A DNA stretch of 64,000 bases, from positions 19,902,001 to 19,966,000 of the forward strand of contig NC_087258.1 of the NCBI RefSeq assembly GCF_037042905.1, in the 5' to 3' direction. The position numbers were made by a program, and so were the translations under genes. The notes beneath the pieces were generated by a model that worked only from the letters and a program-made list of their open reading frames with translations, ran no database searches and was not told the origin of the DNA. The DNA comes from Lytechinus pictus. Taxonomy: Eukaryota. Positions 1 through 64,000 of the stretch are shown one piece after another; position 1 is the first letter of the stretch; each line of letters starts with the position of its first letter.

Positions 1-1587
1 TGAAATAATCGGTGAACAATATCAGCTTTGATAGCAAATATGAATAAGATCACACTGAATACTGTTTGACTATGTTGGCATGGTAACGGGCGGTAATTAC
101 AATGAATGGGAATGGTGTCCGAACGTCCGACTTCACCATTAACATGATTAATACATCAGCAAATTCATGGAAGATGAATGTTCCCTGTCACAATGCAATC
201 GAGGTCTGTACACAGAATTAATGCTTGAAAATGTGCGAGAAAAAAATATCCCATTCTTTGCTGTTTACAAATTGAATTGTGGCAGTGATATAGTCTCTAC
301 TCCGTCTCCATGGTCTCGAGTTCGTTTACTATGTCTTGTAGTTAACAACTTCATACCACAATGGGTTCCCATTTTAAATAGAAACACGAACCAACGCGGT
401 TTGTCTGATATTTATATACGTCTGATTCCTCGATGCATCGAGTCGAAAACAGTGAGGAAAAAAATTTCAGATCAGGATTATGTGCAAAGTTAACAATAAA
501 GAAATTGAGGTGAGTCTACCTTACAAAAGCTCGGAAACGAGACAACTTGCAATTTCTTCATCTTTCTCCTTCGCTATTTTTCTGCTTCCACGAGTCCTTG
601 ATATCAGGAAGTTGAAATTCTTGTGTGATCGATAAAAGATAACCTTGGTAAATCCAGGCTGTTCATATAGGTTTCTGAGATGAGTCTTCTATTTTGATAT
701 ATTCTGTTCAATTAACCAAACTTCATTTACTGATGTCATTGTTTCTGGTGATGGTCGAATCGCGCCGGGATCACGTAAAGATATTGATAGTTGAGGTCGC
801 GGAGAACTTCTTGATTGAATTTGAATTTTTTTACATGGTGGATCAAATTTGATTTCATTATGGATCAAGCAAGATATCACAAATCACGTTTAATTCACTA
901 ATGAGGGCATAATTATGTTTTTTTTCCTGAAATTATTATCATTTTCATTCTTCACTCTTCCTTCGACATATATTGTAACTAAAGAAAATGGGTCTCGAAC
1001 GAAACCTTTAAGGGTTTGATAATTTTCCACAAATTACATTACTCAAACGCTGAAAAAATAAGAGTATCCTGGGAGATATTTATGGAATTAGTTACATGAA
1101 TGATTTATATTTTCGCCACTAAAATCCCTTGCTGATCCTTTAGAAATATGTAAAATATAATGTTGATTTGCTTCTAGAGTACTTAGAAGTTGAACTATAA
1201 CAATATTGGAAGAGCACAGTTGTAGTATTATAAAATTAACTCTCTGTGATTGCCTCTCGCTATTTTTCCTTTCCCTTTTCTAGTTTTTGTTCCATTAGCT
1301 ATTTTCTCAAATGCTCCTTGATCAATCGCAGTAGGCTTGCACAGTTTGCTTTTATATTCAATTAAATTCGACCCATATTATTTGTTTGAAATAAAAAGAT
1401 AAAGTTAAACCCTAGCGATAGTTGGTAATTCATAATCTATTTATAATATTCTTGGCCGCGGAACAATTATTCATTAAGTTGTGTAATACAAAATATCACA
1501 TAAAGATAAAGACACGTATGTAAAGACAGCATTGTTGGTTATGCAAACGACAAAGTTTATCTTTTACATAACCAACATGCAATTGTA

Positions 1588-4500
1588 AGTCGCCCTGCGT
1601 GGCTGACATGGTTTTTGTGCTCTCTGAGCTGTGTATAATTTCTACTGTTTACATGTATTGTTTCTCATTAATAAGTGTACCAGATAGGTTTGTTATTTGT
1701 AAGGATACTTGTAGCCAAATTTGCAACTGTATCTTGCTTGTATTGATGAGATATTACTGGATGTTCTTGTACATGGTTTTGATTTGAGCTTGTAAATCTG
1801 TAAGCCATTTTGTACATGTGTATTATATGTCCAGCTATCACCATTCAAGGTCGCTCAACTTGAACGGACAGTTTCTATCTATTGAACGCCTGCATTTGAA
1901 GCACAATGGAGCCATTGACAATGTGCCTATTCACTCTCACTGTGTTAGCTTTTCAAGTGTCAACTGCAAGTCTATACCTTGTGAAATTGAATACAATACA
2001 GGACACCCAGCTAAGGAGATTCACTGTAAGTACTCAAAACTTCGAGTATCTTATTACTACAATTCGTCTGCAACATTTAAGCTCAAGATACTTCATTCTG
2101 GCGATGTTAGTCCTAATCCTGGACCAACTAGTGAATACATCACCAGATGTCGTAGTGTTCCTATTCAGTGGAACTCCGACGGAACTAGAGAGCGTATTAA
2201 GTACGACAGGTCGATTTTGCTACGAAGCAATCCTGCGTGGGCCAATTTGAATCCAATGACTTATAATTATGACTTGTCAAGGATTGTTCATAAAACTTCA
2301 AAGAACAGAGGGAAGATTCATCCCGTTGTATGGAGGAACATCAAGGAGTTAGGCATCCAGGCTCATCTTCCAGGAAAGAATAGATCGAAAAAGAATAGAG
2401 TAAGAACACAGACCGATACCAACATCACATCTTTTGATCCACCTAGTTGTATTCCTTCACCTATACCGGTTGTTATATCAAGGCAAAGGAAACCAAAGTC
2501 TCTGGTTTCAAGAGAAATCAATTGTGATAATCTTAAGGCAGTGCCTATTGTATGTAGCTCTGTAGTACAATCCAATAATAATGTATGTCTATGGAATGCA
2601 CATTCTATTCGTAACAAATCAACCGAGATAACAGAGTATGTACAAGAATATGATGTTGATATGTTGTTTATTACCGAAACATGGTTAAGTGAAACAGATG
2701 ATGTAGTGATTGGTGAGTGTACACCACCAGGTTATACATTCATAAGTTCTCCTAGAATCTCTAGTACTCGAGGAGGTGGTATCGGCGTATTGTTCAAAAC
2801 ATCATTAAAAATGAAGAAGAAGAATGATGTATTCGTTTCTTCAACTTTTGAATATGCCCATATTACAGATATCTCAGGCTCAGTTCATTTTATTGTCGTG
2901 TACAGACCTTCTCCTTCAACTGTGAACATGTTATCTCTGTCAGATTTCCTTGCAGAAATTGATGAATTTATTACAGAAACTTCTCTGATTCCAGGAAAGT
3001 TAATAATAATGGGCGATTTTAATGTACATTGGGAAAATGCATTAAAGAATGATGTCAAACACATTATGAATACTGTAAGCGCTGCTGGGCTGGTACAGCA
3101 TGTCCAGGGCCCGACCCACATCCAAGGTCACACCTTAGATCTTATTTTTACTCGTGATGATGCTTTCTTATTTGATTGTCATACGCTAGAAATGTGTTCA
3201 TCAGACCATTACATGATTTATTTCTCCTTAAGAAAGCAGAAACCCAAGCCTAGTTTGATTACAGAGACCTTGCGCAATTATTATCGCAAGTTAGACAAAG
3301 TAAGGTTCATGAATGCATTGGAGGAATTAGTATCGTTAAGACCACTTGATTATGATTGTGATGCACTTTTTTATTGGTATAGTGTTGAAATCACTAAAAT
3401 TTTGAATGATCATGCGCCACCCAAAACAAGAACCTGTGCTCCAAAGTCGCGCTCTCCCTGGTTCAATGAGTCTACACTTGTTGCCCGCCAGCAACGCCGT
3501 CAAGCGGAAAGAAAATTGCGCAAAACAAGGCTAGATTCGGACCGAAAACTATTTTTGGAGCAAAATGATAATGTTAATAAGGTCATTAGTGTCGCTAAAG
3601 TGAATTACTTCTAAGAGAAATTGAGCTCTTGTGATAGTAAGGAAGTTTATCCTATCATTTATTCTCTTCTGAATAAGAAATCTGGTCATCTACCTATACA
3701 TGACTCAGCATCTTCTTTGAGCTCACAATTTTCTCAATTTTTTGTGGAAAAGGTAAGGAAGATTAGAAAAGATATTGATGCTCTGAATGTTTTCCCTGAC
3801 ACTAGGTTTGTTGATTCAGTTGATGAAACTATTCCACTCTTTGAAAGCTTTCAATCATATACTCAATCTGACGTGTCCAAGCTTATTATGAATTTCACTA
3901 ACACATCCTGTATGTTAGATCCCATCCCGACATGGCTTCTAAGAGATAATCTTGTGCAGTTATTGCCATTAATCCCTGACATTATTAATATCTCTCTATC
4001 TACAGGTAGTTTCCCTTTAGGAGCACATTCATCAATTGTTAGACCCCAGTTGAAAAAGCCGAATCTGGATCAAAATGAACTTTCAAACTACAGACCAGTT
4101 TCTAATCTCTCTTTTCTTGCTAAACTCATTGAAAAAGCAGCTTGTTCACAACTAGTTCAACGCATCGAAAGCAATAATATGTTTGATTCTGTTCAATCTC
4201 CTTACAGGTCGCATCATAGCACAGAGTCGGCACTGGTTAAAGTTAAAAACGATATCATGTTTTCCCTTGACTGTAACAGAGTTGTTTTGATCACACTTTT
4301 AGATTTATCTGCTGCTTTCGACACGATTGACCACAAAATTCTTTTATCTCGTCTTTACAGCAGAATAGGTGTGAGATCTACAGCTCTGTTATGGTTTGAG
4401 TCATACCTCACAGGATGGTCCTCCAGAGTTAACATTACTGGTGAACTATCTAAACCCACTAACCTTGATTTTGGTCTTCCTCAAGGTTCGGTAGTAGGCC

Positions 4501-5539
4501 CCATCGGGTATTCTATATACACCCTACCAGTTAGTAACATTATTACACATCATTGTATCAACTACCATCTTTATGCCGATGACACCCAATTGTATATTTC
4601 ATTCAATCCGAAAATCCCAGGAGATTTAGTTGTTGCTATGTTTCGACTTCAGAACTGTATTTTAGATATTAGAAACTGGATGACAGTTAATAAATTAAAG
4701 TTAAATGACTCAAAAACAGAATTCTTCATAGCGGCCTCTCCACACAACCTACGCAATCTGCCAGATCTAAAGTTAATAGTTGGCGATATATCCATAAGCC
4801 ATTCAGTTACTGTTAAAAATCTTGGTGTAATTTTTGATAGAGAAATGTCAATGGTGGACCGTGTTTCTCAAATATGCACTACTGTAACTTTTCATTTAAG
4901 GAATATTTCTCGAATTAGAAGATATATTACTCAATCGGCCTGTAACAATGCAATTCGTTCTCTAGTTCTGTCCCGTTTAGATTACTGCAATGGTCTTCTC
5001 TCTAACATCCCCATTACTCAAGTAGATCGCATTCAAAGGCTTCAAAATTGGGCAGCTCGAATAATTTATCAAGTAACAAGATACCATTTCTCTAAACCAC
5101 TCCTTGAATCGTTACACTGGCTTCCCATACGACATCGTATAGTTTTTAAGTTACTTTTGTTAGTTTTTAAGTCTCTTAATAAGCAGGCACCTTTATGTTT
5201 GCGTGATTGTTTGACCCTATACACCCCTTGCAGGAATGTACGATCCTCCAGTGACCCATTCCGTCTCACATATAAAATCACTAAGAAACTGGCTGGAGAT
5301 TGGACTTTTACCATAACCGCTTCAAAATATTGGAATCGCTTACCTTTTACTCTTAGACAATCACCATCTGTTGCTTCATTTAAAAAGGGACTTAAAACAT
5401 TTCTTTTTTCCAATCCAGATTTTTAGGATTGTAAGGTTTCATTTTTATAGTTGTACTAATTTCTTTTTCTTGTTGTAAGCGCTTTGGGTCATTATGGGAA
5501 AAGCGCAGTATATAAATAATAATAATAATAATAATAATA
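1588..5539 (+). mobile_element. Full-length non-LTR retrotransposon (CR1 group, L2/Crack-like), single ORF, (AAT)n tail
   Basis: 11-bp direct repeat ATGCAATTGTA at 1577-1587 and 5540-5550; (AAT)n tail about 5516-5540; 3' AAGCGC...AAGCGC-type end; APE and RT coding sequence inside. Confidence 0.92.
1608..5426 (+). pseudogene. LINE APE endonuclease + reverse transcriptase ORF interrupted by two in-frame stops (TGA 1785-1787, TAA 3612-3614)
   Basis: ORFs 1599..1787, 1818..3614 and 3621..5426 share one frame. APE motifs LWNAHSI, ITETWL, GDFN, SDH; RT motifs PQGSVVGP, YADDTQLY; C-terminal LHWLPIRHRIVFK typical of the L2/CR1 group. Confidence 0.9.
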
Positions 5540-6362
5540 ATGCAATTGTACTTTTAAAGTACAATTGATCAAAAAGGGGACAATTGTAAACGATTGATAA
5601 ATAAGAAACTAATTTGATTCGTGATTTTATTCTTGTCTATATGGAACTTATCATTAATGATAAAGAAATATGAGAAAAATTTACAAAAGCATGTATACCG
5701 ACAAAACGATGGCAGTGGAGATAATGGAAAAGGTAACATCGTACGATTTATGTAATAGAGATCAGTTTGACCAAAAAAAATAAATATATATTTTATGCAC
5801 GAACATCAAAGGGTCAGATATTAAATATAAATGTAATGCATTTTCGTATACTCATTACTGAAATAATTCAATTAAGTTGAAATGTACGTAATTCTTCTGT
5901 GTTGTAATTGTCTTCACGATTTCAACAATCTGTAAATGAGCCCGCCATTTGCAGATGGATTTTACATTTCGACTGGTGGTATTTTCATCCTTTTGATCGT
6001 AATAACACAAGCAAAACATAATTATCAAGAAACGAAAGCATTTCAAAGCTAGTGACAAACACCTATCATCCAAAAGTGTACAATTGCGTAATAATTAAAG
6101 AATATGATCTTCTCTGCCATTTTCTGCCGGTTGAGATTGGAAAATTGTATTTCTCTTTGACGATCATGTAGGCCTATTTCTATTTTTTCCTCACTTATTC
6201 CCCATCATGCATGCATGGCGATCATGATGATCATTAATTGCTACATAAATGTAACCTAAATGATAATGTCAGCTCGGCTCTTTACTTCCCACCCCCTCCC
6301 CCCATATTGCCCCTCTTTTCCAATATTTCGTCTTCTTCTTTCAACTGACAAAATAAAGCCAA

Positions 6363-7823
6363 CACTCTTAAAATGTTGGGCAACAAAATGTCCACACAAC
6401 AATTAGTTAAAAAATTATTCAACTATAGGTAGTTTTCAACCAATAATGTGTAGTTTTCACCCAAAGCACACACTATTGGTTCAAAACTACCCAGAATTGG
6501 ATGAAGTTTGAACCAATTGTTGTGTAGACAGTACAGGGGCGGCGATCGGGGGCACACTTTTTGAACCACTGAAAAAATCCCCCAGTTTTACGCAAGAAAA
6601 CAGCCCCCTCACGAACGTGTACTGCGCCACATTCATCGGAAGAGGACCGATTAGGTGTTACCAAGTGCCCTTTTTCGTATAAGTGCCAATTAAAAAAAAA
6701 ACTCACGGACGTGTTCTGTGCCCTTTTCATCTAAGAAGTACTCGTTTTTATGTGTGAGCAAGTGCCATATCTCGTATCAGTGCCAATTAAAAAATCCCCC
6801 TCACGAACGTGTTCTGTGACCCTTTCATTTGAAAAGAACCCGGTTTATGCCGTTAGCAAGTGCCATTTTGCCATCTCATAGGTGCCCTTTCTCGTATCAT
6901 TGCCCCTTTTTACCCAAAGAAAGTGCCCTTCACGAACGTGTTCTGGCCCTTTGACATGAGAAGGACCTGTTTTATGTCTGAGCAAGTGCTCCCTTGCTTT
7001 ATTGTAAGTAAATCAGTGCCCCTTTTTGCCCAAGAAAAGTGTCCCTTATGATTATCTCCTGTACGCCCCTTTCACCTGACAGGGATCCTATTATGCCGTT
7101 AGCAAGTGCCCCTTGGCCTTCTTATTGGTGCCCTTTTTCTCGTATCAGTGCCCCTTTTTACCTAACAAAAGTGCCCCTCCCCCACGAACGTGTTCTGTGC
7201 CCCTTACACATGAGAAGGACATGTTATGTGGTGTTAGCGAGTGTCCTTTTGCCTTCTCATAGGTGCCTATACTTCATATCAGATGTGATATGTCCTGAAA
7301 AACCGCTCTTTTCAAGCCCGACGAGCGCCCGGTTTCTTTATTTAGCGCCGTTCTGCTTCCTTCTGCAAGTGCATAATGAATTTAAAAAAAACACATGTAA
7401 AAAGGATTCTACGTGCCTTTTAAAAGTTTCATGAGTCATGATGTGAGTGGGGTAGTTAAGTCAATTTTTTCTATGTTTTAAGATCATGGCCGTACGCAGC
7501 GTGATTTTGAAAACTCACCTTTTTTTACTGCAGATTTTCACAAAATTCACCAAAGTATGCACAAAATCAATCAATTTCACTCGACAAAATGCAAAATCGC
7601 CTCAATGATAAGCTCAGTCGCTTCGTTCCCTCGCTTTCAAGTTTTTTTTCCAAAAAGTTTACGCATTTTGCCCATACCCCAGCGAAAAAATTCTGCATAT
7701 GGCCATTTTTAAGATAGTGCCCTTTTCGAAATAAATGGTGCCCTTTTTTCCCTGTGCCCCCCCCCCTTTAAAATTCGCTCCGCAGCCCCTGGGACAGTAT
7801 GTTGCCCATAATTTTTAAGAGTG
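6363..7823. mobile_element. Palindromic MITE (CACTCTTAAAA...TTTTAAGAGTG) split by a nested insertion
   Basis: Left arm gggcaacaaaatgtccacacaacaatt pairs with the right arm rebuilt across the insertion (aattgttgtgt-agacagta-tgttgccc). Confidence 0.7.
6534..7791. mobile_element. hAT-like non-autonomous element with internal GTGCCC-rich tandem subrepeats
   Basis: TIR CAGGGGCGGCG / CGCAGCCCCTG; 8-bp TSD AGACAGTA (6526-6533) / GGACAGTA (7792-7799); recurring cacgaacgtgttctgtgccc units. Confidence 0.8.
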
Positions 7824-9978
7824 AGCGCATGTAATTTCCTACGAATTTCCTTAAATCATTAAACATTTGTTTTTTCTTAATACCACATAGAATAAGCAAT
7901 ATGTTTCATTTTCTTCATAAATCTCACAATCCGCTATTGATAACAACACGGATGCCTATAACTTCCAGTCTGCCATTCGTGACATCATCTCGCATGATTT
8001 ACAATGTGTTTCTCGTGAATTTAGGGGCGTTATTGTGTAATTTTCTATTCATTGCGTAACGTTTATTTTCTATTCTTGTCATGCAGCATGCCCCCCCGGG
8101 GGGGGGGGCAGATTTCACATTATATGCGACTGTACCTGATTTTTTATAGGCTTCCTATATTGCTAACAGGCGTGACAAAGCTATATGTTTGTGGAAGCGC
8201 AATGATTATTACTTTTTAAATGTATATCGTTGTACTTAGAGGGCAATGTGTTCAAATCCTGTCAGTATTCGCTCGCTATGAAACTTACCCAAGCAATGAT
8301 GGGTTTTATTACAACAAAACTGAGTGTTTCGTTATATCCACCAAACTACTGTATATCATTTTCTACTCATAAATATAAACGCAAAGGAACTATTCAGACG
8401 ACAAAGGGCCTGTAACTAATTTTGGATATACATTATTTTTCTGGTTAAACGTCACCTTATAGCAGTGGCGTGGCGGATCAAGCTGTGGCAATAGGGGGTG
8501 GGCGGAAACATATTTTCATCCACATCTCTGATCGGCATCTAAAAGCTAATTTTTGCTTTTTTGGGTGGGTATATAGTTAACTAAAGTATTACGTCCATCT
8601 TAGATGTATTCTTACGAACAAGATATTGAGGCTATACAGCGCGTCCCATAAAAAATGTCCCTCTGATATGCGGCTAAATTACTTCCAAAAATAAAAATTA
8701 TTCTCAATGAAATGTATCGAACTAGGAAGTCCATCTCATGTTCTAACTTCTATAAAAATTTCATTGGTCTCGCTTCAGTGGTTTTGAATACACAGCCTAT
8801 GAAACAGTGGTGCTTTTCAGCCCATTCCAAGTTTGCATGCATGCAGCACTGCTTTGGGTTCTGCACTTTCTCGCATATCAACCCCTTTTGACCATTCTGA
8901 CCAAGGAGTTATCACCTCTATCTCCTTGTTCTGACCAAGGAATTCCCTGATCTGACCAGGGAAATCTCCATGATCTAACCAGGCTCATCAAATCACAACC
9001 TTGAGCATGTTCAGAAGGGCAAAAACAGTATTTGACAGTTCATTGCATGTTTGATAACTGGAGATCCGGGGGGGGGGGGCACTTTCATTGACGAGTGGAT
9101 ACCATGCGCGACCAAAAAAACACGTAAAAAGGATGTCTTTTTCAAGATAGGGCACGTTACGTACGTAACGTAATAAGGGTGTCAAAAACTCTAAAATATT
9201 GAAAAAAGGGTATCTATTTTCGCTAGGAACTACGTGTTTAGGGTCTAATTTGCGAGGGTGTAAAAAATTAAGACTAAAATGTTTTTATAAAGGATGTACT
9301 TTTTCCCCAAGAGTCAACACGACGTGTTTAGAGTTTAGTGACATGAAAAATGTTCTTAATTATTTTCCAAGTCTTCCCCTCATCTTATTTTATTCACTTG
9401 TCTTCTTCCTCTTTTGTTTCCCCCTTCTTTTTTCTCCTCTCTCTTCCCTTCTTTTTTCTTTTTTTCCTTTCTTTCCCCTTTTTCCCCCTTTTTTTTGCTC
9501 CGCCAATAGGGGGGGGGGGCCGGGCCCCTCGGGCCCCCCTGGATCCGCCTATGAGATTAATAAAGATATTACAATTTTAAGTTCTTGACTTGTGACGTCA
9601 TAAATGAGCAGCGGCCCCATATTTAAATGTTATATAAAATGCATAAAGTTAATTTTATTAATGGTTCATAACGACTAATCTTTTTTTAGGAATGGATGTG
9701 AAATGATTTGTCTGTTGAATTAGTGAAGGTACAATAAAAAAAAAAATTGGAAAAATTACATTACTACACGACATATGGAGAGGCTGCTCGCATACGACGT
9801 CACTAAAAAGAATTCTAGTAAATCTTTTAATCTTTGATGGAATCTCCTCAAACCTTCACCAATATATTTTTTTGCATTATATATTTTCTGTATTTTTCTT
9901 GAGACACGCGAATAACAAAATTCTTCCCACAAAAATACTTTGAAATGGTCACAAAGAAAGCTTAACCACAGTACCTCT

Positions 9979-12228
9979 GGCTTGTTATAATCACTCGGGT
10001 CGCGTTCGCGTTCGAAATCACTCGGGTTTTGGATTTTTAGCGATTTTTTTTATTTCGATGCGATTTTTTTTTCTAACGGTGTCTTCAATGGGACAAACAC
10101 GCTGGGAAAATAAAATGAAATTCAAATTCTAGTTTCGTTTTAAGCCGGCAAGTGCCTTAAATAAAAGGCACTCGCCTACTGCTTAACATAACAAACAAGC
10201 AAATCAGCCATGTGGCTCAACTATCCTAGAATACATCCAGACTTCTCCTGTTTTTATACGAGGACTCCGAGTCGGAACTTGCCATATCTGCCACATCGAT
10301 ATTACATCGTCATTCCCATGTACGGACATGTATGCCTGCATGCAATGGCCCCAAGGCGGGACCCGGCCACGGTCGGACACGGCGTGCATCGGTAGCATGG
10401 AGCAAGGTAACGTGAGTCCAGCCGAGTTAGATCCCACGTTACAGTGCCAGTCAGTCTGCAGCTCGTCCAAAAGTATTTTATTCAGCGGTATGCATAGCCA
10501 GCCATCCGTGGTTTAATGCATATATACGTAATTAGACCAAAAGCTTCGGTCTCCAGTCTGTAATGTTCGTTGTTCCGCTGAACTCCATTAGCTCCACTCA
10601 CCAATACAGAGACCGAAGTTCTAGCTCGATCTGTACAGGGACTCAATGGCCATATGTTTATGCATTAAGTTCCAATAAAACGGGGAAGTGAAGTTGCGCG
10701 ACAGCCGAAGCAATTAGTTACTGTTTTTCCCCTTTTAAGTTTATTTTCTCTTTTTTTGGTGCATTTTAGAACAAAACGGAATAATAATATTTATTTGATA
10801 CAGTTCTTTCCATATATTTTTATGAAATAAAGACAAAAATCGATGAGCGCCGTCTGGGGGATTTTGCATTGTTAACCCCGTCATGATGGTTGCACCATAG
10901 CGAGCCGTCTGTGTACGAGGAGAAATAAAAATGTTAAAAAACTCGAAACAGACGGCTGCCAGCTGTCTAATACGTAATGAGCTTTGAGGACGATCTTTCC
11001 GATAGGCGTTTTAAAATTCTGCTCTTAACTATTGTCCATTTAAAATGTGTCTTATTTTATAGATAAAATGGCCATATCATGTTTTAAGTAACTGGAGAGT
11101 AACTGGAGACCTAAAAAATTCCCTACCTAAATTCTCGAAACATTGCATTAGGTGATGTGCTTAATTGATCTTCTTTGTGCTCGCGTGCCAAACGTATACG
11201 TTGAGCTGAACGGGGATCAGTCTCTCTCTCGATCTGTCTCTCCTACCTTTCCGAAATTAAAACGGTCCTTCGATCGGACATAGTTATTTAGACGCAGGAC
11301 AAATAACGCTCTGACAACCAAACTAACTTTTCGTCAGCATCAGTAAAAATGTGAATGGGCTTTTAAAAACTAATACTAAAACTGATCTAAAATTGATCTT
11401 AGATCGATTTTGAAATTGATTTTGGAAATCGATTTAAAATTAATTTTAAATTTTAAAATCGTAATTGTACCTGTTCTAATTAACCGATTTTAAAATCGGC
11501 TCCCGATTTTACCCGATTTTACCACAATCGGCGCGATCACCTGCCAATCTTCGATCATGCCCCTTGAAGGAAAAATCGGATATAAAATATCGGCGTAGAT
11601 CTAGTTACAGTGCGTGATCGTTCAGAACATATATACATAAGATTTTTTTGAGGTGCTAGCTATTTAGAGGTCGCATTAATCAGGGAGAAGGACGCAGTAT
11701 TATCTCTGACGATGTTTACGAGGATAGATATCTTCTCTTCAACCTCGTGGTGATAGCGGACGCCGCCGTGAAATTTTAAAGGTCGTATTATCGACGGACA
11801 TCACTGCACTACTCTCTTACCTCCTATATGATGATAGACACTTCTCTTCAACCTCGTGGTGATAGCGGACCCCGCTTCTTTTATATTTGTTCTTGGTTAT
11901 CAAAAGTTAATTTCTGAAGATAGTAATAAATTGATTTGAAAACGTTACCTCCCCTAAGCATTTCAATAACATGTTCCGAATCATCGCGCGTGCTTGCGAC
12001 TTCTATTACATTTTAATTGCACTTCCGCCTTTAAGATGATGCATTTTATTTAAGGCATTTGCTGGCTGAAAACGAAACTAGAATTTCAATTTCATTTTAT
12101 TTGCCCAGCGTGTTTGTCCCATTGAAGACACCGTTAGAAAAAAAATCGCATCGAAATAAAAAAAAAAAATCGCCAAAAATCCAAAACCCGAGTGATTTCG
12201 AACGCGACCCGAGTGATTATAATAAGCC
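9979..12228. mobile_element. Non-autonomous DNA transposon with ~190-bp TIRs, GG...CC ends and 8-bp TSD (Merlin-like)
   Basis: TIR GGCTTGTTATAATCACTCGGG... / ...CCCGAGTGATTATAATAAGCC; perfect TSD GTACCTCT at 9971-9978 and 12229-12236; no transposase ORF; superfamily inferred from termini and TSD only. Confidence 0.8.
10533..10969 (+). mobile_element. TAGAC...GTCTA element with 9-bp TSD (AcademH-type non-autonomous), copy 1
   Basis: TSD ATACGTAAT at 10524-10532 and 10970-10978; homologous in inverted orientation to 18661-19106. Confidence 0.8.
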
Positions 12229-12252
12229 GTACCTCTGGGTTGACTTGCTAAG

Positions 12253-12372
12253 TGTAGAATCACTCGGAATAAACAGATCATACAAGGGTAGTAGTACGGT
12301 TTGTTGTGTGACTTTACTCCGTTTCACTGTACATGTGTTAGTCTTCAATCAAGTCGTTATAATATTCCCACA
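12253..12372 (-). repeat. 3' LTR (120 bp)
   Basis: Identical to 16565-16684. Confidence 0.97.
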
Positions 12373-12578
12373 TCTCCCCCCAAGCTTATTAACAGTCCAG
12401 AGTTCCACAAAGTTCCAATTAATTCCAGAGTCCAAAAACTTAGTCCAAAATATTCCAAAGAAAGATCCGGCTATAGAGTTCACTGATAAGTTTCTTGAAA
12501 ATGTTCTTTCAGTCTGAGTCCAGTTCTGTTTTAATTTCAATATTAACTATCCCAATATTACTGTCCAAAATCTTTAGT

Positions 12579-15500
12579 TTAAAGAGACAGTCTGTTGGGT
12601 GGTTTTACAAGTCGTCCGGATCTTGTTCGTGTTTCCGTCATACCTCTTGTTGGTGATGCACCTTGCTGACTCGGGCCAGTCTGCTGGGTAGGCTGCAGGG
12701 TATCTGGCTCACCATCAGGATCATCAGGGCTGGTTGGCACGTCACTGGAAGGATCTGGCACTGTCGTCTTTGCCTGGTCCTGAATGGAAATCAGTGCCTT
12801 CCGATTGCGACGTATTGTACCATGCTCTGTCTGGACATGGTAGGATCTTGGTTGTATTGCTTTCTGGATAACTTTCCCATAGCGAGACTGATCACGGATC
12901 CAAACCAGATCTCCTGGCTGTAGCTCTGGAAGCTCACGTGAGTCATGACGTCTGTTGTAGGTCATCATCTGATCTGACCGGTACTTCTCCTCTTTCTCTC
13001 TCACAGATTTCAGGTCCTGCTGTTGTAGTTGTGGCAGGAGCGTGTGTGGTAACACAGGAACCTGAGTCTTCAATTTCCTGCCCATGAGAAGTTCTGATGG
13101 AGCTAGCCCATTTTGGAGTGGAGATACTCGGTAGCTGAGAAGGGCTAGGTTGATGTCATGGTTCTTTTTCAGCAATGCTTTGACAGTGCGAACTCCTCGT
13201 TCTGCCTCACCATTTGCCTGCGGGTACCTTGGAGAACTGGTAGTATGGACAAATCCATACTCTTCAGCAAGCTTTCTGAAGTTCTCATTGGCAAATTGTG
13301 GGCCATTGTCTGATACTACAAGGTCTGGAATCCCATGTGTTGCAAAGATCTCTTTTAGGGAAGAAATCACTGCTGCTGTTGTCTGACCTTGCAGTTGTTT
13401 GATTTCAATCCACCTTGAGTAGTAGTCAACGACTATCAGGAATGTTTTTCCTTTGTGTTCGAACAAGTCCATTCCAAGACGTTCCCATGGCCTTGAAGGG
13501 AAGGACGAGGTCATCAAAGGCTCTTGGACTTGTGGTCGATGGATAGCACAGGTTGTACAGTTTGAAATCATTTCCTCCAATGATGTTGATAGACCTGGCC
13601 ACCACACTGATTCTCTGGCTCTTCCTCTGCATTTGGTTATTCCTAGATGTCCTTGATGTAGCTTCTCAAGGATATCAAGTCTCAGAGCTCTTGGAATCAC
13701 CAATCTTTCATCATAGACCAGCAAGTCATCTACCACACTCAAGTGTCCTCTCTGCTCAAAGTAGTTCTTCAGGATAGGGTTGTGTGGCATATATTCTGGC
13801 CATCCCTTGATACAGTAGTCTCTGACTTTTGCACATACTTCATCTGCTTTTTGTGCTTTTCTGATTTCATCTAGTCTTTTCACTGTAACTGGTAGGTTGA
13901 TGGTTGATGTTGACGCATAGGATTCAACCTCCTCTATGAAACTGACATCATTCCTTCCTGGCCTCTCTACTGGCGCTCGTGACAAGGTGTCAGCCGAAGT
14001 CTGCTGTTTTCCAGGAACATACAGAGTCTTTGCGTCAAATCTCATCATTCTCATTCTGAAGCGTTGGAGACGCGGAGGCATTTTGGCAAGTTCCTTCGAG
14101 TTCAGAAGTGTGACCAATGGCTTGTGGTCGGTTTCTACTTCGAAGTGAAGACCCAGGACATACTCAGAGAATCTCTCGCATGCCCAAGTAGCTGCCAGTG
14201 CTTCCTTTTCGATCACAGCATACCTCTGCTCAGTCTCTGTCAGTGATCGAGATGCATAACACACTGGTCTACGTTTTCCATCTCTCTGCACTTGATACAG
14301 GATTGCACCAATTCCGGCACAGGATGCATCTGCTGCAATGACTGTTGGTAGTTCAGGATCATAATGAGCCAAGACTTCTGTTGAGATCAGCATCTCTTTG
14401 ATCTGTTTGAAAGATCTCTGTTGTACTTCTGTCCAGCACCATATATTGTCCTTCTTCAGAAGTTGACGTAGTGGTTCACTGATAGAAGCTAGTGCGGGGA
14501 GGAATTTCCCCACCTGGTTTACCATTCCTAGGAATCTTTGTAACTCCTTCACTGTACGTGGAGCTGGAAAATCACGAATGGCTTTTGTCTTGCTTGGATC
14601 AACTTTGACACCAGTTCTGTCTATGAAGTGCCCCAGGAACTTCACTCTCTGTTGTGAGAATTCACACTTGTCATGGTTTAGTGTGATTCCTGCTCCCTGC
14701 AAACGTTGAAGGACAGCTCGAACTCTGGTGTCATGGTCTGCTTGTGTTACACCATGGATTAGCACATCGTCCATGTGGCAAATCACTCCATCAAGTCCTT
14801 CCAGGATATTTGACATCGTTCTTTGGAAGACTTCAGGCGCAGACGTTATGCCAAATGGCAGTCGGTCGAAGCAGAATCTCCCAAATGGAGTGACGAAAGT
14901 TGTAAGCAGCTTGGACTCATCACTTAGTGGTATCTGCCAAAAACCACTGTTGGCATCTAACTTTGTGAAGATTGTACTCTTTCCCAGTTTCGCAAGGCTT
15001 TCATCCACTGAAGACATTGGATGAATCTCTCGTTCAACTGCTTTGTTCAGTGATGTGAGGTCTACACAAATTCTAACTGAACCATTGGGCTTTAGTACTG
15101 GAACCATCCCTGAACACCACTTTGTTGGTTCGGTCACTTTTGAGATTACCCCTTGCTTCAACATGGACTCTAGTTCTTTCTTCACCTTGGGTAGAAGTGG
15201 GTGCGGAACTTTTCTGGCTGTGTACAGGCACATTGGTTTGACATCTGGAGCCAATGTGATCTGGTATGCTGTCTTCAGTTTTCCCAATCCAGTGAAGAGC
15301 TGTGGGAATTCAGCCTCGAAGTTTGCATTTTCTCCATTTTGGTAGTCTACTTCCTCCACCTTGCAGATTAGATTCAAGTCTGAACATGCCTTCCTGCTCA
15401 GCAATGAACATCTCTGATTTTCAACCACATAGAGAGTTTCCTTGATCTGTTTATCTCTATGCTGGAGGGTTGCTGTCATCTGTCCAATTACAGTCAGAAC

Positions 15501-16541
15501 CTTTTCTCCCGGACCAAGTAACTTCTTGTTTGTTGGTTGTAGGTTATTTCTGTTAAGCCATGGAGTAGAATCAGACAGCACAGTAACTGATGCTCCAGTA
15601 TCTAGCTTGAAGTGTGTTTCAAGCCCATCTACAAGAATAGCTGCACTCCAGTATGTCTTCTCATTCTCTCTGATTTCGCCAAGAAAGGGGATGTCAATGT
15701 CATCGAAAGCATCAGAAGCATCCACTTCGCTCACTCTAGCTTTTCCTTTTGTTTCCTTTTGTTTTCCTTTTCCTGGATTTTTGTTTCTACACACAGACTG
15801 GAAGTGACCCATCTTTCCACATTGATGGCATTTTGCATCTTTTGCGGGGCAGTCGGCACGTACATGATTCTGCCTTCCACACCACTTGCAGTTTCCTTGC
15901 AGATTTTGAGTCTGAGGTGTTTTCTTTGAGAAATTTCCCCTGCTTTTGTGTCTGACATGCTCTACGGATGAGTTTGAACTCTCACTCTCAGGAAAACCTC
16001 TCACGACAGGCTTGTTTTGTTTCCTGGCTTCTGCTTGCCTACTCAACTGTACTGCTTTTGTGAGAGTAAGGTCTTCTCTAGACTGCAGTTGATCCGAAAG
16101 TGAGTCATCTAGCACTCCAACTACAATTCTGTCTCTTATTAACTCTTCCTTAAGCGTCTTGTAGTCACAGTCCTCAGCAAGTCTGTACAAATCATTGATA
16201 AATGTGTCTACACTCTCTCCTGATCTTTGTACTCTTTTGTTGAATTTTGCTCTTTCAACAATGATGTTTTTCCGTACATTGAAGTATTTATTCAACGCCG
16301 TTATCACTTCATCATACTTCGCTGATTTCTCTTCTACACCGAGAGATACGATGATGTCATCCGCACAATCACCCATAGCATACAACAGTGTACTGACCTG
16401 TTCCCCGTCGGGTTTGGCCGCCAGGCCCGATGCCGTGCGATAGCGTTCAAATCGTCGTGCCCATTTTGGCCATTGTTCAGCTTGATTTAGTCCTCCTACT
16501 TTGTCAAAACTGTCTGGCAATGGTAAACTTGAACTCTCCAT
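12579..16541 (-). CDS. Gag-Pol polyprotein, 1320 aa (gag, two zinc knuckles, protease, RT, RNase H, integrase)
   Basis: CKWCGRQNHVRADC and CHQCGKMGHFQSVC knuckles; LDTGA protease; LPFG/CHMDD RT; ADAS...ETDHKPL RNase H; HQGH...CTTC and D-D-E (GMDLFE, SDNGPQF, NGEAER) integrase. Confidence 0.96.
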   Translation of the reverse strand: MESSSLPLPDSFDKVGGLNQAEQWPKWARRFERYRTASGLAAKPDGEQVSTLLYAMGDCADDIIVSLGVEEKSAKYDEVITALNKYFNVRKNIIVERAKFNKRVQRSGESVDTFINDLYRLAEDCDYKTLKEELIRDRIVVGVLDDSLSDQLQSREDLTLTKAVQLSRQAEARKQNKPVVRGFPESESSNSSVEHVRHKSRGNFSKKTPQTQNLQGNCKWCGRQNHVRADCPAKDAKCHQCGKMGHFQSVCRNKNPGKGKQKETKGKARVSEVDASDAFDDIDIPFLGEIRENEKTYWSAAILVDGLETHFKLDTGASVTVLSDSTPWLNRNNLQPTNKKLLGPGEKVLTVIGQMTATLQHRDKQIKETLYVVENQRCSLLSRKACSDLNLICKVEEVDYQNGENANFEAEFPQLFTGLGKLKTAYQITLAPDVKPMCLYTARKVPHPLLPKVKKELESMLKQGVISKVTEPTKWCSGMVPVLKPNGSVRICVDLTSLNKAVEREIHPMSSVDESLAKLGKSTIFTKLDANSGFWQIPLSDESKLLTTFVTPFGRFCFDRLPFGITSAPEVFQRTMSNILEGLDGVICHMDDVLIHGVTQADHDTRVRAVLQRLQGAGITLNHDKCEFSQQRVKFLGHFIDRTGVKVDPSKTKAIRDFPAPRTVKELQRFLGMVNQVGKFLPALASISEPLRQLLKKDNIWCWTEVQQRSFKQIKEMLISTEVLAHYDPELPTVIAADASCAGIGAILYQVQRDGKRRPVCYASRSLTETEQRYAVIEKEALAATWACERFSEYVLGLHFEVETDHKPLVTLLNSKELAKMPPRLQRFRMRMMRFDAKTLYVPGKQQTSADTLSRAPVERPGRNDVSFIEEVESYASTSTINLPVTVKRLDEIRKAQKADEVCAKVRDYCIKGWPEYMPHNPILKNYFEQRGHLSVVDDLLVYDERLVIPRALRLDILEKLHQGHLGITKCRGRARESVWWPGLSTSLEEMISNCTTCAIHRPQVQEPLMTSSFPSRPWERLGMDLFEHKGKTFLIVVDYYSRWIEIKQLQGQTTAAVISSLKEIFATHGIPDLVVSDNGPQFANENFRKLAEEYGFVHTTSSPRYPQANGEAERGVRTVKALLKKNHDINLALLSYRVSPLQNGLAPSELLMGRKLKTQVPVLPHTLLPQLQQQDLKSVREKEEKYRSDQMMTYNRRHDSRELPELQPGDLVWIRDQSRYGKVIQKAIQPRSYHVQTEHGTIRRNRKALISIQDQAKTTVPDPSSDVPTSPDDPDGEPDTLQPTQQTGPSQQGASPTRGMTETRTRSGRLVKPPNRLSL

Positions 16542-16564
16542 TGTTCATCACGACGCTGCCACCA

Positions 16565-16684
16565 TGTAGAATCACTCGGAATAAACAGATCATACAAGGG
16601 TAGTAGTACGGTTTGTTGTGTGACTTTACTCCGTTTCACTGTACATGTGTTAGTCTTCAATCAAGTCGTTATAATATTCCCACA
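16565..16684 (-). repeat. 5' LTR (120 bp)
   Basis: Identical to 12253-12372. Confidence 0.97.
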
Positions 16685-17278
16685 CTAAGCAGTTTGAATT
16701 ATTATCCAACATCATATAATTAGACCATATCAGCAATACAGAATACTTTCACGCTTGGATAAGCACTTTCCATTTGATTTGTGGTTCTAAAGAATATTAC
16801 AGTATTTATTACAAAATATAAAATACTGACGTCAAATAGTATATCGATGATTCAGAGTGAATTGTGATGAATGTTTTTTTTTCCAGAGGAAATTGCATTC
16901 ACGTATGAAAATAATAGCAGTTAATTAAACAAAAATGCTTTATTTACCCAAGATCAGCTACTTTAGTAATGAAACTGCTCTACCAGGGTTCTGCGTTAAA
17001 CTGATTTAATATTCTCCATGCTCGAGTACTATAAAGCAATACAAACATATGTATGGTCCTTTTTTTCTATATGACTCTTCCGTATGATTCGACCAGAGCC
17101 TCGAATCCACGACCCCATGAGGCGGGCATTATACCTTTGAACCATGTATACTAAAAACGAAAGTTTGAGATTATGATTTTTTCCTCACTGAGAGTTTAAA
17201 GATTAATTTTTCTCACGATCATGGACCGGGGGGGGGGTCGATAGGGCAATCCACATCTATGGGCTTGCCACATAATTC

Positions 17279-17318
<40 letters not shown>

Positions 17319-17791
17319 ATTACTCTTATTAGAACACATGCTAGCCAAGGCCCTGGGAACGATTTTTTTTTCACAGAGGGTGCTGGTTTAAATTTGACAA
17401 AAAAATAAATAAAATAAATACATTTTTTTTTGCATACCTAGCAGATTTCCGGGGGTGCAGCACCCCCAGGTAAATCTTGGGGTGCTGATCAGCACGTATA
17501 TCCCCGCTTCCCATGGCAATGATGCTAGCCCGGAGCCATATGGCCCATATAGCTCACTACATAGAAACCTCAAAATATAGGTAAATGAGTTTAAATTAAT
17601 CAAACCTCGTAATCATAGGCCTATCCTAGTAACTGTATATATCATGTACATGTACGTACTAGTATTACATTCACCGTAGGCCTACTTGAAATTCAAAATG
17701 AGATCTGAATTCAAATTATGGGCTCCGCCACTTTTAAATGACTACCTAAAATACACACCCTATATATCAATCAACGAATAGTACAACATTC

Positions 17792-17925
17792 NNNNNNNNN
17801 NNNNNNNNNNNNNNNNNNNNNNNNNNNNNNNNNNNNNNNNNNNNNNNNNNNNNNNNNNNNNNNNNNNNNNNNNNNNNNNNNNNNNNNNNNNNNNNNNNNN
17901 NNNNNNNNNNNNNNNNNNNNNNNNN
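17792..17925. other. Assembly gap (N run), followed by a (TAAA)n-like microsatellite to about 18060
   Basis: N characters; taaa/taga repeats after the gap. Confidence 0.99.
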
Positions 17926-18181
17926 TGAATACATAGATAAATAAATAAACGAATAGATAAATAAATAATACATAAATAAATTAAACAAATACATGTAAAT
18001 AAATAAATATATAAATAAATATATAAATAAATAAATAGATAAATATATAAATAAGTAACTAAATGAAAATGAATCGAAGTCTTTAATCGTATCGACCACA
18101 TAAATGTACAAAAATGGGTCAGCTTATCATTATCAATTTTTTGTTCTGACCTCTGAGTCTGACCCCTGACCTAGATTTCGC

Positions 18182-18298
18182 ATTTCCTTGTCAACATGAC
18201 GCTAAAATAAGGGTGCTCTCTGCTTCGTTCGTTACCCTTTCCGTGGTCAAAGATTTGTGACTTTTCTGGGAAGAAATTTTGAAAAGTATAAGGTAAGA
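18182..18298 (+). promoter_or_regulatory. Probable promoter and non-coding first exon of the UBXN10-like gene
   Basis: X-box-like ATTTCCTTGTCAAC (18182-18195); strong donor AAG|GTAAGA (GT 18293); CpG-rich sequence follows; matching acceptor at 21018. Confidence 0.4.
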
Positions 18299-18660
18299 TA
18301 TCAGAATTTGTCCCATGTAACTTTTCTATCTTGGAAAAGAATTATTAATAACTGAAAGTGATGGACTTTTTAGTTACTGTAGGACTTGAAGTGATGACGA
18401 GACGGAATTTGTTTATGTGTAGTCCCACATATTGAGCGGCATGAGGTATTTTTTTCCCGACAGCCGACAGCCGGTCTCTTGGCTTCGCTTAACCCAGGCC
18501 AGGGAGCTCGATCCGGCCGGCTTCGCGGGCGGAGCCCAGGACTCGTCCGTGTAATATTAGGCAGACATGAGTACTCTCCAAAATGGGGTAGATCTAGGGT
18601 CGCAATAGCACTCCAAATAAAAGGGGGAAAAAAAATTATGCACTTAGGCCTACCTCGATT

Positions 18661-19106
18661 TAGACAGCTGGCAGCCGTCTGTTTCGAGGAGTTTTTTAAC
18701 ATTTTTTTTTTTTTAATTTCTCCTCATACACAGACGGCTCGCTAGCGTGCAGCCACCATTAGGGGACTTGCAATGCAAAATCCCCCCGTCGGGGCTCTTC
18801 AATTTTTGTCTTTAATGAGTAAAAATTTTGAAAATTCACGCGACCAAAATGCAAATTAATATTCCCTCTTGGCATCAATTGCCAAAAAACTGAGAAAAAT
18901 CAAGTTAAAAGGAACAAAAACAGTGACTTACCTCGGGTGTCACGCAAATTCACTTCCCCATTTTATCCGATCTTAAGTACATAAACATATGGCCATTGAG
19001 TCCCCTGTACAGATCGCGCTAGACCTTCGGTCTCTGTATTTGGTGAGTGAAGCCAACGGAGTTCAGCTGAACAACCAACATAACAGAGACCGAAGCTTTT
19101 GGTCTA
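18661..19106 (-). mobile_element. TAGAC...GTCTA element with 9-bp TSD (AcademH-type non-autonomous), copy 2, nested in an older inverted-repeat element (arms about 18578-18658 and 19401-19480)
   Basis: TSD ACCTCGATT at 18652-18660 and 19107-19115; reverse-complement homology to 10533-10969. Confidence 0.8.
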
Positions 19107-19130
19107 ACCTCGATTATAATGCCTATTTAA

Positions 19131-19365
19131 GGTCTATCGTGACACAGAATCCTGACATCGAGCCTCGAGTCGAGGCACCAACTGGACCCTCAAGGCTCAA
19201 AAAAAGGAAAAGTTAGACCTCCATGTCGCGTTTTTCGCACGGTATCGATCGTCTATTTTGTTTTCAATTTTGAAAGAAGGAGAACGAACGAGACAGACAT
19301 GACATTGACAGAACTTTTCCCTTTTTTTGAGGTCATAATTCTGACTTTCTCTGTCACGATAGACC
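19131..19365. mobile_element. Small MITE (GGTCTATCGTGACA TIR), TTAA-type site
   Basis: TIR ggtctatcgtgaca / tgtcacgatagacc; flanks TTAA and TTCA. Confidence 0.6.
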
Positions 19366-19730
19366 TTCAATTTTCATCCATATAATCGAGCCCGACATTT
19401 TTCGAGGTATTGAGTGCATAATCCATTTTTCCCCCTTTTATTTGGGGTGCTATTGCGACCCCATTCTACCCCATTTTGGGGCCAGAGCTCCCTGGGTTAG
19501 GCTTTGTCGTGTTGAAAGATTAAATTATTTAAAAGTGAAATGAAGGTCCGTGACCGTGTATGTTGTAAATCACTCATTCAATGAACAAGGTAGTATGGTT
19601 GTAAAGTTACAGTGCCAGGCAGTATATTATTATTGAAGTGGTACTAACAAAGCACTTTTGATTTATTATGCCATGGCATTGCCATTGATACAGCATGCTC
19701 CAGAGTCCAGTCAAACTTCAAATACTTCGG

Positions 19731-20052
19731 CCAAGGAAGTTCCTGACAAAAAGATTATTGTAAAAATAGCAGAAAAAATACTTATTGCTGAATATTCGAG
19801 AAAAATCCATCAAAGAATAAAAAAATTATTATTAAAATTTTTATTATTTGATTTGTGACGACACATCGTGTGTGGTAGCTGCGCTGCTCGTTTATGACAT
19901 CACAAATCCAAAACTTAAAAATTCTATTAACTATTTTAATCCTTAGTCTAGATCTAATGGATTTTCCTCAAACCACCAATAATTTTTATTATTTTAAATA
20001 TTTTTTCTGCTATTTGTACAACAAACTTTTCTCCAGGGTGAACTTCACCTTC
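19731..20052. mobile_element. Palindromic TTAA-site MITE family (Kolobok-like); relatives at about 9575-9890, 34436-34915 and 61698-62147
   Basis: Shared (g)gggaagttc.ccctgac / gggtgaacttcccct ends and internal tgacgtcata...gctgc motifs. Confidence 0.6.
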
Positions 20053-20161
20053 AAAAAGTCTAGCTAGGTCCTAACGAGACTCGACTTTGAAACGCCAGCC
20101 TTGTATACTGGTGCTGTCACTATGAATATGCTTCTGTTCTACATTCTGCTCCTTTTTTTAA

Positions 20162-20887
20162 CCCTAATTCTCCTGGGGGGGGGGGCCATAATGGCCCCCC
20201 CCTCGACAATTTTCGCGATATATGTGCTGCGCTAAATTTTTTGACCTCGCTGCTCACTGACTTTTTACTTTCAAGTCTCGCGCAAATTTTGAGACCAAAT
20301 TTGTGACGCCCAGATACGCGGTTACGACATTACGCAACATTATGTAAGTGCATGTCAGACCCAAAATTGCTCATAAACGTGATTTCATGTACAAATCCAA
20401 TGCAAATTGTGTATTTAGCCAAAATTCATAAATGTATCATTATTTCTACTTTTACTGATTAAACTTAATTAATTTTGCCTTGTTTATGATCAGATTTAAG
20501 TCTGGAACGATTTCCATCGAAAAAACAAGAAAAAACAAAAAGTAAAAAAACAGAAATACATAAGAAATTAAAAAAACAATAAAATACATAAGAAATCGGT
20601 CTTGGTACCAGAATTTTTTTCATTCACAATTGTTAGGAATGCTATAAAGAATATTTTCACAAAAAAATAGCATTCTAGGAGCTTTATTTAGTGAATCAGA
20701 GCAAAAAGGATGATTTCATGAATAAATTAGCATAATTAACTCATATTAAATAAAAATATATGAATTCTGTGAAATTTGCCAATGCAACTGCGTAGATTAC
20801 TTCAATCTCTACCATCATGCAAATTTTCGTTGTGATCGCGCAATCCCCGGGAATGACAAGAATAAAAATAACCCGGTAGATTTAGGG
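20162..20887. mobile_element. piggyBac-type non-autonomous element
   Basis: TTAA at 20158-20161 and 20888-20891; CCCTAATTCT / AGATTTAGGG termini. Confidence 0.8.
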
Positions 20888-21216
20888 TTAAGGGGTGGGG
20901 CATGTTCGGTGGAACAATACAAATGATCTGACTAAATGTGGGAATTAGAAATGTTGGTGATGTTCTCATATAATGATAACATGTACTTTCCCCCTTTTGT
21001 GAAATTGTTTCTCTCCAGATTTGCATGAGGAGTCCTGGGTGAACTCAATCAGGTTTCTCAGATTGACAGGATGTTGCAGAACATGTATCCTTCCAGGTAA
21101 ATCAAGAAACAGGAAGCACTTGAGGTGATTCTGATCATCCTTTGTGATTAGATGTCGCCCAGTTCTAAAGTGTAAGCAATAATGTAAGGTACCACTCTTT
21201 AAGGAGAACAGAAGGA

Positions 21217-22521
21217 ATGAAAATGGCTTCCAAGAAGAGAGAGAATCATAAACCACCACTTGAGATGCGGGATAGCGGTGTTTCCTGCTACACCCCGTCT
21301 CCTCCACCCAAGAAGTCCTCTTTACCAAGGGCGTCTGAAGGATGCACCAGATCCATCCACAAGGAGCTTTGCCATCACCATCCTTCCTTGGAAAGCTTTG
21401 ATGAGATCAAGTCTCGTAGCAGCCCAGAACAATCTCAGAGGGAGGTGGTGCTGCCACCAAGGCTAGACCTTAGCAGCATTATTGGAGATGATTCGGAGAG
21501 TGATGTCTCGTCGTCTGGGGTTGCGTCAACCGATAGAACTAGTCAGTCTCATGATGAACACTACCCAGAGCTTGGCTTTGATACTCCATCCACAGAGGCT
21601 CAAATGAGCCCAGCTGATTGGTTACATCCTGACTACCGTAGTGATTCTGCCTCCCCTTCACCTGCTCCATCAAGGTCTTCCAGTCAAAGTTCTACAGGTT
21701 ACCACAAACTTAGAGGATCCGGAAGCGGAGAACTGGAGGATGAGAGTGAAGGCAGCGTCTTGAAAGTCAAATTGAAGTTAAAATCAACCCGTCCACTATC
21801 TGGTAGTGGAGGGAGAAAGAGCAAATTCACTGTAACTAAGGTCAGAACCCCTCCGAGTTCTTCCAATGAGTTGCTACATGGAGGAAAGGATCAAGGGCAT
21901 AAGGACACCAAGGATGATGTGCTGGGCTCAAGGTATGTTCCACTTCCTGGTATTGGAGTTCAAGAGGCTGATCAAAATGCCAATAAATCACATGGAGAGA
22001 CTGAACAAAGACATTCTGAGATCAAGGAACATGTGGGAAGGTCAGCGGCTCGTGACGAGATGGATATTAGAGAGCAGAGACTGAAAGCTCTAGAACGTTC
22101 AGCATCTCAAAGTGAAATCTGTAGGAAGTTCCCAACGCCACCTCCTCATTCTGCCAAAACGATTTCAAGACGGGCGATGAGGATGCAACAGTTTGCCAGG
22201 AGGAAGAGTGCAAGTCATGCGGAGTCTGCCTCAAAACAGGGCCTAAGAACTAGTTCCAAGGAAAGTGACTCCTCAGAAAGTATACTTCTTGCCATTCGCT
22301 TGCCCAACGGATCCAGGGTTCAGAACCTTTTCGATCACACCAAATCCTTACAAAGCGTTGTCGACTTTGCTCTGAAACAAGGGAAATATTCTCAAGGTAG
22401 GAGCAGCATTTGTTTGATCACCAACGAACTGCCTAAGAGAGAATTAACAGATTTGTCCCAGACTATTGCGGGAGCTAAACTTAGTGACAGGACCCTATTG
22501 AATCTTGATGTGGTAGACTGA
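21217..22521 (+). CDS. UBXN10: UBX domain-containing protein 10-like (VCP/p97 adaptor), single coding exon, 434 aa
   Basis: C-terminal UBX domain (LLAIRLPNGSRVQNLF...ELPKRELTDLSQTIAGAKL); upstream SRYVPLPGI resembles the UBXN10 (K)YPVLPSI motif; Ser-rich disordered N-terminus; acceptor ttctctccAG at 21018. Confidence 0.78.
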   Translation: MKMASKKRENHKPPLEMRDSGVSCYTPSPPPKKSSLPRASEGCTRSIHKELCHHHPSLESFDEIKSRSSPEQSQREVVLPPRLDLSSIIGDDSESDVSSSGVASTDRTSQSHDEHYPELGFDTPSTEAQMSPADWLHPDYRSDSASPSPAPSRSSSQSSTGYHKLRGSGSGELEDESEGSVLKVKLKLKSTRPLSGSGGRKSKFTVTKVRTPPSSSNELLHGGKDQGHKDTKDDVLGSRYVPLPGIGVQEADQNANKSHGETEQRHSEIKEHVGRSAARDEMDIREQRLKALERSASQSEICRKFPTPPPHSAKTISRRAMRMQQFARRKSASHAESASKQGLRTSSKESDSSESILLAIRLPNGSRVQNLFDHTKSLQSVVDFALKQGKYSQGRSSICLITNELPKRELTDLSQTIAGAKLSDRTLLNLDVVD

Positions 22522-23873
22522 AAGACGATAGCTACGTGCAAAATACATGTGGTAGAGTGCATACATGTTCATCACAGGCTGACGAGAGCAGGGAAATTAA
22601 AAGATTTACACGCGGTCGTATTTGTTTTTGTGTTCGGTAGGTCTGTATGACAATAATGTTGTGACATTGAAAATTCAATAAAAAGATAATTGTGTCCACC
22701 ATGATACATCACCTACATGTAACACAATATAAATAATTGAGGTCTTACCTTGTTTCTGACAATGAATCTATCAATCTACATCAAAATGGTAAAAAAAGAA
22801 AACAAAACATTCCTTTTTATTCACTCAGATCCACTAACCAGGGTCCCAGGGAAGGGCCATAGAAATATCAAATTTCTTCTTCCCCATCCAGTACGGATCC
22901 AGTGGGCCCTGTGCCCCATATTCAATCTTTTGCTTGGTTGGATTATATTAAGAGCAAAAAAAATGCCCCACACCCTTCATCTGGTAAATCCTTGATCCGC
23001 CCCTGGCCCCATCTCCATTTTCCCAATCTTTAAAGAAATGGTGCATACATGTATGTGATGATTACTTGACATGTTTGAAATATTTGGATGATTATGTTAT
23101 CCTTTTCATTGGTCTTGCTTTTGCCATTTTGTGACTATGGGTTCTGAAACCAATTGATGTGAGGGGCTATAGCCTCTCTGTGATTGAACAAATCTCTTAA
23201 TTACTGACATGTGCTTTGTAAAGATCATTGAAGCTAACCTGTGTAAAAATATTGTTCATTTTGACTGAGTTGAATTTGTGCAGTGCCCTTGTAAAGTTTG
23301 ATCAGTTTCTTTTGGAACTCAGTTTACTTACTTTATCAAGCAAACAATTTGTGTGAATGTGCATTCAATATCTGATAGAATGATACATTGGCCCCTATTT
23401 TCATCCTATAATTCATAAACATGTGAGATTTTTTGTGAATCTATCCAAAATGCTGCAATAATGATTTTTGTTAGTCTTCCAATGACATTGTTTTTTTATT
23501 GTTGTTTTATTCCTTTTAAAAAAATTCTATAAGTGTGTATATTCTGTTACAAAATGTATTTTTTGTATTTTGTAAAGATATGAAGTGACATTTTGTCGAG
23601 CTCTTAAGCTATGTGGACGTAGAAAGTAGACATTCATTATTTTTTCATTCATCTAATAATGAAATTCAACTATTGGATTTTAGCCCAATTATGGAAACAA
23701 CTTTCATCTCTACTATCCACATGATGTTTTAATTAGAATCTGTCACCCTGCCATTAAAGACCACATATGTCCTGACACACCTTTAAATTTGTTGAAGCAA
23801 CCTGTATATAATGATTAAAACAAATTTTACAGAATAAAATTGAATAATTTAGAGTAAAAGGGCAAAAGTACTG

Positions 23874-26203
23874 GGGCATTTTCACGGTAACTGACATTAC
23901 ACGGCACAATGTTTTCACACCTTTCATTGTGTGTATCTCTAAAACAACAAATGATGAGAGTTTGCTTTTGATAGTGTTAATAAAGTGAACCTTGCTGTAT
24001 ACTCTGATACTAAGTTTTCCTATGTAACCCCTTTTTTTTACGCATCAGCAAGCAAAAATGTGTCGGTAACTGACATTACACAAAAGGACATGCAATTTCA
24101 GGGTGTTCATTAAAATTGAAATATCTCATGTCCCTGAGTAGATAGAGTAATAATTTGAATATGTAAATATACATCCGTTACTAGGTTAAGATGTGTCAAA
24201 ATATTAAAAAATTTGTTTTTGTCTTTTGGGGACTATGATAATTTTTCCACAACCATGCTGGTAACTGACATTACGGTAACTGACATTACACTTAATTTGC
24301 CATAGAGATAACACATGGAAGTCAAATGTGTGGAATCATTGCATTGTATCTTCTGTGCAGGGCTTTACATGAAAGTGAGCTTGATGTGGAAGTATACCCG
24401 AATTTTTAGGAACATTTCAATGAAAATTGTTTTCCTTTTCTTAATTCCTTTCTTTGATTTGAACATTTTTATCATTACTTGTCGGTAACTGACAATACAC
24501 ATTAACATTTACCAGTGCTTTATGATTTTCAAAGGCATAATTTTCTTGGTACTTATATGAGAGGCTTTTTAAAATCATAAAAGTTTCATAATACTTCACA
24601 TTTTTAATTATCAAAAGATAAGAAATGTATGTTTTACTTACTCGGGGGGGGGGGGGGGGGGGTGGGTCATAGCAGCTACATGTTTTCCTATAGTAATTTA
24701 ATATTGCATTGACTGTACACATGGATTTTTCTGACTATACACCCATAATATATTCATCAGTTTTATATTGACTTTTTAAACCTTTTCCTTCTCCAACCTC
24801 CCCCTCCCCTCAAAAAAGGCAAAAATTAATAAGGGTCTCCTCCCCTAGGCTACATGTACAATGTACCCCTCCCCCGAATCTCATGCAGCCATGTAATTTT
24901 ATTGATTTCTATTCTGGTCAGTGCAAGCAATGCTTGTTCATATCATATCAATTCTCTTCATAATTTGTTTAATCATTTTCTTTGCTAATTTCTTTTATAA
25001 GCTGTCAACAAAAAATAAACTCCAGCTTCTAAACTGAAACTGAACTATTTGTAAATTAGAAAAAACACCACAGTTTTAGTAGATCCATGCAACATTGATC
25101 AGAACTGTCAAATTTCACTTTTCATCTATACTTGTAAACCAAAAACAAAATTGTATCACACATCCACACTACTAACAGGTATAAAAACCAGGAATTTACT
25201 TTTAGCGAGGCAATGCTCAAAAGAATCCTAGAAACTAAAAAAGGGACCCTGGAAATCCCCTTCATCACAATGTTAAGTTTTAAAAATGTTGCAGATTTAG
25301 GCAATAGGTTGGGAAAAGTACCCCCTACCCGCCCCCCCCCCCTTCCAGGAAACCAAACAAAAAATTGTCTGATACAAACAATTAGGTACTTGGTAAGTGC
25401 ATGTACAAAACAATTTCATAGTAATTTTTTTTTGCACAATGGGAATGCAACTTCCTTCATAATTTCATATAGTATTCCTTGTGAACTATACCTTTTAAAA
25501 GTCAATAGCAAGCTCCTTCTGGTGTGACTTGACTTAAATAACAAGTATACAATATTTCTTCACCATAAAATTGACCACATATTTGCATTTCAATATTGGT
25601 AACCAACGTTTTATCATGGTAACTGACATTACATCTCGGTAACTGACATTACATTTTCCACTTGGTAACTGACATTACATATATTTAATGGTACCCTATG
25701 GCTTCATTGTTAATTGGTAATCTTTAATTTTGGTGTAGAAGGGAGGGGTGTTACCTAGAGAGGAAATCTACCAAGTTTCATATAATATTTCCTCTTTTCC
25801 AGGAAATGAGAAAAAAAAGTTAATGTTTTCGGTAACTGACATTACATACCATATCACATACTTCATCAATGTTTTTTTTATCAGATGAATGAATTACTAG
25901 TGTTTCTTTCTGTGGGATTTTAAAAAGTGTTATAATAGCAAGCTAAATCACAGGCGAAAACATCATGATCAAACCTGTTCTTTAAAAATCTGTCAAAACA
26001 AAATATGTATCAATATACTATTTTCAACACTAATTTGTATCCATACTTTGGCAGCCATTTTGAAATAAAAAATGGCTGCCAGAGTCGGAAAAAAATTTTG
26101 TCTCAGAAACTTCAGGTCTTGTTTTATTAAAAAACATAAAGCATTTTACATTAATATCAACTTGATTTTTTTGCCTCTGTGTCCATCTGTGGTGAAAATG
26201 CCC
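23874..26203. mobile_element. Sola2-like non-autonomous DNA transposon with repeated GGTAACTGACATTACA motifs
   Basis: TIR GGGCATTTTCAC / GTGAAAATGCCC; 4-bp TSD ACTG (23870-23873, 26204-26207); motif at about 23886, 24065, 24260, 24275, 24484, 25618, 25638, 25664, 25831. Confidence 0.75.
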
Positions 26204-26262
26204 ACTGGTATACAAGCAAAATGTAAACTTAAAAAATAATCTGCTGAAAAAAGGGAAATTAT

Positions 26263-26560
26263 GGGGCATTGTGGTCTAGTGGTTATGACTCTTGCCTTTC
26301 AATCTGAGGGACGTGGGTTCGATTCCTAGTCATGGTGTGTTTTCGTTCAACAAGAAATTCACCCACATTGTGCTGCACTCAACCCAGGTGAAGTGAATGG
26401 GCACCTGGTAGGAAGATTTTCCTTGAATGCTTGAGCGCTTATAGGTAGCCCAGCTATAGCCAGGGTAATAAGAATAGCAGGGCCCGCTGAGGGAAGAATT
26501 TCTGGAACTGAAGTGGCAACCCTGGTTAAATACAAAATAGACCTTTCTTATTATCATTAA
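26263..26560 (+). mobile_element. tRNA-derived SINE (tail type A)
   Basis: A box TGGTCTAGTGG, B box GGTTCGATTCC; core tgtgctgcactcaacccaggtg...aatgggcacc; tail cagggcccgctg...gaactgaagtggc. Confidence 0.85.
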
Positions 26561-26882
26561 TTTAAATATTTGAATTACTTTACACTATACATGTATCATT
26601 GTATGTATTGCGATGATAAATTTATGGCTAGATTAATGATGATTATTCAATGATTGAGTTGAAAATGTCAAAGTGCCCTTTTTCATTTTTTTTCATTTTA
26701 ATATATGGAGATAATGATCTACTCCATAAATATAAAACAGTATTGACTCTGTGATGAAGTCATCATGTCTCCCCTTGTCACTTGTTACAAGGGAGGTATT
26801 TTTATATTGTATATAAAAAAAATTGAGATTTCATGATAAACAGATAAGGAAAGATGGGGATGCAATATCGTCAGTTCATTCT

Positions 26883-27693
26883 TTAGCTCATCCGGCCCGA
26901 AGGGCCGGATGAGCTTATGCCGTGGCGTGGCGTCCGTTGTCCTTCCACAATTTCAAAATGCTTCTTCTTCGCCATTTCTAGTCCGATTTCAATTCTGTTT
27001 GCTTTATATGATAGCACTAGGTGGGGGATTTGAAACTTTTACACAGAATTTTGATACTCATTAAATATGCTAATTTATGCGCATTTTTCAAAATTCACAA
27101 AAAATGCTTTATTTATTGACCGATTTTGAATTTTTTGCTTCCATTTGGTAGAACTTCATGAGGTTCACCAAACTTCTACACAGAATTTTGACATTTTGTC
27201 TAGAAAATTATTTATGGTAATTTATTCATAAATCACAAAGTGTTTTTTCTTCTTCATTTGTTGATCGATTTCAATTTTGTTTGCTTTATATGATAGCTCG
27301 AGGTGGTGATACAATATTTCGACACAGAATTCTGAAACTTATTGAAAAATGCTAATTTATTGATATATTTTCAAAACTCACAAAAAATACTTATTTATAT
27401 GTTGATTGATTTTGATTATTTTTGTTCCATCTGAGAGCTACATGAGGTTTATCAAGGTTCTTCACAGAGTTTAGATATTTTGACTAGAAAATTATTTATG
27501 CTTAATTTATATGAAATTTATTCATAGATCACATAAAATGCTTCAATGTCATTTCTTCATCAATTTCAATTCTATATCCTCAATTTATGTCACCAATATA
27601 ATTCACTACAGTGTCAACTGGGCTGAAATTAAAATTGTATTACATTTTGTAGCAAGATGCCGGATGAGCACCACATCATTGATGTGCTAGTTT
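26883..27693 (+). mobile_element. Helentron-associated non-autonomous element (HINE/DINE-like) with central tandem repeats
   Basis: 5' TTAGCTCATCCGG-CCCGAAGGG-CCGGATGAGC hairpin; 3' subTIR CCGGATGAGC, hairpin CACATCATTGATGTG, CTAG-TTT end; ~285-300-bp internal repeats. Confidence 0.75.
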
Positions 27694-28350
27694 CAAATTT
27701 CAGGGCTTTATCACTTTACTAACATGATTCTTTTGAATGTTCTTCACTGGTTTCTCTCAAGTTATTGAAGTGGACGTGTGCCTTTATTCCCCCCCTTTTG
27801 CTGTTGCAGTAATATTTCATTGATTGAAATGGAAAGGACCATTGACAATCAGTTCAAAACATTGTGTGCTTGCTTTCGATATGTGCCATATTGTAGATAG
27901 AAACTTATCTCCTGTCTTTTAAGAAATCCTATTAAAAGTGGTATTAAAAATGGAAACCCAAATTTCAGGATTTTATTTTTCACGAGAATCATAATAATAA
28001 CACTTACATCTCCAACTTATCGGCACTCTAAAGATGTATTTATCTTGATAACACTTCTAGGACCTTACAGCATTGGGTACTTTTGTTCTAAAAAGAAGTG
28101 CAAAATGGCAAGTGGTTGTCTTTCAATGTGCCCATACATGTAGCTAGGACGTGCTTGGCAGAGGGGGGTGCACCCCCAATACTATTTTATTAGTTTTAAA
28201 GAGGAGACAAAAAAGAAAATGATTAAAAAATAAAAAGAATAAGGAGACCATTTAAAAGAGTTTTGGGGTAGTATGCAACTCTGAAACGCCTGTTATTATT
28301 GTTATTATTATTCAGTTGAGAAAAAAATGATGTGCCCCTTGGGACATATA

Positions 28351-28654
28351 GGCCCGTATTCTGAACTCGGGTCTAAATTAAACCCTGGTTTAAAGTTATG
28401 GTTTAAGTATGGAGAGCCAATTGGGGCACAAATCCTTAACAGTACCCATCCAGGTTATTAACTCATTTGACACTCATATTGTTCATAGTTGTCTGGGAAT
28501 GATAACTGAAGTATTTTTCTTCATTATGAAAGCAAAAGAAAACAAAATAGTAAACATAAGAAATATACAATATAAACAGAATTTTTGAATTTTTGGCTCA
28601 TAATTTTAGCACAGAGACCGTGGTCTAAGTTAAACCCGACTTCAGAATACGGGC
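28351..28654. mobile_element. MITE with GGCCCGTATTCTGAA TIR (PIF/Harbinger-like); decayed relative about 60333-60760
   Basis: ggcccgtattctgaactcggg / cccgacttcagaatacgggc. Confidence 0.65.
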
Positions 28655-29752
28655 AAAAGGGAATGTCACTTTAAAGAAAAAAATAATGGCTAGGGGTGTA
28701 ATCTTCAAAATGGAAATAAACATCAAATAGAAACCAAGAGGTTTTTAATTGGGAGTACACTGTAATTGCCAATTATTTTCTTTCTGCACTTATATTTCTT
28801 TCATTTAGTAGTCAAGTGAATAAACTGCAAATTTAATGGAAATTTCATGTTTTCAGAACAATCAAATGCTTATAAGTTGCACTTTTAAAGAGATGTAATT
28901 ATCTGTATAGCTTTATATTTTTGGTTCAGTAATTTGCTCTGGAAATGAGAAGAAAATTGGGCTTCCCTTTTATATACCCAGTACAAGTCTTTCATGCTGT
29001 GTGTGATACCTTAACTTTCAAAATTCTTTTAAAAAAAGATAAGTTTTATGAAAATGAAAACCAAAATAAACGTATGTAGATGTATATTGGTATATATTTG
29101 TGTTATATTTTTACATTTCTTTAAATGCAGACATGCATTTTTTCAAGCAGCGACCAATGATTATTGTGTGCAAAGCTTCTTTTTTTTTAAAACCAAATTA
29201 TGGTTGTTGACAGTTTTTAAGTGAACAAGATGAAAAAATATATATACATGTATTGAGAGTATATTGCAAAAATGATTAGTGCACTTTGGAATAAAATGAC
29301 AATTGAATTGTCTTTTTTCTCTCTTTTGATGATTTTTCATATTCTTTTTTTTTCTTTTAACACTCAACCCCACCATCTTTACTCCAGCAATATTTTGTAA
29401 TGAAGTGAGAGTATATATGAGTATAACATTGAAATATCATCAAAATGAGGTGTAAATAATTAAAGGTGTGAGAAATCAGTGATTTAAAAAAAAAAGTTTA
29501 GCTTAATTTCACAAAAAAGTTCTATGGAAATCCATGAGTGATATACAAATGAGAGAGTCAATGACACGACACACTCACTATTCCTTTTGAAATATGATTA
29601 AAGATTTGATAATGAAAATTTTTAACTGACCTTGTACGAAAAAACCCAATTTGTAATAGATTTTTACATAATATTTAGAAGATGATATCACATTTCACTC
29701 CATTCCTTTGTCTCTCTTTTTTGCTTAGTTATGAAAATCACTTAGCAGACGC

Positions 29753-31307
29753 CAGCGGCGTAACAGGGGTCGGTGGCCAGGGGGGGCAAGAGCCAAAAAT
29801 TTCCCGGTCATATCATGGAACAGGCAATGGCGTCATAAGGCAAAATTTTTGAGGGGGCGATATGGCATATCGGGCCAATATATATATATATATATATATA
29901 AAAGCGAGCGAGCAAAATTTGTTTACATTTTTATTGCAAAAATCCAATTTTGTGATAGATTTTGACATAATGTTAAAAAGATGATATCATAATTATTTCA
30001 CCCTCCTCTCTTTCCTTTTTTCTCTCTTTTTTGTACGCCACGGTGAACAGGATTTTTGTTATGATTGTGAGCATCAGGGCGAAGCTCTATATGCTCGAGG
30101 GGGCCGAGTATGGCGCTTCTGGCAAGAAGTAGCTTAATATAGGTCCCGAGAGAGCGAAGCGAGCGAGATAAAAAAAATCACCTTTTCATGAGAATCTAAC
30201 ATGAAGATAGATTTTAACGTGATATTCAGAAAAATATAATACACTTTCCTTTCTTTCCTCATTTTTTTTGTTTGGTCGTAGAACTTTTGGGGGCCATGGT
30301 CCAACTCATCCATATAACAGTGCTTTATGGTGGGGTCCAGGGTAGAGCCCCGGAACCTCTTGATATCAAAGCCATAAACCTTGCAGATGGCCACTTATTT
30401 TAATCAAATTGCGTGTATATTTATAAAGCTTTAACACAACACATAAATTCAATGCAGTTGTGTATCGTAATCATCCACATATTGTGAGGGGCACACCATA
30501 GCAAATGTGGGAAAATTTGTAAAAAGTCGCCAGCGAGCGAAGCGAGCCAGAAAAAAAAAGGCCTGTTAAAATGAAATTCTAATTATGTGATAGATTTTTA
30601 CATCATTATAGCAAATATCATGACTTGTCATATATTTTTTTCATTCATCTCATTTCGCTGCCTCCTTTATTTTCTTTTATTTCCCATTGGCTGTGGAACC
30701 ACCCCCCCCCCCCCGGTACGCCAGTGTTTCAACGTAAAGCTTAATGCAGGAAGGGTCCATATAGGGGCCCGTTATAGAACCCATTAAAGGTTACAGATGA
30801 AGAGCCTTTGGAGATTTAGCAAGTTTATGATAGACTTTCATACGACATTATGCTGTATACCATCAATTTTTCTTCCCGCTCGTTATCTCAATCCTCGGCA
30901 GCCGGTAGTGTACGTTATCTTGTCCCTATTCTTTATTTTCCAATTTAGATTTTGGCTAATTCCATTCTGCCTTTATTTCCCGCTTTTCTTTGCCTTTTTG
31001 TCATCTTTAATTTATTTCCCTGTCTTACTAATCATGCTACTGTATTATATCGAGGCGAATTGTTTTTTCTCACTTGTTCTTTTTTCCTTCCTTTTCCCGT
31101 TATCTTTCCGTTTTCCCTTTTTTATGTTTTTTTTGTTTTCTTTTCCCTTTCCCCTTCCCCTTTCCCATTTTTTCTTTTCTTTCCTTTCCCTTTCCCTTTC
31201 TTCCTCCCTTTTTTTTCTTTTTCCCGTTTTTTTATTTATTTTCCCGGTGAGCTCCGCCAGGGGGGCAGCTTGCCCCCCTGCCCCCCCCCCCGCCTGTTAC
31301 GCCACTG
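29753..31307. mobile_element. hAT-like non-autonomous element
   Basis: TIR CAGCGGCGTAACAG / CTGTTACGCCACTG; perfect 8-bp TSD GCAGACGC (29745-29752, 31308-31315). Confidence 0.85.
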
Positions 31308-31476
31308 GCAGACGCTTTCTATGAGGCTGATGATCTTTGTCAGTTGCCCTTCATAACAAAGCAGCCTTTGTCGAAAATCGTTGAATCAAAACTTCTGTGT
31401 CATCCTGGACTCTGGACAAACGACATAAATATTTGCAATTTTTCTTCCGGTCCGAATTTAAAGGCGATGTGCTGTC

Positions 31477-31651
31477 CCGGTGGGTGTTTCATAAAGCTGT
31501 GCGTAAGTGAAGAGCGACTTTAAGAACGACTGGTGATCCTTTCTTGTGGTAAATGTTCATTGGCGGCAATGGTTTAGCGCGTAAGAATGGTTCACCAGTC
31601 GTTCTTAAAGTCGCTCTTAACTTACGAACAGCTTTATGAAACGGTACCTGA
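31477..31651. mobile_element. Palindromic MITE (tttcataaagctg...cagctttatgaaa); relatives 33061-33848 and about 52640-52815
   Basis: Near-perfect internal inverted repeat. Confidence 0.7.
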
Positions 31652-33179
31652 GTCCATCAAATTTTGACAATGACCTCTAATCTGTCCATTGTGATTTTAC
31701 GGGCATTTTCAATAGATTCTCAACGTTCCAAAAAGCGTCTGCGAAGTGGATGCTAAACACGCTACCGACTCGTAAACCCGCACGTATGATTTTCTTTTGC
31801 TCTAATATTCTTACATGTATGTCGTACTTCATCTGATTTTGCTCGTTTTCATTATCTATGATTTAGAAAAAAAAATTAACGAGAAAATGCCTTTAATTTA
31901 GTTCTTTATAAATGTGGATTAAAAAGATAATTTCTTGCATCTTGTGGTCTTATGCTATATCCTTTTCATCAAATCTTTTTTACCCTATTTTTTTCTTTTA
32001 CCACAGATATTTTAAAGACTTGGTTATCCACCTTTTATTACTTAATGCAATCATTCACTCTATTGAGCCTATAACCTCTACGACGTTAAGAATTATTTAT
32101 GATACGTTAGACTTATTTCATGCATGAAAATGGACCCCTAATATACTTTGGTACAATTTCATGAAGAGAAATAAAAGATTGTACGAGGTTGTCAATGCTA
32201 ACTCAAACGTGATCAATAAATCCATGGTCCCATGGTAAATCAAGAGTATTTTATCTTGGCATTTCTCCTCCTCTCCTTTTGATATGATACCCTTTCGAAT
32301 TACCGCTGTGCAATATCCCCCAATTATATTTCATAAATTCTTGATCGGTGCACATCAAGCGAGTGATCCTTACGTCCACCATTATTTTGCCTCAATAGAC
32401 AAATTGAACAAATATTTCTTGCAACTTAAAATGTGTAGCTGCAAATGTGCAAACAGTTCAAGATGGCGATGAATGTGATTTGAAAAAATTCATTGAGTAT
32501 GTTAAGATTTTATGACCGTTAGTAAGTGAATCAATAAATTATCTGCCCGGGGATCTATCATTCAATTTCCACTGGAGTAAAATGTTAAGCATATTGTATT
32601 CGTTTACTATATTTTTTTAATGAAATAAATTTTCTCTGGAATCCCGAAGAGGGCAATGCGATTAGGTTCCAATTTTAGAATAAATATGCCCAAACACCAT
32701 TTTATTAAATTAAAAGTTTCTTCGGGGGAAATTTGGGAACCTGTCATAATGGAGCCACAACGTCACTACAATTCTGAAAGTCCGAGGTGTTAGCACTTTC
32801 TGTGAAAGCAACAAAATTATTGTGTTTTCGTGGCGATGCAATATTGATATGGTGACAAAAGGATACGAAACAATTTTTGTTAGCTTTTCTCATTGGTTTT
32901 ACTAGAATGGATCCCCACCCAGTACGATTCTATCATTGCCAGACATCTCAGCCCCCCAAAAAAGAGAGAGAGAGAGAAAAGGGTAGAAAAGATAATTTTT
33001 ACAAAAAAAGAGTGATCGTCATTCAACACCATTTGCAATTTTGTCGTCCGTTCTGAATCTTAAAGCTGTTCGTAAAGTTACGCACAACTGGAACCTGTTC
33101 TTGGTGCTAAATCAGATACATAGAGCATATAGATATTATGTAATTAGTATACATCTCTATGACATAGAGATATCATTAA

Positions 33180-33765
33180 AGGAGAATGAAACTCTTGGAG
33201 CAAGTAAACTTTTGTGAAAGCAGAAAAATCAAAGAATAAGATCAACAAAAGTTTGAGTAAAATAGGACTAGCAATAGAAGAGTTATGAGCATTTGAATGT
33301 CGAGATCACTAATGCTATGGAGATCCTCCCATCGGCAATGCGACCAAGATCTATGATGTCACAGATGAACAACTCTCCCCTTTTGGACACTGAAAATATA
33401 CCCCAAAACATCTCTTTTTGCTCATTCTAATCATATGACAAACGATTCATCAATGATATAATGTTGTGAAACCTCTGTACTTGTCCTCTCATATAAAGAG
33501 AACACCTCACCTTGTGATAGACTCTATAAAAGTGAGAATATAAGTGAAATAAGTACTAAAGTAATGAGGGAGTTGTACGTGTGTGACATCACAGATCTTG
33601 GTCGCATTGCCAATGGGAAGATCTACATGGCATTAGTGATCTCAATATTCAAATGCTCATAACTTTCTTATTATTCATTCAATCTTCCTCAAACTTTCAA
33701 CAATATATTTCTTTGATTTTTCTCTTTGATATGGATTCAGCTGGTTTCAAGGGTTTTATTCTCCT
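33180..33765 (+). mobile_element. TTAA-site MITE with AGGAGAAT termini (Kolobok-like), copy 1
   Basis: TTAA 33176-33179 and 33766-33769; near-identical inverted copy at 43432-44015. Confidence 0.85.
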
Positions 33766-35092
33766 TTAAGAACAAGAAATGGTCACCATCATCTAGTCGT
33801 GCGTAAAGTCATTGGTAACTTATGAACAGCTTTATGAAACGGGCCCCGCGGTCCACTAACTTTCGACAAAGCCTTCTATTTTGTCCATCGTGATTTGACG
33901 GGCATTTCATTTCTCACGACGTTCCAAAAGCATCTGCCATGCAAGTGGATGCTAAAATACACTCTCTTGCCATTTATGTATATATATTTTTTTATTTATA
34001 TTTAATCATATATTCATATTCCACAAATTCTCAAAGCACATTTCATAATAAATCATTTACAGTAGAATATACAACATCTGCATTATGCAGTAATTTAAAA
34101 AATGAAAAAAAGGTGGAGGGGTCTACTAAAAGCAAGGCTTGTAAGATGTAGACCCCCTATCGAAATTATATAAGGGTAATATATAATATGAATATAGTAA
34201 AATAATCAGCAAAATTCTATAAATTAATATAGATGTAACACGAATGTATACACACTATATACAAAATTAACTTTGAAATATTCAACGCTACCGTGGATAG
34301 GATTAAATCAGTATGAATTCAGAAGAAATTATTTGATGAGTAATTTAAATCGATAGTAGATGCCTCTTTTGTTCTACGCCAGAATTAGGCCTAGTGTAAT
34401 GTTCAATAAGAACCGTTTCCCATTCGAATGTTTAAAGGGGAAGTTCTCCCTGACGATAAATTTGTTGTAAAAACATTATAAAAAAACCCCCAAACAAATG
34501 TATTGGTGAAGGTTTGAGGAAAATCCGTCAACGATTAAGAAAGTTATTGGAATTTTAAATTTTTGACTCGTGACGTCATAAACGAGCTGCTGCCCCATAA
34601 TAATATACGTTAAAATGCATGAATATAAATATTTTCAATAGTTCATGACTAAAATTCATTTATTTATTTTTTTGCATCCAGGAGCGGATGTGAAATGATT
34701 TGCCTTTTGATACACTGAAGGTACAATAAAATTAATGTACAATATTTTTAGAAACTGGCATTTAATTGATTTTTTTAAGCGCTCGCATATCGTCACAAAT
34801 AAAAAAAAAAATCTAATAACTTTTTAAATCTTTGATGGGCTTCCCACGAGCCTTCATCAATGTTTTAAATTTTTTTTTTCTATCTTTACAATAACTGTTT
34901 GTCAGGATGAACTTTACACCCAATTGCAAGAAAGTACATATATATATTGCCGCTGAAAAACTCCTCTACTTTTCGAATTCCAAATCAAGTGCAATTAATG
35001 TCAAAATTTCAGTTTCATAAATGATAAAAGTACGAAAATTCTAAGTTTTAAGATAAGCCGGAGAAACAAAAAACAAATTTTCAACTTCAATT

Positions 35093-35810
35093 AAAAGCTC
35101 AAACCGTTTTATATATAATTGTTTAAAAAATATAAAAATTTACGCAAATGTTGCCCATCTCAATTGTGCTTCAAACCTAGTGCGTGGCTCCACTTCATTT
35201 TTCGAATTCCGTACTATAAGTACACTTATATAGTCCAAATCTCAGTTCCACATTTACTACATATAAATAGAAATTAAAAAATGTCAAAGTGTAAACATAA
35301 CTCTAGATAAAATGAAAACAAACTTTTTTCAACTTCAATTCAAACCCACTGAAAACCTTTTTATAATAAAAAAAAATATATGATAATAAAAAGAATACGC
35401 GAATTTTCAAAGAACTTTTCTCAAAAAGCTCAAACCGTTTAATAATCGTTAAAAAAATTTACGCAAAGGTTGCCCATCTCAATTGTGCTTTTAAAGTGCG
35501 TGGCTCCACTTCATTTTTCGAATTCCGTATTAAGTGCTCTTATTGTCCAAATCTCATTTCCACATTTACTACTTATAAATGCAAATTTAAAAAAATGTCA
35601 AAGTGTAAATAAACTCTAGATGAAAGGAACCAAACAAAAACAAACTTTTTTTCAACTTCAATATTGAAGTTGAAAAAAAGTTTGTTTTTATATTAAAAAC
35701 CTGAAAACCTTTTTCATGTTTTTATAATCATTTTAAAATATATAAAATAATTTTAAAATGATAATAATAATTTTCAAAGAAATTTTCTCAAACTGCGTGG
35801 CTCCACTCAT
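35093..35810 (+). repeat. Tandem direct repeat, ~331-bp period, 2+ copies, upstream of CFAP107
   Basis: aaaagctcaaaccgtttt at 35093 and 35424; gcgtggctccact three times. Confidence 0.8.
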
Positions 35811-36184
35811 ATGTAAGTCCTATTACCCCCCCCCCCCCCCTCCTCCCTTCTCTTCCACTTCCCTGGCCACGACCTCGCTCCAATCATGGACCTATAGGTC
35901 CATGCTCCAATCAAGTTAAGTTTGGGACTTCCTTGTTCCGCCCCCCGGCCCGACGTGGAGTTTTCCTTGACGACAACACGTCAACAATACAGGTGGTATC
36001 CATATCGCCCCGGCCCCGTACACACAAACAATACACGTGTGTTTACGTGGTAAGATCGCGGCGCCTTTTGCAGCTACGGTATCATCACAATTAAAAAGTG
36101 CACACACGATTCGACTCGACTGGGAATCGCGGCGAAGGAAGGATCCCCATTTTTAACAACCCCAACACAAACAACTTTTATGAT

Positions 36185-38761
36185 ATGGCTCACGGTGACC
36201 CGAAGAAATGGAATCTTCCAGGATGGAGGATAGAGCAGAGATATGCGGGAAAAGTGCTCATCGGGAATTGGTCCGAGGAAAGAAACAAGGTAAGTTTTGC
36301 AATTTCTTTCCCCCATTTTTTCCGCAGGTTGCTGCACCCCGGCAGCGGAAAACACCTGTTGCACACTAGTGGTCTTGAAACGGCCGCCTCCAGCCCGCTA
36401 TGTTCCCTTAGTTACCGACTCGGGCGCGGGATTGCATGCGGCCAACTGCTGTTTTATTGTGGCGGACAATGATAACTTAGTCCACAAATCAGAAAATATA
36501 TTCTGTAAATTGAAAATGGCCAAGTAAAACCTAGGTCCTAATAAAATTCCTATGAGAAATTTTTTAAAGTAAGGAAGTAACATTAGATCTATTAATATAT
36601 TAGGCTAAGTAATAGACATCGAGGAGTCTAACTTTAGTTTATAACTTTAGTTTAATTTCAAGTCAGTGAGAAGAGAAAAACACATGGGCCTTTGGGGGTT
36701 AATTGGTGTCCGAACACTTATAAGTTTGAAGCCATCTTTTTTTGTCTTTGGATTACACTAAAAATATGAATTCAGTAGCTGTAATCTCCTATTTTGTTCT
36801 CTATAATATTGCCCAACAATTTGTGTAAAGTTGATGAAACTTCGCTTGTTAATTTTTCAAATGATTGTTTAAAATTGATTGTCTGGACACATAACCTGTC
36901 CGGACAACAACTGGGTAGATATGATGGAGAAGTCCAGCTTGTTAATTCAATTCCTGGAAAGAGATACCCAAACGAAACAACATCAAATGTTTCCCCTTCT
37001 ACTTTTTTTCTTCCATTTAGCCCTTTTCTTAGACCAAAATAGAAGTTAAAGTAAAATATTTTAAACTCATCTGGCTGGGATTAATCCAATATTATTGGCC
37101 TGGGGATTGACTTTAAGACACTGTCAAATTAAGAATCTAAAATTCAATCAACAGTGACTTTTAATACATGTTCTTAAAATCAAGCTAATACAATCAAGAT
37201 CATGGTATGTAACATAGTTTTTTGTATTATTTAGAATTGAACAATTCTGATCGAGTCTGACTGCACTCTACTTACAATTTATGATTTTTATAACTTTTTG
37301 TTTACTTACAGTTTGAGAAAGGAGGAGAGAAACACACATCAACTCATCGAAAGGATTATGTGAACAACAGGAATTTTGCTCCAGATGTTATGACCAGAAG
37401 AGCAGCTAAAATGAAAAACGAAGTAAGTTCAATTAAAACAAAGAAAATAAAAGCCACCCTCCCCTCTCCCCTCATTCAATTCCCCTTTGTAATTTAATAT
37501 TCACAATATGGGAGTTTACGAATCCCTGACAAACATTTGAACTGAAGTCTTTAAGAAATTGGTGAGATATTTCATGTCAAGTTTCCTATGATTCTGATCT
37601 TTATTTCTGAAATAGTATTTTTTCTTTATTCAACAAGATAGCCTGATAAGCCCCATACGGGGGGGGGGGGGGGGGGGGGTGCCCTGAATGTCCCATAAGC
37701 CATATAATAGGGGGGGGGGTGCCCTGATTCCTGAATGTCCCATAAGCCATATAATGAAGGAATAAATGAATTATTTTATCGTATCTTCCATGCTGGTATT
37801 TGAAATAAGTCATTTTTAACATGAATCCATTTTTTTTTTCTTTACACAGGGCCTTGATCAAACCTTGATTTTCGCTCACCATAACAAGGATCTAAAGAAC
37901 AATCTCATCTCGTGGTACGATGAACAGTTCAACAAGCGCGAGAGGTCGGAGAGTGACAAGCTTCCAGAGCTGAGGCACTGGGATGGCCAAAAACTAGCTT
38001 GGGAGCCTGAGAAAACCGATCATCCCGTTAAAGGTGAGGCTTTAACCCATTGCTTTCCCAAACCAAATGGGTGGGGGGGGGGGGCGTTTCACAGAGAGTT
38101 AAGTATGAATTTATTATATAATATTCTTTATAACTTTTCCAGTTGCATGTGATATAAAAGGCATCACTGTATTGGCCAAATCATGCTAAGAGGACGCATA
38201 CCACTGTGTATTAATCAATGAGATTGTGTGTCACATATCATGTGTGCGTCAGCTCTAAGCATAACTGTAAAAAGTCGCCCTTAACTTTTTTTGAAACACC
38301 AAATACCTGAGACGAGTAGTGAAGAAAAATCAGGAAATGATAATCTCTGTCCTCTTTTTTTTCTCAGCTCATAAAAAATATTGTTTCAAATTATATTTTT
38401 CTTCAGTCCATCAGTATTAATCTTTAATATCTTTACAATTTTTCCTTCTACAGGTGAACCTACAAACTTTGGTTTGAGAGACAGACTGCAGGAGAAATGG
38501 CAAGAAGAAGAAGCAGCCAAGAGGCTGAATAATTACAGCACGACATATGGACTAGACTACAAAAACAAACCAAGGGCCGCTCTTGTCACCGAACACTTCG
38601 CCCCGCACAGGTCGCTGTCGTCAAGAATGCATCCCGTCAACAAGATCAATAAGGATATCAACCTGCGCAGTACCTCCATCCTCCAAACTCCGGAACAAAT
38701 GCATATGAGGACGAGGAACGAGGCTGTGTCCAGACCCGGCCCTGCGCCCGTTTCAGTTTGA
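36185..38761 (+). CDS. CFAP107: Cilia- and flagella-associated protein 107 (C1orf158), microtubule inner protein; exons 36185-36289, 37312-37422, 37850-38033, 38454-38761; 235 aa
   Basis: Canonical GT-AG introns, phases 0,0,1; motifs PGWRIEQRYAGKVLIGNWSEER, LISWYDEQFN, LPELRHWDGQKLAWEPEKTDHP, PTNFGL match the C1orf158/CFAP107 family. Confidence 0.93.
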
Positions 38762-41700
38762 AGAGAATCGAGTGTAAGAGACAATGTGAACTGTTGACTA
38801 AGGTGTTGATCAGTGACAGGAACGTTGCAAAGGACGTCATTCTGAAATGTTATTTATTTAGGCCATGATGAATGTGATCATGAGAGTCCTTGGTGAACCA
38901 TCGGGGGTCAATGTTATATTTTGGGTACATGTCCATTTCATATCATGCATTTTAAATTGTATTTACTAGTTCCATTTATCATCATTCACTGACAGGAATT
39001 ATATTTTGTGAGAAAAGATCATTGATGCATATTGTCACAATTCCTCCACATATTTAAATTTGTATTTCCAAATAGTAATCATTAATTTTTACGACCAATA
39101 TACATGTCTAAAAGTAATTAAAACGAACTGTTATGTTTATCATAATGGCAGCTTATATTAATTTCACCAAATCCTATAAAATAGATGTTTAATGTACATA
39201 CAATTACATCCTGACATACAGTTTATATATTGTAATGATTTGTCTTTTATTTTGTGCTGTGATTCGCAATGTTGGTAATGTTATGCAATTTTATTACATG
39301 ATCATGTATTGCTATGCAAAATTGATATTATATGAACAGTATTCACTGATCCATCTTTAGATCTATTCATCTATGGTGCGGCCTTTATTTTCTTTCATGC
39401 ACATGTATTTTCTAATTTAATTGATAAGTTGTTGTTTGGAGAACAAATCAGTGTACAATTGTAATCGTAGGAAATCATGTTCAGACATATTTCAAAGGAG
39501 AGTTCAATTTGAAGTTGTATGTCTAATTGAACTCTTATTACTGTTTCAGACTTTCGATCATATGCCCATACTCATTAATGACTTTGTAAATTTTTGGTGT
39601 ACTACTCCGATTGGACTCTGATAAGCTGATATTGTGTTGTCCCACTTATTAACATTCATTGCCAAATTGAACAAGAAAATGATCAAGTTTTACATGTGAA
39701 TTTGTGTTTGATCAATCAAACGCACTAGTAAGCATATATCCAACTCCAGTTGCATTCTCTATTCTCTAGTGTGTGAAACATACCAATAAGAGAAAAATAT
39801 CTTCCATCAATTACAAAAAAAAGGTTCAATAGCCAATCAAATTCAAGATCTCCATACATGTAGGATTTATGATTGGTAGCAAAGTTAATAAGTAACAATC
39901 ATAGGTTTTATGCAACAGGGCACACATGTCTGTAACATTAGGAATATGCCTAACAAACAAGTCAACCTGAGTATTTAATGAGAATTCAGATTTTAGAAAT
40001 ATGAAATAATGAAGATGTATCCAGAAATTTTTCCAAAGAATCTTAACTGAAGTCCATTTTCCCTTTAATATTGGAAATCTCCTAAGCCATATGAAAACAT
40101 TTTTGTAGCTTTCATTTTCACCCCCCCCCCCGATCTTCAAACTTATCTTGCTTAATAAAACACCAAATAAAGGAGAAAAAAAAAGGATGTGTGAATTACA
40201 AACTACATGTATGTGTACATTGCACCTTTTACCTGTACAATTTAAATTCAGTATTTTTGCTTGGAAGCTTTACTGTGCTAACAAATCAGTTTCTTCAGAG
40301 ATTCTTCTGATTTCATAAGTTGAATGACGATATAAGCCTGTTTTTACCCCTTTATTGACGCATAAGAGAAATTTTGGAATACACATTTTCTCATGAGATT
40401 ACAAATACATAATGTTGAATGCAAAACTATATATTTCATATGCTTACCATGAATGATGCAAGGCTATACCAAATGTCAGTATCAATTATGTGATCAAATT
40501 AATCTATGCAAAATCATGTGCTTTATTGGTGATAAAATGTTTGGAAAGAAATGTGAATGTGAATATATATATGTTTATATTACAGTGCTGTTATCTGGAT
40601 AGTTTGAAATCAATTCTAGAATAAAGTCTAAGAGAACATGATATGCATATGTGTACTGTGTTTGTGACTTTTGTGTATCGGTGGAAGGGATTCAATTCAA
40701 TTCTGGTCCATAATGAATCGAGAAATAAAAGCTGAAGATATTACAATATTGACTGAAATCATCTTTTTATTTCAAATAAAAGTGTAAACACGTCGGTTTT
40801 TTTCTCACAAGGTTGAGAGAGTATATGAAAATTCAATTTTCACTCAACAAATCATGGTAGAGGAGGGGGGGGGGGGGAGGATTATTGGCACCTTAGAAAT
40901 CACATTTATTATTGTCATATAGAGAGATGGAGGGGGTATGTACGAGAAAGGTGGAAAGGGGGACAGGAGAGAGAGAGATAGATTGAGAGAAATTGGGAGG
41001 GGGAGAGCTAGATGATCAAATAGTATGCAAATATTGTGATGGGCGAATATGGCACAAACAAGAGAGAGGGAGGGGGGGGGAGGAGATAAATTAGCAAACA
41101 CATCGGCATGGGGGAAACTTTCATGGTTAATAAGCACAATTTTTTTTTCAGAAGAAATTAAAAAGAAGTATAAAGGTAGTGCTGAAGGACTCGATCATAT
41201 TACAAATGAATTGTTTTATGCATACGACAACATGGATATTTACTTTTGACTGGAAGTATCCAACCTTTTTGTCAGCTCCCCACAAAAAAAAGCAAAGCAA
41301 AAATAGATCATGTTTAAAATACAGTTTCACACAAACTTCTTGTAATCAGACTGCATTTAGTATTTGACAAGTGATCAATGTTTTCCATTATCGAACAATT
41401 AATGCTTCAATCCACTTTCTTCAAGATTTCTACATATTTTTAAAATAAGTTTTGTTAAGTTTTTTTTAATTCTTCAAATCAGGGGAATGAATTTGGGGGA
41501 TCTCATATATACTGAAGTAATTTAACAGTTTTAGAGGTGAGTCTTCATTAATTCTTTTCTCTCTATCATTACTGGATTTTTTTTCTCAAATTATTTTTTC
41601 CTTTCCCCAAAAGTATTAGCCCATGCAATATATATGATCATATAATCTTGTCGGTGGAAAATATGTTTGAAACCAAACTTACAATAAAAAGGAAAGAAAT

Positions 41701-42263
41701 AACACGACTGGCTGGACTATTCGTTTGTTCTAATCGATTTTAATTTTCCAGTTTCATGCAGATATGTTGTAGGGTGGCTATTTTTATCATGCCCATTTAT
41801 ACAGCTTGCAGGCCAGTTTAGTTACGTTAAATGTTTAATTTTCTAAACTGTCCTTGTAAAGAGGCTATCTTTTTATTGTGTGGCGTCGGTCGCGGTTGTT
41901 CCAGACTTACTTTTCTGACTGAGTCTAAGGTCCAATTCTGATAATAATCCCTACAAAATTGATGTGAATCATTGAAACTGTGTATGAGAAGATGGTATAG
42001 TGACAATATAACGGTAAGTACAGACGAATATTTCATTAAATTATCTTTTTTATCAGTTTTAAATACAGAAAATAGGCCATTGATTTTCCCTGTGATTTTG
42101 CGAAAGCGCCGCCTCATTGTGTAGACTACGCAGGTCAATTGGCCATTGCCATACGAGCGTGTGTAATTTCTGAGGCACACAAATGAATGTGTCATACCAC
42201 GATTCCTGGATATATACATTCAAATAGCACATAAGAGAAGTCGCCGGCTAAACCGCATGAGTT

Positions 42264-42718
42264 GACAGTGTATCTGCACGATTCTAGACTAGAGCAGAAT
42301 ACTAAAAGAAGATACGCAACGAATACAGACTTTGACAAATATCCACTAAATATCTGACTCAAAATGGTGGAAAAATAATGTCAATGACAATGTCAATGAA
42401 TTTTAGGCATTTCATGTGACGGCCTCAAAAAAAATTGCAGCCATTCCATTGCCATGCTCATGATTGGCCATTCTCACCAAAATTCCCAAATCGGGTGTAA
42501 GTAAAGTAAGTGGGTGCGCAGACTGGGGCACCATTGTGTTCAATCTGAAAATGACTGCCCAAGGTTTTTTCAAAGAAAATCATATAAAAATTATATATTA
42601 TTTCTTTCAAATTTTTATGAGATATTTGGTCCACTTATGATATTATTAATATAAGGAACAAATAACTGAAAGATTTTGTGAAATAAAAAGAAATTCATGT
42701 TAAATCTTAACTCAAATT
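42264..42718 (+). repeat. Left arm of a long diverged inverted repeat (pairs with 47540-47940)
   Basis: gtatctgcacgattcta, aaaatgactgcccaaggttttt and aactgaaagattttgtgaaataaaaagaa all recur reverse-complemented in the right arm. Confidence 0.8.
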
Positions 42719-43431
42719 GTTAGGTGCGCAGACTTGGGGACCACCATCATACTACATTAACGGATCCAGGTGGGGCCCCAGGCCAGGGGCCCAGCCCCCT
42801 CCGAGTCAGAGTATTGGCCGAGCGAAAAAAAAAGGAAAAAATCAAGGCAAAAGGGGGAAAAGAAACAAAAAAAAGGGAAAAGAGAGGAGAAAAAACTGCT
42901 ATGTCTGCCATTGGGCTCGTATAGCCAGGAGGCTTCTGGAGAGTAAAAGTCATTTTTAATACTGACGTAGGCTTACTCTCCATGAAGCCTGGGTGGGCAT
43001 ACCATTGCTCTACACGCACAGTAGTTTTTCCCACGGTGAAACTAGACCTAGATCACACATTTTACTTAAGGTTTTGAGCCCAAAATTACGTAAATGGGCC
43101 AAAACAATATTTACCCCCCCCCCCGAATCCACTAACGGTGCGTATATTTATTCAATAAATAGGAACAAAGTAGAAAAATAATTAAGAGCACTAGCGTTTA
43201 CTTACCCAGTCTGTTATTGTCGCCATCTTGCCATCTTTGTTATTGATACGTAGAGAACAGACGCGTGTATAGATTGCGACAATATCATTAGCAGTGCCAA
43301 CTTAGATTAAAAAAATACTTGCATCGGCCGATAAATATCATAAATCAATCTTTATGATACATGTATGTATCGACCAATGCAAGTATTTTACGATTTATGA
43401 TTTTTATCGGCCGATGAATTTGACATGTTAA

Positions 43432-44015
43432 AGGAGAATGAAACCCTTGAAACCAGCTGAATCCATATCAAAGAGAAAATTCTAAGAAACATATTGTTGA
43501 AAGTTTGAGGAAGATTGAATGAATAATAAGAAAGTTATGAGCATTTGAATATTGAGATCACTAATGCCATGTAGATCCTCCTATTTGCAATGCAACCAAG
43601 ATCTATGATGTCACACACGTACAACTCCCTTATTACTTTAGTACTTATTTCACTTATATTCTCACTTTTAAAGAGTCTATCACAAGGTGAGGTGTTCTCT
43701 TTATGAGAGGACAAGTACAGAGGTTTCACAACATTATATCATTGATGAATCGTTTGTCATATGATTAGAATGAGCAAAAAGAGATTTTTTGGGGTATATT
43801 TTCAGTGTTCAAAAGGGGAGAGTTGTTCATCTGTGACATCATAGATCTTGGTCGCATTGCCAATGGGAGGATCTCCATATCATTAGTGATCTCGACATTC
43901 AAATACTCATAACTCTTCTATTGCTAGTCCTATTTTACTCAAAATTTTGTTGATCTTATTCTTTGATTTTTCTGCTTTCACAAAAGCTAACTTGCTCCAA
44001 GAGTTTCATTCTCCT
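43432..44015 (-). mobile_element. TTAA-site MITE, copy 2 (inverted relative to 33180-33765); a second TTAA element (44020-44587) shares its right TTAA
   Basis: TTAA 43428-43431 and 44016-44019; AGGAGAATGAAAC TIRs. Confidence 0.85.
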
Positions 44016-44659
44016 TTAAAGTGATCATTTCACTTTGTTCTGATTTAAAAAATTCTCATTTTGGTTCTTGAAAATGAGCTAAACATTAGGCTTATAGTGT
44101 AAAAATACCATCTCAAAAGTTTCAAAGTATATCTACAGGATCAATTTAAAACATTGGAGATGTAAACCAAAGTTTCAAAATAATTGGGAGCTGGTTTCAA
44201 TGACTATGTGTATAGAGCGAATCTGTGCAACACAACACATTAACTCTAGATGAACACAGCATGACCTACATACAGTGTGTACAAGGTATACACTGAATGT
44301 ACAGTGCAGCTAATAGCGTGTGTATAGGAGATACACACAGCAGAAGGCAGTCAACATAGCCAACGGACTTTTTGAATTGGAGAAAATTGGTCATAAGCTG
44401 AGCCTGTCTACTAGACGGTTCTCAAAATCAAGCTAATAAATTGCTACTTGTATCTAAATTACAGTTTTTCATCCTATATTGAAGTCTGTTTCAGGGTTTT
44501 TGAGGACAAATACAGGCACTCGTACACATGTTTCGTCTCAGTTTGAGAATTTTTTAAATCAGCTGCTCATAAAGTTAAACGATCCCTTTAAGCTTTTCTG
44601 CAATATATTTTGTTTAAAATGAACACATAATGAAATTTGCATCAATATTTTCTGAATTT

Positions 44660-44851
44660 AATAATAATAACGGTATATTTACCAAGGGTAGCCACTTCAG
44701 TTCTGAAAACTGTTCTCCCAGCGGGCCCTGCATTTATTATTATCCCGGCTATAAAGCTAGGCTACCAATTCAGGTTCACACAGCTTTTTGAGGAATTACA
44801 TGTACTTCCTGCCGGTACCCATTTACCTCACCTGGGTCGAGTGCAGCACAC
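44660..44851 (-). mobile_element. 5'-truncated SINE (tail type A)
   Basis: Reverse complement of the core and tail seen at 26263 and 57855. Confidence 0.8.
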
Positions 44852-45339
44852 TATAGATATAATACAGATCTAATCGTCTTTTTTATTTGCAATGTTTACT
44901 TTCTCTTTCTATCCCAATATTTCATAAATCTTGAAATGTATCAAAATGTTTTGTGCCTGCCATTCAAAAGCCTGCCCTCTGTTCGACATACAAAAGTCAA
45001 TACATGCGAGCACTGTTAATTGCGCCGCGCCGCATGCGATATGCAACCTGGAAGATGCTCAGCCATTCGCTCCTGCATTACGCTCGGACCCCATGTCGAA
45101 TGGAGGCCTGCTGCTAGCATGCCGTCAACTTGATTTCTGTGCAAATTCAGTGCGGTAGACTTACTCTGTTTTTTCTTTTTTTATTTGTAATTTTTTGAAG
45201 ATATGATCCTAAATTTACAAGAACGTTCACAAACTTAGGACAAAACCTAGCCTCAAGGACTCCATGATGATATTTTTATAATATGTTTTTTTCTTGTTAT
45301 CACGGAGCCTAGACATGGGGTCTATATATGTGCAGGCCG

Positions 45340-45631
45340 CAGGGTGCTACATAACTTTTTAGAAGCGCTTGCCCGGTCGGGCAAGTAAATCTTTAAATAG
45401 TTGGAATATACTTGCCCAAAAATCTATTTCACTTGCCCAAAAAATCCTTGAAAAAGAAAGTTTACCTCTTCAAAAAAAAGTTTTGCGGTTTTATACACCA
45501 TTTACCTTTTTCCTTTCACATGAACTGATCTATTGCATTTCATTTTCCAAAGTGATTTTATCCTGCCTGCCATGACCAAAATTAGGGTCAATATCATATC
45601 GACCCTAATTATGGTCATTCTACTGTTTGTA
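45340..45631 (-). mobile_element. Partial copy of the CAGGGTGCTAC MITE, inverted relative to 46210-46629
   Basis: Reverse-complement match to 46322-46629. Confidence 0.75.
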
Positions 45632-45999
45632 ACACAATTATATAGACAAATTTAACAAATGATAATTATTTACATACAATTTACATTTTAGTTGTAATTA
45701 CTTATTTAATATTATATAATACTTGTTGTAAAACAATTTTCATTATTTATATAATTACCGGTATATATAACTAAAATTTAAATACGGGATTCAAGAGTGA
45801 CTTCATATCTTCTCTGTGAATTTTGGCCAACATGTACCTTGAAGGTTGAATGAAAACAGTGATTCAATTTGTAAAATTCACCTCACAGGGAGAAATAAAA
45901 AGATATGACATCATCACAATTAACTTCAAATTGATCTGTTACCGTTTCTTTTTTACCCCGACAGCTGAAGTTTGTTGTGAAAGCATCACATGAAACAAG

Positions 46000-48900
46000 A
46001 TGGAGGAGGAAAGCTCTGGTGCTGATGCAATGGACAAGGAAGTTACGGTGACCAAAGTTTCTGAGGGATCTGCCGATTTTGTCAGAATTAAGCAAGAAGT
46101 TGACCTGCCAGAAGGTTTGTATTTTTATAAAACCATCCCTAATTGACATATTCATCACAAATGAGTATGGCTTAATACAGAATTTAATGAATCTTCCATG
46201 GATAAAAAGCAGGGTGCTACATAAGCACTTGCCCGATAGCCCTGGGCAAGTAGAAGTTAGAGTTGGGCAAGTGTTTTGAAGTAAAGACCAAACTACTTGC
46301 CCGAAATGGGCAAGCAAAATTCACACAGTAGAATGACCAAAATTAGGGTCAATATGATATGATATTGACCCTAATTTTGGTCATGGCAGGCAAGATAAAA
46401 TCACTTTGGAAAAAAAAGTGCAATAACAAGGTAGATCAGTTCATGTCAAAAGAGAGAAAAAGGTAAATGGTTTATAAAACCACAAAACTTTCTTTTAAAG
46501 AGGTAGACCTTTTTTTTCAAGGATTTTTTCGGGCAAGTGTAGTAGATTTTTTAGCAAGTATATTCCAACTATTTCAGAATTTACTTGCCCGACCGGGCAA
46601 GCGTGTCTAAAAAGTTAAGTAGCACCCTGTAAAAAGGCTTGGCCAGAAGAGACTCAATACCAGCATAGAAAATAGTGCACACATGTATAAAGGCAATGGG
46701 AGATTTTGGCCTATTGACAATGCAAATTGCCCCTAAAATTCACCAAATTGCATGCTTTGGGGCGACCACCATTCAAGAGTCGCATTGAGATTTCCCACAA
46801 ATAATAAGTATGTTAAGACAAATTAATATTCCATAGAACAATAATATTAGCAGTAATGGCATAATTGATAGTGGCATGAAAAGTACAGTGCGGCCATTAA
46901 GGGACAAGTCCACCCCAGCAGAAAGATGATTGGAATAAAAAGAGAAAAATTCAACAAGCACAACACTGAAAATTTTATCAAAATCGGACGTAAAATAAGT
47001 ATGGTAATGAATTTTAAGGTTTTGCTTAATTTCACAGAACAGTTGTATGCACGTCTTGGTCGATATGCAAATGAGTGACTGATGACATCACCCACTCACT
47101 ATTTCTTTTGTATTTTATTATATGAAATATTTTTATTTTCTCCCCCTTCTAATGTGAAACAAAGTTTTATTCTTTCCTGAACATGTGGAGTTGAATTGTT
47201 TTAACATTTTATGGTTCCGCCAAGTTAAAGTTGAATCTGTAGAAACTGAAATATTACATTATTCAAACAATAAAAACAAGAAATAGCGAGTGAGGGATAT
47301 CATCGACTGTCTCATTTGTATATCACTGAGTTGTGCATATAACTCTCGAAACTTTGAAATGTCATAACTTTCTTATTTAACATCCGATTTTGATGAAATT
47401 TTCTGCGTTACTCTCGTTTGATTTTTCTCTCTTGTTTCAAATCGACATTTTTCTGGGGTGGACTTGACCTTCCCCCAAGTTATAAATTGCCCCAATGTGA
47501 AGAAAAAAATAGCCCCTGAAAAAATAACGATATGAATAACGATATGAATTAAGATTTAACATGACTTTCTTTTTATTTCACAAAATCTTTCAGTTAATAA
47601 TGGTCATTATATTATTATGAGTAAGTGTACCAAATTAAAATATCTCATAAAAATATGAAAGAAATGTAGAATTTTCTTGGAAAAAACCTTGGGCAGTCAT
47701 TTTAAGATTGAAAAAAAAAATGGTACCCAATGCCTGCGCACCCTTTCACTTTGCACACGATTCAGGGATTTTGATGAGAAAGTCTGCATTTTATTAAGGC
47801 CGTCACATAAAATGCCCCAAATTCATTGTTTTTCCACGAATTTTGAGTAGGATTTTTAAAAGAATATCTGTCTATGACTTGCATGTGTAAAGTCTGTGTT
47901 CGCTGCGTATCTTCTTTTACTAGAATCGTGCAGATACGCGTGTGCGCAGACAAGGGGGACTGCGCAGACTTGGGGGAACTTGCCATACATTGAGAATAGA
48001 TCCAGTAAAGAATTTCAATCCCTTTAATTTGAATTCCTTTGGGGGGGGGGGGTGGAAGATTTCTTCCATGGATGGTCCGATCAAAGAGACAATTGGTACA
48101 GATACAGATTAACACGAAGGGAACAAGATGATGGTATTATTTCTTAATTCAATTTCTCTTTTTTTTCAATATTTTTTTGTTTAGATGACACATATTACCC
48201 TATGGATTTTGGTATATCGGTTGACGATGAGGAAGAAATGAATCCTGTCTACGTCAATATAGAGCCTGGTTCCTCTGGTAAGTGCATTCAAAATCATGAA
48301 AATGTGTAAATGCATTCAATTTGTGTAGATGGATTTAAGTATGTGTACATGTTAGCGCATTCAAGTTGTGTAGATGCATTCAAATTTGTATACGTGCAAA
48401 TGTGTACATGCATGCATTTTGTGTATTATTATTAGTGCATTCAAATGTGTACACTGTAGATGCATTCATATTTTAATACATGTATGTACAGTTTACAATG
48501 TAAGTGCATTAAGTTATATCTTTGTTGAGCTCATTATTGGTTAATATCCAAATAATGCATGCAGCCGAGTGCGTTAGTGGAAATGCAAAGCATGCAAGGT
48601 TTCTTTAGATAGGTGCTGCACTGTACACGAGCCGCTTGCGGCGAGTGCCCAGTGTGCACCATCTGAAGAAACCGAGCTTTCTCTGCATTTACTCTTACGC
48701 ACAACAGAGCAACTGCATTATTTGTTTTATAAAATAACAACACAGAAACAAATTCTTAAAAATTTACAGTACAGTTTTGTTGGACTTCTACCGCACTGGT
48801 CTGCTTGAGCGTGCAATGTCAATTTTCGTTGCGCACCTTTTGCACTGCCGTGCTTGCATGCGTGCGTCATGTGACGCGTATTGGCCAATCGCAATGCTTG

Positions 48901-51900
48901 AAATAACACACCTATTTTATAACAGCAATTCTTTTGCAATGCAATCATTTCAGTAAACGTGTGCTCTCAACGTCATGATCATGAGGGGCCTTCATATTCC
49001 TTCCTGGTCGATGGGAGTGAAAAAATAAAACTTACAAAAGAATATGATGAATCCAAATCAAAGGGGAGAGTATGAATAAATATGTAGAACTAGTAGTTAG
49101 ATCTTAGGAACTGAGATATTCTCTTAGAATAAGAGAGGAACAAAAAATGTGGAGCGTTGTGGCCCAGTGGATTAGTCTCCGGGCAATAATATCCAAGTCC
49201 TTTGGAAGCGCATAGAGACATTATTCATATTGTGTTACGCGCTATACAAGAACTGATTATTAATCAATTCAGAGTTCTGAGTGAACACATACTTGTCAAC
49301 CGGTCTATCAGGATCAACGTGAAGTAGTCATGTCACAAAAAAGGGTGCACCTTGCCTGCAAGGATTGCGATAAGTGCAAATTTAGTGAATGCTTTTTTGC
49401 AAGGGTGCATATTGCCCTTTGTCCACTACCATCCACTACAATTTTTCTTTTGCTTTTTGACTTGCATGTATAGTACAATGTATATGATTTAAGAAGAATC
49501 CATCTTTCCCCATTGTTTTTTTTTTTTTTTAATAGGTGCACATGAATGTACTATGAATGTACGTTGATAATATTGGATCTTGTGATTCAATCTGCAGGTC
49601 TATGGCATGGCCTTAAGTCAATCGTTCAACATTGTCTATTAGTATAGAGACAAGCTTTAATTTCTAGCCTATATTTTTTTTGTATACATGGTCTGATTCC
49701 AGAAACTTTCCCTTCATGCATGTTCATAATATATATACAGTACGTCAACACTGACACCCTTAGATATTTACACAGTCCTAAGTAATGCTAACCAGTTCAT
49801 GCTTTTGCTCTAATGTGCTCATTAAGACTTTCTCTGAGTTCAGAAGCATACAAGGTCCATACTATGTAGAATATATTAAGCCATATTGATCTTTACATTC
49901 ATACTCAAATAACTCAATTAAAAAAATACATGATGGATTTTTCACAAATCGGTATAATTGACAATGAAATAAAGAGTGCTGGTATGTTTTATTCACCGGC
50001 ACTGCACTAGTCTAGAAATCCTTACACCTACGTGTTGCAGCATCCTTGCGTGACTATGTCACGAGCGGTGTAAAAAAACAAAAAAACAATCGAAGACAAA
50101 TTAGAGCAACAACCGACGTTCCGTCCTCCGAATTCCTACAGAGCTACCCGAAGACGACCCCAAGTCCAGCTCCACCGCAGGGAAGGACAAAGCCAAGGCC
50201 AGGTCTTTGAACTTGAGGAGGGGGAGAAGCAGGAGCAGGTCCCAGTCAGCAAACCTTAATCTTGCCGAGCCGGAGGGTTGGGAATCCGAAGACGGCCTGG
50301 ACGGCTACGTTGCCAGCACCAATGGGGGCCCCCAACCGAAGAAGACCAAGATTTTTTCCAGTCTCTCGAACGCGGAGGAGGAAAGCATGGTGAAGTGGAT
50401 CCGAGAAACGGACTGCCTGTACAACAAGAAACGAATGGATTACAGGGACCACGCCAGGAAAGATGTACTCTGGGCTGCCAAGGCCAAAGAATTGGGGAAG
50501 AAAGGTGATTATAAAATTTGAATTTCACATTTTTACTCTGAATATGTGATGTTATTCACTTGTGATTTTAAGTTTCGCAAATATAATAGAGATTGTTTAC
50601 ACGTAGATGTTTTGCTTCACTTTATGATATTGTTACATGTACATGGTGTATATGTGACCCAAAATATTTTGTTTTTGTTGCAGCCAATATCTTGCAAGTA
50701 TGGTATAAATCAATCCGTACCAGATATGTGAAACTCTCAAGAAAGAAGTCTCGGTGTGGGGTCGCTGATTTGACAGACCGAGATCATTGGATAATGATGA
50801 AATTCAACTTTCTTGCAAAACATATTGGGAAAGTTAGACACAAAACGAATTTCAGAGTAAGTTGATTTTAATTTGCATTTAATGTTCCCTATATGATTTT
50901 GTGATGACGGACATTCTCATGCTCACTCAATTGAGTAGAAGGCCATGTTTACTGATAAGAAGGAAATAGTAAATCCTTTTTTTTAGTATAGAATAAATGA
51001 CAATACTGCGAGTTTTGAAGGTTTGCAACAACAATTAGCAAACTTGTTAATTGAAATACAATGAAAATAATCCGAGTCCCTTATTGTCTCTCGATTGCTG
51101 GACCTTCCTTTGAATACCGCTTTGTCTTTTGTATTTATCAATGTTTTCTATAACTGTGTGTTCATTGATTGATTGATTGATTCAGTCTTTTATGGCTTGA
51201 TTATTTGAATAATAGATGAATTATGATTGGTATGAATAACTCTTTTGAGTCTGTAATACTTGATGTTACAAGATTATTTTCCTAAGTTGACAATAGTACT
51301 CAATTTAATTCAATAAACAAATTTGAAAGCAAGTTGCTCTAGATTTTTATTCTTGATTTGATTTTGATAGTGCCTGGGTGGGTGAGGTGGATATGAAGCA
51401 AAAAGTGATTTTCACTGATAAATATGGTCTAAGCCAATCAGATGCAAGGATTTTGGTAGCTTATAACAAAAGTCAGTAAAAATCACTCTTTGTTTCTTGA
51501 AATGCACCCTGAATTCCCTTTTGCTGATTCACTCTTGCAGACCTTTGCTGTTTATTTCTAGGTGTAGGTGTATCACCATGTTTCAATTTTTTTTCACCAC
51601 CCCCTCTCTCTCCTCCCCCCCCCCCCCACTAGAACACGAGACTTCACAACCAGGTCCACGTACCTCCGACGGTGAATGCAACTGTCAGTATTTGTCCCGC
51701 TCCCAGCTCTCCCCGTGTGTATCAGGAAGGGAGCAATAATGGAGGTCCTGGATTCAAGGAGGAGTCAACGCCCGATGACCACCTGGTTCTCCTTCCGCAT
51801 CCACCCGCTCCTGCTCTTGCTCCTCCTATTCCCTCTTCTCTTGCTCCAGCAATTCCTTCCTCTCTTGCTCCTGCTATTCCTTCCTCTCTTTCCGTCACCA

Positions 51901-54114
51901 ACTTTAGTCCCGGCCCGAATGTAGAGAGCATTTCAAGGGATGCGCTCGAAGGAGGTCCGAGAGCCCAGACAGCAACGGCAGATGGGGAGGCCAAAACTGG
52001 TGGTGTTGCTCAGAGATACGAGCAGTTTGTTCAGGTACATGTAGGCAAAGGGCTTTAGCGAGCACAGTGGTCTCATTTTATTTCATTCATTCTTCATTGT
52101 CAACAAGATAAGCATATGATTTATGATTACAACATGATTTTTGCGGTTCCATTTGACTTTTGATCCGGCAACAATTGCTCCGCTATAAGTTATACAAACT
52201 GATCAAATGACTAACTTTAACCCTGGATTTAACACTACACCTACCATTAACCTAAACTAAGTTTAACATAACCCTAAACCTACCATACATGTAAAACCCT
52301 ATTGAAACTCTAACACTAACCTTATATTTTGGATGTAATAAAGCATGGAGCAGTTTGTCGCAGGAGCAAATGTTGTGTCACTAATTTTCAAAGTCGAAAA
52401 TTGGACATGTAATACCAATTATAAACAGTGAGCACTAATGTTTTCTACACAGACAACTACGTTATGTAAGCATTGGGGTGAATTTGTATCTGCCACTGTA
52501 CCAAGAATGCGCGCGCCACGCATTTTATTATGAAATACAGGTTTTTTGGGAAAATACAGTTTTATCACAGAATACAATTTTTCATCCCCAGAGGTTAGCA
52601 GGTCTGTTGTACATGTATTGAACATACATTTTGTGTAATCTGGTGGCTGTTTCACAAATCTGCAAGTTATGAGCAATTTTACGAATGACAGGGAGCCTTT
52701 CTTGTGTTAAATGATGTACATTAAATTTACATTGATGTTGATCTAGTGCCTAAGAAAGAAACACCAGTCGTTCTTAAAGTTGCTTGTAGCATACAATAGT
52801 TTTATGAAACGCATACCTCATCTAAAGAATTTCTTCGACTTCTAGAAGGATGACTGATGCGAGTTTACCTTTGTTTTTTTTTTGCTCTGTCAATCTGCTC
52901 AGATGCAGGAGAGGGTTCTGATGACCATGCTGCAGCCGAGAGCAGTCAACGAGAGAAGTGCCTTCGGGGATTGGCTGAAGGCTGTCATAGAGGGTTTTGA
53001 TAGGTCGGTCTGGAGAGAATTTCAGATGGAGTGTTCTCAACTGGTGTACAAGTATCAATGTAGGAATGATCAGGTTCTAAGTAGCAATCCAAGTCAACCA
53101 TCAATGTCCTTTGTAAGTTCAAGTAGTCCACCATCTGATGATGCGGCCAGGGTGCCGTTTCATAAAGGTGTTCGCAAGTCATATACAACGTTAAGAACAA
53201 CTGCTGACCAGCACCTAAGAACGTGCTCCAGTCTTACATATACAGTGGTGCTCAAAAGTTAGTGAGCCCCACTCGAAAATGAACATATTTTAGAGTCTTC
53301 AAGTTCTGCCATGTTTTAGATATTTAACTGTGATTTCAGGTAATAAAATATTACATTAAATCGAGTTTGTATCTATGGGCTCACAGAACATTGTAATGAT
53401 GTTGTCTACATTCAACACTCAGCATGAAGGAGTGCATTTTGTGAAGGGGTTCACTAACTTTTGAGCACAACTGTAGTTGTGCATAACTTTATGAACAACT
53501 TTGTGAAACACCACCCTGTCTTTGTTCTGAATGAAGTAATCCAAATTTCTCCCGTTTTGATTTGATGGGAGTGCATTTCTTATAATCCTAATAAAAATTC
53601 GAGGGAAAAAACATAGTGATTTTTCCATTCGAATGCTTGTTCAATAACAGTGTTAATTTGCAAAAATTGAACTACAATTTACTTAATTGGAATCAATTAT
53701 CTGAAAATCTGACTTTGCACCCACTTAAAAGTATAGGTACATTCATATGTAGCTGAAAGGGGAATGAAACCCTGGAACAAGTAAGCTTGTAGTTGTATGA
53801 TACAAGACAATAAAAAAAATGAAGAAATAATAAAGTTATTAGCATTATGTGGACATCCAAGTAGTGTTGACGATATGTGCAAGAATTATGAAGATTAGTT
53901 ACTTACAATCTTGTCTTGGAGTTGTAATGTTAACTTGATTCATGCTGTATTTTTTTTTCATTTCCATACACCACAAACAGGGTCCACACTATTCTTAGGC
54001 AACAAGTTGAGCTGATATCTTTTCTGTCACTTTTTGACTGTGTCATTAATGTTGTTATTTTCTTCTTGTCTACAGTCTGTGGATAATGATGAACAACCAG
54101 AAGGAGAAAGCTAA
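46000..54114 (+). CDS. MADF (Myb/SANT-like) + BESS-like DNA-binding protein; exons 46000-46114, 48185-48277, 50142-50504, 50684-50856, 51633-52034, 52903-53112, 54076-54114; 464 aa
   Basis: All junctions GT-AG with consistent phases (1,1,1,0,0,0) and no stops; in-frame stop upstream of ATG 46000; MADF pattern MVKWIRETDCLYNKKRMDYRDHARKDVLWAAKAKELG..ILQVWYKSIRTRY..W..KFNFLAKHI; BESS-like ERSAFGDWLKAVIEGFDRSVWREFQMECSQLVYKY. Confidence 0.75.
46210..46629 (+). mobile_element. MITE with CAGGGTGCTAC TIR and 7-bp TSD (P-element/hAT-like)
   Basis: TIR cagggtgctac / gtagcaccctg; TAAAAAG at 46203-46209 and 46630-46636; repeated cttgccc/gggcaag motifs. Confidence 0.75.
46901..47470. mobile_element. TTAA-site MITE (gggacaagtccacccc / ggggtggacttgacct)
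   Basis: Terminal inverted repeats; TTAA at 46897-46900. Confidence 0.7.
47540..47940 (-). repeat. Right arm of the long inverted repeat (pairs with 42264-42718)
   Basis: Reverse-complement homology to the left arm. Confidence 0.8.
49148..49263 (+). mobile_element. Internally deleted SINE (A-box head fused directly to tail type B)
   Basis: tgtggagcgttgtggcccagtggattagtct joined to aataatatccaagtcc...gcgctatacaagaactg as in 58338-58623. Confidence 0.75.
53243..53473. mobile_element. Tc1/mariner-type MITE
   Basis: TA|CAGTGGTGCTCAAAAGTTAGTGA ... TCACTAACTTTTGAGCACAACTG|TA. Confidence 0.85.
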
Positions 54115-54202
54115 CAGTCATCCCTCCGTTGTCAGCAGCCGTATAATCATCTTGAAGTTGACTCTTCTTGCCAATACATCGCTAGACAGCAGTATCAAGA
54201 TG

Positions 54203-54531
54203 CAGGGTTCCTGCAGTCATGGAAAATCGTGGAAAAAGTTGTGGTCATGGAAAGTCAGGGAAAAGTCAGAGAATTTTGAAAATTTGTGAAAAGTCATGGA
54301 ATTCATTTACCTCTTGGCTATGGCAGCTTTCCAGTTTGTTGTGTCTCGCAACTCTCATACTCTGCTATTATAATTGGTGTTCATGATTTCCATTTTTCCC
54401 AGTTTTGTGACATCCCCAATTCTACATAACTCCCGGGATGTCACGGGAAGTCATGGAAAGCAGCAATTTAGTCATGGAAAGGTCATGGAAAAGTCATGGA
54501 ATTCCATTTTCAAATTTCTGTGGGAACCCTG
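54203..54531. mobile_element. CAGGGTTCC MITE with GTCATGGAA subrepeats, downstream of the MADF stop codon
   Basis: TIR cagggttcc / ggaaccctg; multiple gtcatggaa. Confidence 0.7.
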
Positions 54532-55740
54532 CATCTGAAAGATATGACTCGTTTTTTTAGTGGAGGATGGAGTTAAATTTTTAGAAACGCAGAGAACAGA
54601 AAGACATCAAACAACTCATATCTACCTAGATAAGTCATACACCGATAAGGGAATAGTGTATTTATATGGATCTGGATTCATTTTATTTGTGACAAACAAT
54701 AGACGCATGGTGTGGTCTGTGAAAGGTCTTGTGGTTAAAGCTTTGGACTCATGATCTGCCATTGTCTCCACTTTGATAAAAGGACCCGAGAGTAATTTTT
54801 GTTGTCTATAAGGTCAGCCACTATGCTTGATTAACGTAGAAGTGAAATGTTTCTTATGTAATTGCTTATACCAGCTTGGCGTTCTGCAGCAGAATGCTGC
54901 TCTGCAGTATATTGCTACAGGAGTTTCCGTAACAGAAACAGAAAAAGATAGAGCCAAATAAAGCCATTGTAAGGCAGCAAAGCTGAAGGTGATACTGTTC
55001 TTTGAGATCCTGAAGACATTCCAGACCTTCAGGACGAAATGGCCAATAAATGTATGTCTAAAACTTACCTGACGTGTACCTTGATGATAAGTCCCATGTC
55101 ATTTTCTGTGGACTCCATGGTTAAAACAGCAGCATGAACTAAACAAAAATGATGTGATAATGTGGCTACTTTTAAAACTCTGTGTTCTGATTCTAGGAAC
55201 AATATAGACTGAGGGGATGACTCATTAAGCTTCCTTCAGCTGAGTTTTATTTTTTTAGGTGGTAAGGTGTCCTCTGGGGACCAATGTCAACGGGGGAAAC
55301 CTGCCTTTTGGCCAGCTCTCCTATGTGGTAGATGCTCCAGGGCATTTTCAGTCTTGATGAGAGTTCTGTCGTGGTCTGTCCCAAATATTGTAATTTTTGT
55401 GCTTGATCTCGTCAGTTTGTGCCAGTTTTGTAGGGAACTGCTTGAAATTAAGATTGAAAATCAGTATTATTTCACATCAGTTGCATTTTCCAGTGATTGT
55501 CAAAATATTAGATTTATTGTCACATTACCATGAAATGAAAATGCACTGATTTCATAGTTGAAAGTAGGACTTTTCATGAATTTTTGAAAAAAAATTATAT
55601 GCATGGTTTGTACAGTAGTTTTCATTTGTAAGGTCCTTTCTACTGTAGCTATTGTGAACGCAGTTATAGTGTTTATCTATGTTGCCACTCTCCACATAGA
55701 TGTAGTAAATGGGCACCCGGTAGCAGCACCTGATCAGGGT

Positions 55741-56625
55741 TAGCCTCTTGTCGAGGCCCTGGCGGCTGCTTCCCGAGCGAAGCGAGGGATTTCGCGAATT
55801 AGGCCTGGTGCAAGCCATGGCCTCTTGACATCTGAGCTGAATTATATATTCATGAGGAACGTCTTCCTAATGAATATACATGAGTCATGATATTACCGGT
55901 CACCTAGTAAACCAATGAAATGTCAAAGCTTTTTCGTCCGGGGTTCGGAATACTATAGTCCACTATTCTGCAGGGGATTCATTTAATTGCGGGACACTAT
56001 AAAAGGGGATATAAACAGCAAAATGCTACAAGTAGTGGTACTACTACTGCTACTACTAGTACTGGCCGTAACATGCAGACCGCCCCGAAACTTCTCGGGA
56101 GATACTGGTCAGCCGCTGGTCAGACTCGAGTCAAGAGGAAGCTCCACTACAGCATTTGCTCACTGCACAGCGGAGATCGATAATCGACGCATAGTGGAAT
56201 CGCATGAAAATACATTTTTTCCATATCCTGTGGGTAGATTTACAAAAACATCTTGTCCTTTCAGTGCAGATTTAATTTCATCGACTTGCAAATCCTTAAA
56301 TCGGTCAATATTCAGCATTTTAGAGGCATATTCAATGCTCTTTGATATTTCGTCGTCACTGTTCGCCAAGAATCCACGGGTCGCCATTCAAGATGAGCTC
56401 ATGAATATTCAATATGACGTCATAGCGGCCCGCGCTCTCATTGGATGATTTTCACCGACCAGTTCTTGGTCGGAATATTGGTAAAAACAATAAAAAACAA
56501 AAGAAAGTCGGTGAAATTCGGCCCAGATGTCAAGAGGCCCTGTCTCGCGGCGCTCTGCTTCGCTCTCTCCCTTGCTTAGCCATGTTCGCTCGGAAAGCAG
56601 CCGACAGGGCCTCGACAAGAGGCTA
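55741..56625 (-). mobile_element. AcademH-type DNA transposon deletion derivative carrying a RecQ-like helicase fragment
   Basis: TIR TAGCCTCTTGTCGAGGCCCTG / CAGGGCCTCGACAAGAGGCTA; perfect 9-bp TSD GATCAGGGT (55732-55740, 56626-56634); helicase fragment inside. Confidence 0.85.
56160..56387 (-). pseudogene. Truncated RecQ-like SF2 helicase N-terminus
   Basis: FKDLQVDEIKSALKGQDVFVNLPTGYGK corresponds to motif 0/Q and Walker A of RecQ-type helicases; similarity is lost immediately afterwards. Confidence 0.8.
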
Positions 56626-56705
56626 GATCAGGGTAGACATGCAGAAGCCAGGGTAATATTAGAAACATTGGATTGATAGCTATATAAATGTTGCATATTA
56701 ATATA

Positions 56706-57560
56706 AACTGGGTTCCAAAAGAAACTGATCAAACTTTACAAAGGCACTGCACAATTTCCACTCAGTCAAAGTGAACAATATTTTTATATAGGCTAGCTTC
56801 AATAATGTTTACAAAGCACACATCAATAATCAAAAGATTGGTTCAATAACAGAGGGGCTATAGATAGCCCCTCACATCAATTGGTTTCAGAATCCAAAGT
56901 CACAAAATGGCAAATGAAAGATCAATGAAAATGAGATGCCATTAAACAAACTTCCTATTTTTCATCCTTCATAGTGATTGGCTTGATCACAAAGAAGCTA
57001 CATGTACAGGAAGTTAAACTCAAAGTTTTAAATGACTGGAGCAATCACACAGCCACACACAGATCTCCGGTGATAGCCCGGTAAGCGGGGGATAATCTGA
57101 ACATGGTGTTTTCTGTGTGTGGCTGAGTGAGATACACACAGACACACACCATGTTCAGATTATCCTCATTTACCGGGACATCCCCAGTGGATTTTGTGTG
57201 TGGCTGTGTGATTGGGCACCAGTCATTTAAAACTTTGATGTTAATTTCCTGTAGCTTCTTTGTGATTGAGCCAATCATTAAACATTCCAATGAAGGACAT
57301 GTGTATTAAAGTGGGAAGTTTATTTAATCCCATCTTATTTTCATTGGTCTTTCTTTTGCCATTTTGTGACTTTGGATTCTGAAACCAATCGATGTGAGGG
57401 GCTATAACACCTGTATGATTAAACCAATCTCTTAATTATTGATTTGTGCTTTAATAATGATGATCGAATGTAGCCTGTGTAAATATATTGTTCATTTTGA
57501 CTGAGTGGAATTTGTGCAGTGCCCTTGTAAAGTTTGATCAGCTTCTTTTGGAACCCGGTT
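56706..57560. mobile_element. ~855-bp foldback/palindromic element; half copy at about 23105-23330
   Basis: aactgggttccaaaagaaactgatcaaactttaca / tgtaaagtttgatcagcttcttttggaacccggtt, with arm pairing continuing to the centre near 57130. Confidence 0.85.
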
Positions 57561-57854
57561 GAGGTATTATAAATCAATTTTATATTTGATGATATGATGA
57601 TATGATGGTACATATATGTACAGCTAAAGGGAAATCAATATGTTTGATTGAGAAATGTAAAATTCCAAAGCAAGTATTTACAATTTTAGTTGCATTATTG
57701 CCAATTGAATATGATTTCAATTTTACGTTGTACATTGTATATTCAATAATTCAGTCGAAAGAGGCTTTCCTCATCCTATTTTGGTTATTGATATCCATAA
57801 GCTGGATGGCACCCTGAGGCCCCCATGTGATATTTCCTTCTTTGATAACATGTG

Positions 57855-58143
57855 TGGAGTGTTGTGGCCCAGTGGATTAGTCTTTTGACTTTGAAACAGA
57901 GGGTCGTGGGTTCGAACCCAGCCATGGCGTAATTTCCTTCAGCAAGAAATTCATCTACACTGTGCTGCACTCAACCCAGGTGAGGTGAATGGGTACCCGG
58001 TAGGAAGAAATTCCTTGAATGCTTTGAGCGCCTAGGCAGCCCAGCTAAAACCGGGGTAATAATAATAACAGGGCCCGCTGGGAGAACAGTTTTCAGAACT
58101 GAAGTGGCTTCCCTGGGTAAATATACCTATATTATTATTATTA
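57855..58143 (+). mobile_element. tRNA-derived SINE (tail type A)
   Basis: A box TGGCCCAGTGG, B box GGTTCGAACCC, core, (TAT)n tail. Confidence 0.85.
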
Positions 58144-58337
58144 TCAAATTCCAGAGCAAGTATTTAGTTGCATTATTGTGATTTGAATATGAGTAAATCT
58201 TACCTTGTACATACATGTAGTATATTTAATAATTCAGTCAAAAGAGGCTTTCCTTATCCTATTTTGAGCATCGATATCCGTTAGCTGGATGGCACCCTGA
58301 GGCCCCCATGTGATATTTCCTTGTTTGATAACATGTG

Positions 58338-58623
58338 TGGAGTGTTGTGGCCCAGTGGATTAGTCTTTTGACTTTGAAACAGAAGGTCGTGGGTTCGAAT
58401 CCCAGCTATGGTGTAATTTCCTTCAGCAAGAAATCTATCCACACTGTGCTGCACTCAACCCAGGTGAGGTGAATGGGTACCTGGCAGGAATTTATTCCTT
58501 GAAATGCCACCGCGCTGTAAAAGGCTGTGGGGCTAAATAATATCCAAGTCCTTCGGAAGTGCATAGGGACATTATGACATAATGTGATATGCGCTATACA
58601 AGAACTGCTTTATTATTATTATT
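58338..58623 (+). mobile_element. tRNA-derived SINE (tail type B, L2-like 3' end)
   Basis: Same head and core as 57855; different tail ending gcgctatacaagaactgc(ttat)n. Confidence 0.85.
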
Positions 58624-59030
58624 TTGTATGCCCTTGTCAAGTCAATATTAAATAAAACCTTGTCCCGAGGAAGTCCATGGATACATGTATATCATAAAGA
58701 TTGTCAGCATTGACTAAATTGACAGCACTGACAATTTCAGTGAAATCCTTGGTTTTGAGAGGCACTGTCCTCTGACTGTAACTACCAGAAAATGGTAACT
58801 TATCATTGCTGACAAGCTTCACGATACGTTGCCTTGGGTCTATGAGGCACTCAATAGCTATGGAATTCTACAAAGCAGCATTTATTGCACTTCTTAAATT
58901 CTTATTAATCATGGCTTTTAAAATGAATTGAATAAAAAGTTTATTTTAGTTATAAATGTTTGCATTTATGACCATTGATCAGTATTAGTGGATTTAGTAC
59001 ATGTAGGTCTTCTTGGATAAGTTGTTCATC

Positions 59031-59305
59031 TGGGCCCCGTCTTACAAAGAGTTACAATTGATCCGATCAACCTAAAGTATATGGAAATCCAACAATGTCA
59101 TAATTTTTTTCTCCAGGAAATTCGTACAATGTCCTTTGTAAACAAAGAGAAGCACACTGAATTTTCAAGAAAACATTGGATGCATGATTATTTGTCATAT
59201 CTAGAAAATATTTTGAACAAACATTCATTTTAGATGTAGACGTTGCTGGCTTTCCATAGTTACGATTGATTGGATCAATCGTAACTCTTTGTAAGACAGG
59301 GTTCT
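59031..59305. mobile_element. Palindromic MITE (gtcttacaaagagttac / gtaactctttgtaagac)
   Basis: Terminal inverted repeats. Confidence 0.7.
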
Positions 59306-61218
59306 TATGTCTAATCTACAACATCTTTTCTTTTACAGGGTGCTACAGTATGTTTACCAGTTTTTCATTAACCCCCCCCCCCAAACCATGAGATGGCCTC
59401 TTGCCTATGTGAATAAAATTGATACTTGATATCCACATGGGTGCATGGCTGGTAAAAATATATGTTCTGTTAACTCATTGACTTCTGGAACCTGTTGATT
59501 TCTGTACACAGCCAATGGGAATCACAGAATTCTGTAGTCAATGGATAAACATTTTATTTCTTTTTTATGCATAAATTTTTCCAATGTTATTGTTTTAATT
59601 ATTTGTATGAAGTTTTAGGGGAAAATGTAAATATTAATCCAAGGTGTCAAAATCTTGTTTTTGTATTATCGTATTAAAGTGTCATTGCATATTGAGCAAA
59701 TTTTATGTTTGACATCATTTTCGTTTATGTTTTGATTGTAATATTTAAAAAAAGATATTGTTGTTAAAAATAAACTGAATTGAATAAAGTCAAGTCATCA
59801 AAATTGAATATTTTATTTTATTTTCTTGAACTAATTATTTTTGTCTCCAACATGTACATGTTAACATCATATTGAGAGAACCAGTGACAAAAGTGAAGTA
59901 AAAAGTAGTACACTCAGTTGTTCACTGAGTTGGGCAAGAAGGTCAAATCCTACAATTTCAGCTTCCTTGGCATTATAGGTGGAGTGTTCCGTGTTTTGGA
60001 ATTGAGTTTTCAATCATGATTCATGTTGTTGTTTAAATTTGAAAATCGACATTGAACACACCCGTACCTGTAACAAACTCAAGAATAGAAATGGCAGAAG
60101 ACAAGAAAAAAAAACAAAAACAAAGGTGGACAAGGAGAAAGTTTATTTGAACTATCAGAGAAATTATATCAGTGGAAACATGAATTCTTGTATAGAATTC
60201 ACAAGGCCTGCAATTTGTCTTAAAAGATGTCCTACACGTATAATCATGTGCTAAACTTCAGCATGCTGGTCGTTATCCTTTAAATGTGTATTCTTTCATA
60301 ATACATTTCATGCACTTCAAGGAAGACAAATGGTGCGTATTCTGAAGTCGGGTTGAAGTTAGGCCACATTGGTTTATTTAAAACTATGTATCTACATGTA
60401 CATTGTGGAAAGCTGAAAATGTTAGTCTTGTTTATATTGTATGCTACCTATGTTTACTGTGATTTTTCTCCCTTATAATTTTATGATGGTGAAAATTTAT
60501 TTTGAGTATCATTCCCAGACAGATATGAATGATTTTGGTGTTAATTTTTTAGAAGATGTGCATTAATGAGCTATAATTGGATGAGCCTGCGCCTATAGAT
60601 GTTTTGACAGAAATTGGCGCAATATAAATGATGTGAATCATCATCAAATGTGCAGATGAACTGATCAAGTACCGTCAGAGATTTGTTTCACAATCAGCTA
60701 TCCATACTTCACCCACATCTTTACACCAGATTTCAAAGTAAACCCCAGTTCAGAATTTAGGTCATAATCCCAGAAATGCCAACTCCCTTTATAAAGTATT
60801 TGTTCCTCTTTTTTGCTATAAATACGCCAATACTTTTTTTGTATGATTTGTTACTTTTTTTAAAATTTCTGATCATGGATTATGTATTATACACAGTGCG
60901 TGACACTAGCGCCGATCCGACAGTCCCAGACCAGTAAAAATCACTGTCGGGCCAGTAACTTGTTGCATGAAAAGAACAAGTAAATTTTTGCCTATGAGCA
61001 CATGTTTAAAAGGGTGATGTATCAAGTTTTCAAGTAGAGTAATTTCACATGTTTTTTCACCGATCTCACTACAACAGGCTGGCGATTGTTACGTTGAAAC
61101 AAATAAAAAAAAACCTATTTTTTTGTAAATTTTTTTCCCTCATAAGAATACTTTTTTGGGTTGTAGAAGGTTTGCAGGTCTGTAATCCTTATTATTATAT
61201 CATATCATACTCCCTCAG

Positions 61219-64000
61219 GTATGAAGAGAAGGAGAAAGGAGATCATCTCCTATAAAGAAGAGGAGAGCGAGGAGGAAAGTGAGGAGAGTGAAGAAAACGA
61301 GGAAGACAGCGATGAAGAGTGGTCAAACGATGGAGATGAACAGTCTGAAGAAGAAGGTAAATGAAGTTCTTCCATGATGATGGTGATTGTGAGCATGATC
61401 ATGATTGTAATGATCGTGATGGTGATTGTGATGATTATGATTATGATGATGGCGAATGTGAGAATTATGATGTTGATGGTGATGATGGTGATGATGGTGT
61501 TGATGATGATGATGGTGATGATGATTATGATGATGGNNNNNNNNNNNNNNNNNNNNNNNNNNNNNNNNNNNNNNNNNNNNNNNNNNNNNNNNNNNNNNNN
61601 NNNNNNNNNNNNNNNNNNNNNNNNNNNNNNNNNNNNNNNNNNNNNNNNNNNNNNNNNNNNNNNNNNNNNNNNNNNNNNNNNNNNNNNNNNNNNNNNNATT
61701 AAAAAAAATTGTGAAGGCTTGAGGAATATCCATCAAGGATTAAAAAAGTTATGAGAATTTTGGATTTTTTTTATTTGTGGCGTCATATGCAAGCTGCAGC
61801 TTTCCCATATGTTGTGTCATAAAAAAGTAAATGAAATGTAATTTTCTCAACAAAATGGGAATGGGTTTCATTGTACCTTCAGTATAACAACAGACCAATC
61901 ATTTCACATCCGCTCCTGAAAAAAAATGTGATTAGGAGCCTTTAAAGCATCTAAACTTATGCATTTCATATTACATAACATAGGGGCAGCTGCTTGAATA
62001 TGACGTAACAAATCAAAACTTAAGATTCTTGTACCTTTCTTAATCTTTGATGGATTTACCTCAAATATTATTATCAATATTTAGTCTTGATATTTTTCTG
62101 GTATTTTTATCCAACAAACTTTTTCATCTGGGTGAACTTCCCCTTTAACTCGTTTAAATTACCTTGATACCTTGCAGATGGGGATCAAGAATGGACTGAT
62201 GAGCAGGATGACCCTGCTGACCAGCCTTCTACCAGCGAGTCCACAAGCGCACCCGTGATGACCGATGCGCCACCAGTGGAAATCAAGCAAGAACCTCTGA
62301 GTGATGATGAGGGTATGCGCACACTCCTCCATTTCAAGCTTTTCATATTTATAGCAGTCTAGAATTTTAACCGTAACCAGGCAGAGGTGGGAAGGAGGGC
62401 TGATGAGAGGTTCTACCTCAACATTTTGAGCAATGTTTTTGCGATTCTAAGTTAGCTCTTGCCGTGATGCATGGGAGTAAAGTAAAGAATTATATAACAT
62501 TGACTGGCCTTGAGGGAAACATGAAATACATTGCCTGAAACTGAATCATATTGGCCCAAGTCTTTAGACAAGGGCAATAAATTTGACATTCCCCGAAAGA
62601 AGAGCCAGTCAATATTTTTGTTATAATCTAAATAATGTATCTCAAGCAAAAATCATGAAAATTGAGATATTTCACTCCTAAAATGGAATTCTAATTGTCA
62701 TGTTGAGCATCTAGGGCCTCTGAACCTTACCGTATTGATGTACTAGTAACTGAAATGTTGCGTCCATGGGTTTGTCCTATACGGGATGCAGATCGATTAT
62801 AAGGTATGTTGTTGATGCGCAGATACATATGACGCATATCTCTTTCTGCGCATCCTCAGATGCTCGGATATGAGACCTGGGAAAAAACAAAGGTATATTT
62901 TGTGTCGTCTCTTCATGCAAAGTCGGTACACGCAGAAAGACCAAGCAAAATACAAATAATATCTCTACCTCTTTCCTATATTCATAAAATCTCAGGGAAA
63001 TACGGTTTTGTAAATTATGTCTGATATTGGTAATAATTATGAACATTTAGTTTTGATAGTGAAATGAATTGGTTTTCCACACAAACTTGCATTTTTTTCT
63101 TTTGTATATTGTCCTTTCCAGGCCAACACATTCCTTACCAAGAGGATCCCGACCAATTTGCAGAGAGCTACAAGATGTTAGAATCCTTGCGGAGATCCTG
63201 TGAGCAAGGGGTAGCAGAGAGATCTTCTACAGGTGGCCCCTTGGACAGTAAGTCGCCCCCTCCGTTGCTTGACGTAGATGGAATCAAACAAGAAAGGGTA
63301 GAGGTTATCATTTGCGCAATCTGTGGTGATATGTACAATAACCAGAGTGCTTTTGATGAACACCAAAAAGTTTCACACTTTTCTGTAATAAACCGTCACT
63401 CTGTGGTCGGAGATGAAAGGGGAGTGGAACTCTCCAAGGAGACTGTGGGGAATGACCCAGTCTCTCAGATAGTCAGGTTTGAAGTAGAGGAAGGAGGTTA
63501 TGAGGTATTGGATGAAACAAAGAATGTCCAGAATTCAGTAGATCCAGAGGAAGGGTGGAACCTTAGTGGAAGCCAAGAAATGCCAAGTAACTCCCAATGT
63601 GTACAATCCGAGTCCCGTACTTGTAGATTTTGTAAGAAAGCATGTCCCAACAAGCGTATGTACTTGCTACACTTGAGAACTAAACACAGTGAAGAACTCC
63701 CTTATGAATGTCCAAATTGTAAGGCCAGGTACTTGGAGAAGAGAGACTTGGATAGTTTCAGTCGCACCAGGGCAGGGCGAACTGATAAGGGTGGTAAGGA
63801 CAGAAATATTTGTGAGTTTTGCGGGGACAAGACCTCATATCTTTGCCTCACGTGTGATAAGGAATTTAAAAGCAGATCCAAATTGATAGCGCATCAAAAG
63901 GTGCACAGTAAACACAGACTGTGCTATTGCCATTTGTGTGACGAGTACTTTCCAGATACGCGGCAAACTAGGGAGCATTTAGAGACCCACTATCCTATCA
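61219..64000 (+). CDS. C2H2 zinc-finger protein, partial; exons 61219-61356, 62178-62312, 63122->64000 (runs off the window)
   Basis: Phase-1 GT-AG exons: basic/acidic GMKRRRKEIISYKEEESEEES..., then ...VEIKQEPLSDDE, then an open frame with fingers CAICGDMYNNQSAFDEHQKVSH, CRFCKKACPNKRMYLLHLRTKH, CLTCDKEFKSRSKLIAHQKVH, CHLCDEYFPDTRQTREHLETH. Confidence 0.85.
61374..61536. repeat. (ATG/GAT)n microsatellite abutting an assembly gap
   Basis: Degenerate trinucleotide repeat. Confidence 0.95.
61537..61697. other. Assembly gap (N run)
   Basis: N characters. Confidence 0.99.

What the first reader, a model, noticed from the sequence alone, without database searches (positions are those of the whole stretch)
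46000..64000. Candidate modular transcription-factor locus: one acidic N-terminus, two alternative DNA-binding C-termini (MADF-BESS or C2H2 array)
Seen: exons 46000-46114 (MEEESS...RIKQEVDLPE) and 48185-48277 end in phase-1 donors. Both the MADF module (acceptor 50141) and the zinc-finger module (acceptor 61218) begin in phase 1 and read in frame from that donor. I found no convincing CpG-rich promoter or 5' exon between the MADF stop (54114) and 61219; that interval is transposon debris. The psi-K-x-E SUMO-type motif IKQE occurs in the shared exon and twice in the zinc-finger exons, and FKEE occurs in the MADF branch. Known: Drosophila lola and mod(mdg4) splice common N-terminal exons to alternative DNA-binding exons. 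Inference: the same logic operates here without a BTB domain, with one branch possibly captured from a transposon inside an intron of an older zinc-finger gene. Further variable modules may lie beyond the window.
Basis: partly seen in the sequence, partly recalled or inferred. Interest (0 to 1): 0.75.

Follow-up and report, generated by a model that had tools for sequence, protein, structure and literature searches.

The report
Shared head, alternative DNA-binding tails
In the sea urchin Lytechinus pictus two small 5' coding exons are joined either to a nested MADF-domain module or, skipping it, to zinc-finger exons, so one gene makes regulators with the same head and different DNA-binding tails. 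The arrangement is real and conserved, but RefSeq already models it in another sea urchin, and it is a known way of building genes.

Summary
The MADF model equals RefSeq XP_054768855.2 residue for residue. The N gap lies inside the Z1/Z2 intron.

The window is Lytechinus pictus. RNA junction reads show E1->E2->M1->M2->M3. The E2->Z1 join was not seen directly in L. pictus. It is modelled in L. variegatus and in S. purpuratus, where the MADF and zinc-finger products share one start codon. In L. pictus the E1-E2 RNA contig ends exactly at the E2 donor. Its depth is about 1.6-1.7 times that of the MADF contig, which points to a second continuation.

- The Z1 acceptor is conserved, but ATG 61221 is ATA in S. 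purpuratus.
- All modules sit in the same order in three species, with dN/dS of 0-0.4 (Z3, 41 codons, up to 0.69).
- A third tail, ZB, lies beyond the window.
- BESS is not detected by Pfam.
- A transposon origin for the MADF branch is untested.

Verdict: a real, conserved locus with three alternative tails. It is a new member of a known kind (ZNF112/KRABINER, ZNF451, dADD1, lola-like logic) and is already in RefSeq for S. purpuratus. The scan noted a similar locus elsewhere in this genome (s1-317473). Interest is moderate.

The parts
45965..46114 (+). E1: first coding exon of the shared head (ATG at 46000, 38 codons plus 1 base). It is preceded by 35 nt of 5'UTR and an acceptor at 45963-45964. 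About 113 nt more of 5'UTR come from an exon upstream of 45700.
   Evidence: In one search, contig records 1 and 6 start their match at 45964 with 113 and 85 unplaced letters before it. The E1->E2 joint is seen in 2 contig sets and 13 raw reads. The acceptor is conserved in 3 species.
48185..48277 (+). E2: second shared coding exon (31 codons, phase 1 to 1). Its donor at 48277/48278 is the branch point.
   Evidence: In one search the joint 48277->50142 is seen in 2 contig sets and 9 raw reads, and the E1-E2 contigs of X1 and X2 both end exactly at 48277. Single copy in the genome.
50142..50504 (+). M1: first exon of the MADF branch (basic/acidic linker and first half of the MADF domain).
   Evidence: (joints).
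50684..50856 (+). M2: second half of the MADF domain.
   Evidence: joint 50504->50684; MADF 26.0 bits on the whole protein. It is 100% identical in L. variegatus.
51633..52034 (+). M3: proline-rich, poorly conserved linker; contains FKEE.
   Evidence: (joint 50856->51633 region, with two SNPs).
52903..53112 (+). M4: conserved C-terminal helical module of the MADF branch. It looks BESS-like by eye but Pfam does not detect BESS.
   Evidence: 100% identity to L. variegatus, 79% to S. purpuratus. The same module occurs in paralogues L008 and L009.
54076..54114 (+). M5: last coding exon of the MADF branch, with the stop at 54112-54114. AATAAA/ATTAAA-type hexamers follow at 54957 and 55045.
54115..61218 (.). 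MADF 3' region followed by the interval skipped by the zinc-finger branch. It is repeat-rich: a MITE at 55741-56626, a palindromic repeat at about 56700-57560, and a 415-bp repeat at 60771-61186. No block is conserved with S. purpuratus.
61219..61356 (+). Z1: first exon of the zinc-finger branch (acidic, phase 1 to 1). It has a conserved acceptor. The ATG at 61221 is specific to Lytechinus.
   Evidence: L. variegatus and S. purpuratus RefSeq proteins join E2 to this exon.
61537..61697 (.). Assembly gap inside the Z1/Z2 intron, flanked by a GAT/GGT minisatellite. It has no coding consequence.
   Evidence: Z1 is followed directly by Z2 in all protein models.
62178..62312 (+). Z2: acidic exon with a P-x-x-IKQE-P motif (phase 1 to 1).
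63122..63247 (+). Z3: exon shared by both zinc-finger tails. Its donor (GT at 63248-63249) is either used, splicing to ZB beyond the window (L003:3204-5515), or read through into ZA.
   Evidence: (P0001 joins ...PLDS to QSASS...).
63248..64000 (+). ZA: read-through continuation of Z3, an open frame of about 2000 aa full of C2H2-type fingers. It runs on to a stop at window-equivalent 69121-69123 (L002:6121-6123).
   Evidence: identical to RefSeq product P0068. RNA-like contig sets X1 and X2 hold about 80% of its sampled words.

Best explanation
This is one transcription unit of Lytechinus pictus (G000 C14, + strand). A short shared head is spliced to one of three alternative DNA-binding tails.

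The head is E1+E2, 69 aa. It is very acidic, single copy in the genome, and carries a conserved IKQE SUMO-consensus site.

- Route 1: the E2 donor (48277) joins the nearby M1 acceptor. The transcript ends after M5 and gives a 464-aa MADF-domain protein.
- Route 2: the whole MADF module is skipped as part of a 13-kb intron. E2 joins Z1, then Z2 and Z3.
- Second choice, at the Z3 donor: read-through gives the 2160-aa ZA zinc-finger protein. Splicing 13 kb further on to ZB gives a 972-aa classical C2H2-array protein.

Shown: the exon structure, the E1-E2-M1-M2-M3 junctions in L. pictus RNA, the same architecture and isoform models in two other sea urchins, and purifying selection on every module.

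Inferred: use of E2->Z1 in L. pictus itself; that the route is chosen by competition between the M1 acceptor plus MADF-branch polyadenylation and skipping; and that the head acts as a common effector or regulatory module (SUMO acceptor or acidic activation region) delivered to different DNA targets.
For: - Exon models are in frame, and two of them reproduce RefSeq products exactly.
- One search shows GT..AG joints 46114->48185, 48277->50142 and 50504->50684, plus the joint 50856->51633 (tabulated as 50856->51639, GT..CG, because two SNPs sit beside the acceptor), in two Logan contig sets and two stranded raw RNA runs.
- The E1-E2 contig ends exactly at 48277 in both X1 and X2. It overlaps the MADF contig by k-1 letters. 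Its depth is 80.3 against 51.7 in X1 and 20.7 against 12.1 in X2. This is what a graph branch at the E2 donor would give, with roughly 40% of the flux going elsewhere.
- Raw-read joints point the same way: E1->E2 13 reads, E2->M1 9 reads.
- only two protein clusters in 1.84 billion representatives carry E1, one MADF and one zinc-finger.
- L. variegatus LOC121427583 isoforms X1-X3 start with E1-E2 and go on to Z1. S. purpuratus XP_030842562.1 (zinc finger, isoform X1) and XP_011679192.2 (MADF, LOC100889019 isoform X2) have the same N-terminus.
- both S. purpuratus products start at the same base.
- Logan 1.7-kb contigs encode a full E1-E2-MADF protein of 471 aa, so they are spliced mRNA.
- the exon order is identical in three species.
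- dN/dS is 0-0.41 for every module but Z3 (41 codons, 0.52-0.69) in both comparisons, with no stops.
- the Z1 acceptor is conserved, and ATG 61221 is ATA in S. purpuratus.
- the M5-Z1 interval has no block conserved with S. purpuratus, and its only CpG-rich bin is a young MITE.
Against: - The 48277->61219 junction was not displayed for L. pictus. Loose ends at 48277 fell below the listing cut, and the single read-laying run could not also cover Z1.
- L. pictus RefSeq models the MADF gene and the zinc-finger gene separately, with the zinc-finger CDS starting at ATG 61221. Its newest release even splits ZB off as a 739-aa product.
- Depth differences between contigs can also come from coverage bias.
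- The contig break could in principle come from a minor alternative acceptor.
- RefSeq models are predictions. I did not see their RNA support.
- A search for short protein fragments spanning E2-Z1 found nothing.
Confidence: 0.85

Rival explanations
1. There are two neighbouring genes, as in the L. pictus RefSeq annotation. A MADF gene owns E1-E2. A separate zinc-finger gene has its own promoter in 54115-61218 and starts translation at ATG 61221. E2->Z1 joins are rare read-through (conjoined-gene) products.
For: L. pictus RefSeq products P0068 and P0001 start at MKRRRK. ATG 61221 has a purine at -3. The E2->Z1 junction was not directly seen.
Against: - Z1 begins at a canonical, conserved acceptor, so some upstream exon is required.
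- S. purpuratus has ATA instead of the ATG and no Met in Z1.
- Every zinc-finger isoform of L. variegatus and S. purpuratus starts with E1-E2.
- The interval has no conserved non-coding block and no CpG island apart from a MITE.
- The E1-E2 contig has excess depth and breaks at 48277.
Confidence: 0.1
2. This is an annotation artefact. Gnomon fused neighbouring genes in S. purpuratus and L. variegatus, and the shared phase is a coincidence.
For: Phase agreement has about a 1 in 3 chance per acceptor. The isoform models differ between annotation releases.
Against: The same fusion appears in two species and in two S. purpuratus loci or haplotypes. The head is among the best conserved parts of both proteins. 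The L. pictus RNA graph branches at the E2 donor.
Confidence: 0.03
3. The tails are joined to the head by trans-splicing of separately transcribed RNAs, as at Drosophila mod(mdg4).
For: None specific.
Against: All modules lie on one strand, in transcript order, within about 33 kb, so ordinary cis-splicing suffices. No internal promoter signal was found.
Confidence: 0.02

Closest known systems
ZNF112/KRABINER and other host-transposase fusion genes (Cosby et al., 10.1101/2020.05.07.082677)
   Same: The 5' exons of a zinc-finger gene are spliced either to the ancestral zinc-finger exons or to a different DNA-binding module sitting in an intron. Both transcripts coexist.
   Different: Here the nested module is a five-exon MADF gene body with conserved introns. 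It is not a recognisable transposase, and no KRAB or other known effector domain sits in the head. A transposon origin is not shown. The nested module lies upstream of, not within, the last intron.
ZNF451 zinc-finger versus LAP2alpha isoforms (Abascal et al., PMC4495291)
   Same: A short shared N-terminus carries either a C2H2 array or an unrelated C-terminal domain, through alternative splicing. The alternative isoform is under purifying selection.
   Different: No sequence similarity between the sea urchin head and any PDB chain (none at E<=10). I recall from memory, unchecked, that the PDB holds the ZNF451 N-terminal peptide. The weak PF23107 hit is below cut-off. The alternative tail here is a DNA-binding MADF domain, not a retrotransposon GAG-derived domain.
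Drosophila lola and mod(mdg4)
   Same: Common 5' coding exons are spliced to alternative 3' exons that encode different DNA-binding modules.
   Different: No BTB domain in the common part. There are three tails rather than about 20-30. The tails belong to two different domain classes. There is no evidence of, or need for, trans-splicing.
Drosophila dADD1 isoforms (PMC10671109)
   Same: Alternative splicing decides whether a shared N-terminal part carries MADF domains.
   Different: dADD1 switches between MADF repeats and no DNA-binding tail behind an ADD domain. Here MADF alternates with C2H2 arrays behind an unclassified acidic head.

Membership tests
MADF domain proteins (Pfam PF10545) | Match to the MADF profile above Pfam's gathering score | tested here: met
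   P0067 scores 26.0 bits and S. purpuratus P0082 scores 28.9 bits against a cut-off of 22. The domain is split over M1 and M2, so M1 alone scores only 18.3 bits.
MADF-BESS proteins | BESS motif (PF02944) C-terminal to MADF | tested here: not met
   No BESS hit for M4 or the C-terminal 95 aa, in either species or in two paralogues, even at E<=10. A conserved helical C-terminal module exists but is unclassified.
C2H2 zinc-finger proteins | Multiple C2H2 fingers above Pfam cut-offs | tested here: met
   ZB form P0001: zf-C2H2 106 bits. ZA form P0068: zf-C2H2_4 127 bits and zf-Di19 66 bits.
lola / mod(mdg4)-type loci | BTB/POZ domain in the common N-terminal exons | tested here: not met
   No Pfam family matches E1-E2 or Z1-Z3.
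lola / mod(mdg4)-type loci | Large array (about 20 or more) of alternative 3' DNA-binding exons | tested here: not met
   Only three tails were found (MADF, ZA, ZB). No further finger ORF lies up to 29 kb past the window end.
lola / mod(mdg4)-type loci | Common 5' exons joined to alternative DNA-binding 3' modules | tested here: met
lola / mod(mdg4)-type loci | Trans-splicing of the variable exons | not testable with these tools
   This needs allele-specific or long-read RNA data.
Host-transposase fusion genes | The alternative module derives from a transposon-encoded protein | tested here: inconclusive
   The genome holds at least 20 other MADF loci. One family has 6 copies at 92-98% identity, which looks like mobile or recent duplication. 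The closest paralogue (45%, C2) is single copy. The branch has five exons with conserved introns, and I did not look for terminal repeats flanking it.
Host-transposase fusion genes | Parental and fusion transcripts coexist through alternative splicing | tested here: met
   RefSeq isoforms in S. purpuratus share one start. MADF mRNA contigs exist. L. pictus junction reads support the MADF route.
ZNF451 family | N-terminal tandem-SIM region similar to ZNF451 | tested here: not met
   phmmer of the head against all PDB chains gave no hit at E<=10. That the PDB includes the ZNF451 N-terminal peptide is from memory, not checked here. PF23107 scores 20.7 bits against a cut-off of 30.

The most novel reading that the evidence does not exclude
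The 69-aa head is a previously unclassified, portable effector module. It is acidic and carries an invariant IKQE site and a DDTYYPMDFGISV-acidic stretch that might bind or accept SUMO. On this reading the locus is a long-lived (about 50 My) intermediate of DNA-binding-domain capture by alternative splicing in a non-vertebrate deuterostome. A nested MADF gene came to use the head of an older zinc-finger gene, or the reverse, so that one effector is sent to MADF-type and C2H2-type target sets in a regulated ratio.
Probability: 0.2. Interest if true: 0.55.

Novelty: new member of a known kind. Interest (0 to 1): 0.4.

Why it matters
The locus shows that the 'one head, exchangeable DNA-binding tails' design exists in an echinoderm. 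There it switches between two unrelated domain classes (MADF and C2H2) and has been kept for the whole Lytechinus-Strongylocentrotus divergence (about 50 My, from my own knowledge).

The practical point is about annotation. The current L. pictus RefSeq splits the locus into two or three genes and starts the zinc-finger proteins 70 residues too late, if the reading here is right. Expression or knock-down studies aimed at E1-E2 would hit all three products.

The mechanism is ordinary alternative splicing and polyadenylation, and S. purpuratus RefSeq already carries both isoform classes under one gene. The finding is therefore useful rather than surprising.

Tried and rejected
1. **Direct view of the 48277->61219 junction.** Loose ends at 48277 were not among the rows shown, because repeats swamped the list. 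This is unresolved, not negative.
2. **Short protein fragments spanning E2-Z1** (P0072:1-205). No hit in the allowed length range. This is uninformative.
3. **BESS motif.** Not found in three Pfam scans, so I dropped the label.
4. **ZNF451 orthology.** The lead came from a weak PF23107 hit and the shared 'short head, alternative tail' design. No similarity between the head and any PDB chain, and the Pfam hit is below cut-off, so I rejected membership.
5. **An internal promoter.** The CpG-rich bin 56000-56499 turned out to be a MITE with at least 40 copies, absent from the orthologous place in L. variegatus. I rejected it as a conserved promoter.
6. **Transposon origin of the MADF branch.** Paralogue counts are suggestive only, so this stays open.
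7. **Literature.** No paper mentions LOC100889019. A search on MADF and sea urchin found nothing relevant.
8. **The head as a family-wide domain like KRAB.** E1 and E2 match only this locus in the genome.


Full report
**What the window is.** A DNA search of the window's own assembly places it at G000:C14:19902001-19966000. Exact protein look-ups identify the species as Lytechinus pictus: RefSeq XP_054768855.2 lies on a contig of 28,770,610 bases, the length of C14.

- E1 (coding 46000-46114) ends in phase 1.
- E2 (48185-48277) is phase 1 to 1.
- The MADF branch is M1 50142-50504, M2 50684-50856, M3 51633-52034, M4 52903-53112 and M5 54076-54114. All have AG/GT sites. Read from the E2 donor it gives 464 aa, identical to XP_054768855.2.
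- The zinc-finger branch is Z1 61219-61356, Z2 62178-62312 and Z3 from 63122. It also reads in frame from the E2 donor. Without E1-E2 it is identical to the RefSeq product P0068.
- Pfam finds MADF above its cut-off on the whole protein (26.0 bits against 22; 28.9 bits in S. purpuratus). It finds strong C2H2 signals in the zinc-finger tails.
- Pfam finds no BESS motif in any scan, so 'MADF-BESS' should read 'MADF plus an unclassified conserved C-terminal module'.

**The gap.** The N run 61537-61697 lies in the Z1/Z2 intron, next to a GAT/GGT minisatellite that probably broke the assembly. All RefSeq proteins of three species pass from the end of Z1 directly to the start of Z2. No reading frame crosses the gap. 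I did not try to fill it.

**Beyond the window.** I fetched 29 kb downstream.

- The exon that starts at 63122 stays open for about 2000 codons, to a stop at window-equivalent 69121-69123. I call this ZA.
- A second finger exon, ZB, lies at 76204-78515 (L003:3204-5515).
- RefSeq P0001 (L. pictus, 903 aa) shows how ZB is used. An internal donor in the first exon (GT at 63248-63249) defines a 126-base exon, Z3, which splices to ZB.
- The zinc-finger branch therefore has two tails, and the locus has three.

**Do both branches use E1-E2? Evidence from proteins.**

- A phmmer search of E1 alone against 1.84 billion cluster representatives found exactly two proteins. One is a 463-aa MADF protein and one a 2146-aa zinc-finger protein, both beginning with E1.
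- The zinc-finger protein is L. variegatus LOC121427583 isoform X2. Isoforms X1 (2147 aa) and X3 (970 aa, the ZB form) also begin with E1-E2 and continue into Z1.
- In S. purpuratus, XP_030842562.1 (zinc finger, isoform X1, 940 aa) and XP_011679192.2 (MADF, 'LOC100889019 isoform X2', 465 aa) have the same first 73 residues.
- In the fetched S. purpuratus locus both products start at the same base.
- A second S. purpuratus scaffold repeats the pattern, with isoforms X2 and X3 on one 766-kb scaffold, the MADF form named LOC105445385.
- Logan contigs of only 1.66-1.74 kb encode a complete 471-aa E1-E2-MADF protein, so that mRNA is real in a strongylocentrotid.
- By contrast, L. pictus RefSeq treats the MADF gene and the zinc-finger gene as separate and starts the latter at ATG 61221. 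Its newer release also splits ZB off as a 739-aa product.

**Evidence from L. pictus RNA.** Contig sets X1 and X2 are about 95-100 million letters each. They are RNA by the tool's guess and hold about 80% of the ZA words. I laid them, with stranded raw RNA runs X15 and X16, on 45700-51699.

- GT..AG joints are seen for E1->E2 (two contig sets, 3+10 reads), E2->M1 (two contig sets, 6+3 reads) and M1->M2. M2->M3 is also seen, but is tabulated as 50856->51639 (GT..CG) because two SNPs sit at its edge.
- Raw reads lie almost only with the first mate on the minus strand. That fits a plus-strand RNA in a dUTP-type stranded library.
- E1 starts at an acceptor at 45963-45964. The contigs carry 113 and 85 further 5' letters that lie outside the stretch.
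- The E1-E2 contig ends exactly at 48277 in both X1 and X2. It overlaps the MADF contig by 30 letters (k-1).
- Its depth is 80.3 against 51.7 in X1 and 20.7 against 12.1 in X2.
- No contig covers the intron just after E2 (depth 0 at 48300-48499).
- In a compacted de Bruijn graph such a break means the last word of E2 has more than one continuation. The depth gap suggests about 36-42% of E2-containing RNA goes somewhere other than M1.
- I could not see where it goes, because loose ends at 48277 were not among the rows printed.
- This step is therefore inference, backed by the orthologues.

**The alternative: an independent start for the zinc-finger branch.**

- Z1 begins at a canonical acceptor whose polypyrimidine tract and 'tcag|GTAT' are conserved in all three species. 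Some upstream exon must be joined to it.
- The ATG at 61221 is ATA in S. purpuratus, and that species has no Met anywhere in Z1. A start there cannot be the conserved state.
- Between M5 and Z1, blastn against S. purpuratus finds no colinear conserved block (one 94-nt match falls in a repeat), while every exon is found.
- The only 500-base bin with preserved CpG (56000-56499) belongs to an 885-bp element with about 40-nt terminal inverted repeats. It has at least 40 scored copies at 87-95% identity and is missing from the orthologous place in L. variegatus.
- A palindromic repeat (about 56700-57560) and a 415-bp repeat ending 32 bases before the Z1 acceptor are also multi-copy.

**Conservation.**

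- tblastn shows the same order in L. pictus, L. variegatus and S. purpuratus: E1, E2, M1-M5, Z1, Z2, Z3/ZA, ZB.
- Nei-Gojobori estimates give dN/dS of 0-0.41 for every module in both comparisons, apart from the 41-codon Z3 (0.69 and 0.52), with no stop codons.
- M2 and M4 are identical in protein between the two Lytechinus species.
- E1-E2 is 82% identical to S. purpuratus, as well kept as the MADF core.
- E1 and E2 match nowhere else in the L. pictus genome.

**Origin of the MADF branch.**

- The genome has at least 20 other MADF loci.
- One family has six copies at 92-98% identity on five contigs (C17, C12 twice, C25, C5, C1), which looks mobile or recently duplicated. Its members also carry the M4-like C-terminal module.
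- The closest paralogue (45% in the MADF domain, on C2) is single copy.
- The branch here has five exons with conserved introns.
- Capture of a nested MADF gene by the zinc-finger gene's head, or the reverse, is plausible. A transposon origin is neither shown nor excluded. Outgroup genomes were not within reach of the tools.

**Comparison with known systems.** The logic is known.

- Cosby et al. (10.1101/2020.05.07.082677) describe KRABINER. A mariner inserted in the last intron of ZNF112 is spliced to the upstream exons while the ZNF112 transcript persists. They report that most young fusions of this kind coexist with the parental transcript.
- Abascal et al. (PMC4495291) describe ZNF451, whose alternative isoform replaces the fingers with a retrotransposon-derived LAP2alpha domain.
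- Drosophila dADD1 isoforms differ by C-terminal MADF domains (PMC10671109).
- lola and mod(mdg4) share the head-plus-variable-tail design. They differ in having a BTB head, dozens of tails and, for mod(mdg4), trans-splicing (PMC13490949).
- The present locus fails those defining features and should not be filed as lola-like in the strict sense.
- No paper in the searchable library mentions the S. purpuratus gene.
- Another follow-up of this scan judged a similar locus elsewhere in this genome to be one more case of a known way of building genes (s1-317473). I did not test that locus.

**Verdict.** My confidence is about 0.85 that E1-E2 heads all three products in L. pictus. The finding is a new member of a known kind, and public annotation of a sister species already carries it. 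Its main value is as a clean, conserved deuterostome example of switching between MADF and C2H2 DNA-binding tails, and as a correction to the L. pictus gene models.

Noticed in passing
window 49148-49219: A short element in the E2-M1 intron has very high RNA depth on both strands. Hundreds of reads run off it into tRNA-like letters (loose ends ...GGGTCGTGGGTTCGAAT), and many molecules begin at 49219. It looks like a tRNA-derived SINE or a tRNA-like repeat.
   Followed up: no
window 47347-47410 (wider repeat 46900-47500): A repeat in the E1-E2 intron has contig depth in the tens of thousands. Raw reads lie mostly with the first mate on +, so it appears to be a highly expressed repeat family transcribed antisense to the gene.
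   Followed up: no
window 55741-56626: An 885-bp MITE-like element with about 40-nt near-identical terminal inverted repeats and preserved CpG. It has at least 40 scored copies (728 candidates) at 87-95% identity and is absent at the orthologous place in L. variegatus. It contains a DEAD/RecQ-like ORF fragment on the minus strand (weak Pfam hit).
   Followed up: partly
window 60771-61186: A 415-bp interspersed repeat (at least 25 copies at 86-89%) ends 32 bases upstream of the Z1 acceptor. It is shared with L. variegatus.
   Followed up: partly
window 45990-46025: An upstream ATG 10 bases before the main ATG opens an 11-codon out-of-frame uORF that overlaps the start. It is present in both Lytechinus species but is GTG in S. 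purpuratus.
   Followed up: partly
L008 (G000:C17:8444653-8446489) and five other places: A two-ORF MADF gene (MADF plus an M4-like C-terminal module) occurs in six copies at 92-98% identity on five contigs (C17, C12 twice, C25, C5, C1). This suggests a mobile or recently amplified MADF family in L. pictus.
   Followed up: partly
L002:248-6123 (window-equivalent 63248-69123): The ZA tail is produced by not using the Z3 donor, and it is a 2000-aa exon. S. purpuratus aligns over only 741 of 1956 codons, at 31% identity, so this tail evolves much faster than ZB or the MADF branch.
   Followed up: partly
RefSeq models of L. pictus (P0001, P0068, P0071): Successive RefSeq releases model this locus differently. 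ZB is first isoform X2 of the zinc-finger gene and later a separate 739-aa gene starting inside the ZB exon. None of the L. pictus zinc-finger models seen here (P0001, P0068, P0071) carries E1-E2.
   Followed up: yes
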